From an archaeon GW2011_AR15 (GTDB lineage: Archaea > Nanobdellota > Nanobdellia > Woesearchaeales > GW2011-AR15): a DNA stretch of 64,000 nucleotides. Below are positions 1 through 64,000 of this stretch, in pieces. Each line of letters starts with the position of its first letter. Within the stretch, counting starts at the first letter, position 1. The notes beneath the pieces were generated by a model. The model was not told the origin of the DNA. It made no database searches and was given only the letters and a program-made list of their open reading frames with translations. The stretch is from positions 1 through 64,000 of the forward strand of contig CP010425.1 of assembly GCA_000830295.1 (NCBI GenBank), given 5' to 3'. The translations under genes were made by a program, and so were the position numbers.

Positions 1-49
1 AAAGATAAATAATGGATATTATAAAAAAGAAGCTGGCATCTTAGGGTAC

Positions 50-589
50 ATGCCCAAATCCAAAGGTAGAATTAAATCGCAAAAATATGTTAAAGATTTA
101 CTAACTAAGATTACTAAAAAAAAGACTAAACAAGGAAAAGGTAATCAATTGATTGTTTCTGGAAAAATATATACAACCATAGAGAAGATGTCGGAAGCGT
201 ACACACACTTATATGTTGTAGAAAATACGCTGAGAGATTTAATTAGGAAGGTATTATCTAACGAAGTCGATTGGTGGAAGAATAAAATCCCTCCTGGAAT
301 TCAAAAAGAAGTTGAAGAAACTATCAAAAGAACCCCTTACCACGCAGCCAAGAGAAAAGATGAGTTAGAATATACTCATTTAGGACAATTAAAAGAGATA
401 ATTATTTGCAAAAATAATTGGAATGATTTTACGCCCCATCTAAACAACAAAGATATAACCTCATTTTCAGTATTTATAAACCAAGCAATTGCTTCTAGGA
501 ATGCTATCGGACACTGTATCCCATTAGAAAAACAAGATCTGAAGATTGTTGATGTTAGATTTCAAGATATTCTAAATATGATAAAATAA
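50..589 (+). CDS. Swt1-like HEPN domain protein (cassette 1)
   Basis: 179-aa ORF with AY..LY..EN.LR and an RxxxxH motif (RNAIGH) typical of HEPN domains; start uncertain. Confidence 0.7.
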   Translation: MPKSKGRIKSQKYVKDLLTKITKKKTKQGKGNQLIVSGKIYTTIEKMSEAYTHLYVVENTLRDLIRKVLSNEVDWWKNKIPPGIQKEVEETIKRTPYHAAKRKDELEYTHLGQLKEIIICKNNWNDFTPHLNNKDITSFSVFINQAIASRNAIGHCIPLEKQDLKIVDVRFQDILNMIK

Positions 590-619
590 GCAACCAAAAA
601 CTACGGCACCAATCGGATT

Positions 620-671
620 CCCACAAAAATTAAGAATTTTTGGGGCACAGAAAATCCCTGATTTTCTCGTG
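620..671. repeat. REP/MITE-like double-hairpin element, copy 1
   Basis: CCCACAAAAATTAAGAATTTTTGGGG followed by CACAGAAAATCCCTGATTTTCTCGTG; similar copy at 24582-24635. Confidence 0.75.
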
Positions 672-748
672 TTCGGCAGTAAGAAAACTTCTCCGTTCGC
701 TTCGCTCACTCCGACCACGCTGCGCTCTCACTCCGCTTCGCTTCGTTC

Positions 749-776
749 GGGTCGGCAAACAAGAATTAGCCAAAAT
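749..776 (+). repeat. dif-like site 1
   Basis: GGGTCGGCAAA CAAGAA TTAGCCAAAAT. Confidence 0.7.
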
Positions 777-811
777 TGAGTTTTCACTTAACAGAAGATG
801 AGGCAATGTTT

Positions 812-1147
812 TTAATGTGGTGCGTAGAAGATTATCAATGCGCCTAGAAGTGCTACTAATGCTCCAATAATTTCGTATCGGTCTGGACTTTTCTTATCTA
901 CAATAAATCCCCAGATGATTGAAGAAATAATAAAAATTCCTCCATACGTTGCGTAAACTCTGCCAAAATGAGCTGGTTGTAGTGTGGGAATTACTCCATA
1001 TACAAAAAGAACTAATCCACCAATCAATCCATATAACCACGTTCTTTTTTCCTTCAGCCATCGCCAGACTAAATATCCTCCTCCAATTTCAAATAGGGCT
1101 GCTGCAAAAAATAGTGCCAATGTTGTAATAATTAGTGTTGATGCCAT
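812..1147 (-). CDS. YnfA/UPF0060 family small membrane protein (cassette 2)
   Basis: [13 protein letters not shown] and [12 protein letters not shown] motifs; 4 TM segments. Confidence 0.9.
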
Positions 1148-1500
1148 ATTGATTCCTCCTTTCTTGGCCAGTAGAATATTATGCCAACACCAATAAGTGC
1201 GATGATACCCCCAATAACATCAAACTTGTCTGGCGCAATTCCTTCAAAAATCCATCCCCACAACATTGCCATAACAATGAACACTCCTCCATAAGCAGCA
1301 TAAATTCTATGAAAATGCGATGGCTGAAACGTTGGAACAATTCCATATAAGAATAGTACAAACCCGCCCACAACACCGATCATCCAGCTATAACTTTCTC
1401 GCAGCCATAACCAGACTAAATATCCTCCACCTATCTCGAAAAGTCCAGCTAGGAAAAAGAATAATATTGTTGTAGCAATCTTTTTTGTTTTTTGACGCAT
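1132..1500 (-). CDS. YnfA/UPF0060 family small membrane protein, paralog (cassette 2)
   Basis: [13 protein letters not shown] and [11 protein letters not shown] motifs. Confidence 0.9.
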
Positions 1501-1617
1501 TGATAATACAAAAGTTTCTATTTATATAAAACATCGCCTTTGATGAACGTGAAAACTCAACTTCTCCGTTCGCTACGCTCACTATGACCTCGCTGCGCTC
1601 TCCTCCCTTCGGTTGTC

Positions 1618-1645
1618 GGGTCGGCTAACAGGAATTATGCACAAT
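1618..1645 (+). repeat. dif-like site 2
   Basis: GGGTCGGCTAA CAGGAA TTATGCACAAT. Confidence 0.8.
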
Positions 1646-1659
1646 TGAGTTTTGAGGCA

Positions 1660-1884
1660 CTAAAGAAGTTTAAAGAAATCCTCTCTACTTAACCCAGCTT
1701 GTCTAATAATAGCTCTCAATGTTCCTTTAGCGATTTCTTTATGATTTGGAACAGTCATTCTTCTGAAAGGTTCTTTATTTTGTCTTAGAATAATATGGCT
1801 TCCTGTTTGATGATCTATTTCATAGCCAAATTTTTTAAGAGCTTTAACAACTTCAAGTCCAGAAATAACAGGCAACTTAGGCAT
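1660..1884 (-). CDS. hicA: HicA family toxin (cassette 3)
   Basis: GSH motif and TVPNH...GTLRAIIRQAG. Confidence 0.92.
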   Translation of the reverse strand: MPKLPVISGLEVVKALKKFGYEIDHQTGSHIILRQNKEPFRRMTVPNHKEIAKGTLRAIIRQAGLSREDFFKLL

Positions 1885-2089
1885 GAATATCCACTACTTC
1901 TTCATCAATAGATGAAGGTATTGGTTCATTATGCTTTTTTAGGCTTTCCAGATAGCCTTTCATGGCATCTTTTATATTAACTATAGCTTCGCTTCTAGTT
2001 TTACCTTGAGAGATACAACCTGGTAATGTTGGACACTCAGCCACAAAGATACCATTCTCATCTTGTTCTAACATGACTCTAAATTTCAT
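1877..2089 (-). CDS. hicB: HicB family antitoxin (cassette 3)
   Basis: PTLPGCISQGKT..EA..NIKDA; ATG at 2089 follows an AGGTGAG RBS. Confidence 0.92.
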   Translation of the reverse strand: MKFRVMLEQDENGIFVAECPTLPGCISQGKTRSEAIVNIKDAMKGYLESLKKHNEPIPSSIDEEVVDIHA

Positions 2090-2237
2090 TATACTCACCT
2101 TTCATAAGAAAAGAAGGACTTCTTTAAATAAATTGTGCCTCAAAACCCAACTCTTCGTCGCTTCGCTCCTTGTCCTTTCATCTCTCAACTCGCCAAGAGT
2201 GACTTCACGCAGTTCGTCCTTGGCTCGTTGGAGGAAA

Positions 2238-2265
2238 GGAGCGCATAACATGAATTATACGCAAT
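2238..2265 (+). repeat. dif-like site 3
   Basis: GGAGCGCATAA CATGAA TTATACGCAAT; left arm matches the E. coli dif XerC arm GGTGCGCATAA at 10/11. Confidence 0.85.
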
Positions 2266-2282
2266 TGAAAAAGGGCAAAAAC

Positions 2283-2531
2283 TTACTGTTCATCCTTGTG
2301 ATAGATGTCTAAAAAAATAAGTAACTCTGCTTGTTTATCAAAAGAATAAGAGATTCTGGAAGGGGGCACATATAACTCTCTAGTCCCTTTTCTTCCATAT
2401 CTCATAGGTTTACCAATTTCTGGATTTTCAACTATTTTCTTAATTTGTTTAATTACTCTTTCTTTTAGAGAATTATCTTTAATTTTTGATAATGTCTTAA
2501 TAAAATTTGATTCTCTTTCAATCTCTAGCAT
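2283..2531 (-). CDS. RelE/ParE family toxin (cassette 4)
   Basis: 82 aa; NPEIGKPM...RELYV...RISY...IYHKD pattern. Confidence 0.85.
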   Translation of the reverse strand: MLEIERESNFIKTLSKIKDNSLKERVIKQIKKIVENPEIGKPMRYGRKGTRELYVPPSRISYSFDKQAELLIFLDIYHKDEQ

Positions 2532-2794
2532 TTTTCAAGCTCTTTAAGAAAATCATCTTTTGATAGAGATTCAAACTTACCATTTTCATACCTTTTCCAA
2601 GCTGCTTCGGTCCTTCTTGCAAATTCCAGATCTTCTTCAAGGTTCTTGTTCAGTTTGCTAGCTTTTTTAATAATTAACTGATCCTTATTCTTTATAACAA
2701 GCAACTTTTCACCTATATTAAACTCAGCTCTAAGATCGTTAGGTATAACAATCTGGCCTTTAGTACTCATTTTTGTGATTCCGACATCTATCAT
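2525..2794 (-). CDS. AbrB/MazE family antitoxin (cassette 4)
   Basis: KMSTKGQIVIP..LR swapped-hairpin motif; overlaps the toxin start. Confidence 0.88.
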   Translation of the reverse strand: MIDVGITKMSTKGQIVIPNDLRAEFNIGEKLLVIKNKDQLIIKKASKLNKNLEEDLEFARRTEAAWKRYENGKFESLSKDDFLKELEKC

Positions 2795-2901
2795 TTAACT
2801 CACCTAAGTAAGAATATTCTTACTGATTATTTAAATCTATCGTTTTTGCCCTTTTTCAACTCCTGCGAACATTCGCTTGCTGAATGTTCTCGGCCCTTTC
2901 A

Positions 2902-2929
2902 GAGGCGCATAACATGAATTAGTTTCAAT
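2902..2929 (+). repeat. dif-like site 4
   Basis: GAGGCGCATAA CATGAA TTAGTTTCAAT. Confidence 0.8.
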
Positions 2930-3013
2930 ATTACTCAAGCGACCCCCTAGAAAATCTTAACTGTTACCTTTATTGGCAAATTATATAAACGATGTAGTCC
3001 TAATCGGTTTCAA

Positions 3014-3430
3014 ATGGCAGAAAAATATCTTATCGATACTTCAATTTGGGTTGACCTTTATGAAGATAGAAAAGGCTACCAGAATGAGCCGTTAGGCGAT
3101 TTTGCTTTCAATCTATTCTTGATGATAAAAACAAAACAGGACAAGATTGCCATTACTGATCTCACCATCAGAGAATTAGAAATGAATTATTCAATGGAAG
3201 AGATAAATGGCATGATGAAGCCTTTCGAAGACATCCTGGAGAAACTAGTTGCTTCTAAAAAACAACGCGATGAGGCTAAACTATTGGCTAAAGAAAGAAA
3301 CGTGCCAAAAGGCGATGCTCTTCATGCAATCCTTGCAAGAGATAACAAATTCATCCTTGTATCAAGAGACAAGCACTTTAGAGAATTAACTAACATTTCA
3401 GAGCATCATAAACCTGAAGAGCTTATCTAA
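3014..3430 (+). CDS. PIN domain (VapC-like) nuclease (cassette 5)
   Basis: YLIDTSIW, DALHAILA and SRDKHF PIN motifs. Confidence 0.9.
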   Translation: MAEKYLIDTSIWVDLYEDRKGYQNEPLGDFAFNLFLMIKTKQDKIAITDLTIRELEMNYSMEEINGMMKPFEDILEKLVASKKQRDEAKLLAKERNVPKGDALHAILARDNKFILVSRDKHFRELTNISEHHKPEELI

Positions 3431-3683
3431 TCCTTTTATCAATCTCTTCAAAAGCTTTTTCCCTTATTCTTTCAAGCTCTTCATCGCTTGTTTCCTTCTT
3501 TGAAGCACCCTTCAATTTAGAAATCTCCATCATAGCTTCTTTTAATTTGGAAGCTTCCACTTTCTCTCTAAGGGCATTTCTAATGAACTCTGTCCTGCTC
3601 TGGTAGCCTTCTTTTTTCACAATAGTATCTATATTGTTCAGAAAACTATCTTCAAGTTTTAGACTTATCATTTCAGTAGTCAT
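3423..3683 (-). CDS. Ribbon-helix-helix (CopG) protein, putative antitoxin (cassette 5)
   Basis: ISLKL...ID..V...GYQSRTEFIRNALRE. Confidence 0.85.
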   Translation of the reverse strand: MTTEMISLKLEDSFLNNIDTIVKKEGYQSRTEFIRNALREKVEASKLKEAMMEISKLKGASKKETSDEELERIREKAFEEIDKRIR

Positions 3684-3845
3684 ATATCTATTGTATATAC
3701 AACAGATATATAAGCATTTCTATTTTTCTGCCATTCTCTAAGATATAATTGACGCTATAAATCTAACGTAGGGGGGGTCGCTTTCCGTCATACTCAAAAA
3801 TTTAATCTCAACAAGTTGAGTTAAATTTTTGGTTTTTCTTCGAAA

Positions 3846-3877
3846 AACTCGCATAACATGCATGCATTATATTCAAT
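3846..3877 (+). repeat. dif-like site 5 with a spacer lengthened by 4 nt
   Basis: AACTCGCATAA CATGCATGCA TTATATTCAAT. Confidence 0.75.
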
Positions 3878-3942
3878 TTTCGTGCATATATTTTTTTAAG
3901 GAGACCCAAAAAGCATACCTTATTTTTAAAGAAATATTCTAA

Positions 3943-4551
3943 TTATTTTTTTGTTCCTTGTATTATATACAAACTCGCTAACGTTGGATCTTGACTTGGA
4001 AATATTCTCTCTCCTTCAATACCCAAGTAATATTCTGTTTTGACTGAGAAATATTTGGCCATTGTCTCCACAATTCCAGATAAATCAGTGTGTCTAATCT
4101 TACTCATATATGAATCAGGATCTTGAGTCCACCTCTTGAAATGCTCTGATTTGGAATTAAGAAGCATTATTACAATTCTGCTATTTGGTCTTAAAACCCT
4201 GGCTGTTTCACGGACAGCTCTTTCATAATTATCAATGAATTGTAAAGATGCCACATAAATAGCAGCGTCAAAACTTGAATCTGAAAAATCCATATGTTCT
4301 GCAGATCCCACCACTGTCCTAATACTATCTGGAGCCCCATTTAAAGCTTCTTCAGAAACATCCAGTCCAGTTACATTATAACCATGCTCTGCTAATCCTC
4401 TTTCTATGATGGCCGGACCGCAACCTACACTTAAAACGTCTTTACAACCTTTTAGGGATTCTAAAAGATAATCCAATTCTTGTTCGAATACTTTTCTCCA
4501 AAATTCAGATTGACATGAGTCTAAATAGCCGGGCATATCATGAGTTAACAA
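3943..4551 (-). CDS. Class I SAM-dependent methyltransferase (cassette 6)
   Basis: VLSVGCGP, GLDVS, F.DSSFD and RVLRP motifs; start may be the ATG at 4536. Confidence 0.9.
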   Translation of the reverse strand: MLTHDMPGYLDSCQSEFWRKVFEQELDYLLESLKGCKDVLSVGCGPAIIERGLAEHGYNVTGLDVSEEALNGAPDSIRTVVGSAEHMDFSDSSFDAAIYVASLQFIDNYERAVRETARVLRPNSRIVIMLLNSKSEHFKRWTQDPDSYMSKIRHTDLSGIVETMAKYFSVKTEYYLGIEGERIFPSQDPTLASLYIIQGTKK

Positions 4552-4696
4552 CTTATAATATTTAAATAATTTGATTTTAATTACACATAAAGGCTATAGG
4601 GGTCTCACTGTTTTAAACTATGCACGAAAACTCTTCGGGATTTTTTTGCTTCGCAAAAAACTGCCTTGCAGGCTATCCCTCGTCCTCCTTTCAGTC

Positions 4697-4724
4697 GGGT
4701 CGGTTAACAGTGATTATGCGCAAT
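4697..4724 (+). repeat. dif-like site 6
   Basis: GGGTCGGTTAA CAGTGA TTATGCGCAAT. Confidence 0.8.
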
Positions 4725-4769
4725 ATTACTCGGGTGGGCTAAGATGTTTAAATAGAAGACAACAAAAAA

Positions 4770-4892
4770 TTATAATTCTCCAATGGCAGTCAAGAGCTTT
4801 TCGTGGCCTTTTACAAGATTCTTAAATCGCTCAATCTCTTCAGATACAATCTCCAATTTTTCCTTATCGTTTGAACTCTCTGATTTTCCCAT
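4770..4892 (-). CDS. 40-aa small protein, putative antitoxin for Doc (not in ORF track)
   Basis: Manual translation MGKSESSNDKEKLEIVSEEIERFKNLVKGHEKLLTAIGEL; overlaps the doc 3' end and fills the rest of cassette 7. Confidence 0.55.
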   Translation of the reverse strand: MGKSESSNDKEKLEIVSEEIERFKNLVKGHEKLLTAIGEL

Positions 4893-5262
4893 TTTTTATC
4901 CACTCCTTTATTTCTTCATCAGTATAATGATTTTCCCTGATGCCAGTCATGACTCTCGCATTTGCTGGGTCATCTTTGATGCCAAGTTTTGCCTTATTTG
5001 ATAAAATAAATTCTTTCATAGTTATAAATGCTGTCCTTCTGTTGCCGCTTGCAAAGGCATGTTTTTGAACTAATCCTTTTAGCAAAATTGCAGCTTTGTC
5101 GTATATATCTCCAACTTTATTTTTGCAATCGTTAAGGACATCATTTATCTTGCTGTAACTCAAAACTTTTGGCTGGTCTGCCTTTTTCACTTTTATGAAC
5201 TGCAAAGCTAAGTAGTTGTATTCTATTATCCTATCCGATGTTGGATAGACTATTTCTGCCAT
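4864..5262 (-). CDS. Fic/Doc family toxin (cassette 7)
   Basis: HAFASGNRRTA, a variant of the Fic/Doc motif. Confidence 0.88.
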   Translation of the reverse strand: MAEIVYPTSDRIIEYNYLALQFIKVKKADQPKVLSYSKINDVLNDCKNKVGDIYDKAAILLKGLVQKHAFASGNRRTAFITMKEFILSNKAKLGIKDDPANARVMTGIRENHYTDEEIKEWIKNGKIREFKR

Positions 5263-5374
5263 TGAGTATACTATTTAAAAACAACTATATAAATATTGTT
5301 TTTATGAATGTTTGTCGTTCTATGTTTCACTCTATTTTACGCCTACCCTGCGTCATACTGTCCGTTCGCTTCGC

Positions 5375-5402
5375 TCACCGCATAACATGAATTATGTTCA
5401 AT
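5375..5402 (+). repeat. dif-like site 7
   Basis: TCACCGCATAA CATGAA TTATGTTCAAT; right arm matches the E. coli dif XerD arm TTATGTTAAAT at 10/11. Confidence 0.85.
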
Positions 5403-5500
5403 TGTGTTTAAGTTCTAAATTACGGTAGCTGGGGGGAGTCCGGGTGCTTCGCACATTCCAAAACAAAACGTTTTTATAGAATCTTTAAAACATATCTGGC

Positions 5501-6232
5501 ATGGCAGAATTGTTATTTTTCCTCTTGGCTTTTGTAGCAGAAGTAATTGGAACTATTGCTGGTTTTGGCTCTTCAACTATATTTTTGCCTCTCGCCCTGT
5601 TTTTTGTAGATTTTAAAACTGCATTAATCCTTGTTGCATTTTTTCACATTTTTGGCAACTTGGGCAGGATAACATTCTTCCGTCATGGGCTTGATAAAAA
5701 ACTAATTCTGGTTTTCGGCGTACCCAGTGTTTTATTAACTGTCTTTGGCGCACTATTGGTAAACTACACCCCGCAGGATATCCTAAAATTTGTTTTGGGC
5801 ATCTTTTTGCTAGTATTCTCCATAACTTCATTGATAAAACCAGATTTAAAATTCAAACCTTCAAGAAAAAATGCGGTCATCGGCGGAGGTTTGTCAGGAT
5901 TTTTGGCAGGTTTAATTGGTACTGGAGGTGCTTTAAGAGGCGCATTTCTGACAGCATTTAACCTAAAAAAAGAGAATTACATAGCGACTGCGGCGGCCAT
6001 CGCACTTGCTGTAGATATAACCAGAATCCCAATCTATTTTGGGAGCGGATTTCTTGGACAACAATTTTATTTGTATCTTCCATTGCTTTTTGTAATTGCC
6101 ATTGCCGGCTCATTTACTGGCAAAAAGATTGTTGATAAAATACCCCAGCAATCATTTAGAAAATTTGTTTTGACAGTAATTGCAATAGTAAGTTTGAAAT
6201 TTATTTATGATGGAATTTTATTCTTTTTGTAG
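5501..6232 (+). CDS. Sulfite exporter TauE/SafE family membrane protein (cassette 8)
   Basis: GTIAGFGSS and GFLAGLIGTGG repeats; about 8 TM segments. Confidence 0.88.
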   Translation: MAELLFFLLAFVAEVIGTIAGFGSSTIFLPLALFFVDFKTALILVAFFHIFGNLGRITFFRHGLDKKLILVFGVPSVLLTVFGALLVNYTPQDILKFVLGIFLLVFSITSLIKPDLKFKPSRKNAVIGGGLSGFLAGLIGTGGALRGAFLTAFNLKKENYIATAAAIALAVDITRIPIYFGSGFLGQQFYLYLPLLFVIAIAGSFTGKKIVDKIPQQSFRKFVLTVIAIVSLKFIYDGILFFL

Positions 6233-6393
6233 GCGTTCCACTCTTTTTTTAGAAAAAAGAAACAAAAAATCTGACGCCCCTCTCTCGTCCTTCAGACATA
6301 TACACTCCCTGCGGTCGGATTTATCAGTAATCCAAAAACTCTAAAATTTTCCTTCGGAACGTTGCACTAAATTTTAGGTCTTCCCGTTGGTCA

Positions 6394-6421
6394 GATGAAT
6401 ATAACATGGCTTAAATGGCAA
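6394..6421 (+). repeat. dif-like site 8, array/backbone boundary
   Basis: GATGAATATAA CATGGC TTAAATGGCAA; the right arm differs from the internal sites and housekeeping genes follow. Confidence 0.7.
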
Positions 6422-6459
6422 GCTTTTTATAATCTCTTTAAATCAATAAACCAGGGTGA

Positions 6460-7737
<1,278 letters not shown>

Positions 7738-7761
7738 GGGGAAGCCCCTTAATACATAAAA

Positions 7762-9057
7762 ATGAAAAATAATCTAACCGCTATATCACCTGTTGACGGA
7801 AGATACCAGAAGAAACTAAAAGAATTGTCAGAATACTTCTCAGAATACGCTTTGATAAAAAAAAGGGTTTTTGTCGAGCTGAAGTATCTCAGAGAGCTTG
7901 GCAAGGGGGATTATCTGGATATCCACAAAAAATTCAGCCTGAATGAAGCACAGAAAGTAAAAGAGATTGAGAAAAAGACAAACCATGATATCAAGGCAGT
8001 GGAATATTACATAAAAGAGAGGGTTCCTGAAAAAGTAAGGGAATTCGTGCATTACGGCCTTGCATCCGAGGATGTAAACAATCTTGCCTACAGCCTCCTG
8101 GTAAAAGAGTTTCTTGAAAAAGAGTATTACGGAAAGGCAGAATCACTGCTGAAAAAACTAAAAGAGCTGAGCATGAAAAGCAGGGATGTCGCAATGCTTG
8201 GAAGGACGCACGGCCAGCCTGCTTCCCCAACAACACTCGGAAAAGAATTTTTTGTTTTTTATTCAAGGCTTGAGAAGCAGTATGAAAAATTAAAGCAGGT
8301 AAAGCTTGCAGGCAAATTAAACGGCGCGACAGGAAATTACAATGCGCTGGCATTTTCAGAGCCTGAGAGGGACTGGGTTTCATTCTCAGAAAAATTTATT
8401 CCCGGGCTGGGGCTTGAGCCTAACCTTATAACAACACAGGTAGAGCCGCGGGATGCCCTTGTTGAGCTATTCCAGAATGTGAAAAGGATCAACAACATCC
8501 TCCTTGATATGAACAGGGATTTATGGGCATACATCTCATACGGGTATTTCACGCTGGAAAAAAAAGACTCTGAAACAGGAAGCTCAACAATGCCGCACAA
8601 GATAAACCCGATTGATTTTGAGAATTCTGAAGGCAACATAAAAGTGGCAAATGCCCTGCTGACTGCTTTTGAGGAACTGCAGATCTCAAGGATGCAGAGG
8701 GATTTGTCCGACAGCACAGTCATGAGAAACATCGGGGTCGCATTCTCGCACTCAATCCTGGCTTATATCTCGGCTCTTAAAGGCCTTGAGAAGCTCCGGC
8801 CAGATAAGGCCGCAATAAAAGCAGACCTGGAAAAGCATCCTGAAATCCTGGCAGAGGCTGTGCAGACAGTGCTGAGGAAGCACGGAAAAAAAGACGCATA
8901 TGAGAAATTAAAGGAGCTTTCAAGAGGGAAAAATATCAGCATGGAAAAGCTGAGGGATTTCATAAAAAAGCTTGACATTGAGAAAAAGGACAAAGACAGG
9001 CTTCTGAAGCTGGAGCCGGAAGATTACACCGGGCTGGCTGACAAATTAGTCAAATAG
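7762..9057 (+). CDS. purB: Adenylosuccinate lyase
   Basis: ISPVDGRY, RTHGQPASPTT and GSSTMPHKINP. Confidence 0.97.
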   Translation: MKNNLTAISPVDGRYQKKLKELSEYFSEYALIKKRVFVELKYLRELGKGDYLDIHKKFSLNEAQKVKEIEKKTNHDIKAVEYYIKERVPEKVREFVHYGLASEDVNNLAYSLLVKEFLEKEYYGKAESLLKKLKELSMKSRDVAMLGRTHGQPASPTTLGKEFFVFYSRLEKQYEKLKQVKLAGKLNGATGNYNALAFSEPERDWVSFSEKFIPGLGLEPNLITTQVEPRDALVELFQNVKRINNILLDMNRDLWAYISYGYFTLEKKDSETGSSTMPHKINPIDFENSEGNIKVANALLTAFEELQISRMQRDLSDSTVMRNIGVAFSHSILAYISALKGLEKLRPDKAAIKADLEKHPEILAEAVQTVLRKHGKKDAYEKLKELSRGKNISMEKLRDFIKKLDIEKKDKDRLLKLEPEDYTGLADKLVK

Positions 9058-10212
9058 GTTCAGGTGGCTGACCATGTCAGCCATGTAATGGATCGGAGAT
9101 GCTTTTTTGAAATCTTCTGTGGCATGGTTTTTCCCGCTTTGGGAGAGGAGGTCATAGTTCTTCCCCTTTATCAGGCCCCATAATCTGTCTTTCCTGATTT
9201 CTTTCCTTATGTAATCCTCATATTGTGCAAATGTCGGGCCGAGCGGCTCTGGATTCCTGTCAATGTAGCGGTATGCATTGTTCAGAAACTCGTGGAGATG
9301 CAATTCAAAGCTCTCAGCTGAGCTAATCCGGGCGTCAATATTAATCCCCCTGGCTTTTAACCTCGGTATAGCCTCTTTAAGCTCTTCCTCCATCTCCCTC
9401 TCATCAAAAAGATTATTGCCGTTAAACTTAGTTACTATATAAGCAGATGCCAGATGATTAAAGCTTACTTTCATTGAAGCTTTTAATACGGACTCAAGCT
9501 CTGATGTCAGGCTTCCTTTCTGCTTATACCTGCCGCTGAAATCTTCTTTTCTGACTATGACAGGGTCGCCTGCAGTCATGCAATACCTATCCTGGAAAAT
9601 ATCATAGCTTAATGAGACGGGGATTATATTGTGGTTTATCTTATCCCCAATCCCGTGCCTTACTGCCCTCTCAAGCCCTATATTGACTTCACCGAATCCG
9701 CTGCTCATCCTTGTCCCTGTGAGCAGAACCAAAACCGCTTTATCGGGGTCAGCGACAAGGCCGTAGAACGCCTCAAGCTGCCTGCGTGTCGTGTTCTCCC
9801 TGTCTATCGGGAAAAGGCCGAGATTCAGCGATAACGGCCTTGCCAGCCTGTAGATCCCTGTGAAGTTCTCTATCTTGCTCATGGTGTATATATATCTGTC
9901 CTGGGGCAGCTGGTTGAGGAATATTATAAGGGCATCTATCTCTTTCAGCCCGAGAATATGGGGTGCGCCTGCTATTTCAACAGCCCCTTCCAGCCTGGGG
10001 TATTCAGATATAGGCTTCAGCTCTGCTTCTTCTCCCCTGTGGAGATATTCCCCGTATAGGCTGCCGTTGGTAAAGTAGTTCTGGTGGTATGCCCTTTCTT
10101 TTGAGAACAGCCACCTGTCAAACTGGCTGAACTCTGTTTTCTTCCTGTTAAGCTGGAAATCAAGGATTGCATCCTCACTGAAAAGGGCTTTTACAGAGTC
10201 AGCTAAAGACAT
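9046..10212 (-). CDS. Hypothetical protein with a degenerate glycerolipid acyltransferase-like domain
   Basis: Blocks PH......D, TMSKIE, GLFPIDR, TGTRMSSG and IIPVSLSY in PlsC/PlsB motif order. Confidence 0.5.
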   Translation of the reverse strand: MSLADSVKALFSEDAILDFQLNRKKTEFSQFDRWLFSKERAYHQNYFTNGSLYGEYLHRGEEAELKPISEYPRLEGAVEIAGAPHILGLKEIDALIIFLNQLPQDRYIYTMSKIENFTGIYRLARPLSLNLGLFPIDRENTTRRQLEAFYGLVADPDKAVLVLLTGTRMSSGFGEVNIGLERAVRHGIGDKINHNIIPVSLSYDIFQDRYCMTAGDPVIVRKEDFSGRYKQKGSLTSELESVLKASMKVSFNHLASAYIVTKFNGNNLFDEREMEEELKEAIPRLKARGINIDARISSAESFELHLHEFLNNAYRYIDRNPEPLGPTFAQYEDYIRKEIRKDRLWGLIKGKNYDLLSQSGKNHATEDFKKASPIHYMADMVSHLNLFD

Positions 10213-10244
10213 GCTGTTCTGAGAATAGGCAGCTATATATAAAT

Positions 10245-11666
10245 CTAAACTAAATTAACATCATGCGCATGGCTCTCCTTGAGGCCTGCGGAAGTTATCC
10301 TGACAAATTCCCCTTTTTCCTGGACTTCTTTTATGGTCATCGCGCCGCAGTAGCTCATGCCGGACCTCAGCCCGCCCATAAGCTGGTGGACAATCTCAGA
10401 GACATTTCCCTTGTAAGGCACTGTGGCCTCAACTCCCTCAGGCACAAACTCCATTATTTCTGTGCTCGTCTTTTCCTTTGCATCCCTCCCGAACTTTGCG
10501 CCGAATGACGCCATCCCCCTTATTACCTTGAATTTCTTGCCGTTCTTTATTATCGGATCGCCTGGGCTTTCATCTGTCCCTGCGAGCAGGCTGCCAAGCA
10601 TGACAGTTGATGCTCCTGCGGCAATTGCCTTTGTTATGTCGCCTGAAAATTTTATCCCGCCGTCCGCAATCACAGGAATGCCGTGCTTTGCTGCCTCTTT
10701 TGCGCAGTTCATCACTGCACTCAGCTGAGGGTAGCCGGAACCTGTGACAATCCTTGTCGTGCATATTGAGCCCGGCCCTACTCCCACTTTTACTGCATCC
10801 GCCCCTGCTTCTATAAGATCCTTTGTTCCTTCTGCTGTTGCCACGTTGCCTGCAATTATTTCAATATCCGGGAGTTCTTTTTTTATTTTTTTTAGGACGT
10901 CAATCTCCAGGTCAGAATGCCCATGCGCTATGTCAATCACAAGCACATCAGCCCCTGCCTCAACCAGTTTTTTTGCTCTTTGGATAGCATCTTCCTTCAC
11001 ACCTACTGCCGCCCCGACCATCAGCCTGTCCTTGCTGTCAACTGTTGAATCCGGGTGCTTTGTTTTCCTGTAAATGTCCTTGCCTGTATAAAGGCCGCAT
11101 ATGTTCCAGTCATTATCAACTACAGGCAGCTTTTCAACCTTGCTCTTCATCATCATATTTTTTGCTTCTTCAGGGCTTATCCCTTTTTTCCCCACTACGA
11201 GCTTCTCTTTCGGCGTCATGAGCTCTGAAACTTTTGTGTCAAGAGGCGGCTTGAACCTTATGTCCCTGGCTGTAAGGATTCCTGTAAGCTTCCCTTTGCC
11301 ATCGACAACAAGCAGGCTTGTAATCCCTTTTTCATCCATGATTTCCCTTGCCTCTTCCAGCGTGCTGCTGTATTTCACTATAAGAGGCCTCTCAATAAGT
11401 GCGCTCCTGTATCTTTTAACGCGCTCAACTTCCTTTATCTGCTGCTCAATCGTGTTGAACCTGTGTATTATGCCTATGCCACCAAGCTGGGCTATCTCAA
11501 TAGCCATGCCTGACTCAGTCACAGTGTCCATGTTGGAGCTGACAACAGGAATCTTCAGCTTTATTTTTTTTGTAAGGTATGTTTCTGTAGAAACGTCCTT
11601 TCTTGATTTTATAGGGGAGCGCTTAGGCACAAGAAGAACATCATCATAGCTAAGTCCAAGTTCCAT
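10245..11666 (-). CDS. guaB: IMP dehydrogenase with CBS pair
   Basis: [18 protein letters not shown] and RGMAS. Confidence 0.96.
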
Positions 11667-11698
11667 TTTACCCCGAAGCATAAGCGTAAATCAAGTGG

Positions 11699-12238
11699 CT
11701 ATAAATATTTTTTGTCTTTGATATTTTTGTATATTATGCCAAAAACCTCATCAAGGCCCTTCCCTGTAGTGTCAATAACAAGGTCATAGTTTTTCATGTC
11801 AAGGAAATCAAACCCGTAGAATTTCATCCATCTTTTCCTGTTTGTCTGCTCCCTCTGCCTGATTGATGCAGCTGCTTCCTCAATTGTTCTGTGCGACTCT
11901 GCCTCCCTTGTCTTTGTGATCCTTTTTGCCCTCTCCTCCAGATTGCCGTCAAGGAATATCCTGTATGCATCCGGAATGAAATATGCGCTCAGCCAGGAAT
12001 CAATCACAAAATCCCCCTCTCTCCTGCCTATCTCTCTCTGCCTTTCATCAATCATATTATCGATGCCTGGGTCTGTCTTCTCCAGCTCCCCAAGCTCTGC
12101 TATTGAAATCCCCTTCTTTTTTGCTATCTCTCTCTGTATGTCGCCCATTGAATAATGCCTGTACTTGAGCTTTCCGGCAAGGAGCTTTGCAACAGAACTC
12201 TTTCCCGTGCCCGCTTTCCCTGATATTGCTATTTTCAT
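11699..12238 (-). CDS. cmk: Cytidylate kinase (archaeal type)
   Basis: ISGKAGTGKS P-loop and YDLVIDT. Confidence 0.88.
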   Translation of the reverse strand: MKIAISGKAGTGKSSVAKLLAGKLKYRHYSMGDIQREIAKKKGISIAELGELEKTDPGIDNMIDERQREIGRREGDFVIDSWLSAYFIPDAYRIFLDGNLEERAKRITKTREAESHRTIEEAAASIRQREQTNRKRWMKFYGFDFLDMKNYDLVIDTTGKGLDEVFGIIYKNIKDKKYL

Positions 12239-12263
12239 AACAAAGAAAAAAAGAAGTTGATAT

Positions 12264-13976
12264 TTAATTCTTTTCTATATGGGGGTGGGTATGGTGCATT
12301 TCCTGCCTCTGCTTAAGGTGGGCAAGATGGCCGACCTTTTCCTTAATGAACTTGTCAAGGTCTGTGCCGTAATTCTCTATAAGTGCTGCAGTATAGTCTC
12401 CGCCAAGGAAATGGGGCATTATAACGTATGTTGCGCCGATATTGTATAGCTTCACTGCATCCTCAATCTGGTGAGCTACTGTAAGAACAATGGCATTTTT
12501 GTTTGCTTTTCTCATTTTGTGGATAAGGAGCGCATTGACTTCCATGTCCGGGATTGTTGAGACAAGAAGCTTTATTTTAGGGAACTTCAACTCATCCAGC
12601 AGTTCATAGTCATCGGCATCTCCGTACCTGCAGTGGATCCCCTTTTTCGCCATCTCAAGCACAGTATCGGGATTATAGTCAATTACCATAAATTTCATTT
12701 TCAGTTTCCTGAACGCCTCAACTATCCTGAGGCCTATCCTGTTGTAGCCGAAAAGCAGGACCTGGTAATTCCCGTCAGGGTCATGGTACCTGTACTCATC
12801 AACTTTCTTTGCTTTTCTCTCAAACACATTAAGGTATTTTGATATTGCCTGAAAAATTTTCTCGCTGTATATTATGAAGTAGCTGCTGCCTGCAATAGTG
12901 ATTATCCCGACCATTGTCATTATGGAAAGCACTCCTGCGCCGAGATAACCAAGATTGACGCCCAGTGCAATTATAATCAGGGAGAACTCGCTTATCTGCG
13001 CAACTGTCAGGCCCGCAAGGAATCCTGTCCTTTTTGTGTAGCCCATCATCCCCATCAGTATCATGACTATCAGAGGGTTTCCTATGAGGACGAAAAAAGA
13101 GAATATCAGTATTGCCGGAAGATAGCGCACAACATCTGATATTACCATCTGTGAGCCTAGCCAGATGAAAAACAGCACAATGAAAAAATCCCTGATATTT
13201 TTTGTCTTTGAGCTTATCTCATACCTGAAAGGCGACATTGCAAGGGTGATTCCAGCCAGCAAGGCTCCTATCTCAATTGAAAAATTTAGATAATAGAATA
13301 AGGATGCTAATGCAAGGCACCAGCCGAGTGAAAATAAAAGCAGCAGCTCTTGAGATTTCGCAACAAGCCCCATTACTTTTGGGAGAATATATTTACCAAA
13401 AAATAAGAACAGTGTTACCAGGCCTATGCCGACAAGAAGGGTAGTGAACAGTATTGACTTAAGGTCCTGGCCTGATGAAAAAGAGGAAACCCCCATGAGT
13501 ATGAACATTGCAACCAGGTCCTGCACAATAAGGAAGCCTATTGATATCCTGGCATAGAGTGATTCAATCTCCCCTTTATCTGAAAGAAGCTTCATTATTA
13601 TAATGGTGCTGCTGAATGTCAGGGCGATTGAAATAAAAAGCGAGGCAACTACTGAGTAGCCCAGGGCCATACTTATGAGAAACCCTATTACTGAAGTGAA
13701 AATTATCTGCCCTATTCCCGTGACAAGCGCTGCCTTTCCTGTCTGGCTGACTATGCGCGGGTTCAGCCCCAGGCCGACCATGAACAGCAGGAAAACAACA
13801 CCAACCTGCCCGAATATTGCAAACGACTCTGTCGATTTGATAAGGCTGAAATAATTGACGAGGATCCCAGTAATGATATAGCCAATAATAAAGGGCTGCT
13901 TCAGAAACATCATAAGTGCTGATATCAGGACTGTAATCCCTATAATCATGCCAAGCTCTATGAGCGCTATCTCCAT
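12264..13976 (-). CDS. CPA2 cation:proton antiporter with TrkA-N domain (Kef-like)
   Basis: FSSTIII, QISEFS and a C-terminal GYNRIG...YGDA domain. Confidence 0.9.
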   Translation of the reverse strand: MEIALIELGMIIGITVLISALMMFLKQPFIIGYIITGILVNYFSLIKSTESFAIFGQVGVVFLLFMVGLGLNPRIVSQTGKAALVTGIGQIIFTSVIGFLISMALGYSVVASLFISIALTFSSTIIIMKLLSDKGEIESLYARISIGFLIVQDLVAMFILMGVSSFSSGQDLKSILFTTLLVGIGLVTLFLFFGKYILPKVMGLVAKSQELLLLFSLGWCLALASLFYYLNFSIEIGALLAGITLAMSPFRYEISSKTKNIRDFFIVLFFIWLGSQMVISDVVRYLPAILIFSFFVLIGNPLIVMILMGMMGYTKRTGFLAGLTVAQISEFSLIIIALGVNLGYLGAGVLSIMTMVGIITIAGSSYFIIYSEKIFQAISKYLNVFERKAKKVDEYRYHDPDGNYQVLLFGYNRIGLRIVEAFRKLKMKFMVIDYNPDTVLEMAKKGIHCRYGDADDYELLDELKFPKIKLLVSTIPDMEVNALLIHKMRKANKNAIVLTVAHQIEDAVKLYNIGATYVIMPHFLGGDYTAALIENYGTDLDKFIKEKVGHLAHLKQRQEMHHTHPHIEKN

Positions 13977-14021
13977 GTTTCCCCTCTTTTTATAGAATCA
14001 TGGACAATGTCCTATATAAAT

Positions 14022-14621
14022 TTAATGCCGTGGAATTTTGTATTCGGTGAATTTTTCAGGCACATTATGGTTATAATATCCTGCAGGAGGAAGACCAAAT
14101 CCTATTGCTGCAAACCTGTTTTCTAATTCAATCATCTCATTGTCTGGAACATTCCTCGGGATATAGAGCCTGTTCGGAACTTTCCCTGTAAGAGGAAGTA
14201 TTGTTTCCCAGTCAACTCTTCTCGCATCAAAAGGAATGATGTTTTTGTCAGTGAATTCTTCAGTTTTGAGATTATATTTTTTCTCAACAGCTTTATATGC
14301 TGCCTCATAAAACCAATCAATGCCTTCGGGATGGCAGACAGGGCATGTGATAAATCCAAGTTCTATTACTTTTTCCAGGCCATCATCTCCCACAAACAAC
14401 ATTACCTCACTGTATCCCTTTGGTCCAAGATTCCCGATTTCACAGTTGGGCAGGCCAAATAGCCCTGTGGAAAGTCTGGCGGACCAGATATCTAGATAAT
14501 CCCCCTCATTACGGTATTCTGAGATTTTCATCTCTTCTGGCAGGGTAAGCTCTTTTGCCAATTCAGCAAGTGACAGCTCTTTAAAATGCCCGTTCATAAA
14601 AACAAGATATCCCGACTGCAT
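14022..14621 (-). CDS. Hypothetical protein with an Ada-like metal-binding motif
   Basis: TGLFGLPNC...LGFITCPVCHP resembles the Ada N-domain TGIFCRPSC...GFRPCKRC.P. Confidence 0.5.
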   Translation of the reverse strand: MQSGYLVFMNGHFKELSLAELAKELTLPEEMKISEYRNEGDYLDIWSARLSTGLFGLPNCEIGNLGPKGYSEVMLFVGDDGLEKVIELGFITCPVCHPEGIDWFYEAAYKAVEKKYNLKTEEFTDKNIIPFDARRVDWETILPLTGKVPNRLYIPRNVPDNEMIELENRFAAIGFGLPPAGYYNHNVPEKFTEYKIPRH

Positions 14622-14701
14622 TATGAACCTGTTTGGATATTGTATATTAAAATCTTTTCAAAACAAAACATATTTAACTTACTCGGAGTTCATATGGCTG
14701 G

Positions 14702-15016
14702 GTGAGTTACATGGGAATGCTGAAAGAATTTGCTGAATTCCTCAAAGAATACAAAGTGCTTGGCCTGGCAATAGCTTTCGTGATGGGCGCTGCTGCCACT
14801 ACAATGGTTAAGTCGATGGTTGACAATGTGATAATGCCTATCATAGCCCCGTTTATTCCGGGAGGGGCATGGCAGACTGCAACAGTGACATTAGGACCTG
14901 TTGTAATTAACCTGGGAGCCTTCCTGAGCGATCTTATATATTTTGTAATCATAGCATGGGCCATATTCCTGGTTGCAAAGATGATAATGAAGGAAGAGAA
15001 AGTGAGCAGGAAATAA
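14702..15016 (+). CDS. mscL: MscL family mechanosensitive channel
   Basis: EF.EFL...VLGLAIAFVMGAA..MVKSMVDNVIMP. Confidence 0.88.
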   Translation: MSYMGMLKEFAEFLKEYKVLGLAIAFVMGAAATTMVKSMVDNVIMPIIAPFIPGGAWQTATVTLGPVVINLGAFLSDLIYFVIIAWAIFLVAKMIMKEEKVSRK

Positions 15017-15017
15017 G

Positions 15018-15500
15018 CTAGGTTGCAAAGATATAATCTTTTTCTTCTTCTATTCTTTTCTTTATATCAAACAATTTCCTTATCTCTGACTCTATGAACT
15101 CCGCTTTTTTTGATTTCTTCAGAAAAGTGAGGATGAAGCTGCTCTTTCCTACTCTTTTTATCTCCTTCAGCCCTTTTTCAATATCCTGAAAATTCTGTAT
15201 TGCTGTTATTGATATCACGTGGTCAAAATAATTATCTGGGTAGGGTATTGATTCTGCAGGCGCCAGCCTGTATTCTATCCTGTCTTTCTGCCTAGCCCTT
15301 TCCAATAATCTGGGCGCCGGATCAATCCCATATCTTTTACAGTCCCATGGCTCTGTTGTCACCCCTGTCCCGCACCCTACATCAAGAAGCCTGTCTGTTT
15401 TTTCAGGCCGGAAGAATGTCTTTATCAGCTCTACCTTTTTCAGCTGCTCCTCTTTATGCAGCTCCTCATATCCTTCTGATATTCCGTCGTAATAGCCCAT
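15018..15500 (-). CDS. Class I SAM-dependent methyltransferase
   Basis: LLDVGCGTG and IPYPDNYFD. Confidence 0.9.
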   Translation of the reverse strand: MGYYDGISEGYEELHKEEQLKKVELIKTFFRPEKTDRLLDVGCGTGVTTEPWDCKRYGIDPAPRLLERARQKDRIEYRLAPAESIPYPDNYFDHVISITAIQNFQDIEKGLKEIKRVGKSSFILTFLKKSKKAEFIESEIRKLFDIKKRIEEEKDYIFAT

Positions 15501-15534
15501 AAAAGAAAGATATTTATTCCTGGTTTAAAATATT

Positions 15535-16335
15535 ATGCCTATGAAGCAGAAATGCATTGATATCCTTAAGAGATTAACAGGCAAAAAGCATATCTATTTT
15601 ACAGACAGGGGGAACACCTCCCTGCTTCTGGCACTTAAGCTTGCAAAAGAGCTTGGGAAGAAAAAAATATTTACCCAGGACCAGGGCGGCTGGCTCACTT
15701 ATGAGCAGTATATTAAAGAGCAGGGCTTTGAAATGGTCTCCCTTGAGACTGACTACGGGCTTGTAAAGCTGGCGGATCTGGAAAAAAAAGCAGCAGAGGA
15801 CTCTGCACTCCTGATAAATTCAATGCCCGGCTATTTCTGCCTGCAGGAAAACATGGCTGAAATACACAAATTGTTCAGGAAGAAAAAAGCCCTGCTGATA
15901 AACGATGTTTCAGGAAGCATCGGGACAGATGCAGCAAAGCACGGCGACGTCATTGTGGGGAGCTTCGGCAGGTGGAAGCCGGTAAATGCAGAATACGGCG
16001 GTTTTATTGCAGCAGATGAACATGCTGATTTTTTTTCAGGGAACAAAGTTGAAGTTAAAGATTTCTTCAAAGAGCTTTATGAAAAACTCAGCGGGCTTCA
16101 CAAAAGGCTGAAAGAATTTGAAAAAATTTCCGGAAAGATAAAGCACGAGCTGAGGGATTATGACATTATCCACAGAGAGAAAAAAGGGATAAACGTGATT
16201 GTGAAGATGCACGGTCCTGAAGAAGAGGCCGAGATTATAGATTACTGCAAGTACAGGGGATATGATACCACTCTATGCCCCCGCTATATAAGGGTTCTTG
16301 ACGACGCAATAAGTATAGAAATCAAGAGATTATGA
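15535..16335 (+). CDS. DegT/DnrJ-like PLP-dependent aminotransferase family protein (short)
   Basis: RGNTSL, LINDVSGSIG and GSFGRWKP...GG. Confidence 0.7.
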   Translation: MPMKQKCIDILKRLTGKKHIYFTDRGNTSLLLALKLAKELGKKKIFTQDQGGWLTYEQYIKEQGFEMVSLETDYGLVKLADLEKKAAEDSALLINSMPGYFCLQENMAEIHKLFRKKKALLINDVSGSIGTDAAKHGDVIVGSFGRWKPVNAEYGGFIAADEHADFFSGNKVEVKDFFKELYEKLSGLHKRLKEFEKISGKIKHELRDYDIIHREKKGINVIVKMHGPEEEAEIIDYCKYRGYDTTLCPRYIRVLDDAISIEIKRL

Positions 16336-16377
16336 GATTACATATGTTTATAAACGAAGTGTATATCCAAAAGCATT

Positions 16378-16737
16378 ATGGCAAGATTTGACCGCGGAAG
16401 CAAGCCGGAGAGGAGAAAACCCAGAGGATTTGGCGGAAGAAGAGAAAGGGATAATGATAGCGACGGCTTTGACAGGCCAAGAGGAGGAAGGCCAGGCGGA
16501 TTTGAAAGAAGAAGCCCAAGGGACAGGGAGATGTATAAGATAATCTGCGACAAGTGCGGCAAGGAATCAGAAGTGCCTTTCAAGCCGACTTCAAGCAAGC
16601 CGATCTACTGCAGGGATTGCTTTAAGAAAGAGGACAGCAGGGAAGGCGGCAGGCCAGGAAGCGGCGGCTCTGCAAAAGAGTTTGATGAGATAAACATGAA
16701 GCTCAACAAGATAATGAAAGCCCTTGACATAGAATAA
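16378..16737 (+). CDS. CxxC-x17-CxxC zinc-binding protein with RG-rich N-terminus
   Basis: CDKCGKESEVPFKPTSSKPIYCRDCF. Confidence 0.88.
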   Translation: MARFDRGSKPERRKPRGFGGRRERDNDSDGFDRPRGGRPGGFERRSPRDREMYKIICDKCGKESEVPFKPTSSKPIYCRDCFKKEDSREGGRPGSGGSAKEFDEINMKLNKIMKALDIE

Positions 16738-16768
16738 TTAGTTCTAAACCAAATATTTTTATATTCCA

Positions 16769-17260
16769 TTGATTATGTCTGAAGATATGGACTTAACTGC
16801 CTTAGTTCAGGAATATATAGTCTCTGAAGAAAAAGAGCTCAGGGAGCTGAAAGAAAGGCTTTCTGACGTGCCTGTCTCATTTTCCCCCTTTGAAGAATAC
16901 CTAAAAGAGCATAAATGTTTTCTGGATGATCTTAATATAAGGGCAAAGTTTTTTGACCCGCAGATGAGGATCCTGCTTCTTGATGATATGTTTGAATTTG
17001 AGGAAGCAGATGAGATTACAGAGAAAATGGCCCTGCCCTACCCGATTATTACTATAAACGGCCTGTCTGCTTTTGATAATTTTTACAGGACCACAAAGAA
17101 AAAACTGGGAAAGCTTATCCTGCCTGATGAATCAGATGAAACTGCAAAAGTACTGCATAAGCCATACTCAAGCGCTTCTGTAATCCTATACGAGAGAGGC
17201 GACAAGATGCACTATATTGAGGTGCATCTGAACAATAATCCTATCTATTATTCACAATAA
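16769..17260 (+). CDS. Hypothetical protein
   Basis: 163-aa ORF filling the gap, no recognised motif. Confidence 0.6.
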   Translation: MIMSEDMDLTALVQEYIVSEEKELRELKERLSDVPVSFSPFEEYLKEHKCFLDDLNIRAKFFDPQMRILLLDDMFEFEEADEITEKMALPYPIITINGLSAFDNFYRTTKKKLGKLILPDESDETAKVLHKPYSSASVILYERGDKMHYIEVHLNNNPIYYSQ

Positions 17261-17277
17261 TAACAAAAATAAAAAGA

Positions 17278-18030
17278 TTATTTCTCATACCCCAGTGCAT
17301 CCAGCACTCCGTCAAGAGATGGATTGGCTTTGCTCAGGTGTCTCAGATGCAGCAGAGGCTCGCCTGAATAAAGATAATCTTCCAGCAGCCTGAGTTTTCT
17401 GTTTGCGCCGGGATATTTGGAGACCTGCCTGCTAGCTTCCCATGCATATTTTCTTGCTCTCTTCTCAAGCTCTTCGTATTCTTCATGGTGCTCTTTCAGC
17501 AAAATCCTCAAAGCAGAAAACAGGCTCAGCACAGACTTGCTTCTGTTAAAACTGACATGTGGTTTGTCAAATCCAAGCGCTTGGGTTATGCTATAAGATT
17601 CTGTCTCAACGCATGCCCCTCTCTGTTCTCCATCAATAAGCTCGGGCTCGAGGTGCTGGCCGTATGCCTCAATCTCAATATCCGGAGAAAGACTTCCTAT
17701 CTTTTCAACTGCCTGTTTTATTGTCTCATCTTCCCGCATCCTGTAGTTTACTTCTAAATCCATGACATTATGCCTGTTATCTACTGCAACAATCCTGTCC
17801 ACAAGGTAGTTTTTCAGCTCGTGAAAGAATTTTTCTGCAATTTCCCTGTGTTCCCATTTTGGCCCGACAAAATTTCCCTGCCAGCTGTCATCAACAACAA
17901 CCATCATCCCATCTTCCGCCAGCCTTTTGGCTGAGCTGAGCCATTTCGGAATCTTCTCTTTTATGTGGACATTATATATTCTATCAAAAAACGGGTACAC
18001 CAAAATCTCAATTCTGTTGATTGTTTTCAT
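17278..18030 (-). CDS. Hypothetical protein
   Basis: 250-aa ORF with a GGAGG RBS upstream. Confidence 0.7.
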   Translation of the reverse strand: MKTINRIEILVYPFFDRIYNVHIKEKIPKWLSSAKRLAEDGMMVVVDDSWQGNFVGPKWEHREIAEKFFHELKNYLVDRIVAVDNRHNVMDLEVNYRMREDETIKQAVEKIGSLSPDIEIEAYGQHLEPELIDGEQRGACVETESYSITQALGFDKPHVSFNRSKSVLSLFSALRILLKEHHEEYEELEKRARKYAWEASRQVSKYPGANRKLRLLEDYLYSGEPLLHLRHLSKANPSLDGVLDALGYEK

Positions 18031-18264
18031 TTTTATTCCTCCTGGAAGTTTATAGATAAAAATTCAAAAATCGGTTCAGCAATAACAATGGGAAAGAACT
18101 AGCAACAGCTGTATTTAAAACTGAATAGAATATATCTCAGGTAGTTGTTTTGTAAAATCATAAGAGAGGGTAATGCAGTTATTATATATAAATATTATTA
18201 TTAAGTAGTGAAAATAATTTTAACATCAAGAAAATTTATAAAGATTCTTTATTTTGTTTAAACC

Positions 18265-18651
18265 ATGGCACTCAAAATCCCTGACTCAATGGACGAGCTT
18301 GTGTACTGGACTTCCAGGAAGATTGACAGCGGCTATGTGAAAGCATGGGTTGAAAGGGAGAACTGCCCTAAGTGCGAAAAAGGGCTTATGGGCAAGCCTG
18401 TAGTAAAAGGAAAAGTAAAGATAAGGGCTTCTGAATATGTCTGCCCTGAATGCAGCCATACTGTCCCAAAACAGGAATACGAAGATACGCTGACAGCAAG
18501 CATTCTTTATACATGCCCCCACTGCGGGAATAAGGGAGAGGCCCGGGTCCCTTTCAAGAGGAAAAAATACCAGGGAGCTGACGCAATCGTGTTCTCATGC
18601 GGCAAATGCAGTGAGAAGATTCCGATAACAAAGAAACTCAAGGACATCTAA
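18265..18651 (+). CDS. Multi-zinc-ribbon protein
   Basis: Four CxxC motifs (CPKC, CPEC, CPHC, CGKC). Confidence 0.8.
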   Translation: MALKIPDSMDELVYWTSRKIDSGYVKAWVERENCPKCEKGLMGKPVVKGKVKIRASEYVCPECSHTVPKQEYEDTLTASILYTCPHCGNKGEARVPFKRKKYQGADAIVFSCGKCSEKIPITKKLKDI

Positions 18652-18697
18652 AAGTTTATAAATCTGCTCTGTTTCGCTTTCCTCAGGTGGGGAGTAG

Positions 18698-19048
18698 TTG
18701 AAGGATACCAAGGTTAAATTCGACATTGAGAACGGTCAAAGCTTTTTTGCCGATGAGGTCGGCGTTATCCACAACCCGCTGAAGATAATTCTGGATTTTA
18801 GGAGCATAACTCCGAGAGTTGATGTAAGGAACCAGGAATACCAGACTCTTGTGCTCAGGCACAATGTCATTCTTATGGACCCTTACACTGCAAAGAGCTT
18901 TTTTGATGTGCTGGGAAAGAACATAAAGAACTATGAAAAAGAGTTCGGAAAGATAGAAAAGCCCAGCCAGCTGAAAAAGCTCGAAAAAAAGGCTGCTGTT
19001 AAGTCATCAAAAAAAGGAAACAAGGATTCTCCGACATATTTCGGATAA
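18698..19048 (+). CDS. Conserved hypothetical protein (DUF3467-like)
   Basis: FFADE...ILDF...ILMDP.TAK.F..VL..NI..YEKEFGKI. Confidence 0.7.
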   Translation: MKDTKVKFDIENGQSFFADEVGVIHNPLKIILDFRSITPRVDVRNQEYQTLVLRHNVILMDPYTAKSFFDVLGKNIKNYEKEFGKIEKPSQLKKLEKKAAVKSSKKGNKDSPTYFG

Positions 19049-19059
19049 TGGGTGTTTAA

Positions 19060-19560
19060 ATGAAAGTAACAAAAAAACTTATAAGGGAAGTCATTGGCGA
19101 ATTAGTTGGGCCTGAATATGTTGATGTTGCATTATACCTCCATGGCAAGAAGGATGTCTCAGAGCTTGTCGTTGCAAAAGACCTCAAGATAAGCATCCAG
19201 GAAGCAAGGGCACTTCTGTACAGGCTTTACGAGAGCAATGTGGTTGTCTTTGAGAGAAAAAGAGACAAACACAAGGGATGGCACATAAGCCACTGGGATT
19301 TCCTTGATGCAAATGTCATAAAGCTCTACCAGAGGTCACAGCAGGAAAAGATAGAAGAGCTAAAGACAAGGCTGGAAAGGGAGCAGCAGAACGAATTCTA
19401 CATGTGCAAGTACGCCTGCTCAAGAGTTGAGTTTGACAAGGCAATTGAGCTGAATTTCAAATGCCCTGAATGCGGCACGCTTATGAACCCGCAGGACAAT
19501 TCAAGGACAATAGAAGTCATCAACGGAAGGCTGAAAGAACTAAAAGAGCTTGTCTCTTAA
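19060..19560 (+). CDS. tfe: Transcription factor E (TFE/TFIIE-alpha)
   Basis: Winged helix with R.LLY.L and GW, plus zinc ribbon FKCPECG. Confidence 0.9.
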   Translation: MKVTKKLIREVIGELVGPEYVDVALYLHGKKDVSELVVAKDLKISIQEARALLYRLYESNVVVFERKRDKHKGWHISHWDFLDANVIKLYQRSQQEKIEELKTRLEREQQNEFYMCKYACSRVEFDKAIELNFKCPECGTLMNPQDNSRTIEVINGRLKELKELVS

Positions 19561-20456
19561 TCCTGATACCACAGGGCAGTCTCTTTAATCCCGAGGTAAA
19601 GGGCGTATTTTGGCTTCCACCCTAAAACTGTTTCTGCTTTTGTTATGTCAAGCCTGCTTCTTATTATTTCCCCGGGCTTCTCATCAAGGTATTCGGCTCC
19701 GCCTGTATAGCCTATTATTTTTTTTACCAGGGTGAACAGTTCATTCACTGATGTCTCCGAGGACATGCCTATGTTTATCTCCCCCTCGCCTTTTTCCATT
19801 GCAAGAAGATTGGCTGAAACAACATCTTTTACATATATGTAATCCCTTGTCTGGTTCCCTGTCCCGTATATCCTGGGCTGCTCGCCATTGAGCATTTTGG
19901 ATATGAATATTGATATGACTCCCTCTTTCTGCCTCGGGCCGTAAACATTTGAATACCTTAGTGAGACATAATCAAGCCCGTAGGTCCTGCTGTAGAACTG
20001 CAGGAAAAGCTCTCCTGTGAATTTTGATATGCCGTACGGGGATTTCGGGTCTTTTTTTGAGGATTCCTTTGTAGGAAGCTCAGCATCATCCCCGTATATT
20101 GCTCCTCCGGAAGATATGTTTATGAACTTTCTGACATTATATTTTATTGAATTCTCCAGGAGATTTACCAGGCCGAGTATATTGCTTTTTGCATCCAGGA
20201 CAGGATTCTCAACTGAGATGTTCACATTGGCCTGAGCTGCATGGTGGTTCACGATGTCGAACTTGTGCCTTTCAAAAACCTCCCCCACTCTTTTATCCTC
20301 AACATCCATCTCATAAAGGACTGCATTTGGATTGAGATTTTCTCTTGAGCCTGAGGAAAGGTTGTCTATGACCACAACATTATGCCCTTTTTCTATGAGC
20401 GCATCAACTACATGGCTGCCTATAAAACCGGCCCCACCTGTAACAAGTATATTCAT
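19557..20456 (-). CDS. NAD-dependent epimerase/dehydratase (GalE-like)
   Basis: GGAGFIGS, YGISK and NVYGPRQ. Confidence 0.92.
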   Translation of the reverse strand: MNILVTGGAGFIGSHVVDALIEKGHNVVVIDNLSSGSRENLNPNAVLYEMDVEDKRVGEVFERHKFDIVNHHAAQANVNISVENPVLDAKSNILGLVNLLENSIKYNVRKFINISSGGAIYGDDAELPTKESSKKDPKSPYGISKFTGELFLQFYSRTYGLDYVSLRYSNVYGPRQKEGVISIFISKMLNGEQPRIYGTGNQTRDYIYVKDVVSANLLAMEKGEGEINIGMSSETSVNELFTLVKKIIGYTGGAEYLDEKPGEIIRSRLDITKAETVLGWKPKYALYLGIKETALWYQD

Positions 20457-20510
20457 GAGAACAAAAGAACCGGTATACTATTTAATTATTTTCTTTTTTA
20501 ATGAGCCGGC

Positions 20511-21515
20511 TTAATGGGGTGCAGCCTCTTTAAGTTCTGATCTGGTTAATATGCTCTCCACAATAAATTCCGGAATTAGTTCGAGGTCTTCAGAATGATA
20601 TATCCCCTGGGCCAGGCCTGCTGCTTTTGTCAGGTCGAACTCTGCTATTTTTAGAGGCTCGCTGGTTCTTTTGCCATTTGGAGCCAGAGTATACTGGGCA
20701 AGCTTCAGCGGGTTCCCTGCTTTATCAGTTTCCAGCTCAGCAAACAGGCCGAAATATGGGTCCGGCTGCACTCTTTCAAGCGTCATTGGATCTATCCTTC
20801 CTGTTTCCCCGAGATTGCCGGGATTGATTGCAAAAGTTCCTTTCCCGCGTGAATTTACATAGTATGCAATGCCTGAGTGATGCCCGGCATGGGCTTTTCC
20901 GAGCGGGCCTTCTTCATGGATGTGCCCGCTGAAGACTGCATTGTATTCATGGCTTTCCAGTATATCTGTTATGTCCGCTCCTGTATTCTCGCCGGCAACA
21001 TTGTCAAGCAGCCCTTTCAGGGGATTGTGGAGCAGCAGGTAATCTGAATCATCCTTTTCTATTCTTAACCTCACCTGCTCTATGTCGTACTCAATAGGCC
21101 TGAATGCCCTTGCAACATTGATATGGGCCGGGAAAGCATCTGCCCCTCCCTGTCCGAAGACAGAAAAGCCGTCCAGTTCAATTTTCCTGTTATGCATAAA
21201 ACTTTCTTCTAATACCTCTGCTGTCTCTTTTGTAGGCTCATAGTTTCCGTAGACAGCATACCATGGAAGGGCTGTGCTGTCAAGTATGGATTTGAATTCA
21301 TGCAGCTGCTTGCCTGTAAATTCAGCCATGCTCTCAAGAAAGCCAGATGGATTAAAAGTGAGTTCAAGCATCCATCTCTTATCATTAAACTGCTTTTCCA
21401 GCAGATCCCCGTTGCACAGGATATATGAATCTTCCCTCCCTCTTACATAATCTGCAAATATCCTTAGGGTATCCGTATCAGAATGGACATCCCCTATAGT
21501 ATATATTGTGGTCAT
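20511..21515 (-). CDS. Metallophosphoesterase
   Basis: GDVH, NGD, GNYE, HNP, SGHIHE and NPG motifs. Confidence 0.85.
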   Translation of the reverse strand: MTTIYTIGDVHSDTDTLRIFADYVRGREDSYILCNGDLLEKQFNDKRWMLELTFNPSGFLESMAEFTGKQLHEFKSILDSTALPWYAVYGNYEPTKETAEVLEESFMHNRKIELDGFSVFGQGGADAFPAHINVARAFRPIEYDIEQVRLRIEKDDSDYLLLHNPLKGLLDNVAGENTGADITDILESHEYNAVFSGHIHEEGPLGKAHAGHHSGIAYYVNSRGKGTFAINPGNLGETGRIDPMTLERVQPDPYFGLFAELETDKAGNPLKLAQYTLAPNGKRTSEPLKIAEFDLTKAAGLAQGIYHSEDLELIPEFIVESILTRSELKEAAPH

Positions 21516-21668
21516 GAAGGCTGCTACATGGGCTTAATTTATAAATATTATCTTTTTTACTACTTAACCATAGTTAAAATAAGTTCCAATTTAGTAATAT
21601 TGATAAAACGAAAGCTTTAAGATTATATACATTATTGGATTGATTATGAAAATTTCTGGGGGTATGGA

Positions 21669-22292
21669 ATGAGCGGCGGCGGACACGGTGAGGAAGAGAA
21701 GAAGCCGTCATGGGAGAACCATGAGACTCTGGATGATTTAATTATCGGAAGGCACAAGCTGACAAGGAGAAGCCTTGATTACCTTGAAGGTATGCAGGGG
21801 GAGGTCAAAGCAGAGGTTGCCAAGATATTAAAGAAATATGGCATTTCAGCATTTGAAGTAAAAGGCCATGGTAAAGAAGATGAAATAAAGAAGGCACTTA
21901 ATGATGCCATTGAAAAAAAATTATCGTATGAAAATGAGCTTCATCCTCTTAATCCCTATCTGAAAACCAGCGATCTCAAGAAAGACGAATTTATACAAAG
22001 GCTTATCGATGAGATATTCACCCCTCATAAAAGAGAGATTCTCAATGCTGTAGGTGAGAGAGAATTCATGGATATTTTAAGAGACAGGACACAGAGGCAT
22101 TACAGGAATCTCGAGGAGAAATCCGCCCAGTATATTCTTTCGGATTTTAAGACAACAGATGATAAGCACAGGACAGCTGTTGCAAAATACCTTACAAATG
22201 CAGGGATAAAAGCGAGTGAAAAGGATGTTGGGCTAAGGCCTGATAAGCACCTTTCAGACCTTTACAGACTTGCGCTTACAAAGTATTCCTGA
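21669..22292 (+). CDS. Hypothetical protein
   Basis: 207-aa ORF, no recognised motif. Confidence 0.65.
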   Translation: MSGGGHGEEEKKPSWENHETLDDLIIGRHKLTRRSLDYLEGMQGEVKAEVAKILKKYGISAFEVKGHGKEDEIKKALNDAIEKKLSYENELHPLNPYLKTSDLKKDEFIQRLIDEIFTPHKREILNAVGEREFMDILRDRTQRHYRNLEEKSAQYILSDFKTTDDKHRTAVAKYLTNAGIKASEKDVGLRPDKHLSDLYRLALTKYS

Positions 22293-22293
22293 G

Positions 22294-24390
22294 TTATCTT
22301 ACTTTCCCTTCCTTTACTTCTGATACTAATTTCTCCTTATCTGTCTGGAGCTGGCTGCCCTTGTAGAGAACCTTGTTTTCCTGCACATAGATGCTGACTT
22401 TCATGAACTCATCAAACTTGACTGTTTTTTTTCCTGTCCCTATGCCTTCTACATACACCTGGTCGCCCGGCTTTGATTTGGGGGCTTCAACCACTCTTAC
22501 TGTCTTGACATCATTTGTCTCTGCTGCCAGCAGCATGCCTTCTGATTTTTCCCCTCTTAAATCTGCATGCTCGAGGTTTGACACCACCACAATATGCTTT
22601 CCCACCAGAATCTGCGGATTTTCATAGAACGGCCTGAGGCCTGCAACTATCTGCCTTGTCTCTTTTCCCAAATCAACATTTATCAGGAGCAGCTTGTCTG
22701 CCTTGTAGTGCTCTGAAACTGACTTGATTTTTGCGACTCTAAGGTTTAATCTTGAAAAAGGCTCTTCAGGCTCTTCTTCTTTTTTCTTCGGGATATCCAG
22801 CTTCAGTTCTTCTATTTTCTTCAGTATTATTTTTGCCTCTCCAATCTTGTGGTTTTCAAGCTTTTTGCTTAAATCTGAAAAATTCTGCTCTTTTATATTG
22901 AGCTGCTTTTCAATCTCCCTTGAAAATTCAGGGAGTATGGGCTTCACAAGTATGCTGAGCGTCTTTACAATATTAACGCAGTCCGTAATCGTTTTGTGCG
23001 TCTCCCCTTTGTTTGTTTTTACCAGCTCCCATGGCTGGTTGTCCTGGAAATACCTGTTCCCCATTGAGCTGATATCAAGTATTATTGAAACTGCCTTCCT
23101 GAAATCAAGGGACTCATACGCTTTGACTGCCTCTCCTGATTTTCTTTCTATCTCTTCAAGAAGCATCCTGTCCCTTATCTTTGATAATTTTGAGTCAAAG
23201 GCCCTGTTCGCAAAGCTGAGTGTCCTGTAGGCAAAATTGGCTATGTTCGCCACAAGCTCATTGTTTATCCTTGCCTTGAAATTCTCTATGTCAAGGTCAA
23301 TGTCTGTCATTGTATGTGTAAGGCTGCCTGCTATATAGTATCTGAAAAACTCCGGCTCTGCGGCTTTCCTGAAATCCTCTGCTGTGAAGAATGTCCCCCT
23401 TGACTTGGACATCTTCTCTTTATTCACATTAAGGAAGCCGTGCACTACAACATTTTCAGGCGGAGTGAAATCTGACCCCATGAGCACCGCCGGCCAGAAC
23501 AGCAGATGGAAATAGATTATGTCTTTTCCTATGAAATGGATTATTTTTGATTCATTCCACTGCTTTTCAGCTTTCTTTAGGTCTCCTTTCAGGTAATTGG
23601 CCAGGCTTGAGATGTAGCCTACAGGAGCGTCCAGCCAGACATAGAAATATTTCTCTTTTTCTCCGGGAATTCTGAACCCGAAATATGGCGCATCCCTTGA
23701 TATGTTCCAGTCCTCAAGCCCCCCTTTGATCCAGTTCAGTATCTGGTTTTTTATCTCGGGCTGGAGATTCTTGTTTCCGCCTATATACTTCTCAAGTTTT
23801 TTTGAAAATGAGCTTAGCTTGAAGAAATAATGGTTTGATTTCTTCCTTACCGGTGTATTTTTGCAGAGCACACAGTAGCTCTGTATAAGGTCAACAGGAG
23901 TGTAGGTTGTGCCGCAGCTCTCGCAGATGTCTCCGTACTGGTCTTTTGCCCCGCACTTGGGGCAGATGCCCTTGACAAACCTGTCAGGCAGGAATCTTTT
24001 GTCATGTTCGCAGTACATCAGCTCAATGTCCTTTGTGTAGATAAGGCCTTTTTCTTTTAATCTGCTGAATATAAGCTCTGTGAAGTGCTGGCTTTCTTTT
24101 GAATGCGTTGTGTAGAATGAATCCTGGCCTATATGATATGCTTCCAGCTCCTGCTTGTGCTTCCTGAACCATTCCTTTATGAACTGTTCAGGCGTCTTTT
24201 TTTCTTTGGCTGCATTGACTTCTATCGGGGTTCCGTGTGTATCATCAGCGCACAGGTAAATCACATCCTTGCCTGCCATTTTAAGAGCACGCACATAGAC
24301 GTCTGTCTGTATGTATTCAACCATGTGGCCTATATGAAGCGGGCCGTTGGCATACGGCAGGGCGCTTGTAACCAGAATCTTCTCTTTCAT
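22294..24390 (-). CDS. metG: Methionyl-tRNA synthetase
   Basis: LPYANGPLHIGH, zinc knuckles, KMSKS and C-terminal tRNA-binding OB domain; start placed at MKEKIL. Confidence 0.97.
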   Translation of the reverse strand: MKEKILVTSALPYANGPLHIGHMVEYIQTDVYVRALKMAGKDVIYLCADDTHGTPIEVNAAKEKKTPEQFIKEWFRKHKQELEAYHIGQDSFYTTHSKESQHFTELIFSRLKEKGLIYTKDIELMYCEHDKRFLPDRFVKGICPKCGAKDQYGDICESCGTTYTPVDLIQSYCVLCKNTPVRKKSNHYFFKLSSFSKKLEKYIGGNKNLQPEIKNQILNWIKGGLEDWNISRDAPYFGFRIPGEKEKYFYVWLDAPVGYISSLANYLKGDLKKAEKQWNESKIIHFIGKDIIYFHLLFWPAVLMGSDFTPPENVVVHGFLNVNKEKMSKSRGTFFTAEDFRKAAEPEFFRYYIAGSLTHTMTDIDLDIENFKARINNELVANIANFAYRTLSFANRAFDSKLSKIRDRMLLEEIERKSGEAVKAYESLDFRKAVSIILDISSMGNRYFQDNQPWELVKTNKGETHKTITDCVNIVKTLSILVKPILPEFSREIEKQLNIKEQNFSDLSKKLENHKIGEAKIILKKIEELKLDIPKKKEEEPEEPFSRLNLRVAKIKSVSEHYKADKLLLINVDLGKETRQIVAGLRPFYENPQILVGKHIVVVSNLEHADLRGEKSEGMLLAAETNDVKTVRVVEAPKSKPGDQVYVEGIGTGKKTVKFDEFMKVSIYVQENKVLYKGSQLQTDKEKLVSEVKEGKVR

Positions 24391-24489
24391 TCCTGAGAGA
24401 GTAATAACGCAGGATTTAAAAAAGTTGTTGAGCAAAAGAGGGAAATTACAATAAACTATAAAAACTGCTGTCCTTTTCGCAGTCTGAGA

Positions 24490-24564
24490 GGGCTTGTGGC
24501 GTAATCTGGCTATCGCGCCCGACTGGCAGTCGGGAGACTTCGGGTTCAAATCCCGACAAGTCCA
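24490..24564 (+). tRNA. tRNA-Ala(GGC)
   Basis: Acceptor GGGCTTG/CAAGTCC with G3-U70, anticodon arm CCCGA-CTGGCAG-TCGGG, T-loop TTCAAAT. Confidence 0.93.
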
Positions 24565-24581
24565 TCAACCCTTTAAGAAAG

Positions 24582-24635
24582 CCCTAAAAAACCAAAGGTT
24601 TTTGGGGCACGGAAAATCCTATGGATTTTCCAGTG
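24582..24635. repeat. REP/MITE-like double-hairpin element, copy 2
   Basis: CCCTAAAAAACCAAAGGTTTTTGGGG CACGGAAAATCCTATGGATTTTCCAGTG; same layout as 620-671. Confidence 0.75.
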
Positions 24636-24687
24636 CGTTGACGGAAACGGGTGCGGCGTGCGCTTCGCTTAGCCACACTTGTTAAAT

Positions 24688-24759
24688 GCCTCTGTAGCAT
24701 AGTGGTATTGCGTTGCCTTGGTAAGGCAAAGGTCGAGGGTTCAAATCCCTTCAGAGGCT
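24688..24759 (+). tRNA. tRNA-Thr(GGT)
   Basis: Acceptor GCCTCTG/CAGAGGC, anticodon arm TTGCC-TTGGTAA-GGCAA, T-loop TTCAAAT. Confidence 0.93.
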
Positions 24760-24830
24760 TTTTCTTTTTCATAAAAAGTTTGATTGAGGTGGAGAATGAG
24801 GTTGATAAGGGTAGACTACCCTTATGTGGG

Positions 24831-24847
24831 AATCCCTTCAGAGGCTT
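24831..24847 (+). repeat. 17-bp duplicate of the tRNA-Thr 3' end (att-like)
   Basis: AATCCCTTCAGAGGCTT, identical to 24744-24760. Confidence 0.85.
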
Positions 24848-24848
24848 A

Positions 24849-25349
24849 TTATTTATTTCTTTTCAATTCATGCTCGGCAAAGAATGCCAGCTGCTTAGGC
24901 TGGTAGCTTCCCTTGTAGTCAACAAATCCGAGTCTTGATGAGCCTAAGAATACGTAGCGCATCCCAAGATGCACTTGTGACCTGTCTTTTTTCCTAACCA
25001 GCTCCCTGAATTCTTCCCCGGACATTTTAGCCTGCTTCTCGGATTTCCTTAATGCAGGAAGAAAATCCCTCCCGTCTGTTGAGTAGATCCCTACGAGCCT
25101 GTCATCCATAAGATAATAAGCTATCGATGATTCAATGCCGCTTGCATGCTGCACAATGTTCTGGAGGCATTCCTCTATCGGCTGCCTGGAAGGCAGGCTG
25201 TATCCTGAAATCCTTATAATTTCCAGTGTATTGTCCGCTATTTTTTGCAGATCCCTTGCAGCTACTGCTTTCTTTATTCTGTATACCGGTTCAGTATCTC
25301 CTTTCAGAAGCTCTTCTGATGTGATGTATTCAACCAGGTCGGCTATCAT
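24849..25349 (-). CDS. Hypothetical protein, possible GHKL/anti-sigma-like ATPase fold
   Basis: EECLQNIVQHA (N-box-like), TDGRDF and HLGM. Confidence 0.5.
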   Translation of the reverse strand: MIADLVEYITSEELLKGDTEPVYRIKKAVAARDLQKIADNTLEIIRISGYSLPSRQPIEECLQNIVQHASGIESSIAYYLMDDRLVGIYSTDGRDFLPALRKSEKQAKMSGEEFRELVRKKDRSQVHLGMRYVFLGSSRLGFVDYKGSYQPKQLAFFAEHELKRNK

Positions 25350-25487
25350 ATATGGCAGGATAGTTAGAATATATTTAAAACTAATCCATTGGCACTTCTA
25401 TTGCCATAAAATAGACATGGAACATTTTTTTGGGGACAGGGGCAGATACCAAAAAGTTTTATATAGTATATAGTTCAAGTATAGCCT

Positions 25488-26654
25488 ATGAGGTGGCCGT
25501 CTGTATTTATTCTCTCTATAATTATTCTTGTGTTTATAGCAGGATGCACCCAGGAGACTGCTGATGCTCCTGTAGCAGCCGGCGGACAGGAGATAGAAGA
25601 GCAGGAGGCTCCTCCTGAGTTAAGTGAAGAAGAAAGGCACTGGGAATCACTTTTCAACAAAACATTTTCTGATGTAGACTGCCCTGAAGCTCCAGAGCGC
25701 AATTTTTCAGATGACTATTATACCGGCCCTATGATTGACGCCCATATCCACATAATGAGCCTGCCTGATGGAGCGCCGGGGCAGGACTATGAGGGTGATA
25801 ATCTTGGGATAGAGTTCAGCATGGCTGACTGGGTATGCATGATGGATTACGAGGGCACAAGCAAAGCCCTGGCTTTTTTTCCTGTGTGGGACCCTATACG
25901 AAAAGAATCGCTGGATGTGGTAAAGATGACTATGGAAAAATATCCGGGCCGTTTCATCCCATTTATTATGCCTCCAGATGATGACGGCAGTCCTGATGGC
26001 TCGCCGACAGTGGATGCAGAAACACTGCGGGAGATGCTGGAAGTCTACCCCGGCCTGTTTGAAGGGTATGGTGAAATTGGTCTGTATGCCCGCTCAGGAG
26101 GGGCGCCTGCACTCCCACCGAATTCAGCCAGACTGCTGGAAATTTATCCTATGATTCGCGAGCACAAGCTGGTAGTCTATGTCCACCTTGGGGAAGGCCA
26201 GAAAGCTGCATTTGAGAAAGTGCTGGATGCAAACCCGGATATTACTTTCATCTGGCATGGCGACCAGCTGATAAGCTGCGGGGACTGCGAAAATAATCTC
26301 GATGATGTTGAAGATATCCTTAGTGACCATCCTAATGTTTACTATGGGGTTGATGAATTGTATGGAGATGTATTCCTCATACGCCCCGAAGTCAAGAAAG
26401 AAGAGTTTTTAGCCCATTTTGAGGATTATGAGCCGCTGCTCGAGAAAGACCTGGATACCTGGAAAAGATTTATTGAGCGCCATCCTGACCAGGTCCTCTG
26501 GGATACTGACAGGGGGGTCGGCGCTCCCTGGTCGCTTGACCCTGAAGTGGCCATTGCCCTCAATAATTACTCGCGCTATTTTATAGGGCATCTTGACCCT
26601 GAAGTTCAGGAAAAATATGCTTACAGGAATGCGGAAAAAATATTCTCAGGATAA
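25488..26654 (+). CDS. Amidohydrolase-family lipoprotein
   Basis: Lipobox IAGC; IDAHIH, GYGEIG, VHLG, WHG and WDTD. Confidence 0.8.
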   Translation: MRWPSVFILSIIILVFIAGCTQETADAPVAAGGQEIEEQEAPPELSEEERHWESLFNKTFSDVDCPEAPERNFSDDYYTGPMIDAHIHIMSLPDGAPGQDYEGDNLGIEFSMADWVCMMDYEGTSKALAFFPVWDPIRKESLDVVKMTMEKYPGRFIPFIMPPDDDGSPDGSPTVDAETLREMLEVYPGLFEGYGEIGLYARSGGAPALPPNSARLLEIYPMIREHKLVVYVHLGEGQKAAFEKVLDANPDITFIWHGDQLISCGDCENNLDDVEDILSDHPNVYYGVDELYGDVFLIRPEVKKEEFLAHFEDYEPLLEKDLDTWKRFIERHPDQVLWDTDRGVGAPWSLDPEVAIALNNYSRYFIGHLDPEVQEKYAYRNAEKIFSG

Positions 26655-26708
26655 AAAGCAGGGTTCTAAATCAAAAAGCTTTAAAATAAGATATTATTAT
26701 AGGTCGAT

Positions 26709-27110
26709 ATGCCGCAGACAGTAACAATTCCTCTTCCGGGAAAGCAACCTGAAAAGTCAGAAGTTCAGGCAGAAATCAGAGATGGCCAGGTATACATAAC
26801 AGGACTGCCTGACGGGCACACTCTTGAATATGTTGCCAGGGATGTTGAAACCAAATCAAAGTTATATGTTGTTCACCGGCCTGAGGAGTTTTCTTTGGAT
26901 GCCTTTAGGCTGCATATAGGAGCAGAAGCAGAATTAGTAGAAGCTCAGGTGCAAAAGGTAAGAAGATATTTTGACGGAGGAACAACACTCATAGATTATA
27001 TTTTAGCAGGCAATCAGGGAGAACTGTATTTCCCGAGTCCAGCATATAAGGATAAAAAACCTAGAGATAGATATCAGGGAAAAACTATAGAATTAGAAAA
27101 ACTAATTTAA
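26709..27110 (+). CDS. Hypothetical protein
   Basis: 133-aa ORF. Confidence 0.6.
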   Translation: MPQTVTIPLPGKQPEKSEVQAEIRDGQVYITGLPDGHTLEYVARDVETKSKLYVVHRPEEFSLDAFRLHIGAEAELVEAQVQKVRRYFDGGTTLIDYILAGNQGELYFPSPAYKDKKPRDRYQGKTIELEKLI

Positions 27111-27119
27111 AATTATATT

Positions 27120-27527
27120 CTACAACTCCAGCCTATCATCAATCTCTTTGGCAACGTCTCTGAGGCTCTCCATTGTCCTGTAGATGTCGTGCTCAATCTC
27201 TTCCACAAGGTTGGAAAGGCTGTCGACACGGAGCATATACCTGCTCCCCTGGTTTATCACAACGCCTGACTTCATCAGTTTATTCAGGTGGTGGACAACT
27301 GTGCCCCTTGACAGATTAACTTTCTCGGAAATCTCGTCGCTCGTCAGCCCGTCTCCGTGCTTTACTGATCTTAATAAAACTATGGCAGTCCTGAAGCAGC
27401 TCTTATCCTTATCCCTCTCCCCCAATATGCCGAGAGAATCAAAAAACCACTGCAGCTCATCATTCACGTTATCCGCTGCAGGCTTCCTTATCCTGTTGAT
27501 TGTAATCCTGTTGCTCCTGATTATCAT
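27120..27527 (-). CDS. Winged-helix (ArsR-like) transcriptional regulator, divergent from the heat-shock operon
   Basis: LTSDEISEKVNLSRGTVVHHLNKL HTH. Confidence 0.85.
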   Translation of the reverse strand: MIIRSNRITINRIRKPAADNVNDELQWFFDSLGILGERDKDKSCFRTAIVLLRSVKHGDGLTSDEISEKVNLSRGTVVHHLNKLMKSGVVINQGSRYMLRVDSLSNLVEEIEHDIYRTMESLRDVAKEIDDRLEL

Positions 27528-27592
27528 GGCTATAGATTTGCAGCAATAATATATAAACTTTTCCGAAATATTTATAAATTAAATGATTAAAT

Positions 27593-27621
27593 GTTCAACT
27601 TCGTTGAACTAAGCTCAACGA
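27593..27621. promoter_or_regulatory. Overlapping palindromes, putative heat-shock operator
   Basis: GTTCAAC-TTC-GTTGAAC overlapping TCGTTGA-N7-TCAACGA, just upstream of TTTATATA. Confidence 0.6.
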
Positions 27622-27680
27622 AAACTTTATATAGGATTTATGTTTTTACATAGAAAATCGGCATAATTGGGGGTATAACA

Positions 27681-28526
27681 ATGATAAACCAGATAAAAAC
27701 CGTCATGTTATTGGGATTGCTTACAGCATTGCTATTATGGGTAGGCCAGCTGGTGGGAGGAGCATCAGGGCTTACAGCAGCATTTGTAATTGTATTATTG
27801 ATGAACTTCATAATGTACTGGTTCTCTGACAAGATAGTGCTTGCGATGTACAGGGCAAAACCTGCCCATAAGAATTCAGAGCTTTATGCTCTTGTAAAAG
27901 AGACCTCAAAAGAAGCAGGGCTTCCTATGCCAAAAGTATATATGATACCCTCCAACAACCCGAATGCATTTGCAACAGGGAGAAATCCGAAAAACTCTGC
28001 AGTCGCGTGCACAGACGGGATACTTAATTTGCTAAGCAAAGAGGAACTGAAGGGAGTGATTGCACATGAGCTCTCCCATATAAAGAACAGGGACACATTA
28101 ATCACAACAATAGCTGCGACAATAGCAGGAGTGATAGCATATGTGGCAGCAATGGCACGCTGGGCCGCAATATTCGGCGGGTTCGGAGGCAGGGACAGGG
28201 ATGACAATAATATAATCAGCCTTTTGGTGCTTGCAGTACTTACTCCGCTGATTGCAACAATAATCCAGCTTGCGATTTCAAGACAAAGGGAGTATATTGC
28301 TGATGCAACAGCTGCAAAAATAACAAAAAAGCCTGTGCACCTGGCAGATGCCCTCATTAAAATAGAGCAGGGAATCAAGCTTCATCCAATGGCAATGGGA
28401 AGCGAGGCTACAAGCTCATTGTTCATAGCCAACCCATTCAGGGGAGCAGGCCTGCTTAACTTATTTTCAACACACCCTCCTATAAAAGAGAGGGTTGCCA
28501 GATTGAAGGCTATGAAAATTCAGTAA
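27681..28526 (+). CDS. htpX: Zinc metalloprotease HtpX
   Basis: PNAFATG, HELSH, SRQREYIAD and STHPP. Confidence 0.95.
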   Translation: MINQIKTVMLLGLLTALLLWVGQLVGGASGLTAAFVIVLLMNFIMYWFSDKIVLAMYRAKPAHKNSELYALVKETSKEAGLPMPKVYMIPSNNPNAFATGRNPKNSAVACTDGILNLLSKEELKGVIAHELSHIKNRDTLITTIAATIAGVIAYVAAMARWAAIFGGFGGRDRDDNNIISLLVLAVLTPLIATIIQLAISRQREYIADATAAKITKKPVHLADALIKIEQGIKLHPMAMGSEATSSLFIANPFRGAGLLNLFSTHPPIKERVARLKAMKIQ

Positions 28527-28571
28527 TGTTAACTACAAAATCGAAAAACAATGCGTAAAGGTGATGAAAAA

Positions 28572-28835
28572 ATGAAAATTAAACCATTGGGAGACAGAGT
28601 TTTACTAAAACCAATCGAGGCTGAAGAAAAGACAAAATCAGGCATTTACCTGCCTGAATCAGCAAAGGAAAAGCCTCTGGAGGCAGAAGTTGTTGCAGTT
28701 GGCAAAGGAGAAAAAGTCAATGTCAAGCCAGGCCAGAAGGTAATCTATGAAAGCTTCGGCGGCTCAGAAGTCAGTATCAACGGTGTAAAGCACATAATCC
28801 TGGATGTCAAGGACATCCTTGCAGTTATAGAATAA
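28572..28835 (+). CDS. groES: Co-chaperonin GroES
   Basis: IKPLGDRV, KTKSGIYLP and VVAVG.G; GGTGA RBS. Confidence 0.95.
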   Translation: MKIKPLGDRVLLKPIEAEEKTKSGIYLPESAKEKPLEAEVVAVGKGEKVNVKPGQKVIYESFGGSEVSINGVKHIILDVKDILAVIE

Positions 28836-28844
28836 AAAAATCAT

Positions 28845-30608
<1,764 letters not shown>

Positions 30609-30667
30609 GGTTTTAACTTTTTTATTTTAAGTTATTATGGGGCAATCCCAATAAAACCCCCTGAAAA

Positions 30668-31150
30668 ATGGCAAGGAAAAAAGAAGAGAAAAAGCAGGAA
30701 GAAAAGGTTCAGGAAGCAAAAGAGCTGAGCAAGGATGAAGTAATTGCCGAGCTTACTGACATGCTGAAGAGGACCCAGGCTGAATTCATCAACTACAAGA
30801 ACCGGGTTGAGAAGGAAAATAAAGAAGCCTACGAATACTGTTCAGCAGACCTTGTAAAAAAGCTGCTGCCTGTGCTGGACAGCTTTGAGCTGGCCTTCAA
30901 AAATACCGGAGAAGCCGGGAAATTCAGGCAGGGGATGGAGATGGTGTATGCCCAGCTGGTTGATGTGCTTGAGCATGAGGGACTGAGGAGAATAGATGCA
31001 GAAGGAAAGAAATTCGACCCTTACAGGCACGAGGTGCTGATGAAAGACAAGTCAGACAAGAGCCCTGACATCGTGCTTGAGGAATTCCAGAAAGGCTACA
31101 TGTTCAAGAATAAAGTGGCAAGGCATTCAAAAGTGAAGGTGTCAGAGTGA
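30668..31150 (+). CDS. grpE: Nucleotide exchange factor GrpE
   Basis: AEFINYKNR, LLPVLD, FDPYRHE and QKGY. Confidence 0.95.
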   Translation: MARKKEEKKQEEKVQEAKELSKDEVIAELTDMLKRTQAEFINYKNRVEKENKEAYEYCSADLVKKLLPVLDSFELAFKNTGEAGKFRQGMEMVYAQLVDVLEHEGLRRIDAEGKKFDPYRHEVLMKDKSDKSPDIVLEEFQKGYMFKNKVARHSKVKVSE

Positions 31151-31725
31151 AGATAAAATATGATACCGCAAAAGAGCAGGTTTTGAAGCTTGTGCACCCG
31201 TGCAAATGCAGAAAATGCGAGAATCCCTGCAGCTACGGCTCAGGGGCTTTTATCGGGGATGAGGCAGAGAAGCTTGCTGAATTTTTGAAGATAACAAAAA
31301 AAGAGGCAGAGGAAAAATACCTCGAGAAAATAGAGAAATTCAACACGACCTTATGGAGGCCGAAAGTCGAGAGGAAGGAAGGCCTTCCTTTCGGGAAGTG
31401 CATTTTTTTCGACAGCGAAAAGGGATGCACAATACACCAAGTAAAGCCTACTGAATGCAGGCTCGCAATGGGCTGCAAGGATTACGGGGAGGACATCATA
31501 ATCTGGTTCATGATGAACCATTACTTCAACCCTGATGACCCGGAGTCAGTAAGGCAGTACAAAATATATGCAGAATCAGGCGGGAAAATACTGGAGGGCG
31601 CAGAGCCTGAGAAGTTCACTCACACAGTGGCAGAAGATTACAAAGACCTGAAACAGGAAAGGGACTGGGAAAGAATCCTTGGAATAAAAGACGCAGAGGC
31701 AAAAGAAAATGGAAAACGCAAATAA
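31147..31725 (+). CDS. YkgJ-family cysteine cluster protein
   Basis: CRKCENPC...CIFFD...CTIHQVKPTEC. Confidence 0.8.
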   Translation: MKIKYDTAKEQVLKLVHPCKCRKCENPCSYGSGAFIGDEAEKLAEFLKITKKEAEEKYLEKIEKFNTTLWRPKVERKEGLPFGKCIFFDSEKGCTIHQVKPTECRLAMGCKDYGEDIIIWFMMNHYFNPDDPESVRQYKIYAESGGKILEGAEPEKFTHTVAEDYKDLKQERDWERILGIKDAEAKENGKRK

Positions 31726-32017
31726 GCAAAAAATGTACCTCAAGCCAGAAGCCATACTGAAATACCTTATGGGAGAGGAAAAGCTTCACACGCTGATTAC
31801 GACACAGAACACAGAAGTAAACCTGATAACTACAGATCAGAGCCTTTACGAGGCACTTGGAAGCGTTGATGACAGGAGCAAGATAAACCTTAACCTGCTT
31901 GTCAAGCTGCTTGAAGTTGTGAAGATTGTGCCCCATGATGAGATGGCAAAAGAGGAGAGGAAAGTGCTGAGCCCTGAGAGGGCAGAAGAGCTCAGGAAGA
32001 GTGTGGAATGGAAATGA
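31709..32017 (+). CDS. Hypothetical protein (possible degenerate PIN-like fold)
   Basis: 102-aa ORF overlapping both neighbours in the operon. Confidence 0.6.
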   Translation: MENANKQKMYLKPEAILKYLMGEEKLHTLITTQNTEVNLITTDQSLYEALGSVDDRSKINLNLLVKLLEVVKIVPHDEMAKEERKVLSPERAEELRKSVEWK

Positions 32018-32820
32018 AAGAGTTTATACTGGAGGTCGCAAAAGAGGTCGGAGAGCTGGCGATGGAATACCTTGGAAAGGCAAAAGTCTCAGACAAGGGT
32101 CCGAAGGATGTTATAACTGAAGCAGACCTTGCAGTAGAGAAGCTCATAATAAAAAAAATCAGGGAGAAATACCCCGGCCACAATATTGTGGCAGAAGAGT
32201 CCACGAATAAAAATTCAGGCTCAAGATACAGATGGTATATTGACCCTATAGACGGCACCCATAATTACGCGCACGGAGACCCGAATTTCGTGGTTTCAAT
32301 AGGAGTGACCGAAGATGGGGAGCTGAAATATGCGTGCATAAATTTCCCGTACATGAAGGACATGTATTACGCAGAAAAAGGAAAGGGCACAGAGCTCAAC
32401 GGAAAAAAAGTCCGTGTCTCAAGAGCCTCAACACCTGACAGGGCAATGATACAGCTCGGCATAAGCCCGCTGAAGGATGCAATTGATGATTCGCTGAAAT
32501 TGTTCAGGTATTTCACAGTGCACTACCTTAAAGCAAGGGATTACGGGTACACTGCGGGACAGATGGCATTTGTTGCTTCAGGGAAGGCAGACGGCTATCT
32601 GAAGATAGGGCAGCATCCGTGGGATGTTGCTGCAGGAATACTGATTATTGAAGAGGCAGGAGGGAAAGTGACTGATTTCAAAGGGAATAAAATAAAACTA
32701 GGCGGGAAATCAGAGCTTTACAACCTGGTTGCCTCAAACGGCCTGTTACATGATCAGCTACTAAAAGAGCTTGACAGCAAAGAGCTGAAGAGCATTGATA
32801 AAAATAAAACATGGTATTGA
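32008..32820 (+). CDS. Inositol monophosphatase family protein
   Basis: AEE, IDPIDGTHNY and WDVAAG. Confidence 0.93.
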   Translation: MEMKEFILEVAKEVGELAMEYLGKAKVSDKGPKDVITEADLAVEKLIIKKIREKYPGHNIVAEESTNKNSGSRYRWYIDPIDGTHNYAHGDPNFVVSIGVTEDGELKYACINFPYMKDMYYAEKGKGTELNGKKVRVSRASTPDRAMIQLGISPLKDAIDDSLKLFRYFTVHYLKARDYGYTAGQMAFVASGKADGYLKIGQHPWDVAAGILIIEEAGGKVTDFKGNKIKLGGKSELYNLVASNGLLHDQLLKELDSKELKSIDKNKTWY

Positions 32821-32825
32821 GAAAA

Positions 32826-32967
32826 AACAAGGAGATGATATGAAATGTCAAAAATAATCGGAATGAACCTTTTAAGAAAACGTTCACGAAAACAAATTAA
32901 GGACTACATTGGCAAGCCAAGTAGTCCGAACAAGGAGATGATATGAAATGTCAAAAATAATCGGAAT
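32826..32967 (+). promoter_or_regulatory. Duplicated dnaK start (39-bp perfect direct repeat) enclosing a two-hairpin element and a 33-codon uORF (32845-32946)
   Basis: AACAAGGAGATGATATGAAATGTCAAAAATAATCGGAAT at 32826-32864 and 32929-32967; hairpins at 32864-32886 and 32901-32927. Confidence 0.8.
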
Positions 32968-34846
32968 AGACCTAGGAACTTCGAACAGCGCAGCCGCTGT
33001 GCTTGAGGCAGGCAGGCCAAAAATAATCCCCTCAGCAGAGGGGACAACACAGTACGGGAAATCCTTCCCGAGCGTAGTTGCCTTCACAAAAGACGGCCAG
33101 CTGCTTGTGGGAGAGCCTGCAAGAAGGCAGGTAGTGAGCAACCCCGAAAGGACAATCACAAAAGCGAAAAGAAAGATGGGAACATCCCACAAGTACAAGA
33201 TAAACGGCAAGGAATACACGCCGCAGGAAATCTCAGCTTTCATACTCCAGAAGATAAAGAAGGATGCTGAAGCTTATCTCGGAACAAAGGTTGAGAAAGC
33301 AGTAATCACTGTGCCTGCTTATTTTGACGACAACCAGAGACAGGCAACAAAGGATGCCGGAAAGATTGCAGGCCTTGATGTTGTAAGAATAATCAACGAG
33401 CCTACTGCGGCATCTCTTGCATACGGGCTTGACAAGGCAAACCATGAGCACAAGATACTTGTGTTTGATTTAGGGGGAGGAACACTTGACGTCACAATCA
33501 TGGAATTCGGCGAGGGTGTCTTTGAAGTCAAGTCAACTTCAGGAGATACGCAGCTCGGAGGAACAGATATGGATGATGCCCTGCTGAACTTCCTTGCTGA
33601 AGAGTTTGAGAAAAAAGAGGGAGTCAACCTGCTCAAGGACCCTGTTGCGACTGAAAGGCTGAAAGAAGCAGCAGAGAAGGCAAAGATAGAGCTTTCAACA
33701 GTTATGGAAACCGATATGAACCTTCCTTTCATAACAGCGACAAACAAGGGGCCGCTGCATTTCAGCAGGAAGCTGAAAAGGTCAGAGCTGGAAAAGATTA
33801 TAGACCCTATTGTAAATAGATGCAGGAAGCCTCTGGAGCAGGCAGTCAAAGATGCCGGCCTGGGCTTCGGCGAAGTTGACAAGGTCATCCTTGTAGGAGG
33901 GCCGACAAGAATGCCTGTTGTGCAGAAATTTGTCGAGGATGCAGTGGGCAAGAAAGTTGAAAGGGGGGTTGACCCTATGGAATGCGTTGCGCAGGGCGCT
34001 GCAATCCAGGCAGGTGTGCTTGCAGGAGATGTCAAGGATGTGCTGCTGCTGGACGTTACTCCGTTGAGCCTTGGAATTGAAACATTAGGCGGGGTATTTA
34101 CAAAGCTGATAGACAGGAACACCACGATCCCCACAAAAAAATCCCAGGTGTTCAGCACAGCTGCTGACAACCAACCTGCCGTAACAATCAGGGTTGGCCA
34201 GGGGGAAAGGCCCATGTTCAATGACAACAAATTGTTAGGGCAGTTTGACCTTGTCGGAATACCTCCTGCGCCAAGAGGCATACCTCAGATTGAGGTTACT
34301 TTTGACATTGACGCAAACGGCATAGTGAATGTCTCTGCAAAAGACCTCGGGACCAAGAAACAGCAGTCAATAAGGATAACTGCCTCAGAGAAACTCAGCG
34401 ATGAGGACATAGAGAGGATGAAGAAAGACGCAGAAGTCCACGCAGAAGAAGACAAGAAAAAGAAAGAAGAGATAGAAACAATCAACCAGGCAGACACTCT
34501 TGTCTATACAACTGAAAAGCTTTTTGAGGATTTCAAGGGAAAAGTCGATGACAAAAGGCTTGAAGACATCAGAAAAGATGTCGATGAGCTGAAGAAGCTT
34601 CTTGAGCCTGAAAAGAAAGACGTTGACGCAGTAAAGAAAAAGCTGGAAGAAGTCAACAAAAAGGTACAGGAAATGAGCACTGAGATGTACCAGAAGGCAG
34701 CTGCAGAGCAGCAGGCTGCTACAGAAGCATCAGCTGAATCTTCAGGGCAGCCGAAAGCAAAAGGCAGGAAAAAAGAGAAGGTTGTCGATGCCGAGGTTGT
34801 TGACGAAGAAGAGGACGAAAAAGAGAAGAAAGGCAAAAAGAGATAA
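32948..34846 (+). CDS. dnaK: Chaperone DnaK (Hsp70)
   Basis: [23 protein letters not shown] and GIPQIEVTF. Confidence 0.98.
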
Positions 34847-34907
34847 TTTTTTTATTTTCTATTTTTATTCCAAGCAGATTTTTAAATAACTCCCTTCTCC
34901 ACACTGC

Positions 34908-35507
34908 ATGAACAGATATTTCGTAGGGATTGCAGGAGGCTCCGGGAGCGGAAAGTCTACCTTGGCCTATAATCTCCAGAGCAGATACCCTCCAAGAATC
35001 GGAGTCCTGGAATTAGATGATTTCCAGAAAACAAATGAGCTGCTTTCTCTCCTTGAAGGCATGCCAAACCGTGACCATCCGAGCTCTGTGGATTTTGACA
35101 GCCTGATAAGCAGCATTAACCTGCTGAAAAACGGCGAGCCTGTTTCTCTGATGACAAAAAGCCTGCGCCTGAATCCGGGATACGCTAAAGGAGGCTGGAG
35201 GATCCCTTACACAGTCATGCCAAAAGAAATCATGCTTATTGAAGGATACTGTGCATTGTGGCATCCTGAAGTGAGGTCGTCTTTTGATTACAGCATCTTC
35301 CTTGATGCTTCTGAGGAATTGAGGGTCACAAGAAGGAGCTGGAGGACAAAATCCGACTATATTGAGAAAGTCCTGCTGCCCATGCATAACCAATACATAG
35401 AACCCGCGAAAGTGCATGCTGACTTAATTATAAATGTTGATGGGTTAGATGAGGGTTCCCTTGCATCTTTAGTTGAGGAGCATCTTAAAAGCCGGAATAT
35501 ATTATAA
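34908..35507 (+). CDS. Uridine kinase family protein
   Basis: GIAGGSGSGKST, NRDHP and YIEPAK.HAD. Confidence 0.85.
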   Translation: MNRYFVGIAGGSGSGKSTLAYNLQSRYPPRIGVLELDDFQKTNELLSLLEGMPNRDHPSSVDFDSLISSINLLKNGEPVSLMTKSLRLNPGYAKGGWRIPYTVMPKEIMLIEGYCALWHPEVRSSFDYSIFLDASEELRVTRRSWRTKSDYIEKVLLPMHNQYIEPAKVHADLIINVDGLDEGSLASLVEEHLKSRNIL

Positions 35508-35552
35508 GCCATAAGGACAACATAAATAAATCCCCCAGTTTTCTTTCCCCAT

Positions 35553-36056
35553 ATGGAAGACATTCTTCTCGTGGATGAGGATGACAACATAATCGGGAAA
35601 GAAGAAAAGCTCAGCGCCCATAAATCAGGGAAATTGCACAGGGCATTCTCTGTTTTTGTGTTCAACTCAAAAAAAGAGCTTCTTATACAAAAAAGAGCAC
35701 AGGGCAAGTATCATTCAGCCGGCCTGTGGTCCAACACCTGCTGCAGCCATCCGGTTACTGAGGACACTAAAAAAGAGGCTGAAGAAAGGCTAAAAGAGGA
35801 GATGGGGTTCAGCTGTGAGCTGGAGGAATTATTCAGCTTCATATATGAAATAGAGTTTAAGAACGGGTTAAAAGAGCATGAGTTTGACCATGTCTTTAAG
35901 GGAAAATATAACGGGCCTGTAATGCCTAATATAAAAGAGGTCATGAACTATAAGTGGGTTGCTCCTGAAAAACTTCATGAAGATATTAAAAAGAACCCCG
36001 GCAGCTACACGCACTGGCTGAAGCTCTGCCTGAGCAGGGTCATTTCTTTTTCCTGA
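35553..36056 (+). CDS. idi: Isopentenyl-diphosphate isomerase type 1
   Basis: [15 protein letters not shown] and EHEFDH. Confidence 0.93.
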
Positions 36057-36426
36057 ACTCCAGGGCAGCGGAATTAATGCAGTACCTTTTTCCTGTCGAA
36101 ATTGGTCCGTCATCAAAAACATGGCCTAAGTGGCCACCGCATTTCCTGCAGGTGACTTCTGTCCTTACCATGCCGTGGCTTTCATCCCTCCTCAGCTCAA
36201 CAGTCTCAGGCATTGATTCAAAAAAACTCGGCCAACCGCAGCCCGAGTCGAATTTTGCATCAGAAAAAAATAATTTCTGGCCGCAGCCAGCGCAAACATA
36301 AAAGCCTTTTTCTTTATGGAGATAAAATTTTCCTGTAAAGGGAAACTCTGTCCCTTTCTCTCTAAGTATGTGATACTGCTCTTTGGTCAGCTTCTTTTTC
36401 CAGTCTTTGTCTGGCATTGCAGGCAT
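36040..36426 (-). CDS. msrB: Peptide-methionine (R)-S-oxide reductase
   Basis: [18 protein letters not shown] and RYCINS. Confidence 0.95.
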
Positions 36427-36448
36427 GATTAAAACATAGGCCGAGAAT

Positions 36449-36946
36449 TTATATAGTTTTTCCCTTCTTCCTCTCATAAACCCTGAAATAATAGTCATAC
36501 GGGTTCTTCTCGTTCTTTGGCCCTTTTTCTTCAGAGATAAGTTTCCACTCTTTCATGTCAAACTCAGGGAAGAAAATGTTTGCGTCAAAATTATGGTCGA
36601 TGTAAGTCATGTATAATTTACCAACAGTGGGCAGAAACTGCCTGTAGATGGATGCCCCGCCCATGATAAAAGCCTCATCATCATGCTTCAGCGTAGCAAG
36701 TGCGCCCTGTATTGAAATGAAGACCTCGCAGCCGGGGATATTCATCTTCTCAAAGCTGAGGATGATATTCCTCCTTCCCGGCAGGGGCTTGCCGAGCGAC
36801 CTGAATGTTGTAAGCCCCATGATGACAGGCTTGCCCATTGTTGTTTTCTTGAAATGCTTGAAGTCCTCAGGGATATGCCATGGTATCTGGAGATCTTTCC
36901 CAAGCTCCCTGTTTTTTCCCATTGCCCAGATCATAGAAAGTGCCAT
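36449..36946 (-). CDS. folA: Dihydrofolate reductase
   Basis: [16 protein letters not shown] and MGGASIY. Confidence 0.94.
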
Positions 36947-36955
36947 TCTAATTAC

Positions 36956-37849
36956 CTATACTGCCACATCGCCTTTTATTGCAGGATGCGGGTCATATCC
37001 GGTGAGCTCGAAATCCTCAAACCTGAAATCAAATATTGATTTCACCTTTGGATTTATTTTCATTACGGGAAGTTTCTTCGGCTCCCTTGTAAGCTGCAAT
37101 TTCACTTGGTCAATATGGTTGAGGTAAATATGCGCATCCCCGAAGGTGTGGACAAAATCGCCCGGCTCAAGCCCGCAGACCTGTGCCACCATCATTGTCA
37201 ATAGCGCGTATGAAGCTATGTTGAAAGGCACTCCCAAGAACACATCTGCGCTTCTTTGATACAGCTGGCAGCTCAGTTTCCCGTCAACAACATAAAACTG
37301 GAATAATGTATGGCAGGGCGGCAATCCTGCCTTTGACATTTCCTCAACTTCAGGGGGGTTCCATGCTGAAACTATAAGCCTTCTTCCGTTCGGGCTCTCC
37401 CTGTCCTTCTTTACTTTCTTTATTTCATCAATAACCCACTTTATTTGGTCAACGCCGTTGAAATCCCTCCACTGCTTTCCGTAGACAGGGCCGAGCTCTC
37501 CCCATTTTTCCGCAAATTTCTCATCCTGCGCAACTTTCTCTGCAAATCCCTTTATATCTTCACCCCGGAATTCAGCACTTTCTTTATACCTTCTGTATGG
37601 CCATGCATCCCAGATATGGACATTGTTCTGCGCCAGGTATCTCAGGTTAGTGTCTCCCTGCAAAAACCACAGGAGCTCATGTATTATTCCCCTAAGATAC
37701 ACTTTTTTTGTGGTAAGAAGCGGGAATCTCTCCTGGAGGCTGAACCTCATCTGGTAGCCGAAGACGCTTATCGTGCCTGTGCCTGTCCTGTCTTCTTTCT
37801 TTACTCCGTTATCGAGGATATGCCTGGCAAGCCTGAGGTATTGTTCCAT
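36956..37849 (-). CDS. thyA: Thymidylate synthase
   Basis: DRTGTGT, LPPCH and [14 protein letters not shown]. Confidence 0.97.
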
Positions 37850-37903
37850 TGTAATTTTTCACTTTTAATTATTTAAAAAGATTGTGACATATTCTAATAT
37901 CTG

Positions 37904-38488
37904 CTATGGCATCCACTTGGTGTCTTCCTTTCCCTGCCTGTGGCTGGCTAAACGGGCTGCTGTGAAAAGATAGTCTGAAAGCCTGTTCATGTATTTCAGG
38001 ATGTTCTTTTCTATCTCCTCTTCCCTCATCAGCCTTATTATTTGTCTCTCCGCCCTCCTGCATACGACCCTTGCCATGTGAAGCAGTGCGCTTTCTTCAG
38101 TGCCTCCTGCAAGTATAAAATTCTTCAGCACAGGAAGCTCTTCCTCATACATGTCAATAAGCCTTTCAAGCTTCTTGACCATATCCTCTGTCACCCTTGG
38201 GATCTTGTTTGCCATCGGGTTTCCGTCTATCTTTGACTGTGAAAGCACAGAGGGGTATGCGAGATTTGAGGAGATTGCGTGCAGGTCTTTCTGTATATCC
38301 ATAAGATGCGATTTAAGGTCCTCCTCTTCCAGCTTTACTATGGCAAGGCCCAAGAATGCATTGGTCTCGTCGAGCACTCCGTATGCCTCTACTCTCGTTG
38401 TATCCTTCAGTGTCCTTGAGCCGTCGCAGAGTGAAGTCTCTCCTGTATCCCCTCTTTTAGTGTAGATTTTTATCTTCCTATCTGCCAA
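37904..38488 (-). CDS. PduO-type cob(I)alamin adenosyltransferase
   Basis: IYTKRGDTGET, RRAER and NRLSDYLF. Confidence 0.93.
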   Translation of the reverse strand: MADRKIKIYTKRGDTGETSLCDGSRTLKDTTRVEAYGVLDETNAFLGLAIVKLEEEDLKSHLMDIQKDLHAISSNLAYPSVLSQSKIDGNPMANKIPRVTEDMVKKLERLIDMYEEELPVLKNFILAGGTEESALLHMARVVCRRAERQIIRLMREEEIEKNILKYMNRLSDYLFTAARLASHRQGKEDTKWMP

Positions 38489-40499
38489 TGTTTATCACCT
38501 GCTCGCTCAGGCTGCCTTCCCTGTAAACTGTTATGCCCCTGCAGCCGAGCTCATATGCCAGCAGGAAGGATTTCTTTATGTCCTCGGTGGTTGAGCTCTT
38601 TTGGAAATTTATTGTCTTTGAGATTGCATTGTCGACATGCTTCTGGAAAACTGACTGCATCTTTATGTGCCACTCAGGCTTTATGTCATAGGCAGTCACA
38701 AATATCTTCTTCATATCCTCGGGAAGCGCAAGGTTCTCAAGCGAGTTTGACTGGATTATCTTCCTTATTATATCCTCTGAGAAATCAATGCCGTGCTCTT
38801 TTGAGACTTCCTCAAGCACCTTGTTCACATGCGTTATCTCTGTGTTCCCAAGGACTTTCCTTGTATATCCGAGCGCAAAGTTGGGCTCTATCCCCGGAGA
38901 GGTGTCTGCAAGTATGCTCCTTGCTCCTGTAGGCGCGATTGCTATCAGCGAGCAGTTCCTCAGCTTTGCCTTGTTGCAGAATACGCTTTGCTTCCACATC
39001 GGGAAGACTCCTTTTTCCTCTGCCAGCTTCTCTGACTCATTCCTGGCTGTTGATGATATGAACTTCATGACCTTCTCAGCAACCGCAAGCCCCTCCTCGG
39101 AATTATAGGGAATCCTGAGTTTGTAGAGCATATCCGCAAATCCAAGCACTCCCAGCCCTATTCTTCTGTTGCCCTTGGCCATGTCCTCTATCTTTTTCAC
39201 AGGGAACCTGCCAAGGTCGACTATATTGTCCAAAAATCTTACAGAAGACCTTATGACTTTCTCGAGGTTCTTCCATCTTATCTGCTTCCTCAGCACGAAC
39301 CTTGAAAGGTTTATTGCGCCGAGGTTCCCTGCGTCATAAGGAAGCAGGAGCTGGTCTCCGCACGGGTCGGTTGTTTCTATCTTCCCCATATCTGGGAAAG
39401 GATTTCCTTCATTTATCCTGTCTATGAAAAGCACTCCGGGGTCCCCTGTCTTCCATGCCATCGTAACAATGAGGTGGAATATGTTGTTGGCATCAGCCAT
39501 CTCAATTACTTCGCCGGTTGCAGGGTTCTTTATTGCATATTCCTTCCTTTTCTTGACAGCTTCCATGAACTCGTCTGTCATCTCGACAGATATATTGAAG
39601 TTCTTTATTTCCCCCCTCTCTTTCATAGTTATGAATTCTATTATGTCAGGGTGTTCCACGCTGAGCGAGCCCATGTTGGCAGGCTTCCTGTTTCCCGGGA
39701 CAACTGTAAGGTCAGATGCATGGTCAAACAATTTTATGAATGCTATGGGCCCTGATGAAAATCCTGCTGTTGTCTCGAGCACCTGTCCTTTCGGCCTCAG
39801 CCTTGAAAATGAGAATCCTGTGCCTCCCCCCAGCCTCTGTATAAGGGCTTTGTCATAGAGTGCCCTGAAAATCCCTTTCATGCTGTCCTCAACAGGAATT
39901 ACAAAGCTGCTGTAGAGCATCCTGTTTGATGTGCCTGCATTCGCAAGTATCCTTCCTGAAGGTATAAATTCAAGCGAAGACAATATTGTAAAGAAATCTT
40001 CCTCTATCTCCTCTGTCTGCTTCTCGCTTTTCTTATATTTCTTTTCTACAGAAGCGACTGCTTTTGCTACTCTCCTGAACATCTCTTTCGGCGTTTCAAT
40101 GATATTGCTTTTCCTGTCCCTTGCCAGGTATCTGGATTTTGCTATCAGCAGCCCGTTCACGCTCAGCCTTGAGTCATCCATCCTGCCGAGTATGCTCTGT
40201 TTTAGTTTTCTTAATTCAGTCCTTTTCTGCCTGTAGAGGATGAATGCCTTTGCCATCTCAGACTGGCCGTTCTCCATAAGGACTTTCTCAACAATGTCCT
40301 GCACTTCCTCCACAGAGATGATGTGGCCGTCCTGGGCTTTCTTTTCTATCTCAAGGATGACTTTTCCGGCAATCATATCAGGGAGCTCCTGATTATCTAT
40401 ATTTACAGCCAGCATCGTCTTCTCTATTGCAGAAGAAACCTTGGCAGGGTCAAAGTCTGCTATTGTCCCGTCCCTTTTCCTTATTTTAGAAATCCCCAT
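38478..40499 (-). CDS. Class II ribonucleotide reductase paralog with N-terminal ATP-cone and degenerate active site
   Basis: KRDG...VEEVQD ATP-cone; YSSFV and TDPCGD...AGNLG in place of NCFV and TNPCxE...CNLG. Confidence 0.85.
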   Translation of the reverse strand: MGISKIRKRDGTIADFDPAKVSSAIEKTMLAVNIDNQELPDMIAGKVILEIEKKAQDGHIISVEEVQDIVEKVLMENGQSEMAKAFILYRQKRTELRKLKQSILGRMDDSRLSVNGLLIAKSRYLARDRKSNIIETPKEMFRRVAKAVASVEKKYKKSEKQTEEIEEDFFTILSSLEFIPSGRILANAGTSNRMLYSSFVIPVEDSMKGIFRALYDKALIQRLGGGTGFSFSRLRPKGQVLETTAGFSSGPIAFIKLFDHASDLTVVPGNRKPANMGSLSVEHPDIIEFITMKERGEIKNFNISVEMTDEFMEAVKKRKEYAIKNPATGEVIEMADANNIFHLIVTMAWKTGDPGVLFIDRINEGNPFPDMGKIETTDPCGDQLLLPYDAGNLGAINLSRFVLRKQIRWKNLEKVIRSSVRFLDNIVDLGRFPVKKIEDMAKGNRRIGLGVLGFADMLYKLRIPYNSEEGLAVAEKVMKFISSTARNESEKLAEEKGVFPMWKQSVFCNKAKLRNCSLIAIAPTGARSILADTSPGIEPNFALGYTRKVLGNTEITHVNKVLEEVSKEHGIDFSEDIIRKIIQSNSLENLALPEDMKKIFVTAYDIKPEWHIKMQSVFQKHVDNAISKTINFQKSSTTEDIKKSFLLAYELGCRGITVYREGSLSEQVINIGR

Positions 40500-40578
40500 C
40501 TATCAGCCCCCGATATAATAAAGAAATAATAGAAGTATTTTTAAAAGTTGTTATTGAAAATAAAGGCATTTTCAATTC

Positions 40579-40616
40579 CGAAACCCGAATCATAAAATTG
40601 GTAAGTTCGGGTTTCG
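40579..40616 (-). terminator. Stem-loop directly after the first nrdJ stop codon
   Basis: CGAAACCCGAA ... TTCGGGTTTCG, 11-bp perfect stem. Confidence 0.5.
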
Positions 40617-42665
40617 CTATACAGTGCATACGCTGAAGCCGCAGTCCGGACATAGCACACACCCTTCCTGCTTGACAAGAGGCGCATCGCATTCCGGGCA
40701 GTTGGTCATCTGCTTTTTGTCGAAACTCACCATGATTTTGCCTTCCGGCACCTTGTCATGCGCGGTTTTTCCTGACGATTCCACAACTATCACCTGTTCA
40801 GGCATCCCTTCAACTTCCAGCTCTTCTGTCTGGACAACTATTGTTTCCTCGGTCTCGACAACAACAGGCTCCGCTGAGCTCCTGGCCTCCTTCTTGACCT
40901 CTTTTATGTTCAGCACCTGGTTGCCCCTGCTTCCGTCCCTGTAGACTGTGCATCCCTTGCAGCCTGTCTTCCAGGCAAGCATGTATCCTTTCTTGACGTC
41001 ATCTATGGTTGCGCTTGTGGCGAAATTGATCGTCTTTGAGACTGCGTTTGTCACATATTTCTGGAATGCTGCCTGCATAAGTATGTGCTCCTCAGCTGAT
41101 ATGTTGAAAGAAACCTCAAACACTTTTTTCACATCTTCAGGGACTTCATCCAGGCCGTCAAGCGTTCCCTGCTCTGCAATCTTTTTCATAAGCTCTTCAG
41201 TATAGAATCCCCTTTCCCTGGCAACCCTCTCGAAGTGCTTATTCACGTAAGTGAACTGCTCTTTTATTGAATGGCTGTTCTTTATGTAGGCAAGGGCAAA
41301 GTTGGGCTCGCATCCTCCGCTTGTATCCCCGACCATGCTGAGCGTCCCTGTCGGAGCAATTGCTGTTATGGCGCAGTTCCTAACTCTCCTGCCCTCTTTT
41401 TCAAATTCGCTGCCTTTCCATGCGGGAAAAACTTCCCTTTCCCTTGCAAGCTCTTCTGACATCTTCCAGCCTTCCTCATCAATAACTCTCATGACTTCTG
41501 AAGCCACCATCCTGCCTTCCTCGCTTGAATAGGGAAGCCCGAGCTGGTAGAGAAGGTCTGCAAATCCCAATACTCCAAGACCTATGCGCCTTGTCTTCTT
41601 GGCCATCCTGGTTATCTTCTCTGTAGGGTATTCCCCCGCATCTATGACATTGTCCAGGAAATGGATTGCTGTCCTGGTTGTCTTCCTGAGCTTATTCCAG
41701 TCAATCTCAATCCTGCCGTTGACTTTCCTGACCATCCTGTCAAGGTTTATTGAGCCGAGGTTGCATACCTCATAATCAAGAAGCCATATTTCCGCACAGG
41801 GATTTGTAGCCTTGAATAAGCCAATGTGCTTGATTTTATTGTGCCTGTTTGCTGTGTCTATGAAAAGCACGCCCGGCTCCCCTGTCTTCCAGGCGTGATA
41901 TGCAATTTTGTTAAAGAGCTCTTTTGCCCTTACTGTTCTGGCAACCTGCATTGTGTGCGGATCTATGAGATCATACTCACCGTCAGCCTCGACTGCTTTC
42001 ATGAATTTGTCGTCAAGCATGACTGAGATATTGAAATTTGTAAGCTGGGTAAGGTCATCCTTTGCTGTTATGAAATGCTCAATGTCAGGGTGGCTGATGT
42101 GGAATGTCCCCATCTGGGCCCCTCTCCTGTTGCCCTGCATTATTGTGCTGCACATTACATCAAATACCCTCATGAATGACAGTGGGCCTGAAGCAATCCC
42201 GCTGCATCCTGAAACCCATGAGCCGCCCGGCCTGAGTGTTGAGAAGCAGTATCCGACCCCGCCCCCCCTTTTCTGGATAAGCGCTGCCTCCTTGACTGCC
42301 TGGAATATGCCTTCCATGCTGTCCTCAACAGGGATTACAAAGCAGTTCGCAAGATTCTTTACAGGTGTGCCTGCATTTGCGATTGTCCTCCCGCCAGGGA
42401 TGAACTCAAGCTTTGTAAGCATGTCAAGAAATTCTTTTTCTGTCTTTTCAACTTCCCCGTCTGGCCTGTACACTGCGTCCGGGCCTGCAATCTCCTTTGC
42501 TATTCTTTCGAACATGTCCAGAGGGGTCTCTACGACAGTCCCGTCTGCGTCCCTTTTCAGGTATTTTGCAAATATTATCCTAAGCTGGTTCTCGTTCAGC
42601 CCCAGTTTTTCTTCTTCACTGATGCTTTCCATAAATGTTTTGTAATCCTGCATTTTTCCGCTCAC
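40617..42665 (-). CDS. nrdJ: Adenosylcobalamin-dependent ribonucleotide reductase (class II)
   Basis: ANCFV, TNPCAE, VCNLGSINL, IAPTGT and a C-terminal Cys cluster. Confidence 0.95.
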   Translation of the reverse strand: MSGKMQDYKTFMESISEEEKLGLNENQLRIIFAKYLKRDADGTVVETPLDMFERIAKEIAGPDAVYRPDGEVEKTEKEFLDMLTKLEFIPGGRTIANAGTPVKNLANCFVIPVEDSMEGIFQAVKEAALIQKRGGGVGYCFSTLRPGGSWVSGCSGIASGPLSFMRVFDVMCSTIMQGNRRGAQMGTFHISHPDIEHFITAKDDLTQLTNFNISVMLDDKFMKAVEADGEYDLIDPHTMQVARTVRAKELFNKIAYHAWKTGEPGVLFIDTANRHNKIKHIGLFKATNPCAEIWLLDYEVCNLGSINLDRMVRKVNGRIEIDWNKLRKTTRTAIHFLDNVIDAGEYPTEKITRMAKKTRRIGLGVLGFADLLYQLGLPYSSEEGRMVASEVMRVIDEEGWKMSEELAREREVFPAWKGSEFEKEGRRVRNCAITAIAPTGTLSMVGDTSGGCEPNFALAYIKNSHSIKEQFTYVNKHFERVARERGFYTEELMKKIAEQGTLDGLDEVPEDVKKVFEVSFNISAEEHILMQAAFQKYVTNAVSKTINFATSATIDDVKKGYMLAWKTGCKGCTVYRDGSRGNQVLNIKEVKKEARSSAEPVVVETEETIVVQTEELEVEGMPEQVIVVESSGKTAHDKVPEGKIMVSFDKKQMTNCPECDAPLVKQEGCVLCPDCGFSVCTV

Positions 42666-42704
42666 CGTTCTCTTTAGTTTTTGTTATCCTTGAAATATAC
42701 AAAC

Positions 42705-42752
42705 ACACAATATGTTGTGTCCCAACATATGAGAATCTACAATATGTTGTGT
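42705..42752. promoter_or_regulatory. Tandem NrdR-box-like operators
   Basis: ACACAATATGTTGTGT (42705-42720) and CTACAATATGTTGTGT (42737-42752), 32 bp apart, upstream of nrdJ. Confidence 0.8.
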
Positions 42753-42827
42753 ATCATAATTAAGTAGGAAAATTAGTATTTAAACATTCCTACAAATGAA
42801 AATAGATAATGAAAAATATATTTTTAG

Positions 42828-43130
42828 TCATTTCTTTTTCCTGTGGCCTTGCTCAAGATGCTGCTTTATGGCATCCCTGAGAAGCTTTATCTCAAGCATA
42901 TGCTCAGACTGCAGCATTGCAAGCTCCTCCTTCATGTTCTCTGATATCGCTGTCTGTATGACCACAAAGAGCAGCAGCATCCAGATGAACAGGGCTCCGA
43001 GCCTGACCCATGCAAGTATTGTCCCTGCCTGTTCTGCAAGGAATATGAGGTATAAGCCGATGAATATAAGCGCCATCCCTGCCGGAAGCAGCAGCTTCTC
43101 GAATAGATTTATTTTCCTGTTGCTAAACAT
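42828..43130 (-). CDS. Small 2-TM membrane protein
   Basis: Two hydrophobic segments followed by a coiled tail. Confidence 0.7.
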   Translation of the reverse strand: MFSNRKINLFEKLLLPAGMALIFIGLYLIFLAEQAGTILAWVRLGALFIWMLLLFVVIQTAISENMKEELAMLQSEHMLEIKLLRDAIKQHLEQGHRKKK

Positions 43131-43146
43131 TGATAACCACCCCTTT

Positions 43147-44025
43147 TTATCTGAACTGGACTGATGGGTTCAGGTTTATAAAATTTTCTTTCCCCATGCC
43201 AGAAAAAATAATGTCAAGGAATCCTTTCTTCTCTTCCAGCTCAAAAGCAGAGACTGTTATGTTATGCCTGGACGCTACAAAATCCAGCACATCCTTCCTT
43301 GTGCCCAGCTCATCAACCAGGCCGAGGTCTTTTGCTTCGCTTCCGAGGAAAATCTGGCCTGTTGCAAGCCTCCTTACGCTGATAACGCTCATGTTCCTGT
43401 TCTCTGCGACTTCCTTTATGAAGAACTCATTCATCTTGTATATTATATCCTGGAATATCCTCCTCTCCTCTTCACTGGGCTCTTTGAAAGATGAGCCCAT
43501 GTCCTTGAGCTCGCCTGAGACATACCTCTGGTAGGTTATGTTGTATTCCTCGAGGAATCCGGAAAAGTCAAGGTAGGAGCCTATCACTCCTATGCTTCCT
43601 GTCAATGACATCCTGTTTGCATACACATAGTCTGTCGAGCTCGCGACCCAGTATGCTGCGCTTGTTCCCATATCCCTTATCAGGGCGATTGTTGTCCTGT
43701 TGGCTGATTTTATCCTCTGGGCTATCTCATCAGCAGCAACCCCTGAGCCGCCCGGTGAGTTTATGTCAAATATTATCGCCTTTACACCCATGCCCTCTGC
43801 CTTGTCTATGGCTGCTATTACTGCCTGGCTGGAGATTGTGTCGCCTGTCAGGCCGCTGCTCTCCTCTACGCCTATGACTCCGTGTATCGGGATTATGGCA
43901 ACATTACCTGTCCCAAGGCTCATATCAGGGCCGAACAGGAAGGATGTTGCAAAGCTTATAATCCAGAGTATCAAAAGTATCTTCAGGACCGGGAGTATCT
44001 TTTCCTTAAGGCCAGTTCCTATCAT
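43147..44025 (-). CDS. sppA: Signal peptide peptidase SppA (S49)
   Basis: INSPGGS, SAAYWVAS, GSIGV and GLVDELG. Confidence 0.93.
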   Translation of the reverse strand: MIGTGLKEKILPVLKILLILWIISFATSFLFGPDMSLGTGNVAIIPIHGVIGVEESSGLTGDTISSQAVIAAIDKAEGMGVKAIIFDINSPGGSGVAADEIAQRIKSANRTTIALIRDMGTSAAYWVASSTDYVYANRMSLTGSIGVIGSYLDFSGFLEEYNITYQRYVSGELKDMGSSFKEPSEEERRIFQDIIYKMNEFFIKEVAENRNMSVISVRRLATGQIFLGSEAKDLGLVDELGTRKDVLDFVASRHNITVSAFELEEKKGFLDIIFSGMGKENFINLNPSVQFR

Positions 44026-44516
44026 ATTGAGATCTCCTCTATGATTTTTGTTTTTGTCAGCCTGTCTGAAAGCCTGCTGCCTGTTATGAAAAGGTATGCG
44101 GGGTCTGCTATCCAGAGCAGCCACAAGGGAAAAACAGGGAAGCATGCAAGATTCCTTATTGCCACATTGAGAAAAGTTATCCTCTCTTTTTTCTCGGTCT
44201 GGAGCTTCAGCCTCATTATCATCTTCCCGGGCGTCTGGCCGAACTTCAGCTCGAATATCACAAAATATGCAAACACCAGAAGGAACATGACAGCAAATGC
44301 GGGAATCAGGGAATTTATTGCATCAGGATTTGCCGCGATATAATTATAGTTCTGCGTGAAATCCCGGCTCGTGGGAATAACCCTCTGCACAACCCCTGAA
44401 TACGGCATGAAAATCACGAACTGGATAATCAGGATATCAATGGCAAAAGACAATGTGCGCTTCCATGCAGGAGCGTTTGCAGTCATTACCCTTTTCTTGG
44501 GAAGATTCAGGTCCAT
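44022..44516 (-). CDS. RDD family membrane protein
   Basis: WKR..SFAID, GQTPGK and RLSD. Confidence 0.88.
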   Translation of the reverse strand: MDLNLPKKRVMTANAPAWKRTLSFAIDILIIQFVIFMPYSGVVQRVIPTSRDFTQNYNYIAANPDAINSLIPAFAVMFLLVFAYFVIFELKFGQTPGKMIMRLKLQTEKKERITFLNVAIRNLACFPVFPLWLLWIADPAYLFITGSRLSDRLTKTKIIEEISI

Positions 44517-44551
44517 CAGCCCTGTTAATTGGAAGTGGTTTAAATTGTTTT

Positions 44552-45208
44552 CTAAAGAACTGTGCCAAGATCCACCATGGGCTTTGCTGTCCTTTTCGTG
44601 TCATCCCACCCTATTCTGGGGCAGGCTGTATTGACCCAGACATCGACAAAAGGGAAATCCTCTAACTTGTCAAACTCAATGGTGTCAAATGCAATATAGT
44701 AGAAATTTTTTTCAGGATATTTTTCTTTTAGTTTTAATGCCTGCTGGAGATAGCTCTGGCCTGATTTTGTGCTCACCAGAACCCCGATGTTCTCTTTCAT
44801 CAGGAAGCTGGAGTAGGCTGCTTTCTGCCTCTTCACTTCTTTTTCCATCAGGGATTTTGTCACAACAGAATATTTTTTGTCCACAGGATTCCAGATGTGA
44901 ACATGCTGCTCATTTCCCAGCACAAGCGCCTTTGGATGGAACAATCCGTCTCCGACATAGAGGAATGCATCCACCCCGTCAAATTTCTCAAGGTTGCACC
45001 CGTATATCTGGCCCGGCTGCTTTGTGTGCTTGCCTTTCAGCAGCTTCACTGTCCTGCCTGTCTTTTCTATATCTTTTTTTATTGATTCAAGCGAGTCAAT
45101 GAACTGCACTGTGAAGAACAGCCCTATTGTCTGCGGGAGCTTTTCTATCACGGATTTCGGCACTTTTATTATGCCGTCGTATTTTGCCTCGATAAAAAGG
45201 AATTTCAT
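44552..45208 (-). CDS. Diphthamide synthesis protein, Dph2-like (short form)
   Basis: TVQF, GQIYGC, GDGLFHP, STKSGQ and TACPR. Confidence 0.85.
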   Translation of the reverse strand: MKFLFIEAKYDGIIKVPKSVIEKLPQTIGLFFTVQFIDSLESIKKDIEKTGRTVKLLKGKHTKQPGQIYGCNLEKFDGVDAFLYVGDGLFHPKALVLGNEQHVHIWNPVDKKYSVVTKSLMEKEVKRQKAAYSSFLMKENIGVLVSTKSGQSYLQQALKLKEKYPEKNFYYIAFDTIEFDKLEDFPFVDVWVNTACPRIGWDDTKRTAKPMVDLGTVL

Positions 45209-45249
45209 GATGGGAAGAAACAAAAGTTAGTTTAAAAAAGCTTTCAAAA

Positions 45250-45732
45250 TCAGGGCTTGAGCCCTGTAAGCTCATAGATTACTGCCTGGGGCTCTGCATA
45301 AAAAAGATAATATGCCCAGAACTTAAAGCCGTCAAAATCTTCTGGCATCGCTCTGCTTGTCAGCTCATATCCCCAGTCTGTATGCCCGTCTGCTATATGG
45401 TAAATCTCATGCTTGAGGTCTGAAACTGTTCCTGATACGGGGATTATAATTGTATACTCTTTTTCAGCTGATTTCCATGAGCATGATACTGTGGCATATC
45501 CATAGCATCCGTAAATATAGTCTGAATTGAAGATGGCATTGATAAAAATATCTTCGCCTATCTCCAGACTGGCTCTTTCTTCACCTAATAGTTGCTCAAG
45601 CTGGCCCTGTGATTTGATTTCCGGGGAATTTAAGCTGGCAAGTTTGCTAAACCCCACAAGGGACCCTACATATAAAATACCTCCTGCTAATGTAACTCCT
45701 ATTGCTCTCATTGCCGATTTAATTAAGCTCAT
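45250..45732 (-). CDS. Hypothetical membrane-anchored protein with HExxH motif
   Basis: N-terminal TM; LKHEIYH. Confidence 0.6.
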   Translation of the reverse strand: MSLIKSAMRAIGVTLAGGILYVGSLVGFSKLASLNSPEIKSQGQLEQLLGEERASLEIGEDIFINAIFNSDYIYGCYGYATVSCSWKSAEKEYTIIIPVSGTVSDLKHEIYHIADGHTDWGYELTSRAMPEDFDGFKFWAYYLFYAEPQAVIYELTGLKP

Positions 45733-45785
45733 CAGCCCTGAAAGAAAAAAGTTATTTATAAATTTAACAGAAGATTCTGATAGAC

Positions 45786-46733
45786 TTATTCATCCTGTAT
45801 AAAAGTAACAATCTTGGTTATGTCCCCTATATGGGAGAGCATGTTAAAAATATCTATTGTCAGCCGGGTTGAGCTTGCGCTCTGGCTTTTCTTGTCATAA
45901 TCCTCTATTTTTTTCATGAGCGCCTCGCGCTTTATAGATGCCTCAATCGCGTCCTTTGTGGAGTTTGAATAAAATGCATTCATGACTTCCACATAAAATG
46001 CGCTGATCTCGGTGAAAAGGCTGAGGAAATCCCCATGCTCTGATTTTTTGAGCCCTGATACTTCACTGGCAATGTATTTTATCCTGTCCCCGATTTTTTC
46101 AAGCATCATGTTGAGCTCCCAGTACTTCATTATATTCAGCCTTTCAAGGTTCAGGGATTCCTGGACATCCCTTCTCGCCTGGGCGGATTTGAGAATCTTT
46201 ATAACTACATAGTGCAGCTTATTGAGTTCCCTGTCCCTGTCCCCGATTGCAAGCAGGAGTTCTTTGTCATCAACGGACTTTGTATCTGCAATCATAGACC
46301 TGACAATGTTATCCATCCGCCTCATGAGGACCTGGAGGTCAATGTCATGTATATTCAGGAAGCTTCTTGCGGTTATTTTTTTTGCTTCTTCCTCAACCAC
46401 TTCAAGGGCTATGAACTCCGCTATCCTTTTCTTATAACTCTTTATTTTCTTCGGGAGCGTCTCTCCTTTCAGGACTATGTGCATGTAATCATTCAGGTAG
46501 GCGCAGGTAATCTCGCGGAAGATAAAATCAAGTGGCTTGTTGTCCACATCAATAGTCTTTACCCTGTCGCTGATGCCCTTTTTCTTAATATCTGCCGTCA
46601 GCCTGAGATAATTATCAATTTCCTCAATATATATCTCATCCCCGCCTTTCATAGAATTATCTTTTATCCAGCTTTTCGGCAGGGCGACTACCAGAGAAGA
46701 GAGCCCGCTTTTTACAAGTTTCCTGATATACAT
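45786..46733 (-). CDS. AbrB-PhoU phosphate uptake regulator family protein
   Basis: RKLVKSG.SSLVVALPKSW and LEKIGD; start placed at MYIRK. Confidence 0.85.
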   Translation of the reverse strand: MYIRKLVKSGLSSLVVALPKSWIKDNSMKGGDEIYIEEIDNYLRLTADIKKKGISDRVKTIDVDNKPLDFIFREITCAYLNDYMHIVLKGETLPKKIKSYKKRIAEFIALEVVEEEAKKITARSFLNIHDIDLQVLMRRMDNIVRSMIADTKSVDDKELLLAIGDRDRELNKLHYVVIKILKSAQARRDVQESLNLERLNIMKYWELNMMLEKIGDRIKYIASEVSGLKKSEHGDFLSLFTEISAFYVEVMNAFYSNSTKDAIEASIKREALMKKIEDYDKKSQSASSTRLTIDIFNMLSHIGDITKIVTFIQDE

Positions 46734-46779
46734 GCTTTTGAAATACATATTTGTATATATATAATTTTTGAATAACCTC

Positions 46780-47766
46780 CTAACTATAAAACCATTCTGG
46801 ATGCACCCTGCCTTCGCCGGCATAATCTTTTCTGAAGGACTCCAGCACATTGACTGCCCTTCCAAGCTTGTCTCCGTCAAGACAGAGCTCATCGCACAAT
46901 AGCATTTTCCTGTAGCCTATATCATATATCCATGAAAGCTCTGACAAGTCTGCAGCTGCAGGGACAGGATGATTGATTACAGAAAGGAGCATCCTTGAAC
47001 CGATAACTGCTTCAGGGTCCTTTGCGATAATCAGTTTCATGGCTTCCATCATATGATGCGGCTTGTCAATTTCCACATAAAGGTCTCCTCGGGCTGCGCA
47101 GAGATAGACGTTTTTCTGCTTCCTATACTCGTTCATTACATACTGGAGGCCTTTTTTGCTCTCAATCTTCAGCACAATTTCGGAATCCCCGACTATCTCC
47201 CTGAACTGGTCAACATCTTTCTGGGATTCGACAAATGAAAGGTAATACCTGTCAAACCCCGCTGCTTTTGCCTTCTCTATTTTTTCTATCTCATAGTCAA
47301 GGAAAGTCGGACCTATCATATTATAGCTCGGATCTTTTATGTGCAGCGACTCTCCCCTATAGACCATGTACTGCGACCCGCCTTCAAAGACGAGCCTCTT
47401 CCCGCCTTCAATCCTGTTCAGCAGCGCATAATCCTCTCCTCCTTTAAAGAGGACCATCGTAGGCGTCCTGGCTTCAATAGGGTGGTTGAGTATAACTTCA
47501 AGATGGTCATTGTTCGGGACCACTTCCATCACCCTGAGCTGCCTTCCCTTTATATCAAAATAAAGAGGGACATGCCCGGCAAGCGCCTGGGCATCCTTCA
47601 GCTCTGTCCCTATCTCTGCTGCCTTGATCATGGCTGTGTTCAGTCTTATCCCTGCAAGCCTCTCATCAGTTGCAAATTTCCGGAAATGGGGGAACGTGGG
47701 CCAGAGCGTCACAAGCAGCTCCAGGTCCCTCTCCTTCTTAAATAAGTGATTTAGATAATTCCTCAT
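46780..47766 (-). CDS. Pyruvate kinase-like protein lacking the C-terminal domain
   Basis: RLN, DIKG.QLR, LSFV, KIES and ARGDL. Confidence 0.75.
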   Translation of the reverse strand: MRNYLNHLFKKERDLELLVTLWPTFPHFRKFATDERLAGIRLNTAMIKAAEIGTELKDAQALAGHVPLYFDIKGRQLRVMEVVPNNDHLEVILNHPIEARTPTMVLFKGGEDYALLNRIEGGKRLVFEGGSQYMVYRGESLHIKDPSYNMIGPTFLDYEIEKIEKAKAAGFDRYYLSFVESQKDVDQFREIVGDSEIVLKIESKKGLQYVMNEYRKQKNVYLCAARGDLYVEIDKPHHMMEAMKLIIAKDPEAVIGSRMLLSVINHPVPAAADLSELSWIYDIGYRKMLLCDELCLDGDKLGRAVNVLESFRKDYAGEGRVHPEWFYS

Positions 47767-48709
47767 TTCCGTCCCTCTGCATCACTGACTTTCCTGCATC
47801 CTTCCCCTTTATTTTGTCCGGAAGAAGATGGACATCGTGCAGCGACTTGTACACTGTCTTTACCTGGTTTGGCTTCTGCCTCCCTTCAAGCTCTCCCTTA
47901 AAGTAATCTACCCTGCCTGTTTCCTTTGCGAGGATGCCGAATATCACATCGACTACCCTGCCTGCTTCAGGAAGGTTGCAGATATGGTCTGCCCCAAGCA
48001 GCCCCTCCCACTGGGCATAAACTTTTTTGTCCTCGGAACTCATGGAATCTCCTGATGAGACATTATACGGCTTCCTGACAAGATATACAGAGTATTTGTT
48101 CTGGAGCTCGCTGAGCATCTGATTTGATGAGAGCCTGCCCTCGATGTTCTGGCCGCAGATGTCTTTTGCCTGGTCTTTATCGACAAAATCGTAAAGCCCT
48201 TCATCCCCTATGAATATTAATATCGGGCTCACTGCATTTGGCATGCTGACATTCCTTGAATAATACATTGCCGCCAGGTCATAGCTTTCCATAATCTGCC
48301 CGCCCCCGCCGCCTTCAATCACAAGCTCTTTCAGCCTGTCCGCCAGCTCTGTGCCTTTTGTAAAAGGCCTTACCTGCAGAGGATAATTATCTGAGTATGC
48401 ATCCCCTACTGCTGCAAAGCTTATCTCCATGTCCTTGCCGAGATATTCCTGGCCTTCGAGCTCAAGATACGGCAGTTTTGAAAATATTACTGCGGGCCAC
48501 TCCCCCATCGAGCCTGTCACATCAGATATTATCACCAGCGGGGTTGTGCTGCTGGTGCTTATGTTTTTCGGGAGCACGTCCTCCAAAGATTTGTTGCTCT
48601 TGAGGGCGCTGTCATAGCTCCTTCCGACATGCACGTCGTATACTTTTCTTGCCTTGCCAAAATCATAACCCTTCCAAGGCCCCGGGTCAAAATCTCCTGC
48701 TTCGCTCAT
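47738..48709 (-). CDS. von Willebrand factor A domain protein
   Basis: MIDAS DVTGSM, GGGG..ESY and FIGDE. Confidence 0.8.
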   Translation of the reverse strand: MSEAGDFDPGPWKGYDFGKARKVYDVHVGRSYDSALKSNKSLEDVLPKNISTSSTTPLVIISDVTGSMGEWPAVIFSKLPYLELEGQEYLGKDMEISFAAVGDAYSDNYPLQVRPFTKGTELADRLKELVIEGGGGGQIMESYDLAAMYYSRNVSMPNAVSPILIFIGDEGLYDFVDKDQAKDICGQNIEGRLSSNQMLSELQNKYSVYLVRKPYNVSSGDSMSSEDKKVYAQWEGLLGADHICNLPEAGRVVDVIFGILAKETGRVDYFKGELEGRQKPNQVKTVYKSLHDVHLLPDKIKGKDAGKSVMQRDGNEELSKSLI

Positions 48710-48721
48710 TTTTCCTACCTC

Positions 48722-49729
48722 CTAGAAGCCCGGTATGGGCTTCATGCCTGATCTCCTTCTTCCGAATTCTTTCTGCCTTATGTTTGAAATTGTTTCTGCC
48801 AGGTCCTCTTTTCTCCAGTTCGGCCTCTGGATGACGTCCCTGACAATAAGCTTCTTTATGAAATCGCAGAGTGAATCGGGAACATCAGCAGGGACTCTTC
48901 TCGTCAGCGGGTCGCCGCCAAGGGCATACAGCATGGTCATCCCCAGGCTGTAAAAGTCTGACTCTGGGACAAGCGGCTTGCCTGATATCTGCTCAGGAGA
49001 GGCAAACATTGGTGTATATCCCTTGCTGGATGAATTCTCAGAAGGCCTTATCAGAGAAAGGCCGTAATCAACAAGCACAACCATGTGGGAGTCAGGCTGG
49101 ACAATGAAGTTCTGGGGCTTCACATCGCCGTGCACAACACCGTTGTAATGAAGGTATTTCAGGGCATTAAGCGACCTTTCAGTTATCCATGCGACATTTT
49201 CAGGGTCCAGCTTCTTGTTTTTTTCTATTATCCTGCCAAGAGTAGGGCCCGGGACATAGCTCATCACAAGCACAGGCGAGCCGTCCTCCAGTTTGAAAAA
49301 GTCCCTCATAGTAGGGATGCTGTAGTGCCTCAGGTCCCAGATGGATGCTGCCTCTTCCATCAGTATCCTCTCATCCTGCGGGGAAACATAATGGCCGTGC
49401 TTGAGGCATACGGGAGCGCCAAGCATCACATGCTCCCCGTAATATGTTTTTCCAAATCCTCCGTCTGCAATTTCCTTTATCACCCTGTAATCTTTTATTA
49501 TCTTGCCCTCTAGAGAAGACCTGTCCCTGTCATAATCTGCCCTGCTGGCAGGATTAAGCAGCGTGCCGCTTGCCTCATTGAGAAGCTGGGCAATATCGCC
49601 TTTCCCTTCATTTACATCAGGGTGGTAGAGCTTCATCAGGACTTTGTATGCTGCAGAAATAACCTCGGGCCTGGCTCTTGGGCTGACTTCCAGAACATCA
49701 TAGTAGTTGACTTTTGTACCTGGTTTCAT
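48722..49729 (-). CDS. J-domain / Ser-Thr protein kinase fusion
   Basis: YY.VL...YHPD J-domain; GGFG, HGDVKPQN, DYG and ASPE kinase motifs. Confidence 0.9.
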   Translation of the reverse strand: MKPGTKVNYYDVLEVSPRARPEVISAAYKVLMKLYHPDVNEGKGDIAQLLNEASGTLLNPASRADYDRDRSSLEGKIIKDYRVIKEIADGGFGKTYYGEHVMLGAPVCLKHGHYVSPQDERILMEEAASIWDLRHYSIPTMRDFFKLEDGSPVLVMSYVPGPTLGRIIEKNKKLDPENVAWITERSLNALKYLHYNGVVHGDVKPQNFIVQPDSHMVVLVDYGLSLIRPSENSSSKGYTPMFASPEQISGKPLVPESDFYSLGMTMLYALGGDPLTRRVPADVPDSLCDFIKKLIVRDVIQRPNWRKEDLAETISNIRQKEFGRRRSGMKPIPGF

Positions 49730-49838
49730 AGCATAATAGATGGAAAGCAAAAAATATATATTTAACGTACTTATTTAAAGTTTAATATGTTTTGTATATA
49801 CTTAAGGTTTATTAAAAGAAAGCAAAATCCCGGATATC

Positions 49839-50282
49839 CTACATCTTTTCCTTTGCAAAGAAATATCTTGCCCTTTGCAGGCTTTCTCCTTTAATCTGGG
49901 AAATGTAAAATCCCTGCTCCAGGAAGCAAAGCATAGGATGATAGTCAAGAAAAAAATCACTTACCTTCATCTTATCGCCAGAGTCCTTCCACATAACCCT
50001 TGCTACCGGCTTCTGGAGCCCGTCCCCATATTCAGCTCTTTGCGCAGTCGGCGAAAGCATGTATGCTATTGTATAAACTCCCGGGTTGGAGTCCTGCTCT
50101 TCCCAGAGAGTCTCCTCCTGCCCTGATCCTGTCCCATAATAAAGATGAAACACCGGATTTTCTGAAAAATATTTCTGCAGCTCCACAAGAATCCCATGTT
50201 CCGGGACTTCCCATTCCCTGAGTGCAGGGATCGAAAGCATAATTTCTTCCAGTTTCTTGTCCATTGCTTTTTTTTCTGGCAT
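49839..50282 (-). CDS. Hypothetical protein
   Basis: 147-aa ORF. Confidence 0.55.
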   Translation of the reverse strand: MPEKKAMDKKLEEIMLSIPALREWEVPEHGILVELQKYFSENPVFHLYYGTGSGQEETLWEEQDSNPGVYTIAYMLSPTAQRAEYGDGLQKPVARVMWKDSGDKMKVSDFFLDYHPMLCFLEQGFYISQIKGESLQRARYFFAKEKM

Positions 50283-50366
50283 TAATACTAGTAGGCATAA
50301 TTTATATTTAAATGCTTCCCAGACCGAACATTTTTTATATCATGACGGCTATAAGAGTATAAAAAG

Positions 50367-51632
50367 ATGGTGAGCCTTGGTTTTGAAAGCCAGATAGTTG
50401 TTGTTATCGGCCTCTGTCTGGTGTCCTCGTATCTTCTCAACCTTGTGTTAAATAAAAAATTTAAGCTTCCGCTGATGATTGCCCCGCTTATAGTCGGCCT
50501 GCTGCTGAATTATAATTTCTTTGACTACCGCTACCTTGTCCCTGATTTCAGGACAGTAATTTCTGTGTTCGCCAACATGGGTGTTGCTGTTGTGCTTTTC
50601 TTCATCGGCCTGAAAGTCGATCTGAGATATATGAAGGACCTGTCAAGGAGCGCCTCAGTAATAGCCCTCAGTTCCGGGCTTATCCCTTTTTTGCTTGGCT
50701 CTGCTGCAACTTTCCTGTACACCGGCAACCTCTTTGAATCCCTGTTCGTGGGAGTTGCGCTTGCAATCACGGCAGAGGAAGTATCCGTCGGAATACTTGA
50801 TGAGCTGAAAATGCTCAAGAAAAGAATCGGGCAGCTCATACTGGACGCAGGCATAATAGGCGATATTTTCGAGATAAGCATAATCGCGCTCCTGGGGATC
50901 CTGATCAGGTATAATTCCATGCAGGGCTCTGCCCTTTTCACTATGCTGCTGGAGATAGGTGTATTTCTGGCAGTCATACTCCTGATGAGGTATTTTGTGA
51001 TTGACATGCTGCTCAGGATTGCAGAAAAGACAAAAAGGGGCTTTGATTATTTCGGCGTTGCCCTTATTACACTGCTGGTAATGACTGTGGCTTCGGAGCT
51101 GCTTAACTTCAGCATGGTCCTCGGCGCTTTATTGGCCGGGATTTTGCTGAAAGACAAGCTCGTAAAAGACAAGCTCTATTACGAGGAATACCAGATAACA
51201 GAAGCCCTCGAGGTTTTCAATTTCGGGATATTCCATCCGATTATATTCATCTGGATCGGGCTGAGCATTGATTTCAGCATAATTTACAATAACATCGGGT
51301 TCGGGCTGCTATTGACTTTCCTTGCTCTTGGCGGGAAACTGCTTGGAAGTGTATTCGGGAATTATCTTGTCAACGAGCCTGCGAGCGAGGGGATGCTGAT
51401 AGGCTGGGGCCTGAATGCAAGGGGAGCGACAGGGCTGTTCGCCCTGCTTATAGCAAAGAATGTCGGGCTTGTCTCCCTCGGAGTTTTCTCAGCAATAGTT
51501 TTCATGGCCCTGGTAACAACAATCATCTCCCCTGTTGTCTTCAAGATGCTTGCAATGAAGGGCTACGGGATTGTCAATCATGCTAATCATTACAAAGCGC
51601 ACAGGCACAGGAAGAAGGTTGGGATTGTATAA
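50367..51632 (+). CDS. Cation:proton antiporter
   Basis: Multi-TM; LFFIGL, GKLLG and NARG. Confidence 0.88.
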   Translation: MVSLGFESQIVVVIGLCLVSSYLLNLVLNKKFKLPLMIAPLIVGLLLNYNFFDYRYLVPDFRTVISVFANMGVAVVLFFIGLKVDLRYMKDLSRSASVIALSSGLIPFLLGSAATFLYTGNLFESLFVGVALAITAEEVSVGILDELKMLKKRIGQLILDAGIIGDIFEISIIALLGILIRYNSMQGSALFTMLLEIGVFLAVILLMRYFVIDMLLRIAEKTKRGFDYFGVALITLLVMTVASELLNFSMVLGALLAGILLKDKLVKDKLYYEEYQITEALEVFNFGIFHPIIFIWIGLSIDFSIIYNNIGFGLLLTFLALGGKLLGSVFGNYLVNEPASEGMLIGWGLNARGATGLFALLIAKNVGLVSLGVFSAIVFMALVTTIISPVVFKMLAMKGYGIVNHANHYKAHRHRKKVGIV

Positions 51633-51646
51633 AAAAAACAGAATGC

Positions 51647-52243
51647 TTATCTGGAACTATCCGCCTGTCTCTCCATCTCCAGTTTCTTGGAAATGGCTTT
51701 TGAGGTCGGGCTCATGCTGTATGCACTTATAATCTCCTCAACCAAGTTGTCAACTGCATCTTTCTTGTTGTTGAATGATGCCTGGTAGACGCCCTGTACC
51801 ATGTACTTCATAGCCTGGTCAACCCTTCTCTGCGGGGCGACTTCAACTGCCTTAGGATACCTTGCTCCCCCGTACTCGATTGTGATAATCTCCTCCCTCG
51901 GAGCTGCATTCTCAATTGCCTTTGCAAAAACCTCAATCGGGTTCTTGTTAAGCTTTTTTTCGATTCTCTTAAATGTCTCTTCCACAAGGTCATATGCAGA
52001 AAGCGCTTTTCCTGTGTTCCTTCCTGAAGAGATGACGTGCTTCTTGGCCTTGTGGCCTGCAACCATAAGCCTGTTCATAAGCCTTTCAACAATGAATGTC
52101 TTTGACTTGTGGAACCTGTTGCCTGCATATCTTGCGCCTGTCCTTGGGACTATCCTTGGCTTCAGCGAGATGTAATTCTTAAGGCCGGGATCACTTATCT
52201 CAATGCCTTCCACACCCCACCTGTTAAATGCCTTAATGCTCAT
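51647..52243 (-). CDS. rps7: 30S ribosomal protein uS7
   Basis: [16 protein letters not shown] and RRVD. Confidence 0.96.
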
Positions 52244-52677
52244 TTTCTAGCCTTCTCCAGTTTTCCGTGAAGCAGTGCATGGAGCGACTGGTCGTTCACC
52301 TTGATGACCTGCCACCTGACGCCGGGAATATCTCCTTTTGACCTTCCCTTTGCTCCTCCGATGCATTCAATCATTACTTCATCGTGCTCGTCTACAAATT
52401 TGGTTGCCCCGTCTCCCGGAAGGAATGCAGTGACCTGCTTCCCGTTCTTGATAAGCTGCACTTTTACGCACTTGATAAGCCCTGAGTGAGGCTGCTTCCT
52501 CTCAATCTGCGTCTTCTCTATGACGATGCCGTTTGCCTGTGAGACTCCTCCCAGAGGGTCGGATTTCTTTCTCAGGCCAAGAAGCTTCCTCTTATACCTG
52601 ATATCCTGCCACCTGGAGTTGATTCTCCTGCTTACCAGCTTGTTTGCTGCGTTTATCCCTGACGGTTTTTTTCCCAT
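52240..52677 (-). CDS. rps12: 30S ribosomal protein uS12
   Basis: [16 protein letters not shown] and GDIPGVR. Confidence 0.96.
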
Positions 52678-52678
52678 A

Positions 52679-53098
52679 TCAAATTACCTTCAAATCCTGA
52701 ACATCTTTAAAATACTTTCGCATGATGTCGAGGTTGTTTTTTATGTTCGACTGGTTCCTTCCTATGAGGAAGGCCTTTGTCCTGGTGTCATCAGCCTTCA
52801 TGGTGATGACCCCTTCTTTAAATTCCACCTCTGCCCTAAGCGGGTGGATAAGGTTTTTTGCAAACTCTGCCTCTGATTCCGTAAAGCCTATGATCCTGAC
52901 CTTCTTTTTTAGCATGGACTCCATCTTCCTGACGTTTGCCGCATGCTTGCCTATTGCCTTGCCCAGCATCTCCTGGGGGACAACAAAGTTCATCAGGTTA
53001 TTGCTGTCTATGAAATAATCCTTTACCCTTGTCCTTGTTATTTTTTCAAACAGGGTCATCACCTTTAAACTGTCTGCGTTATATGTGATACGGGACAT
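52679..53098 (-). CDS. nusA: Archaeal NusA (KH domains)
   Basis: GKAIGK...NV and LIGRN..NI; canonical position before uS12. Confidence 0.9.
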
Positions 53099-53099
53099 G

Positions 53100-53369
53100 T
53101 TAGCTCAGTAACCCGATTACTGAAATTGAATAGGGCCTCTTGCATTGGACGCCCAGCTCGTCGTTGGGAACTTCCAGCATCACTGCCTGCACACCTGCAA
53201 GCCTGGCATAATGCTCGATATCCCTGACTACTTCTGCTGGCGCATTTGATGATATGAAAACCCTGCTCAGCTTCCTGAGCTTCAGATTCTTTATGGTGCT
53301 GTCAGTACCTATTACAAGCTTCTTTGTCTTCAGGTACTTTTTTATTTCTTCCAACCCTGTTTCTGTCAT
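53100..53369 (-). CDS. rpl30e: 50S ribosomal protein eL30
   Basis: KLVIG, SSNAP and ELG..C.RPY.IS. Confidence 0.9.
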   Translation of the reverse strand: MTETGLEEIKKYLKTKKLVIGTDSTIKNLKLRKLSRVFISSNAPAEVVRDIEHYARLAGVQAVMLEVPNDELGVQCKRPYSISVIGLLS

Positions 53370-53430
53370 CTTTCCTCATGAAAATTCCGACTGTTTATAA
53401 AGATTTTGCTCTCGGACAGACAAGGAGAAA

Positions 53431-53946
53431 TCATTCAACATTCTGTATCTGGTCGTCGTTGTCTCTCCTGATAACCTTGACAGCATCCATCTTGACTGTA
53501 ATAGGAATAGGGACTGCTGCCTGAAGCAGCTCGACAACAACTTCTTCCTTAAGCTTGTCAACCCTTATGATCTTGGCCTTCTCCCTCTTGAACGGCCCGC
53601 TTATTATCTCGGCAATGTCATTCTTCTGTATATTAACTTCCTTCTTGACCTGCTCAAGCATATGCTCTATCTCCTTGTACTGGACCTGCTTCGGAAGTAT
53701 CCCCCTTGCATAAGGTATATTGAATGCTGCCTGCTCTGCATCTGACTTTGTGGCAGCTTCCAGGAAAATGTAGCCTCTCATGCCGTGCGGCCTTACGACT
53801 GCATATACTTCAAGCCCTTTTTTCTGGGCATTGCTTGTCACGAAATCCATGACCTGGTCTTCCCTGTTGGCAGTTGTCCTTAGTGCAAATATGTTCGGCT
53901 CGCTGCTCTGCGGCGCTGCTGCATTTTCTGTTGTTTCTTCCGGCAT
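53431..53946 (-). CDS. spt5: Transcription elongation factor Spt5/NusG
   Basis: GYIFLE, ISGPFK KOW and AVPIPITV. Confidence 0.95.
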   Translation of the reverse strand: MPEETTENAAAPQSSEPNIFALRTTANREDQVMDFVTSNAQKKGLEVYAVVRPHGMRGYIFLEAATKSDAEQAAFNIPYARGILPKQVQYKEIEHMLEQVKKEVNIQKNDIAEIISGPFKREKAKIIRVDKLKEEVVVELLQAAVPIPITVKMDAVKVIRRDNDDQIQNVE

Positions 53947-53947
53947 T

Positions 53948-54118
53948 TTATATAAGCATCTCCTTTGCTATGAAAAGCAAAAAACCTACTGCACCTATCA
54001 GCAGTACACCCATCCCTGAAATCTTGAATATGTTCTTGAATTCAGTCCCGTCCGGCTTCTTTGTAACAGCCAGGACCCTTTTGCATTCTATGATAAATGT
54101 CTTTAGGTTGCTAATCAT
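53948..54118 (-). CDS. secE: Protein translocase SecE/Sec61-gamma (56 aa, not in ORF track)
   Basis: Manual translation ...ECKRVLAVTKKPDGTEF...GVLLIGAVGFLLF; upstream of spt5. Confidence 0.9.
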   Translation of the reverse strand: MISNLKTFIIECKRVLAVTKKPDGTEFKNIFKISGMGVLLIGAVGFLLFIAKEMLI

Positions 54119-54156
54119 TTGCTTAAAAGCAAAAACCCCTAGTATTTAAAGATTGC

Positions 54157-54720
54157 CTAAATGACCGGAGCAAGCAGATCATAGAGTGCGCTGAGCAGGG
54201 GAAGATAGATCACGAGGTTGAAGAACATCTGGGAAGTCTGGTGGGTAAAGCTCTCGAAAGGCGATATCCCGACCATCGTGAACCAGGGGAAGGCGATTAC
54301 TGTCCTTATTATTATGGCAGCAAAGTAAGCGGTCGCAAAGGGCATGCCGAAGGCGCTGTGCATTGTCCCTGTAAGGAAGCCTGCCACTCCTGCAAGTATT
54401 ATGGTGGAGACATAGGTTATTGAGACAAAGCTGTTCATCACATAAGAGAACCCGCCTACTGCAAGGCCGTAGAATAACCCCACTATAGGGCCGAATATGT
54501 ATCCTATAAAGCATGACATTGCCGTGTTGCTCTCAATCGAGATATGCGGCACCATCTTTGCATACCTTACAGTTATGAAAGTTATGGGGGCAAAGACGAT
54601 GACAAGGAGTATTCCTGTGACATATCTTGACCAGATAAGCGCCACAAGAAGGATGACAAGGGCAATAAGAACGTTTCTGAGATTTAGGTATTTCCTAAAA
54701 TCAATCTTCTTTTTGCTCAT
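54157..54720 (-). CDS. Multi-TM membrane protein, paralog 1 (ECF S-component-like)
   Basis: PHISIE...IGYIFGP..G..YG. Confidence 0.75.
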   Translation of the reverse strand: MSKKKIDFRKYLNLRNVLIALVILLVALIWSRYVTGILLVIVFAPITFITVRYAKMVPHISIESNTAMSCFIGYIFGPIVGLFYGLAVGGFSYVMNSFVSITYVSTIILAGVAGFLTGTMHSAFGMPFATAYFAAIIIRTVIAFPWFTMVGISPFESFTHQTSQMFFNLVIYLPLLSALYDLLAPVI

Positions 54721-54870
54721 TAAAAAACAGAGTAAAATGCCTTCCTTTTTAAATATTCTGATAAGGGAGTTTATTCCCTCAGAAACTTTTAAATAGTGTA
54801 AACATCTTTCCGATTTTATGAAGGGTTGCTTTTATTGTAAATTCTCTGCTTCTGGGGGCGGCTGTGCTGG

Positions 54871-55443
54871 ATGACTAAGAAAAAGAAGATATATTTTGAC
54901 AGCATAAAGAAGCATCTTACCCTGAGGAATTTCCTGATTGCGGGCATAGCCCTTATCATCTACCTTATGTTTGCAGACCTGGCAAAGGCAATATTATTTA
55001 CAGCCCTCTTTGTCCCGCTCGGCACAGTCTCCATCAAGGTAACCAGGCTGCTGCCGCAGGCAAACATCGAGGTCATAACGCCTTGCAGCTTTTTCCTCGG
55101 CTACCTCTATGGCTGGCCCGTGGGCGTCTTTTACGGCGTAATCCTGGGCGCATACATGTGGTCAACCGCATACAGCATTTCCCAGTTCGTCGTCATGTCG
55201 CTGTTCCTGAACGGCGTTTCCGCATTTATGGGCCATTACTTCAGCACCTCTTTCGGATGGAGCTTTACATTCGCATATCTTCTGGCAATGGGCATAAGAA
55301 ACATACTATATTTCACAATAGGCCTTCTTATAGGCGGCAATCCTGTGGAAAACACCATGCATACAATCACTGCCACCCTCACCAACATGCTGATTTTCCC
55401 TACTTTCATGATAATGCTGTATAACATAGCAACAATAATCTAA
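54871..55443 (+). CDS. Multi-TM membrane protein, paralog 2
   Basis: PQANIE...LGYLYGW..G..YG. Confidence 0.75.
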   Translation: MTKKKKIYFDSIKKHLTLRNFLIAGIALIIYLMFADLAKAILFTALFVPLGTVSIKVTRLLPQANIEVITPCSFFLGYLYGWPVGVFYGVILGAYMWSTAYSISQFVVMSLFLNGVSAFMGHYFSTSFGWSFTFAYLLAMGIRNILYFTIGLLIGGNPVENTMHTITATLTNMLIFPTFMIMLYNIATII

Positions 55444-55453
55444 GGGAGCATGG

Positions 55454-56005
55454 ATGAAAAAGACAACAATCACTGAATTCATAAAGCAGAACGGGAAGAT
55501 GCTTCTCCTTGCTGTTATCTCACTTATAATTTTCAACAAGTATATCATAATAATCGGCGTCTTCATACTCTTCGGCATCCTGGGCATAATAAGCCTCCAG
55601 GTGACAAGGCTTATCCCCCATGTCTCAATAGAGACAATCTCGGCATCATCAATACTATTAGGCTATCTGTGGGGATGGAAGCTTGGGCTTGCATTCGGAG
55701 TCATTTTCGGGCTCTACGGCTACATGAAAATCTCGCTGATAAAGCTGAAGACAATTATTGCAGCAATGCTGATGGGCATCTGCGGCGTCATCGCTGCGAT
55801 ATTCGCCTCTCTCGGCTACTCTTTTGCCTCTGCATACCTGCTGACTTTCCTTATCAAGATGGGGCTCAACCAGATTATATTCCCCCTTGTGGAATCAAAC
55901 ATGACAGAAAACTTCATCCACTCTTTCGGAGACCCTATTTTCAACATGCTCATAACATTCCAATTAATGCAACTAATATATACTATACTCACTTTCATAG
56001 CATGA
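55454..56005 (+). CDS. Multi-TM membrane protein, paralog 3
   Basis: PHVSIE...LGYLWGW..G..FG. Confidence 0.75.
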   Translation: MKKTTITEFIKQNGKMLLLAVISLIIFNKYIIIIGVFILFGILGIISLQVTRLIPHVSIETISASSILLGYLWGWKLGLAFGVIFGLYGYMKISLIKLKTIIAAMLMGICGVIAAIFASLGYSFASAYLLTFLIKMGLNQIIFPLVESNMTENFIHSFGDPIFNMLITFQLMQLIYTILTFIA

Positions 56006-56018
56006 GGAGGCATAAAAA

Positions 56019-56531
56019 ATGAAAAACCTGTTCAAAAAACTTGACAAGATCGCCACGGATATTCCTGCATCAGAAATAATGGTCAAAGATATCAAGACAA
56101 TAAATGAAACAGAAACTGCCCAGAAGGCTGTTGAGCTGATGTCAAAGCACTCAGTATCGGGGCTGATTGTGCAGGACACGACAGGAAAGACAATAGGGAT
56201 AGTGAGCGAAGGCGACCTCCTGAAGAAAGTTTTCCTTAAGAAAAAAAGCCCTGCCAAAGTTAGAATCAGCGAAATTATGACGCGCGGCCTTGAGACAATC
56301 CCCCCTGAGAAAAGCATAGGGGAAACTGCGCTGATGATGAAGAGGCTCGGAATAAGCAGGCTTCCTGTAGTCAAAAATAAAGAAATACTGGGCATGGTCA
56401 CAAAGTCCGACCTGCTTGAGGAGCTGAACGAGATCTACAGGCAGAACAGGAGGCTGCTCTGGGTTGCAGCAGTAATAACCCTGCAGTTCATAATAATAGC
56501 CGTACTGGTTGCAATGCTCATAAGCAAGTGA
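56019..56531 (+). CDS. CBS-pair protein with C-terminal TM anchor
   Basis: GIVSEGDL, LPVV...GMVTKSDL and a hydrophobic tail. Confidence 0.88.
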   Translation: MKNLFKKLDKIATDIPASEIMVKDIKTINETETAQKAVELMSKHSVSGLIVQDTTGKTIGIVSEGDLLKKVFLKKKSPAKVRISEIMTRGLETIPPEKSIGETALMMKRLGISRLPVVKNKEILGMVTKSDLLEELNEIYRQNRRLLWVAAVITLQFIIIAVLVAMLISK

Positions 56532-57118
56532 AGATAATGAAGAATCCAAATACAATAAAAAAGGAGAACCAGAGATACCAGAGGCTCTTTGATAAATATT
56601 TTAAGATAAGGTATATACTCATCGGGGTAATCCTTATTTTCCTGTTCTCGCTGTACACTGATTTTTTCAAGGTGCTCATCCTTGTTGCGATGTTCCTTCC
56701 GCTGGCAGCCTACAGCATGATAGCCAGCAAGTTCGTGCCTCATATTGCTGTTGAGACTCTCTCAGGCAGCGTCTTGCTGCTCGGGTATCTTTACGGGCCG
56801 ATGGTTGCGCTGATATTCGGCATAATCGCAGGCTTCTACGGGATGTACAAGTCAAGCCACATAAAATACCTCATGATTATAAGAGTGGTCGTCACTGCAC
56901 TGGTCGGCTTTGTCATGGCTTTTTTTACAAACATAGATTTCAACCTGAATTTCATCATCGGAATAATAGCCATGAATGTTATACTGTACTTCCTTTACCT
57001 CCTCGTTGACCCTGACCCGATACAGAATTACACGCACAGGGCAAGCCACATACTCTCCAACATATTCCTTCTCAGGTATCTGTTTTTGCTTCTCTACAAC
57101 ATAATAAAAATAATTTAA
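56528..57118 (+). CDS. Multi-TM membrane protein, paralog 4
   Basis: PHIAVE...LGYLYGP.....FG. Confidence 0.75.
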   Translation: MKIMKNPNTIKKENQRYQRLFDKYFKIRYILIGVILIFLFSLYTDFFKVLILVAMFLPLAAYSMIASKFVPHIAVETLSGSVLLLGYLYGPMVALIFGIIAGFYGMYKSSHIKYLMIIRVVVTALVGFVMAFFTNIDFNLNFIIGIIAMNVILYFLYLLVDPDPIQNYTHRASHILSNIFLLRYLFLLLYNIIKII

Positions 57119-57144
57119 TAAATGGGCAGTGGTTTTCTCCGGCT

Positions 57145-57927
57145 ATGAAAATACTGAAAATACCTTTGTCAGCAGGTAACCTGAAGCAGAAAAAAGGACT
57201 GGAGAAGGGGCCTGATGCCGTAGCAGGAGAAGTAAAGAATTTCTTCCTTAAGGAATCCGAAGTGCTGCCTTTCCTTGATGTAGAGGATGTAAAGATAAAT
57301 AATTCCAATATAGAAGAGGCCAACAGGCAGATTGCAAAGGCTGTCTCCGGCCTTGACATGCCTGCAATACTTCTTGGGGGGGACCATTCAATGACATATT
57401 CTGCTTTCAGGGCATTCTCAAAAAAATACAGCAACCCCGGACTTCTTGTCTTTGACGCGCATCTTGACTGCGAAAACGATTTCAGCCCGCCCACGCATGA
57501 GGATTACCTCAGGGTGCTTATAGGAGAAGGCCACCTGAAGAAAGAGAATGCTGTTGTCATAGGGGTGAGGAACATGCATACGAATGAACTTGAATTTGCA
57601 AAGAAGAGCAAGCTGAAGATTTTTTCAATGCCCGAGATATACCAGGAAGGGAGGCACGTGGTTGCCGACTCATTCATGTCAGTTGCAAGGAAATTTGATG
57701 CGCTCTACATCTCTGTTGATGTTGATGTGCTGGATCCTGCTTTTGCCCCCGGCACAGGGTATACGGAACCTGGCGGGCTTACAACAAGGGAGCTGATCTA
57801 TTTTATACAGCGGCTGAAGAACCTGAAGAACATCCAGATGTGGGACCTGGTTGAGGTCAATCCTGATAAGGATATTAATAATATTACTGTCATGGCTGCT
57901 GCAAAGCTGGTTGTTGAGATGAGCTGA
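57145..57927 (+). CDS. Arginase/agmatinase family ureohydrolase
   Basis: GGDHS, DAHLD and SVDVDVLDP..APGTG. Confidence 0.93.
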   Translation: MKILKIPLSAGNLKQKKGLEKGPDAVAGEVKNFFLKESEVLPFLDVEDVKINNSNIEEANRQIAKAVSGLDMPAILLGGDHSMTYSAFRAFSKKYSNPGLLVFDAHLDCENDFSPPTHEDYLRVLIGEGHLKKENAVVIGVRNMHTNELEFAKKSKLKIFSMPEIYQEGRHVVADSFMSVARKFDALYISVDVDVLDPAFAPGTGYTEPGGLTTRELIYFIQRLKNLKNIQMWDLVEVNPDKDINNITVMAAAKLVVEMS

Positions 57928-58711
57928 GAGACGCATTCAGTATATTGTGAAGTCTGGGTGTCTCATTGAGCTGCTTGTATATCAGGGTAAAATATCTCGG
58001 GTTCTCTTTTGTGGAATAGGCAAAATATTTTCTTTTTACAACAGCCTCATACCCCATTCTTACGGCCGGCAGCGGGTCCCATGAAATCATCCCATAGAGC
58101 TCCCTGATTCCCGCTTCCCACATCTTATGCTCAAATATATTTGCAAGTACTGGACCAAGCAGCCCTCCCCTGGCCTCCTGCCTAATGTTAAAGTGCATAT
58201 GGCCCATTCTTCCCGGAAATTTCCATTTCCTGTTTTTTGCCAGGTTGTGGACAAATATGTCAAGCTTGTAAGGTGCAAATGCCGGCACTGACGCAAGCAG
58301 TTTTATTATGAACCTCCTGTTCATTGAGTTGCTGTATTTGCCACCCTCCCAAAAATACTTACCGATATTTCCGGAAAACATTTTTACCCACAGTTTATTT
58401 CTTTCAGCATCAAACTTTTTTCCTGATGCTGCAATCATATATCCGATTACCCTGTTGTCCTGGCTGGCTGCTACGTAGGCATTCTCAGCCTCTAAATCAA
58501 GGTAGGACTTTGTCAGCAGTCTTCCGTAGAAATCCCTGTCAGAAAAAAACCTGTCTATGCCGATGCCGCTGACTGCAGTATCGCAGCATATATCCTCTAT
58601 ATACTTCCTGTCAGCCTCTTCAAATTTCCTTATAGTAAACCTGCTGCCTATCCTTGGATCTGCATAAGTAAAGGGGATAAGCTCATCTATGCCGGATAAT
58701 TTGCTGCCCAT
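57890..58711 (-). CDS. GNAT-like acetyltransferase fold protein
   Basis: IRKF...D, VIGY and HMHFNI...ARGG.LG. Confidence 0.6.
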   Translation of the reverse strand: MGSKLSGIDELIPFTYADPRIGSRFTIRKFEEADRKYIEDICCDTAVSGIGIDRFFSDRDFYGRLLTKSYLDLEAENAYVAASQDNRVIGYMIAASGKKFDAERNKLWVKMFSGNIGKYFWEGGKYSNSMNRRFIIKLLASVPAFAPYKLDIFVHNLAKNRKWKFPGRMGHMHFNIRQEARGGLLGPVLANIFEHKMWEAGIRELYGMISWDPLPAVRMGYEAVVKRKYFAYSTKENPRYFTLIYKQLNETPRLHNILNASLSSSQQPALQQP

Positions 58712-58737
58712 GCTAAAAATTAAAGAAAATGTTATAT

Positions 58738-59133
58738 TTAAAGCCTGTACTCAACCCACTTTATTTTCTTGCTTTCAATTGCCTCTTTCAGTTTTTTCTC
58801 TACATCTGAGAGTTTTGCATTCCCTGTCTTTATCTCAACAAACACAACTTCCTCAGGTTCTTTATTGTCAAGCCCCCTGAAAACAATAAGGTCAATCGGG
58901 CTGCCTATGAACCTTGATTCTGTCGGGGAATACGGGAAGTCCGGAAGATACGGGGCAAGCTGCTCTGAGAATTTTCCTGTCAATACTTGTCGTGATTTTT
59001 CCACAGAATCTTTTCTTAATTTCGGCAGGCTTTCTTTCCATTCCTGGTCTTTCACAACAGAGCCTATCCAGTACCCTATCCATATCAGCACCAGTGCACC
59101 TGCAAGAAGAAGGACAATTGTTAATGGATCCAT
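58738..59133 (-). CDS. Holliday junction resolvase-like endonuclease with N-terminal TM
   Basis: EQLAP, FIGSPID and FVEIKTG (PD-(D/E)xK). Confidence 0.88.
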   Translation of the reverse strand: MDPLTIVLLLAGALVLIWIGYWIGSVVKDQEWKESLPKLRKDSVEKSRQVLTGKFSEQLAPYLPDFPYSPTESRFIGSPIDLIVFRGLDNKEPEEVVFVEIKTGNAKLSDVEKKLKEAIESKKIKWVEYRL

Positions 59134-59168
59134 GATGAAAAAATAAGAAAAGAAGTTAATATAAGTTT

Positions 59169-59642
59169 CTATTGGACTATGAGCCTTCCTCTCATTTCCT
59201 GATGGCCAGAGCCGCAGAAAACGTTGCAGAAGAATGTGAACTCTCCTGTCTTGTCAGCAACGAACTCAACTGTGACTTCCTCGCCTGGAGAAAGCTTCTC
59301 GCTCACTCCGAATTCAGGAATGGCAAACCCGTGGTCAACATCAACGCTTGTTATCAGAAGCCTGACAGTGTCCCCTTTATTTACTGTGATTTCAGCAGGG
59401 TCAAATTCCCAGTTCTTTGCAACAATGCTGAATTCCCTGACTTCAGCAGCTGCATTATCTGAAACATCTGCATTATCTGATGTTTCCTGCTCCTCTCCTA
59501 CCGGCTGGTCTGCCTCTTCCTGTGTCCCTGCACTGACATCTGCCTCTGCCTCAACATCTGCATTATCTGCATTATTGCCTGATGTTGTGCATGCGGATAT
59601 CAGAAATGCTATAACCAAAATAACTGCTAATATCTTCCTCAT
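59169..59642 (-). CDS. Cupredoxin (CuA-type motif) lipoprotein
   Basis: Lipobox ISAC; DVDHGF and CNVFCGSGHQEM. Confidence 0.88.
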   Translation of the reverse strand: MRKILAVILVIAFLISACTTSGNNADNADVEAEADVSAGTQEEADQPVGEEQETSDNADVSDNAAAEVREFSIVAKNWEFDPAEITVNKGDTVRLLITSVDVDHGFAIPEFGVSEKLSPGEEVTVEFVADKTGEFTFFCNVFCGSGHQEMRGRLIVQ

Positions 59643-59751
59643 GGTATCACCCGTCTTCTGGATAATGGAAATCCAATATAAAGTTTTCGAATTCCTCTGA
59701 ATGCATAATTTTAAATATAAATTTCTTCTCGGGTAGCTTTGGGGAAATAAA

Positions 59752-60519
59752 ATGAGTCTGAAAAGGGGAATCATGGATGCGGGGTTTATAGTCCTGGATG
59801 ACAAGGTCATGGGAATAAACCTTGGCTGGGATGCGGCTACTGAGCATGAAACTGGGATAAGAGAGTTAAGGAAATCATTCGGCATCGGGCTTGATGAAAA
59901 GCTTCTGGGCTATGAGGCAAGGAAAAATACAGCAGTACCGAAAACTCTTTTTTACCATGAGGATGAGACAGCATCTCTTGTATTCGTTCCTTATTCTTCC
60001 ATTAGCTCAATTGAAGAGGCATTGGGATACATCCCAAAACTTTATGACGGGGAAGATCTTGCCACAGGATGGGAAAGCGATGCATTTGCAGTCAGGACTA
60101 CATTAGAGCACGGCGCTGCTCTGAAAAATGTGTATGAGGCTTTCAGGAAAAAGAGCGGGATAATAATGCTCGGCAACAGGACAACGCCTTTTGCGAATCC
60201 CGGACTAATTCTTATGGACTACAGGAAAATACCTGAAGAATATCTTGAAAAAGCAAGGGAAATTGACAGGACACACAGGGAAGAACAGGCAAATTACAGG
60301 AGACTGGAAAAGGAAAGTGGAGTGTTTGAGCTTCTTGAGAAAGGAGGCAAAGAATATTTTGCCTTAAGCATAAGGGGTCTTGGCGAAAACGGAAAGCCAA
60401 GGTGGTGGCTGTACCCTGAGCAGCAGGATAGGTATGAAGCAGGGTGGTACTCTACAGAAGATTTAAAGCTGTGGGCAAAAAACAAGGGCCCTGTAATGAG
60501 AGAAGCGGACAGCAGGTAA
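59752..60519 (+). CDS. Hypothetical protein
   Basis: 255-aa ORF with a GGGGA RBS. Confidence 0.7.
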   Translation: MSLKRGIMDAGFIVLDDKVMGINLGWDAATEHETGIRELRKSFGIGLDEKLLGYEARKNTAVPKTLFYHEDETASLVFVPYSSISSIEEALGYIPKLYDGEDLATGWESDAFAVRTTLEHGAALKNVYEAFRKKSGIIMLGNRTTPFANPGLILMDYRKIPEEYLEKAREIDRTHREEQANYRRLEKESGVFELLEKGGKEYFALSIRGLGENGKPRWWLYPEQQDRYEAGWYSTEDLKLWAKNKGPVMREADSR

Positions 60520-60569
60520 ATTCTTGCAATCACAAATTTAATAAAGGAATCCTGATAAGAAAAAAAGAG

Positions 60570-61040
60570 ATGGCATTAAAACAGAGAATAGAGATAATAC
60601 GCTCCATCTATAAGCATAAGGAGGCGTTGCCGATTACAATTTTAGCGGGCTCCCTCATGGCTTTTGTGCTGTTCTATTTCACGTATTTCGAGCAGATATA
60701 CTGGAGCATGGGAAAGCTGTATGCATATGCACAGGTCATTATCCAGATATTATTATCCGCGCTCTTCGGAATAAACATTGCGCTGCTATGGTTCAAGCTG
60801 AAATTTGCTGCTTCTGCTAATTCAGGAAAAGAGATAGGGAGCATAACAATAGCTTCAGTGATAAGCATCATTGTTTCAGGCTGCCCTGTGTGTGGGATAA
60901 CTCTTGCGTATTATCTCGGAATAGCTTCAATATTCGCTTCATTCCCGCTGTACGGGCTTGAGCTGAAAATAATCGGGCTGCTGCTTTTACTTTATTCGAC
61001 AAACCTGCTGGCAAAAGACCTTTACTCATGCAAAATCTAG
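60570..61040 (+). CDS. Membrane protein with intramembrane GCPVC motif
   Basis: 4 TM segments; SGCPVCG. Confidence 0.7.
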   Translation: MALKQRIEIIRSIYKHKEALPITILAGSLMAFVLFYFTYFEQIYWSMGKLYAYAQVIIQILLSALFGINIALLWFKLKFAASANSGKEIGSITIASVISIIVSGCPVCGITLAYYLGIASIFASFPLYGLELKIIGLLLLLYSTNLLAKDLYSCKI

Positions 61041-61550
61041 AAAATTCCTTATAATCTTTTCATTCCTGACTTCGGGGTGGAACATTATGCCGCAGAGATT
61101 CTTTTTTTTGTGCTTCACTGCCTGGACTGATTCTTCAGACTCTGCCAGCACATAAAATTCATTAAGGTTATCAACCCCGTTCCCGTGCAGGCTGTATGCT
61201 TCAAAGTTTCCTGAAAACAGCGGATTCTCCCTCAGTGTCTTTATTTTAGTCATGCCTATCTCTTTGTTTTCAGTGATTCGTGCGCCATAGAGCAAACATA
61301 GAATCTGCATGCCTGAACATATGCCAAGCACGGGAGAGATTGTTTCTTTTAGAAATAAAAAACCGTTAATATTTTTCAGATACTCATTATCTTTCAGTGC
61401 CGTGCCGCAAATAATTATTTTATCATATCCAGACACATCCTTGACATTTGTATAATGCTTTACATCACATTTCCCTGCAATCCCCACAATCGGTTTTACA
61501 AATTCCTCCTCGCTTAATTTGTCAGCGCAGGTGCTTACCACAAGTATCAT
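61026..61550 (-). CDS. Class I glutamine amidotransferase, stand-alone
   Basis: PVLGICSGMQ and FHPE. Confidence 0.88.
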   Translation of the reverse strand: MILVVSTCADKLSEEEFVKPIVGIAGKCDVKHYTNVKDVSGYDKIIICGTALKDNEYLKNINGFLFLKETISPVLGICSGMQILCLLYGARITENKEIGMTKIKTLRENPLFSGNFEAYSLHGNGVDNLNEFYVLAESEESVQAVKHKKKNLCGIMFHPEVRNEKIIRNFLDFA

Positions 61551-62221
61551 TCCAGCTCTGCCTCTTTTATTTCGAAAACACCGTGGTTGCCTGAAAATCT
61601 TGCGCTGCTTTTTTTCACATTAATTTTTTTCCTGAAAAAAGGCGCACTCAGTACAAAACTCTCAAATTCACCGCCCTCGCCTGCAGGGTTTATTTTGTAT
61701 TTTTCCTTCAGCCCCGCCAGCTCTTTCACTGCTTTCCTGTCAAGTCTTTTTCCGAGCCATGACTCATCAAAGGGGTATGCTGCAACGCCCACTATTATTA
61801 CTTCAAATTTATTTTTCAGCAGGTCATCAAGAAGCTGCAGCTGGTCAAGCTGCCATAAAGGATTGAAGCACCACAGCCCGAGCTCGTCGCATATCTTCTG
61901 TATCCTTGCTGCCTGGTAGACTGACCCGATTGCGCCTGTGACAACACCCTCAATCCGGAAAAGCTCAACAGCTTTTTTTACTGCCTCCTTCAGGTCCGCC
62001 AGTTCTGCTTCTTTTTTCCCTTCTGTCTCCGCAACAATCAAGGGAAGCCCTGCTGCCTCTGCCTGCAGCTGCGTAATCCCTGTATTGGGAGTGTGGAACA
62101 TGTAGCTCTCGGGATTTTTTGATTTTATGGTAATAAGGCTCGCAATTTCATGAAGCTGCATTGCCCTGTATATTGCATACGCAGAATCCTTCCCGCCTGA
62201 GAACAAGCCTGCCAGTCTCAT
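61547..62221 (-). CDS. Diphthine--ammonia ligase (Dph6 family)
   Basis: LFSGGKDS, SYMFH and GEGGEFES. Confidence 0.9.
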   Translation of the reverse strand: MRLAGLFSGGKDSAYAIYRAMQLHEIASLITIKSKNPESYMFHTPNTGITQLQAEAAGLPLIVAETEGKKEAELADLKEAVKKAVELFRIEGVVTGAIGSVYQAARIQKICDELGLWCFNPLWQLDQLQLLDDLLKNKFEVIIVGVAAYPFDESWLGKRLDRKAVKELAGLKEKYKINPAGEGGEFESFVLSAPFFRKKINVKKSSARFSGNHGVFEIKEAELE

Positions 62222-63201
62222 TTTATCCTTGGATATGTGCCCGGCTCCATTATTACCTTGCCTGCTTCCACTGCCATGCCCTTTTCTCCCATCATCTCTT
62301 TTGAGGTAAAGATAGCTTTCCCGTAGCATACAAGCTCGTCTTTCAGTGTGAATACTGCGACCATCTCCCCCTGGCTTATCCCTGATTCCAGCTTTGCTAT
62401 CCCGGGAACTGCAAGAGAGGCTCCGTGGCACAGGCTGTCAACAGTGGTGTCCATCACCCATACCTTCGGGAGATGCCTCACAGCCTCCTCAACAGGCCTG
62501 ATAACCTTTCTTATGAATTTCTCATTGTGGTGCTTCTTGTAGTAATACCATGCATCGGCGACATCCTGCAGGGTAAACAGCCCTTCTTCGCTGAAAGGCC
62601 CTGCCCTTGTCCTTCTCAGCTCTGCCATGTGCGCCCCGCACTTCAGCTCCTGTCCCATGTCATGCACCAGCTTCCTGATGTATGTCCCTGCCTGGCAGCC
62701 GACCCTGAAAAGCACGTCCTGCTTTTCCAGGCCAAGCACTTCAATATAGTATATCCTCCTCTCCCTCAGCTGCCTTTTCACAGAGCTTTTTATCGGGGGC
62801 AGCTGCTTTATTTTTCCTGTGAATTTTTCAAATGCCTGGTAAAGCTCGTATTCAGGGACTTCCCTGTGGAGGTGCATCAGGCAGACATATTCTTTTCCTG
62901 CATTCAGCAGCGTCTGGATCACTTTCGTGGCCTTGCTTACTGCAACAGGCAGCACTCCTGTGACATTGGGGTCAAGCGTGCCTGAGTGCCCTCCCTTTTT
63001 TACCCCGAGAATCTTCTGGAGATAAGCAGAAACCTGATGGCTTGTCGGGCCCGCAGGTTTATCTATATTTATTACCCCGAGATTGAGAAGCTGCTCTACT
63101 GTCCTTTTGCCGGGATAAACCCCGAACTTGTCGCTTGTCTCTGAGTCCTTCCTTACAAGAATCTCCCTTTTATTCTTCTCAAAAGGCAGTGTCGTTTCCA
63201 T
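62218..63201 (-). CDS. cbf5: RNA-guided pseudouridine synthase Cbf5
   Basis: DKPAGPTSHQV, GHSGTLDP, GTYIR and PUA domain. Confidence 0.96.
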   Translation of the reverse strand: METTLPFEKNKREILVRKDSETSDKFGVYPGKRTVEQLLNLGVINIDKPAGPTSHQVSAYLQKILGVKKGGHSGTLDPNVTGVLPVAVSKATKVIQTLLNAGKEYVCLMHLHREVPEYELYQAFEKFTGKIKQLPPIKSSVKRQLRERRIYYIEVLGLEKQDVLFRVGCQAGTYIRKLVHDMGQELKCGAHMAELRRTRAGPFSEEGLFTLQDVADAWYYYKKHHNEKFIRKVIRPVEEAVRHLPKVWVMDTTVDSLCHGASLAVPGIAKLESGISQGEMVAVFTLKDELVCYGKAIFTSKEMMGEKGMAVEAGKVIMEPGTYPRIK

Positions 63202-63218
63202 AAGAGCAGGGATTGAAG

Positions 63219-63533
63219 TTATTTATATAAATGTCGCGATTTCCTTTTCCTGGATTTTTTCCCGCCCCTGTTCTGGTAAAGATAATAGCCAAGGAGCAGA
63301 GCGTTTGCAGCAGCAGAGTATACCCAGACATTCATCCGGGAAAGCCCGCCCGTAATCCTGTATGTGAATTCATTAAAGCCAAGGATAACCCCGAGGGCTG
63401 TTGTGAAACCTATGCTCATAAGCACAACGAGAGCTATTTTTTCAAGCAGAGGCTCATCCTTAAAGAAGATCATTGTAAGCAGGAATCCCGGGACAACAAA
63501 CACAAAAAGAAAGCCAAGAAACTGCAGAATCAT
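63219..63533 (-). CDS. Small membrane protein (DUF1616-like)
   Basis: FVVPGF...LEKIAL...SI; 3 TM segments. Confidence 0.65.
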   Translation of the reverse strand: MILQFLGFLFVFVVPGFLLTMIFFKDEPLLEKIALVVLMSIGFTTALGVILGFNEFTYRITGGLSRMNVWVYSAAANALLLGYYLYQNRGGKKSRKRKSRHLYK

Positions 63534-64000
63534 TCTTTTTCCTCTACAAGCTTAAATGAGAACTGGATAAACCTTTTGTACAGCTCCCTGTTGAACATCA
63601 GCGTCATCGCGACATAGAGCCCCAGGCCCAATACTATGAAAAAGACGAGAGAGATTAAGCCTGTTATAGGGAACCATTCCTTCAGCAGCCCCAGAAGGAG
63701 GGCAGTTCCCACGCCTGAAAAGAATATGTAAAAGTAATCCCTGGAAACTGTCAGTATGTCCAGCCTTGTCAGCTTCTCGGCTGTGCCGAGGTAAAGGAGG
63801 GAGCTTGCGACAGAGGATATTGCTGCTGAGAGCGCAATCCCCTGTATGCCTATCCTGCTGTAAAGGAGGAATGAGAGCAGCACAAGCAGGCCTGACTCTA
63901 TATATCTTATCCTGTGCATGACGTCCTGCTTTTCCTCAGTGAAAAACACAAGCCTCGTAACCTCTGCTATGCTCTTCAGCATGCCTGCAAACAGGAACAT
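63530..64000 (-). CDS. C-terminal part of an oligosaccharide flippase-like membrane protein (truncated by the window end)
   Basis: Multi-TM; GIQGIALS motif typical of polysaccharide export C-terminal regions. Confidence 0.6.
   Translation of the reverse strand: MFLFAGMLKSIAEVTRLVFFTEEKQDVMHRIRYIESGLLVLLSFLLYSRIGIQGIALSAAISSVASSLLYLGTAEKLTRLDILTVSRDYFYIFFSGVGTALLLGLLKEWFPITGLISLVFFIVLGLGLYVAMTLMFNRELYKRFIQFSFKLVEEKE

Follow-up and report, generated by a model that had tools for sequence, protein, structure and literature searches.

Direct dif-like sites and short cassettes upstream of purA

GW2011_AR15 (genome G000; 1,157,790 bp, completeness 96.8%) is a small groundwater archaeon of the Woesearchaeota, and the window, by which we mean the whole 64-kb stretch of DNA that was analyzed, starts at base 1 of its contig C1. 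Upstream of purA, dif-like core sites separate a row of cassettes of ~0.35–1.3 kb, most of which hold one or two genes that have signals of their own and may face either direction (Table 1). All eight of the sites described in a first-pass annotation were found, on the plus strand and in direct repetition, and the 11-6-11 geometry claimed for seven of them was confirmed, the exception being site 5; the view that direct Xer/dif-type cores bound recombinase-free modules of one or two genes in either orientation is supported. Pfam searches bore out the gene labels two YnfA, HicAB, AbrB–RelE, PIN, RHH, methyltransferase, Doc and TauE, whereas the HEPN label fell below the cut-off (HEPN_Swt1, 23.7 bits against 27.5).

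Table 1. Cassettes, junctions and neighboring genes; X is the cassette start, and core scores are bits from the PWM trained on the seven 11-6-11 sites.
Feature	Position	Strand	Details
HEPN-like cassette gene	1..589	+	5' side cut by contig start; cassette start in assembly gap
Junction 1	687..776	+	5' box ACTTCTCCG at 687, then GC-rich structured part, then core site 1
Core site 1	749-776	+	GGGTCGGCAAA-CAAGAA-TTAGCCAAAAT; 29.9 bits
YnfA/UPF0060 cassette	777..1548	-	Genes 812-1147, 1132-1500 (Pfam 3.5e-42, 6.3e-38); X/X' 776-787 / 1549-1560
Junction 2	1549..1645	+	X' 1549-1560; box ACTTCTCCG at 1560; core site 2 1618-1645 (37.8 bits)
HicA/HicB cassette	1646..2134	-	HicA 1660-1884, HicB 1877-2098 (Pfam); terminal inverted repeat 1645-1660 / 2135-2150 (16 nt, 94%)
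Junction 3	2135..2265	+	X', box, long hairpin overlapping left arm, core site 3 2238-2265 (37.9 bits); bottom-strand fold z = -2.14
Toxin/antitoxin cassette	2266..2841	-	ParE/RelE-type toxin 2283-2531, AbrB/MazE-type antitoxin 2525-2794 (Pfam); inverted repeat 2265-2282 / 2842-2859 (18 nt, 100%)
Junction 4	2842..2929	+	X', box ACTCCTGCG at 2859, 9-bp hairpin, core site 4 2902-2929 (34.8 bits)
PIN + RHH cassette	2930..3772	mixed	PIN 3014-3430 (+), RHH 3423-3683 (-) (Pfam); X/X' 2937-2947 / 3773-3783
Junction 5	3773..3877	+	X', box-like CATACTC, AT-rich hairpin (palindrome), core site 5
Core site 5	3846-3877	+	10-nt spacer
SAM-dependent methyltransferase cassette	3878..4618	-	Gene 3943-4551 (Pfam Methyltransf_11, 1.1e-19); X/X' 3877-3888 / 4619-4630
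Junction 6	4619..4724	+	X', box ACTCTTCGG, two hairpins, core site 6 4697-4724 (34.0 bits)
Fic/Doc cassette	4725..5342	-	Gene 4864-5262 (Pfam Fic, 2.8e-07); overlapping 40-aa ORF 4770-4892 without Pfam family match
Junction 7, short	5343..5402	+	GCGTCATACTG box, core site 7 5375-5402 (31.2 bits)
TauE/SafE permease cassette	5403..6336	+	Gene 5501-6232 (Pfam 1.3e-35)
Terminal junction 8	6337..6421	+	Cassette-type junction, core site 8 from 6394 (17.0 bits): left arm GATGAATATAA, divergent right arm TTAAATGGCAA; purA next
purA	6478-7737		Downstream of array
Xer-family tyrosine recombinase gene	G000:C1:1153836-1154795	-	Outside window, ~2.9 kb before terminal N-gap

The window holds the distal part of the array, and more of the array lies before the window start. 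The contig start, which coincides with window base 1, truncates the array, and the far end of the contig consists of 100 N; among metagenome contigs, that of one run reached 1,518 nt further upstream than base 1. At least 1.5 kb is hidden in the 100-N gap, which alone joins the recombinase side to the array.

The strict core pattern WAACANNNRTTAKNNNMAAT matched the window seven times, six of the matches being array sites, all on the plus strand, with 0.00 matches expected (100 shuffles). In the whole genome it gave six forward matches and one reverse match, compared with one forward and no reverse match for the reversed control. A PWM scan of the genome, as the first-pass annotation had proposed, returned the six strong sites at 29.9–37.9 bits, self-scores that are circular for a matrix trained on them, so that the informative part is the lack of matches elsewhere, where the best score was 18.4 bits. 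Six of the eight sites are thus unique in the 1.16-Mb genome, and the array sites, rather than being scattered genome-wide, are restricted to one locus. Judged on sequence, site 8 is weak, its score lying within background (three unrelated matches at 17.2–18.4 bits), and we accepted it on the homology of its upstream junction to the one that ends the G040:C3 array; its divergent right arm is read as the chromosomal half-site. Direct reading also upheld two 10/11 matches to the E. coli dif quoted in the first-pass annotation, in the left arm of site 3 and the right arm of site 7 (GGAGCGCATAA; TTATGTTCAAT). (The quoted 28-mer occurs in published papers, a dif-prediction paper among them.)

A recombinase gene and a conserved head site across related genomes

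Across the N-gap, the head of the array is occupied by a gene for an Xer-family tyrosine recombinase that is transcribed away from the array. Its product is the only match over the PF00589 cut-off in the genome, a second tyrosine-recombinase match being a 165-aa ORF with the catalytic domain only, and profile and PWM searches of the genome detected neither a canonical XerA nor another dif-like site. The recombinase has a PF13495 N-terminal domain and intact catalytic residues (R165, K190/193, H252, R255, H278 and Y287 are invariant across nine homologs), and it aligned with P. abyssi XerA (4a8e) in one stretch, residues 46–294. Against VchIntIA (2a3v), only ~9 of its residues matched chain residues 184–237, and the enzyme is without the IntI-specific insertion. 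The integron integrase model TIGR02249 was its best NCBIfam match, at 186 bits (cut-off 265), and XerA_Arch scored 182 bits (cut-off 220). The search for xerA or intI thus agrees with the earlier claim that the array has no IntI.

Located ~70–190 nt upstream of the recombinase gene is an 11-6-11 head site, CGCATATAWAGNG-TTANNNNCAAT, whose left half is kept between genomes and which was present in 18 of 21 loci scored by eye (10 of 11 plus 8 of 10 clade loci). By analogy, this site resembles an integron attI. The 2.8 kb from the head site to the N-gap in G000 contained no core site.

Similar rows occur in relatives. Of the 401 genomes of the order, 24 had at least three same-strand matches to the strict pattern, a number that the reversed control reached in none of the 401 (the tally takes in unpublished G130 and G225, neither one of the 24), and the sites are limited to one locus per genome and to a single orientation. 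Contiguous gene–array loci were found at G005:C26, G039:C43, G002:C1, G026:C5, G375:C10, G273:C2, G166:C8, G335:C29 and G115:C1; at all nine the recombinase is directed away from the array and the sites share one orientation, so that together with G000 across its gap, recombinase-headed arrays are known in 10 genomes. Three arrays (G040:C3, G317:C20 and G391:C11) had no recombinase within at least 5 kb on the head side. The largest arrays have 12 sites, and contig ends cut eleven arrays. In a quick-search, midpoint-rooted tree the array-linked recombinases form one clade (20 rows, SH-aLRT 99), outside which fall the second Xer-like paralogs of G039, G045, G046, G015 and G058 and the Xer proteins of Methanosarcinales.

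Cassette families are common to arrays from different genera. The HEPN-like gene has a homolog (61% identity) in the G273:C2 array; the ParE/RelE–AbrB/MazE cassette has homologs in the G009:C188 array (73/54% aa, with the same cassette start) and the G252:C36 array (68/65%); and PIN/RHH homologs are present in the G005:C26 and G273:C2 arrays. A methyltransferase homolog (60%) lies on contig G039:C43, 7.6 kb past the last site detected there, and the initial ~70 nt of the TauE/SafE cassette are similar to the first-cassette start of G115 and G273. The G040:C3 array contains a tandem cassette duplicate, 486/488 identical, that begins at core sites. (Note that a tandem duplication could also come from homologous recombination between junction repeats.)

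Composite junctions and the inferred cassette exchange

Each core is the last part of a composite junction of 80–170 nt, preceded there by a conserved 5' box (ACTCYTSCG) and by covarying hairpins; a cassette-specific stem, in which the end of a cassette pairs with its own start, closes the junction. This box, the hairpins and the closing stem are the junction part that the first-pass annotation missed. When 14 junctions of three genomes were aligned, 89.6% of cells were paired, compared with 76.4% in shuffles, and the covariation score was 0.369 compared with 0.142 (0/500 shuffles as high in either case; slid partners, 0.05–0.13), although the shuffle control overstates the significance of the covariation because the aligned sequences are related members of one family. 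The longest exact complementary run between a cassette's own ends averaged 10.4 nt (n = 30), as against 6.5 nt for 870 other pairs, and runs of at least 9 nt occurred in 19/30 own-end pairs and 52/870 others; a second, independent analysis confirmed this complementarity. Consistent with these findings, the reconstituted circular site folded at −33.1 kcal/mol, compared with −25.5 in array context and −25.2 with other cassettes' starts, the own join folding lower in 25/29 (p = 2e-5) and 26/29 (p = 3e-6) cases, respectively. For the G000 junctions, folding in array context did not surpass that of shuffled sequences (z +1.0 to −2.1).

The arms suggest where exchange would occur. Palindromy between the right arm of one site and the left arm of the next was 3.95/8 (n = 20, permutation p = 0.0002), as against 3.36/8 for a site's right arm and its own left arm (n = 25) and 2.89 for random pairs; this test only moderately prefers cassette-wise over within-site pairing, and the G005 array is uninformative in it because its core sites are nearly identical. 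Together with a nested site pair in G002, the shared cassettes and the tandem duplicate, the arm pairing points to circular cassettes that would recombine at the core center. The evidence covers anatomy, statistics, conservation and spread, and from it we infer recombination itself.

The locus is thus probably an integron-like cassette array made of Xer-type parts, with its own head recombinase, head site and composite junctions. A cassette unit would begin with a right arm and end with a composite junction, in the order closing-stem half, 5' box, one or two hairpins and left arm. Strand exchange by the recombinase in the central region of two direct 28-bp cores would excise a circular cassette, whose site would consist of its own left and right arms and whose two ends would close the structured part; the circle could then be re-inserted at the head site or another core. 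By analogy, the structured part may act as an accessory or selectivity element, either as folded single-stranded DNA like attC or as accessory sequence like cer/psi. Because searches of G000 showed no other Xer and no other dif-like site, chromosome dimers, too, may be resolved by this enzyme at these sites, and the array may be linked to a chromosomal dif.

Alternative readings and known systems

Of the overall interpretation given in the first-pass annotation, a Xer-type, integron-like array without IntI stands, whereas plain stacking by XerA does not and the absence of attC needs qualifying. In its plain form, such stacking would have a housekeeping XerA insert IMEX-like elements at the single terminus dif, with no dedicated platform and with the structured parts as passengers. 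The dif-like cores, the end-to-end alignment of the enzyme with XerA and the lack of a second full-length tyrosine recombinase or other dif-like site in G000 fit this account, as does the angle between the array and orc1/cdc6, ~147 degrees in G000 and ~168 degrees in G115, the second single-contig genome, which resembles the 122–142 degrees given for Thermococcales dif (PMC2958812). However, dif in Thermococcales is single-copy and lies away from xerA (PMC2958812), and in the arrays described here the recombinase gene stands at the head in 10 genomes, the head site recurs, and the array enzymes form a clade apart from the second paralogs of five genomes. GC skew, moreover, gave no clear terminus, and covarying hairpins with co-adapted cassette ends imply that the cassette site itself is under selection. 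We consider this account unlikely.

It is very unlikely that the locus is a divergent true integron, in which the recombinase would be an IntI relative and the junctions attC sites recombining as folded bottom strands. The best NCBIfam match and the PF13495 domain, the order head gene, head site and cassettes, and the toxin–antitoxin-rich cargo would suit an integron; moreover, the outer inverted repeats look like RYYYAAC ... TTRRRY (ACTCAAC / TTGAGT), the bottom strand of reconstituted sites folds slightly better in 24/29, and attC integrons are reported from Nanoarchaeota (PMC9668308). Yet the enzyme falls under the IntI cut-off and does not have the IntI-specific insertion, which PMC9668308 treats as defining for archaeal IntIs and PMC8138268 as essential to integron function. 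In addition, neither L''/L' pairing nor a hairpin spanning the whole site appeared in a fold check of the G000 junctions, what is conserved is a palindromic core of the duplex type at which arm pairing places the crossover, and cassette genes lie in both orientations. The earlier claim of an attC-free array holds insofar as the junctions are not attC-type hairpins, but every junction has an attC-analogous structured part.

A third account, in which site-specific recombination no longer takes place and the junctions are REP-like, terminator-like or regulatory intergenic repeats, or what is left of a system now extinct, within a variable genomic island, is highly improbable. In its favor, the junctions of G000 differ from one another and some, such as junction 7, are short; junction repeats reach very high abundance in the community (in metagenome contigs, 6337–6374 has a depth ~500-fold above flanking DNA); and no recombination product was seen in Logan metagenome contigs, every joint there having either a side of <31 nt or a depth that does not fit the host, so that the joints are probably other organisms' repeats. 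Against it, the sites keep to one locus and one orientation and are tied to one recombinase clade and a conserved head site, the catalytic residues are intact, a near-identical tandem cassette exists, and end complementarity is retained in 19 of 30 cassettes.

The preferred reading, a Xer-type cassette array with its own recombinase, shares features with several systems. Acinetobacter pdif (XerC/XerD) modules are small, recombinase-free and often toxin–antitoxin-bearing units that have 28-bp Xer sites at their ends and are shuffled from one replicon to another, as cassettes here are recombinase-free and bounded by such sites. Their sites alternate C/D then D/C, are mostly plasmid-borne and use two recombinases, whereas here the sites are all direct and chromosomal, one recombinase is encoded at the array head, and the junctions have a large structured part with cassette-specific closing stems. 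Likewise, IMEX at dif (CTX-phi, TLC-phi, the gonococcal island) are elements with no recombinase of their own that rely on a Xer enzyme and a site resembling dif, and their serial integration yields hybrid-site arrays, as here; CTX-phi uses a folded single-stranded site. Unlike these cassettes, however, they are phages, satellites or islands of several kb with replication or structural genes, and the present system has its enzyme gene linked to the array.

Archaeal XerA/dif (Cortez et al. 2010, PMC2958812) likewise pairs a single Xer-type enzyme, alignable over its full length, with imperfect 11-bp inverted repeats and a 6-bp spacer similar to bacterial dif, and in two genomes here the array lies roughly 150–170 degrees from orc1/cdc6; that dif, though, is single-copy and not beside xerA, whereas here at least eight copies lie beside the gene of a separate clade scoring under the XerA_Arch cut-off. 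The likeness to integrons, including archaeal ones (Ghaly et al. 2022, PMC9668308), extends to the head recombinase gene directed off the array, the conserved head site adjoining it, direct arrays of short one- or two-gene cassettes, cassette starts complementary to the far end of their own site, structured sites with covarying stems, the site homogeneity possible within a genome (here G005), cargo of toxin–antitoxin, restriction–modification and small membrane proteins, and empty and duplicated cassettes. Unlike integrons, this array has a recombinase without the IntI-specific insertion and under the IntI cut-off, a duplex-type 11-6-11 core with the apparent crossover in place of an R/L-box hairpin, a longer (up to ~170 nt) and branched composite site, genes in both orientations, and possibly a position at the replication terminus. 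A literature search found no description of such an array in archaea, in keeping with the first-pass annotation, to which the head recombinase gene and its clade, the attI-like head site and the composite closed junctions are additions. Taken together, these comparisons depict an integron-like arrangement built from different, Xer-type parts.

Core sites and cassettes in the window and in related genomes

All eight dif-like sites proposed in the first-pass annotation were recovered, at window positions 749, 1618, 2238, 2902, 3846, 4697, 5375 and 6394, every one of them on the plus strand. The 11-6-11 arrangement of arm, spacer and arm that had been ascribed to seven of the eight holds for seven, site 5 being the exception with a 10-nt spacer. 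The pattern WAACANNNRTTAKNNNMAAT has seven matches in the 64-kb window, six of them within the array, for an expectation of 0 in 100 shuffles. In the genome-wide scan with a position weight matrix that the annotation had proposed, six strong sites scored 30–38 bits, and scores elsewhere reached at most 18.4 bits. Site 8 scored 17.0, which is insufficient alone; the junction upstream of it (a 5′ box, hairpins and core) is homologous to the final junction of an array in a relative, G040:C3.

The modules between the sites span 620–1019 bp, and their content is that originally described: two YnfA genes, HicAB, a ParE/RelE-type toxin with an AbrB-type antitoxin, PIN with RHH, a methyltransferase, Doc and TauE, followed by purA. 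The genes lie in either orientation, as had been claimed (3 named genes on the plus strand and 9 on the minus strand of the window), and the description of the modules as recombinase-free likewise stands, the cassettes containing no recombinase and being bounded by hybrid dif-like sites. The contig (G000:C1) is a single one of 1,157,790 bp with a GC content of 42.5%, its final 100 bases being N. The setting of the array is chromosomal, between aIF2-alpha and S27e at one end and purA/purB at the other; none of purA, purB, aIF2-alpha and S27e was found beside the other arrays compared. The neighbouring aIF2-alpha and S27e genes, together with named relatives, assign the genome to the Woesearchaeota/Nanoarchaeota. 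Further along the window lie two tRNA genes. The start of the TauE cassette resembles the sequence directly after the head site (the attI-like site by the recombinase gene) in two relatives, G115 and G273, and partly that in G000, and this sequence may represent a conserved first-cassette or leader element.

Clustered same-strand sites were also found in other genomes by pattern search. At least three hits to the strict pattern on one strand occurred in 24 of the 401 genomes of the order and in 0 of 401 with a reversed control; all but seven of the 24 were examined, and in one of the 24, G013, the sites are scattered and do not form an array. Among the 27 loci compared, arrays reach 12 sites, and in one relative, G005, the cores are perfect 9-4-9 palindromes inside the 11-6-11 frame. 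The cargo of six other arrays includes NUDIX (three), MazE (two), PIN, ParE, RHH, TspO, MscS and several DUFs; the ORFs drawn from the 1.5 kb past each last site may be external to the arrays. Cassettes related to the AbrB/RelE cassette of G000 occur in the arrays of G009 (73/54% amino acid identity, with the same cassette start) and G252 (68/65%), PIN/RHH homologs occur in those of G005 and G273, and a HEPN homolog occurs in that of G273. The G040:C3 array contains two tandem copies of a 477-bp cassette, identical at 486 of 488 bases and each beginning at a core site. These shared cassette families and the tandem duplicate hint at mobility. In the same array, a 26-nt stretch (AATCGAATACAAGTNCTCAATTTAAC) is repeated after the second duplicate copy and is also found before the first site; it appears to be a minimal right-arm/left-arm unit of ~30 nt, the site structure there being partly parsed.

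Coordinates of features in the window, on the G000 contig and in loci (L) and contigs (C) of relatives' genomes (G)
Feature	Location	Detail
Recombinase gene	G000:C1:1153836-1154795	minus strand
Catalytic-domain ORF	G000:C1:119542-120039 (L002 1495-1992)	165 aa; PF00589 25.5 bits, below cut-off
Head site to N-gap	G000:C1:1154967-1157690	AbrB/MazE-like gene, winged-helix gene, SwaI-like endonuclease, long minus-strand ORF
TauE cassette start	window 5403-5475	TGTGTTTAAGTTCT ... GGGGGAGT.C ... hairpin with TTCG loop
Sequence like TauE cassette start	L158 about 2390-2500; L146; G000:C1 about 1154895-1154990	
Complementary cassette ends	window 2265-2282 / 2842-2859	18 nt, 100%
Complementary cassette ends	window 1645-1660 / 2135-2150	
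Terminal-junction stretch	window 6337-6374	aaactctaaaattttccttcgg...cactaaattt
tRNA gene (Rfam)	window 24490-24564	62.1 bits
tRNA gene (Rfam)	window 24688-24759	72.4 bits
26-nt repeat	L036 (G040:C3) 5600-6700, reversed coordinates	
Tandem GTCCAGTG motif	L132, L134, L146, L040, L012, L014, L008, L017	
Arrays with contiguous recombinase	G005:C26, G039:C43, G002:C1, G026:C5, G375:C10, G273:C2, G166:C8, G335:C29, G115:C1	recombinase reads away; right arms point away from it
Arrays with no recombinase on head side	G040:C3, G317:C20, G391:C11	none within at least 5 kb
Arrays cut by contig end on head side	11 further arrays	

The recombinase and its head site

A search of the genome (96.8% complete) with PF00589 gave a single match above the cut-off. 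Because this gene lies 2.9 kb before the terminal N-gap of the contig, circularity of the contig would place it beside the array. A 165-aa ORF elsewhere on the contig comprises a degenerate tyrosine-recombinase catalytic domain only and is perhaps what remains of a second recombinase.

The recombinase aligns with P. abyssi XerA (4a8e) over one full-length stretch and with Vibrio VchIntIA (2a3v) over two, chain residues 184–237 of the latter (the IntI-specific region) being matched by ~9 residues; in the alignment to 2a3v, the IntI-specific additional domain around patch III is absent from the recombinase. The protein scores 186 bits with the IntI model TIGR02249 (cut-off 265) and 181.6 bits with the XerA_Arch model NF040815 (cut-off 220). 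The missing domain and the TIGR02249 score below the cut-off uphold the earlier claim that the array does without IntI.

Nine aligned homologs of 270–331 aa (333 alignment columns) share invariant catalytic residues in every case. The family has 1,740 members at E <= 1e-30; among the matches listed, the sources use the names XerD, XerA or tyrosine recombinase, and none of the 120 of 1,740 proteins listed is called "integron integrase". Homologs are present in 48 of 61 relatives, and a profile search of genome contigs with the recombinase alignment returned matches from Woesearchaeota, Nanoarchaeota, Pacearchaeota and Aenigmatarchaeota, the strict core pattern adding one further site only in that search. 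In a quick IQ-TREE phylogeny of 59 sequences, the array-linked recombinases form one clade (20 rows, SH-aLRT 99), outside of which fall two Methanosarcinales Xer proteins and the second, Xer-like paralogs of five relatives (G039, G045, G046, G015 and G058). Many homologs in the table of 61 relatives, including ones beyond the array clade, lie 0.2–2 kb from a contig end on their 5′ side, which fits repeat arrays breaking short-read assemblies.

The head site, of about CGCATATAWAGNG-TTANNNNCAAT, is found upstream of the recombinase gene in 18 of 21 loci (by eye, 10 of 11 plus 8 of 10 clade loci), about 140–220 nt away; the G000 version is TCTTCGCATAT-AAAGTG-TTAAGTTCAAT. The left half of the head site is kept across genomes, and the right half resembles a cassette right arm. 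The integron arrangement of an attI beside a divergent integrase gene, with the array downstream, is also the arrangement here, in the same orientation in 10 genomes. Head and terminal sites are hybrid, site 8 combining a cassette-type left half with a divergent right half. The idea that the outermost half-sites (the head left arm and the site-8 right arm) derive from one ancestral palindrome was discarded as too weak. In many array-clade loci, a tandem motif, GTCCAGTG(N0-2)GTCCAGTG, stands just upstream of the recombinase start, between it and the head site; the motif, which was not seen in the G000 stretch inspected, may serve the recombinase gene as an operator or promoter. No core sites were found in the 2.8 kb between the G000 head site and the N-gap, and the match there to a SwaI-like restriction endonuclease is weak, at 22.5 bits, below the cut-off.

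From orc1/cdc6, the array lies at ~147 degrees in G000 and at ~168 degrees in G115; the GC skew is so noisy that it does not locate the terminus. For dif in Thermococcales, the reported position is 122–142 degrees (PMC2958812).

Junction structure, cassette ends and the probable point of crossover

Upstream of each core is a GC-rich stretch of 35–140 nt, with the conserved box ACTCYTSCG or a variant of it at the start and one or two hairpins within. In hairpins of the type found in G005, G002 and G009, the stem sequences vary with pairing kept, and the loop AGATTACCT is invariant. Across 14 junctions, 89.6% of cells pair, compared with 76.4% in shuffles (0 of 500 reach this value), 59 cells are changed on both sides (20.4 in shuffles), and the covariation score is 0.369, compared with 0.142 in shuffles and 0.05–0.13 when the partners were slid; because the 14 sequences are related, the shuffle control is generous and the slide control the safer of the two. 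Rfam detected no family at any junction of the window or of five related loci at the gathering threshold, and at E <= 1 over window positions 1–6600 it gave solely a chance-level wcaG match (E = 0.082). A canonical attC hairpin appears unlikely: none of four G000 junctions, folded as DNA on both strands, clearly beats shuffles (z of +1.0 to −2.1). Some junctions have outer inverted repeats resembling RYYYAAC / TTRRRY, and L-box pairing is absent from the junctions. On a metagenome contig of 1,270 bp (L136), both flanks of a methyltransferase homolog (54% identity) carry a direct repeat of ~70 nt that differs from the array sites (agagctccagtttctgattactagagtgatg...) and may be another kind of cassette boundary.

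The start of a cassette, from the tail of the right arm onwards, is complementary to the sequence immediately 5′ of the box at its own far end. The two ends of one cassette (30 cassettes, 7 loci) share a longest exact complementary run of 10.4 nt on average, compared with 6.5 nt for 870 non-own pairs, and this run reaches 9 nt or more in 19 of the 30 and 52 of the 870, respectively. At the core centre, we joined each cassette end in silico to the start of the same cassette and folded the product. The mean folding energy was −33.1 kcal/mol, compared with −25.5 kcal/mol in the array context (own join lower in 25 of 29, p = 2e-5) and −25.2 kcal/mol with other cassettes' starts (lower in 26 of 29, p = 3e-6). 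The bottom strand of the joined sites folds slightly better in 24 of 29, a hint, although not proof, of a preferred strand.

Were circles with a palindromic core to recombine centrally, each cassette would carry its own right arm at the start and its own left arm at the far end. The right arm of one site and the left arm of the next match at 3.95 of 8 outer positions (n = 20, permutation p = 0.0002), arm pairs within a site at 3.36 (n = 25, p = 0.049) and random pairs at 2.89, a pattern of matching that agrees with crossover in the central core region, as do the hybrid head and terminal sites. In G002, the two arms of an unusual pair (…ACGG) lie on either side of an inner cassette whose own arms match each other, a nesting of the kind expected for insertion into an existing site.

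Contigs assembled from groundwater and soil metagenomes (Logan), in which joints are ambiguous, showed neither excision junctions nor circles nor variants within a population; candidate joints such as 753>2910, 737>5392 and 742>6337 were not accepted as excision products, having sides of <31 nt or a depth that does not match that of the host. In two low-share runs (X10 and X11), some cassettes are present at 100% identity and a depth of ~3, which is too thin to assess cassette content. Junction bins are 5–80 times deeper than cassette bins, and thus the junction repeats are abundant in those communities. The terminal-junction stretch has a word depth of ~1,000–7,300, compared with ~13 in its flanks, and must be among the commonest junction types there. 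Scanning metagenomes for the methyltransferase cassette protein returned relatives of 54–63% identity on short contigs without the core pattern.

Interpretation and relation to known systems

We consider it likely that the locus is a recombination array; that it is, in addition, an active and distinct gene-capture platform is a matter on which we are about evenly divided. Equally poised is the broader proposal that Woesearchaeales (DPANN) widely carry an undescribed gene-capture platform, in which a terminus-proximal Xer-clade recombinase, encoded next to a conserved head site, would capture, store and release circular cassettes whose sites unite a dif-type duplex core with a folded part that is closed by the cassette itself. 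Xer-like recombinases are the presumed ancestors of integron integrases, and to our knowledge all integrons described, archaeal ones included, combine an IntI bearing an extra domain with a folded attC. If the proposal is true, the arrays would parallel the integron, with an origin either independent of it or ancestral to it, and would stand as another way of capturing cassettes or as a surviving intermediate; they would connect the resolution of chromosome dimers with gene capture and illustrate a possible form of the step between Xer/dif and IntI/attC. It would also explain the exchange of toxin–antitoxin, defence and membrane functions among tiny DPANN genomes and the frequent assembly breaks beside the recombinase gene, make testable the idea that a dimer-resolution site doubles as a gene-capture site, and supply integron-finding software with a new class of site. 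No account of Xer-type cassette arrays in archaea came up in our literature search, in line with the annotation's claim; overlap with the Nanoarchaeota attC clusters of PMC9668308 (data S1/S3) is possible.

The arrays resemble integrons in having a recombinase at the head, a head site, stored cassettes and structured sites, and in that the cassette's own start completes the outer repeat. Unlike integrons, they are served by an enzyme without the IntI-specific domain, one of the two features that define an integron. The other, attC, is an imperfect hairpin of 57–141 nt with paired R''/R' and L''/L' boxes, to which the junctions show an ambiguous likeness, with outer inverted repeats but no L-box pairing. 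Integron cassettes are mostly promoterless, in one orientation and driven from Pc, whereas the named genes of the window are divided 3 to 9 between the strands.

With Xer/dif systems, the sites share a 28-bp core in which two imperfectly inverted 11-bp arms surround a 6-bp spacer (seven of eight sites), and the enzyme is of the same type; because there are at least eight copies, they are not single-copy as is dif, with its one site per chromosome in the terminus region. Archaeal dif, as described in PMC2958812, differs from the sites here in that the latter are multi-copy and linked to the recombinase gene. The recombinase itself aligns with XerA over its full length, yet falls below the archaeal XerA cut-off and in a clade separate from Methanosarcinales Xer and the second paralogs. 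The pdif/dif modules of Acinetobacter have XerC–XerD sites in alternating orientation, employ two recombinases and reside on plasmids; in contrast, the sites of the array are all direct, the recombinase is one and the location is chromosomal. IMEX are phage or island elements that lack a recombinase and are integrated at dif by the host Xer proteins. The cassettes resemble them in being recombinase-free and in lying between hybrid dif-like sites, but differ in being gene cassettes without replication or phage genes.

Follow-up and report, generated by a model that had tools for sequence, protein, structure and literature searches.

Gene cassettes bounded by split palindromic dif-like sites in the archaeon GW2011_AR15

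The window analyzed here comprises the first 64,000 nucleotides of contig CP010425.1 of the archaeon GW2011_AR15, and its start is the contig end beside a 100-N gap. The features of the array are listed below, where X and X′ denote the left and right arms of a cassette, and H is a structured insert of 37-107 nt that splits the left arm of the dif-like core 8|3.

674..687, +, arm X′ at the right end of incomplete cassette 0, whose left end falls within the assembly gap; an identical 16-mer closes the homologous cassette of relative G152
687..776, +, site S1: ACT (687-689), insert H, dif-like core ending ..AAT at 776; site-matrix score only 9.2
776..787, +, cassette 1 left arm X, 12/12 complementary to 1549-1560
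812..1500, -, cassette 1 cargo: tandem YnfA/UPF0060 genes, 812-1147 and 1132-1500 (Pfam PF02694, E 3.5e-42 and 6.3e-38)
1549..1560, +, cassette 1 right arm X′, then CT
1560..1645, +, site S2, matrix score 25.1; 5′ part 91% identical to S1
1645..1660, +, cassette 2 left arm X, 15/16 complementary to 2135-2150
1660..2098, -, cassette 2 cargo: HicA toxin (PF07927, E 7.5e-20) and HicB antitoxin (PF15919, E 1.5e-9)
2135..2150, +, cassette 2 right arm X′, inverted repeat with 1645-1660
2150..2265, +, site S3, matrix score 28.4; long hairpin in H (fold -13.7 kcal/mol, z -2.5)
2265..2282, +, cassette 3 left arm X, 18/18 complementary to 2842-2859
2283..2794, -, cassette 3 cargo: ParE-like toxin and MazE/AbrB-like antitoxin (profile search)
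2842..2859, +, cassette 3 right arm X′, inverted repeat with 2265-2282
2859..2929, +, site S4, matrix score 24.6
2930..2947, +, cassette 4 left end: type-B module ATTACTC (2930-2936), then variable arm 2937-2947; pairing at offset 8
3014..3683, cassette 4 cargo: PIN-domain gene (+, 3014-3430) and ribbon-helix-helix gene (-, 3423-3683)
3773..3792, +, cassette 4 right end: variable arm 3773-3783 (11/11 complementary to 2937-2947), then type-B module TCCGTCATA
3792..3877, +, site S5, with four extra bases in the core centre (CATGCATGCA); missed by the site matrix
3877..3888, +, cassette 5 left arm X, 12/12 complementary to 4619-4630
3943..4551, -, cassette 5 cargo: class I SAM-dependent methyltransferase (PF08241, E 1.1e-19)
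4619..4630, +, cassette 5 right arm X′; community contigs diverge at 4629|4630
4630..4724, +, site S6, matrix score 26.1; 81% identical to a differently flanked site of G115
4725..4739, +, cassette 6 left end: type-B module, then variable arm (sequence reading, fold test)
4864..5262, -, cassette 6 cargo: Fic/Doc-family gene (PF02661, E 2.8e-7)
5341..5357, +, cassette 6 right end: variable arm (7/8 paired), then type-B module
5357..5402, +, site S7, the shortest (46 nt), matrix score 28.6
5402..6304, +, distal TauE/SafE cassette, left arm lacking a matching right arm
6304..6331, +, degenerate site S8, core partly missing
6338..6422, +, terminal site S9, core ending CAAG; H 95% identical to G115 and G039 sites

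The gene purA follows S9 at 6478. The sole full tyrosine recombinase of the genome is encoded at the other contig end, across the assembly gap, and the primary dif-like site lies 71 nt upstream of its longest ORF. The protein aligns end to end with Pyrococcus abyssi XerA (4a8e) over 249 residues, including the catalytic-region motifs GLRVGE, HxxRH, and GY, while its XerA_Arch score is 181.6, below the cut-off of 220. A motif resembling the primary site is found at most 450 nt upstream of the gene in 17 of the 29 best-matching recombinase loci examined (own locus included, L045 left out), and arrays of at least three strong sites adjoin the recombinase gene in 8/16 relatives' loci. This adjacency and its conservation suggest that the recombinase and the array belong together; the window would then hold the distal part of an array served by a XerA-type tyrosine recombinase.

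The pairing of the cassette ends is real. All the end pairs named in the sequence-only reading are present where the list places them, and their anchoring by AAT on the left and ACT on the right, also proposed there, holds for all seven left arms and for all eight right arms (ACT at 687, 1560, 2150, 2859, 3792, 4630, 5357, and 6304). The cognate scores of the seven window cassettes are 24, 28, 36, 22, 24, 18, and 14, compared with a mean of 13.8 (sd 1.9, maximum 19) for 49 non-cognate window pairings. Hence, the proposal that every complete cassette carries a private terminal repeat stands above all 49 controls in five of the seven and fails for the TauE cassette (5402-6304), whose supposedly weaker pairing (score 14, local alignment) is not above background. 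Because no right arm matches its left arm, the cassette is probably decayed; in G115, this left arm recurs and has an intact partner. In cassette 6, the pairing of 4725-4739 with 5341-5357 is imperfect and reads as 7/8 outer pairs plus a conserved imperfect helix. Its score of 18 does not rank first in the unanchored local alignment, but its cognate junction is the best of seven when folded. In the test proposed by the sequence-only reading, folding of in-silico circularized junctions favors cognate ends, which are the most stable in six of the seven cassettes on the bottom strand and in five on the top strand; for the TauE junction, 2-3 of six non-cognate partners fold equally well. A further left end, AAT followed by TTTCTTACTGCCG, had been predicted upstream of the window. 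This assembly lacks it, since the window begins at the contig end beside the gap, but the homologous cassette of G152 carries it directly after the site adjoining the recombinase gene (15/16 positions match), with a partner right arm 6.4 kb downstream that is identical to window 672-687 over 16 nt.

The same pattern is seen in related genomes. Among 28 cassettes from the window and from arrays beside homologous recombinase genes in seven relatives, the cognate pair ranks first in its row in 22 (eight genomes) and the top-ranked partner is missing in six, while the 756 non-cognate scores reach 25 at most, with 23 as the 99th percentile. Sixteen of the 22 pairs have the T of AAT as their first base, and CT follows in each of these; four represent a second conserved end type, one lies at offset 2, and one looks spurious. 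The 17 type-A outer stems are 9-18 bp long (median 14), contain just two isolated mismatches in total, and are accompanied by ACT/AAT in 15 cases, and the mismatches of the type-B end recur from genome to genome. The suggestion that pairing rather than sequence is conserved is thus upheld in independent arrays. Terminal inverted repeats are a hallmark of DNA transposons, and the units might be regarded as unrelated transposons or MITEs, or the repeats as fortuitous. However, the repeat differs in every cassette, no scanned cassette gene matches a Pfam transposase family, and the units stand head to tail at one locus with one site family between them. Chance is excluded as the source of the repeats by the non-cognate controls in the window, in the relatives, and for the core arms, and we consider this whole class of explanation extremely improbable.

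The repeat was first described as beginning at the end of the site, but pairing does not stop at AAT/ACT and extends to the inner core arms of 8 bp. Of the five variable bases in the right core arm of site k, 3.93 on average are complementary to the left arm of the next site, k+1 (all five in 13/29), relative to 2.48 and 2.41 in same-site controls and 2.28 in non-cognate controls (n = 812). None of 20000 permutations reached the observed sum, in a test whose count is inflated by near-identical tandem units with the same arms (two L067 pairs and two G115 pairs). Since the right arm of site k matches the left arm of site k+1 and not that of its own site, strand exchange is assigned to the 6-bp centre; this covariation places the crossover between the core arms. 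On excision, the circle would hold a dif-like 11-6-11 palindrome lengthened by 9-18 bp, in keeping with the geometry envisaged earlier, in which the dif spacer sits at the apex of a long hairpin.

These features bear on whether the locus is a canonical archaeal integron, with attC sites folded as bottom strands, an IntI, and a crossover at the hairpin base (G|TT). Most right arms end in AA ahead of the C of ACT, a pattern that resembles the inverse core site of integrons. The best NCBIfam match of the recombinase is "integron integrase" (TIGR02249), at a score of 186.2 that falls below the cut-off of 265, and canonical attC and IntI integrons are reported in Archaea, including Nanoarchaeota, in PMC9668308. 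On the other hand, the IntI-specific insert is absent, recombinase residues 213-223 facing VchIntIA residues 183-238, which together with the resemblance to XerA argues against a canonical integron. Moreover, the arms match across the cassette but not within one in-array site, which puts the crossover at the apex and not at the base, and the flanks of a single in-array site pair within background in the window and the relatives. The right boundary is ATT rather than GTT, and in 5/7 window cassettes the genes are oriented towards the recombinase rather than away. Collectively, these data make a canonical integron very improbable.

Among the H regions, 16 of 21 fold better than mononucleotide-shuffled versions (z < -2; mean z -2.77), and the core-proximal hairpin shows compensatory changes in seven of nine pairs (eight sites, five genomes) around a conserved loop. 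TTCG occurs 28 times and its complement CGAA three times in 1316 nt of H, a bias that could stem from RNA tetraloops or a protein-binding motif instead of folded DNA. This strand bias and the covariation would also be expected if the ends paired in the cassette transcript, a long-range stem stabilizing or processing the mRNA and the hairpins of H acting as UUCG-type tetraloops or terminators. In cassette 1, however, the right arm (1549-1560) lies upstream of the presumed promoter, an AT-rich TATA-like stretch recognized by eye, of the minus-strand gene starting at 1500, and hence outside the mRNA. The arms abut AAT and ACT exactly in 16/16 type-A cases and continue into the recombinase-binding arms, which ties them to recombination, the Rfam search gave no family match, and no RNA run contains the region. 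We therefore consider a role in RNA very improbable.

Judged from its anatomy, each small cassette has a long palindromic Xer/dif-like site of its own, with one half at each end. It is probable, in our view, that the array is served by a XerA-type enzyme acting on split palindromic sites whose halves pair within one strand at some step. Sequence comparison shows the features on which this reading builds: the repeats, which recur in related arrays, a crossover placed between the arms, and H hairpins that covary. Each cassette would be the linear integrated form of a small circle with one extended palindromic site, in the order X′ (9-18 nt, cassette-specific), ACT, H (one to three hairpins), inner left arm N5-TAA, 6-bp centre, right arm TTA-N5-AAT, and outer arm X. 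Integration by strand exchange within the 6-bp centre, as happens at dif, would split the palindrome, its right half becoming the left end of the cassette and its left half the right end, and the split would give each cassette its private terminal inverted repeat. As in-array sites would be hybrids of non-matching halves, only the two ends of the same cassette could rebuild the full site. Although the sequence drifts, the complementarity is kept, spanning both the structured insert and a conserved C.A mismatch that reads as a G.T wobble on the bottom strand, and for this reason we infer that the two halves physically fold, pairing within one strand. Such intrastrand pairing may give the excised circle a branched hairpin or cruciform, or, where the array DNA is single-stranded, may close the cassette into a panhandle, and the recombinase would read conserved bases together with shape. 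Integron integrases read shape and bases at attC, and XerCD does likewise at the folded CTX-phage site.

That cassette ends must meet, as had been argued, agrees with cognate ends folding best; the meeting itself is deduced, and neither circle, panhandle, nor folded form was observed. Among the assembled contigs, we saw no circles, empty sites, or clean site-to-site deletions; a single long joint, from 737 to 5392, occurs in one contig of depth 5.65, in which 28 other letters separate its two sides. Many contigs diverge at 6337|6338, and the highest summed depth is in bin 6319-6552 (1282 in run X1).

The same split-palindrome anatomy might instead operate purely as duplex on circular cassettes, the matched halves having no structural role and being a relic of site origin (e.g., one arm copied) or of concerted evolution. 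We regard this scenario as unlikely, although it deserves serious consideration. Folding, which has not been observed, would place the exchange region in a 6-nt hairpin loop, and we know of no tyrosine recombinase that uses such an exchange substrate. In addition, exchange at the middle of an 11-6-11 palindrome is what classical Xer chemistry on duplex DNA would produce, archaeal dif being described as an 11-6-11 site cleaved at the spacer ends (PMC8371274). However, the outer arms lie beyond the 11-bp footprint and are cassette-specific, yet nearly free of mismatches; all 16 nt of the right arm agree between G152 and the window, where its flanks are 76-85% identical (a single case); and the type-B end retains its mismatches. 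A left arm split 8|3 by an insert with covarying hairpins is likewise hard to explain on duplex recognition. The same source on archaeal dif indicates that stem-loop structure, not sequence alone, seems to matter, and that P. abyssi XerA binds stem-looped DNA (PMC8371274). The split sites point to integron-like gene capture by an Xer-type enzyme that may read DNA shape as well as sequence. Our literature searches found no description of this system.

As in integrons, including those of Archaea (Ghaly et al. 2022, PMC9668308), a tyrosine recombinase gene stands beside a primary site. Further likenesses are a head-to-tail array of small cassettes, mostly promoter-carrying or toxin-antitoxin, a recombination site per cassette in which pairing is kept rather than sequence, a cassette start that complements its own far end because the site is split on insertion, and decayed-looking distal cassettes. 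The differences are a recombinase lacking the IntI-specific insert, an 11-6-11 dif-like palindromic core, a crossover at its centre (the fold apex) rather than the base, a structured insert splitting one arm, genes facing the recombinase in 5/7 window cassettes, and a cognate complementarity of 8 + 3 + 9-18 bp, whereas that of integron cassettes is ~6 bp. Elements exploiting Xer (IMEX; the CTX, VGJ, and TLC phages and the gonococcal island) also have a dif-like site and no recombinase of their own and integrate in tandem at the chromosomal Xer site (bacterial dif), and the CTX phage site is formed by folding of single-stranded DNA. However, these are phages or islands rather than arrays with many gene cassettes of 0.3-6 kb, they need XerC/XerD heterodimers, and to our knowledge no cassette-specific extended palindrome or split arm occurs among them. 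The pdif sites of Acinetobacter alternate in orientation around plasmid modules, for which we know of no private arm-extending inverted repeats, whereas the sites described here are all directly repeated, in an array on the chromosome next to the recombinase gene. The pdif/dif modules are alike in being small, often toxin-antitoxin, and set between 11-6-11 Xer sites, as described in PMC12907356 and PMC13141974. Archaeal XerA/dif shares the single homodimeric Xer, the palindromic 11-6-11 site with spacer-end cleavage, and the affinity for stem-looped DNA; it serves chromosome-dimer resolution with one site per chromosome and no cassettes, and a split arm or outer arms are not among the features described for it (PMC8371274). 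Finally, the strand-biased circularizing integrative elements of Vibrio differ in being 7 kb long and carrying four of their own genes, two of them for recombinases, and have neither arrays nor a dif-like palindrome, but they provide a precedent for the formation of single-strand circles.

The arm pairs listed in the sequence-only reading, which had claimed a private terminal inverted repeat for every complete cassette, were all found where it had placed them. The anchors that it claimed are also present, with AAT before 7 of 7 left ends and ACT after 8 of 8 right ends in the window. Pairing was scored by comparing 33 nt from AAT with the reverse complement of the ~130 nt preceding each next core. 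For the seven cassettes of the window the cognate scores, that is, those between the two ends of one cassette, are 24, 28, 36, 22, 24, 18, and 14. The non-cognate controls (n = 49) have a mean of 13.8 (sd 1.9) and a maximum of 19, and in five of the seven cassettes the cognate score is higher than every one of them. When junctions circularized in silico were folded, the cognate combination was the most stable for 6/7 cassettes on the bottom strand and for 5/7 on the top strand; the claim of better cognate folding fails on both strands for the TauE cassette. The flanks of a single in-array site pair at background level, both in the window and in relatives. A small element inserted into an older hairpin was ruled out as an origin of the pairing, since the complementary partners flank the cassette and not the site. 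The cassettes carry two YnfA genes, HicAB, a ParE-like/MazE-like pair, a PIN/RHH pair, a methyltransferase, a Fic/Doc gene, and TauE. The two YnfA/UPF0060 paralogues (cassette at 812-1500) are in tandem and overlap, with DNA that is 72% identical over 85 nt.

The same rule applies in related arrays. With the recombinase as query, homologues were found in 142 of 201 genomes of the same order, a tally that takes in three unpublished genomes. DNA upstream of the recombinase gene was taken from 16 relatives, and 8 of these 16 loci have three or more strong sites of this kind as direct repeats; at a ninth locus, L062, the core is a variant. Every site, whether in the window or in an array of a relative, is a direct repeat on the same strand as its neighbours. 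A loose regular expression for the sites returned mostly noise and was replaced by a position weight matrix, which gives scores of 17–29 in the relatives' arrays; outside the array in the GW2011_AR15 genome (G000; 1.14 Mb, both strands) it gives two matches at ≥16 and nothing above about 16. An exact 20-base pattern matched one stretch in genome contigs, from a Bacteroidota MAG and without an array, and four stretches in metagenome contigs, none with an array; all were taken as chance.

In 22 of 28 cassettes, drawn from the window and seven relatives, the cassette's own far end is the top partner among the 28 candidates; the 99th percentile of the non-cognate scores in this set (n = 756) is 23. 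Sixteen of the 22 top-ranked pairs start at the T of AAT, and CT comes next in all 16. In such type A ends, AAT is followed by the left outer arm X, and the right outer arm X′ is followed by CT. The stems of 17 type A pairs are 9–18 bp long (median 14), with two isolated mismatches in all. Apart from the universal ACT/AAT, the mismatch types favour neither strand clearly: among 16 in the arms, five would be bottom-strand G·T and two top-strand G·T. A further four of the 22 pairs belong to a second conserved end type, type B, where ATTACTC after AAT pairs imperfectly with TCCGTCATA preceding CT. Type B ends are seen in at least four relatives and in cassettes 4 and 6 of the window, where the partner before CT is TCCGTCATA or TGCGTCATA:

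Type B ends in the window
2930-2936, left end, with 3784-3792, right end
4725-4731, left end, with 5349-5357, right end

The imperfect type B helix has identical mismatches in the window and in four relatives' recombinase loci (L058, L059, L060, and L070). In the complete genome of one relative (G115), 8 of ~11 cassettes fit the rule with 13–14 of 14 matches, starting from the site beside the recombinase gene. The gene purA, which adjoins the array in the window, is absent beside it in 16 of 16 relatives' loci, and hence the window's array flank is not conserved. Cassettes are not always small, as the first one in locus L061 (G152:C4, 1394-7857) is 6.4 kb long and has three large minus-strand ORFs of 583, 837, and 456 codons. 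In locus L067 (G026:C5, ~394-700, minus strand) there are three tandem 100-nt units, each scarcely more than a site, that look like gene-less "empty" cassettes.

A left arm with TAA at its end, a centre of six bases, and a right arm of the form TTA-N5-AAT make up the site core. Reconstructed as a circle, the site becomes two 11-nt inverted repeats with a 6-nt spacer (TTA-N5-AAT, the 6-nt centre, and ACT + N5-TAA), and an 11-6-11 layout is described for bacterial and archaeal dif [PMC8371274]. The left arm is split 8|3 in the array and in the circle form alike, with 37–107 nt (the insert H) between its inner eight bases and ACT. To locate the exchange, the right arm of site k was compared at its five variable bases with the left arm of site k+1. 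Their complementarity averages 3.93 of 5 (13/29 perfect), a signal that is inflated by two pairs from the tandem 100-nt units in G026 and by two identical-arm pairs in G115, while one of the 29 pairs corresponds to no true cassette (site S5 was missed by the matrix), scored 0, and was counted as a miss. Within a single site the two arms score 2.48 and 2.41 of 5, random arm pairs at 2.28 (n = 812), and 0 of 20000 permutations reached the observed sum. The match across the cassette implies that the right arm moves with the right-hand cassette and the left arm with the left-hand one; the whole 11-nt right arm together with X goes with the downstream cassette. With the arms partitioned in this way between neighbouring cassettes, exchange is placed within the six central bases or at their edges. 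The excised circle would thus have a palindromic core. The palindrome extends outward, with AAT pairing to ACT and then X to X′, and the constant C·A mismatch in AAT/ACT is a G·T wobble on the bottom strand.

Two sites of the window depart from this layout. The core of S5 (3851-3877) has four extra central bases, with CATG twice, so that its centre is 10 nt and not 6; the outer arms of cassettes 4 and 5 on either side are still perfect. At the array end (6304-6422), a degenerate S8, lacking part of the core, is followed by six bases and the terminal S9, whose core has CAAG at its end and not CAAT. A comparison by eye shows rough complementarity between the right arm of S9 and the left half, itself conserved, of the primary site next to the recombinase gene, as though one ancestral palindrome enclosed the entire array.

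Read from sequence, this anatomy is established: cassettes are bounded by the halves of a private extended palindrome, the crossover is in its centre, and the arrays lie beside an XerA-like gene. The window is the first 64 kb of a G000 contig of 1,157,790 bp whose last 100 letters are N, so what would lie "upstream" of it falls in an assembly gap. The recombinase gene is in the last kilobases before this gap:

Features before the assembly gap
G000:C1:1153839-1154795, minus strand, tyrosine recombinase ORF of 319 codons
G000:C1:1154867-1154889, primary site, 71 nt upstream of the longest recombinase ORF, with a distinct, conserved left half
G000:C1:1154890-1157690, AbrB/MazE-like gene, small HTH gene, SwaI-like endonuclease, Eco57I-like methylase

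Archaeal housekeeping ORFs near the gap were read by eye as aIF2-alpha, ribosomal protein S27e, and PheRS. In the stretch from the primary site to the gap (1154890-1157690) no other site was detected, which makes the first cassette 2.8 kb or longer, continuing into the gap. In archaeal XerA/dif the site serves chromosome-dimer resolution and is located at the replication terminus; the cumulative GC skew of G000 gives no clear terminus. A motif similar to the primary site is present within 450 nt upstream at 17 of the 29 best-matching recombinase loci examined (28 relatives and the locus itself; the unpublished L045 was left out). For eight of the 28 relatives the sequence stops within 450 nt upstream of the gene, a pattern to be expected if repeats come next and break the metagenome assemblies.

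The closest named homologues of the recombinase carry the annotations XerD, XerA, or tyrosine recombinase and come from MAGs of Woesearchaeota/Nanoarchaeota. Its best curated family matches are below their cut-offs, with 186.2 bits (cut-off 265) for TIGR02249 integron integrase and 181.6 bits (cut-off 220) for NF040815 XerA_Arch. Residues 46–294 align with P. abyssi XerA (4a8e; E 7.5e-37) without large gaps, and the GLRVGE, HMFRHSF, and GY motifs line up. Against VchIntIA (2a3v), the alignment stops at query residue 213 and picks up again at 223, across from chain residues 183–238, so that ten query residues face 55 of V. cholerae IntIA. We take this 55-residue stretch, missing from the recombinase, to be the IntI-specific domain. 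The genome of G000 contains a single complete tyrosine recombinase, this one, plus a weak fragment at G000:C1:119548-119967. There, an open frame of 166 codons matches the phage-integrase domain at 25.5 bits, which is below the cut-off; it may be a remnant.

The sequence-only reading had predicted a further site just upstream of the window, followed roughly by the complement of sequence near 674-689. The complement of 674-687 is not in the G000 assembly. In G152, the site adjoining the recombinase gene is followed by a sequence that agrees with the predicted 16-mer at 15 positions. Its partner 6.4 kb downstream is identical to window 672-687, and CT, an insert, and a core come next; the flanks of this partner match the window at 85% identity across 33 nt and at 76% across 107 nt. 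This is a single case, though one predicted beforehand. Neither the left arm of cassette 0 nor the right arm of the cassette next to the primary site is found in the G000 assembly at ≤1 mismatch, and both presumably lie in the assembly gap. One contig from metagenome run X1 extends 1518 nt past the window start. Just before the right arm of cassette 0, a 51–56-nt hairpin-forming segment (620-671) is skipped in contigs of all four metagenome runs, at depths of ~4 to 123 and with several joints either reported as "between: not known" or carrying 3–5 other letters; the segment is also missing from the homologous cassette end in G152.

The insert H is itself structured. Folding of H beats mononucleotide shuffles at z below −2 in 16 of 21 sites (mean z −2.77), and in 1316 nt of H the tetramer TTCG occurs 28 times and its complement CGAA three times, a strand asymmetry. 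The core-adjacent hairpin has a conserved loop, ACTTYGT, and compensatory changes in 7 of 9 pairs (8 sites, 5 genomes); other site types have different conserved loops on stems that were seen to covary. Rfam gave no match above the gathering score, and ARAGORN gave no tRNA.

The contigs of the four metagenome runs leave the window sequence exactly at 4629|4630 and 6337|6338, at the A of ACT. Nine groundwater and soil runs contain half or more of the words sampled from the locus. Summed over all contigs, the depth is ~10–30 on unique parts and cassette genes and reaches 100–1282 on the site parts:

Window bins with a summed depth of 100–1282
469-936
1405-1638
4447-4680
6319-6552

These peaks, together with the divergence at sites, imply that the site modules are common to many cassettes or organisms in the communities, and in the groundwater and soil communities sampled the modules seem to be present in many copies. 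The contigs of the four runs contain neither a clean deletion of a cassette nor a circle junction.

From the anatomy and by analogy with dif, IMEX, and integrons, we infer that the cassettes move as circles through this XerA-like enzyme. A step beyond this, the two halves of a cassette probably pair within one strand. Recombination between duplexes would leave the same anatomy with no structural role for the complementarity, and about a fifth of our belief goes to this account. What points to single-strand pairing is that complementarity is kept where the sequence is free, well past the 11-bp footprint, that mismatches are conserved, and that one arm holds a structured, covarying insert; moreover, an affinity of XerA for stem-looped DNA is reported in PMC8371274. 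A difficulty for the folding model is that the exchange region would sit in a hairpin loop. A way round this would be for single-stranded array DNA to pair across the cassette, which would rebuild one complete arm duplex with the two centres flanking it, and a single-stranded circle could result. For strand-biased circles made by tyrosine recombinases, the Vibrio SE elements described in PMC9345347 are a precedent. The observation of the sequence-only reading is borne out and extended; its interpretation, that the cassette ends must meet, is partly supported.

The full proposal based on pairing within one strand is tentative, and we see it as a possibility of somewhat under even weight. Woesearchaeota, and possibly other DPANN archaea, would have a gene-capture platform, a functional integron analogue built on housekeeping XerA/dif. 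The ends of a cassette would pair as a private branched-hairpin address that chooses the half-sites, and each cassette would be excised and put back as one unit, perhaps in the form of a single-stranded circle, the exchange taking place at the fold's apex. Such apex-of-fold exchange would be a reaction geometry not known from any tyrosine recombinase.

If this proposal is true, site-specific recombination came to serve cassette capture on at least two occasions, once as IntI/attC in integrons and once, in DPANN archaea, as split palindromic dif-like sites with an XerA-like enzyme. These small-genome, host-dependent archaea would gain a defined route to toxin-antitoxin, restriction-modification, and transporter genes. 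The sites would also be a second natural family where shape and covariation outweigh sequence, and sites read by shape are of interest for recombinase mechanism and for the design of programmable sites. Integron finders that require IntI and attC models probably miss these arrays.

Xer- or dif-type cassette arrays in archaea were not found in the literature searched; some of the Nanoarchaeota "CALIN" arrays of Ghaly et al. might be of this type. On the present reading the system belongs among cassette arrays moved by a tyrosine recombinase, as a variant not found in that literature. It resembles integrons in having a primary site, an array, split private sites, and covariation rather than conserved sequence. 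Of four integron hallmarks tested, the attI-like one, a primary site next to the integrase gene from which the array starts, is present in the form of the analogous site beside the recombinase gene. The other three are absent: the recombinase is not an IntI-type integrase with an additional domain near patch III; there is no imperfect attC palindrome (R″-L″...L′-R′ with conserved AAC...GTT) within one in-array site, the right boundary being ATT; and the crossover is between the arms and not at the base of the fold (G|TT of R′, with ~6 nt moving to the next cassette). The enzyme is Xer-like, with an XerA_Arch score below the cut-off, and the core is dif-like, the 11-6-11 layout being present in the reconstructed circle form only. 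The core was also considered as the chromosomal dif of the relatives, and a 15-mer with one mismatch matched in 15 of 61 genomes, including G000; this lead was dropped because the contexts are single sites without arrays, several of them inside seemingly conserved coding regions. In Acinetobacter-type dif modules the bounding Xer sites alternate in orientation (inverted), whereas here the sites are direct repeats with private arms. An IMEX element has no recombinase of its own and is integrated through a dif-like site at the Xer site of its host. The cassettes here encode no recombinase, and their dif-like sites begin beside xerA; by analogy the cassettes would behave like very small IMEX elements.
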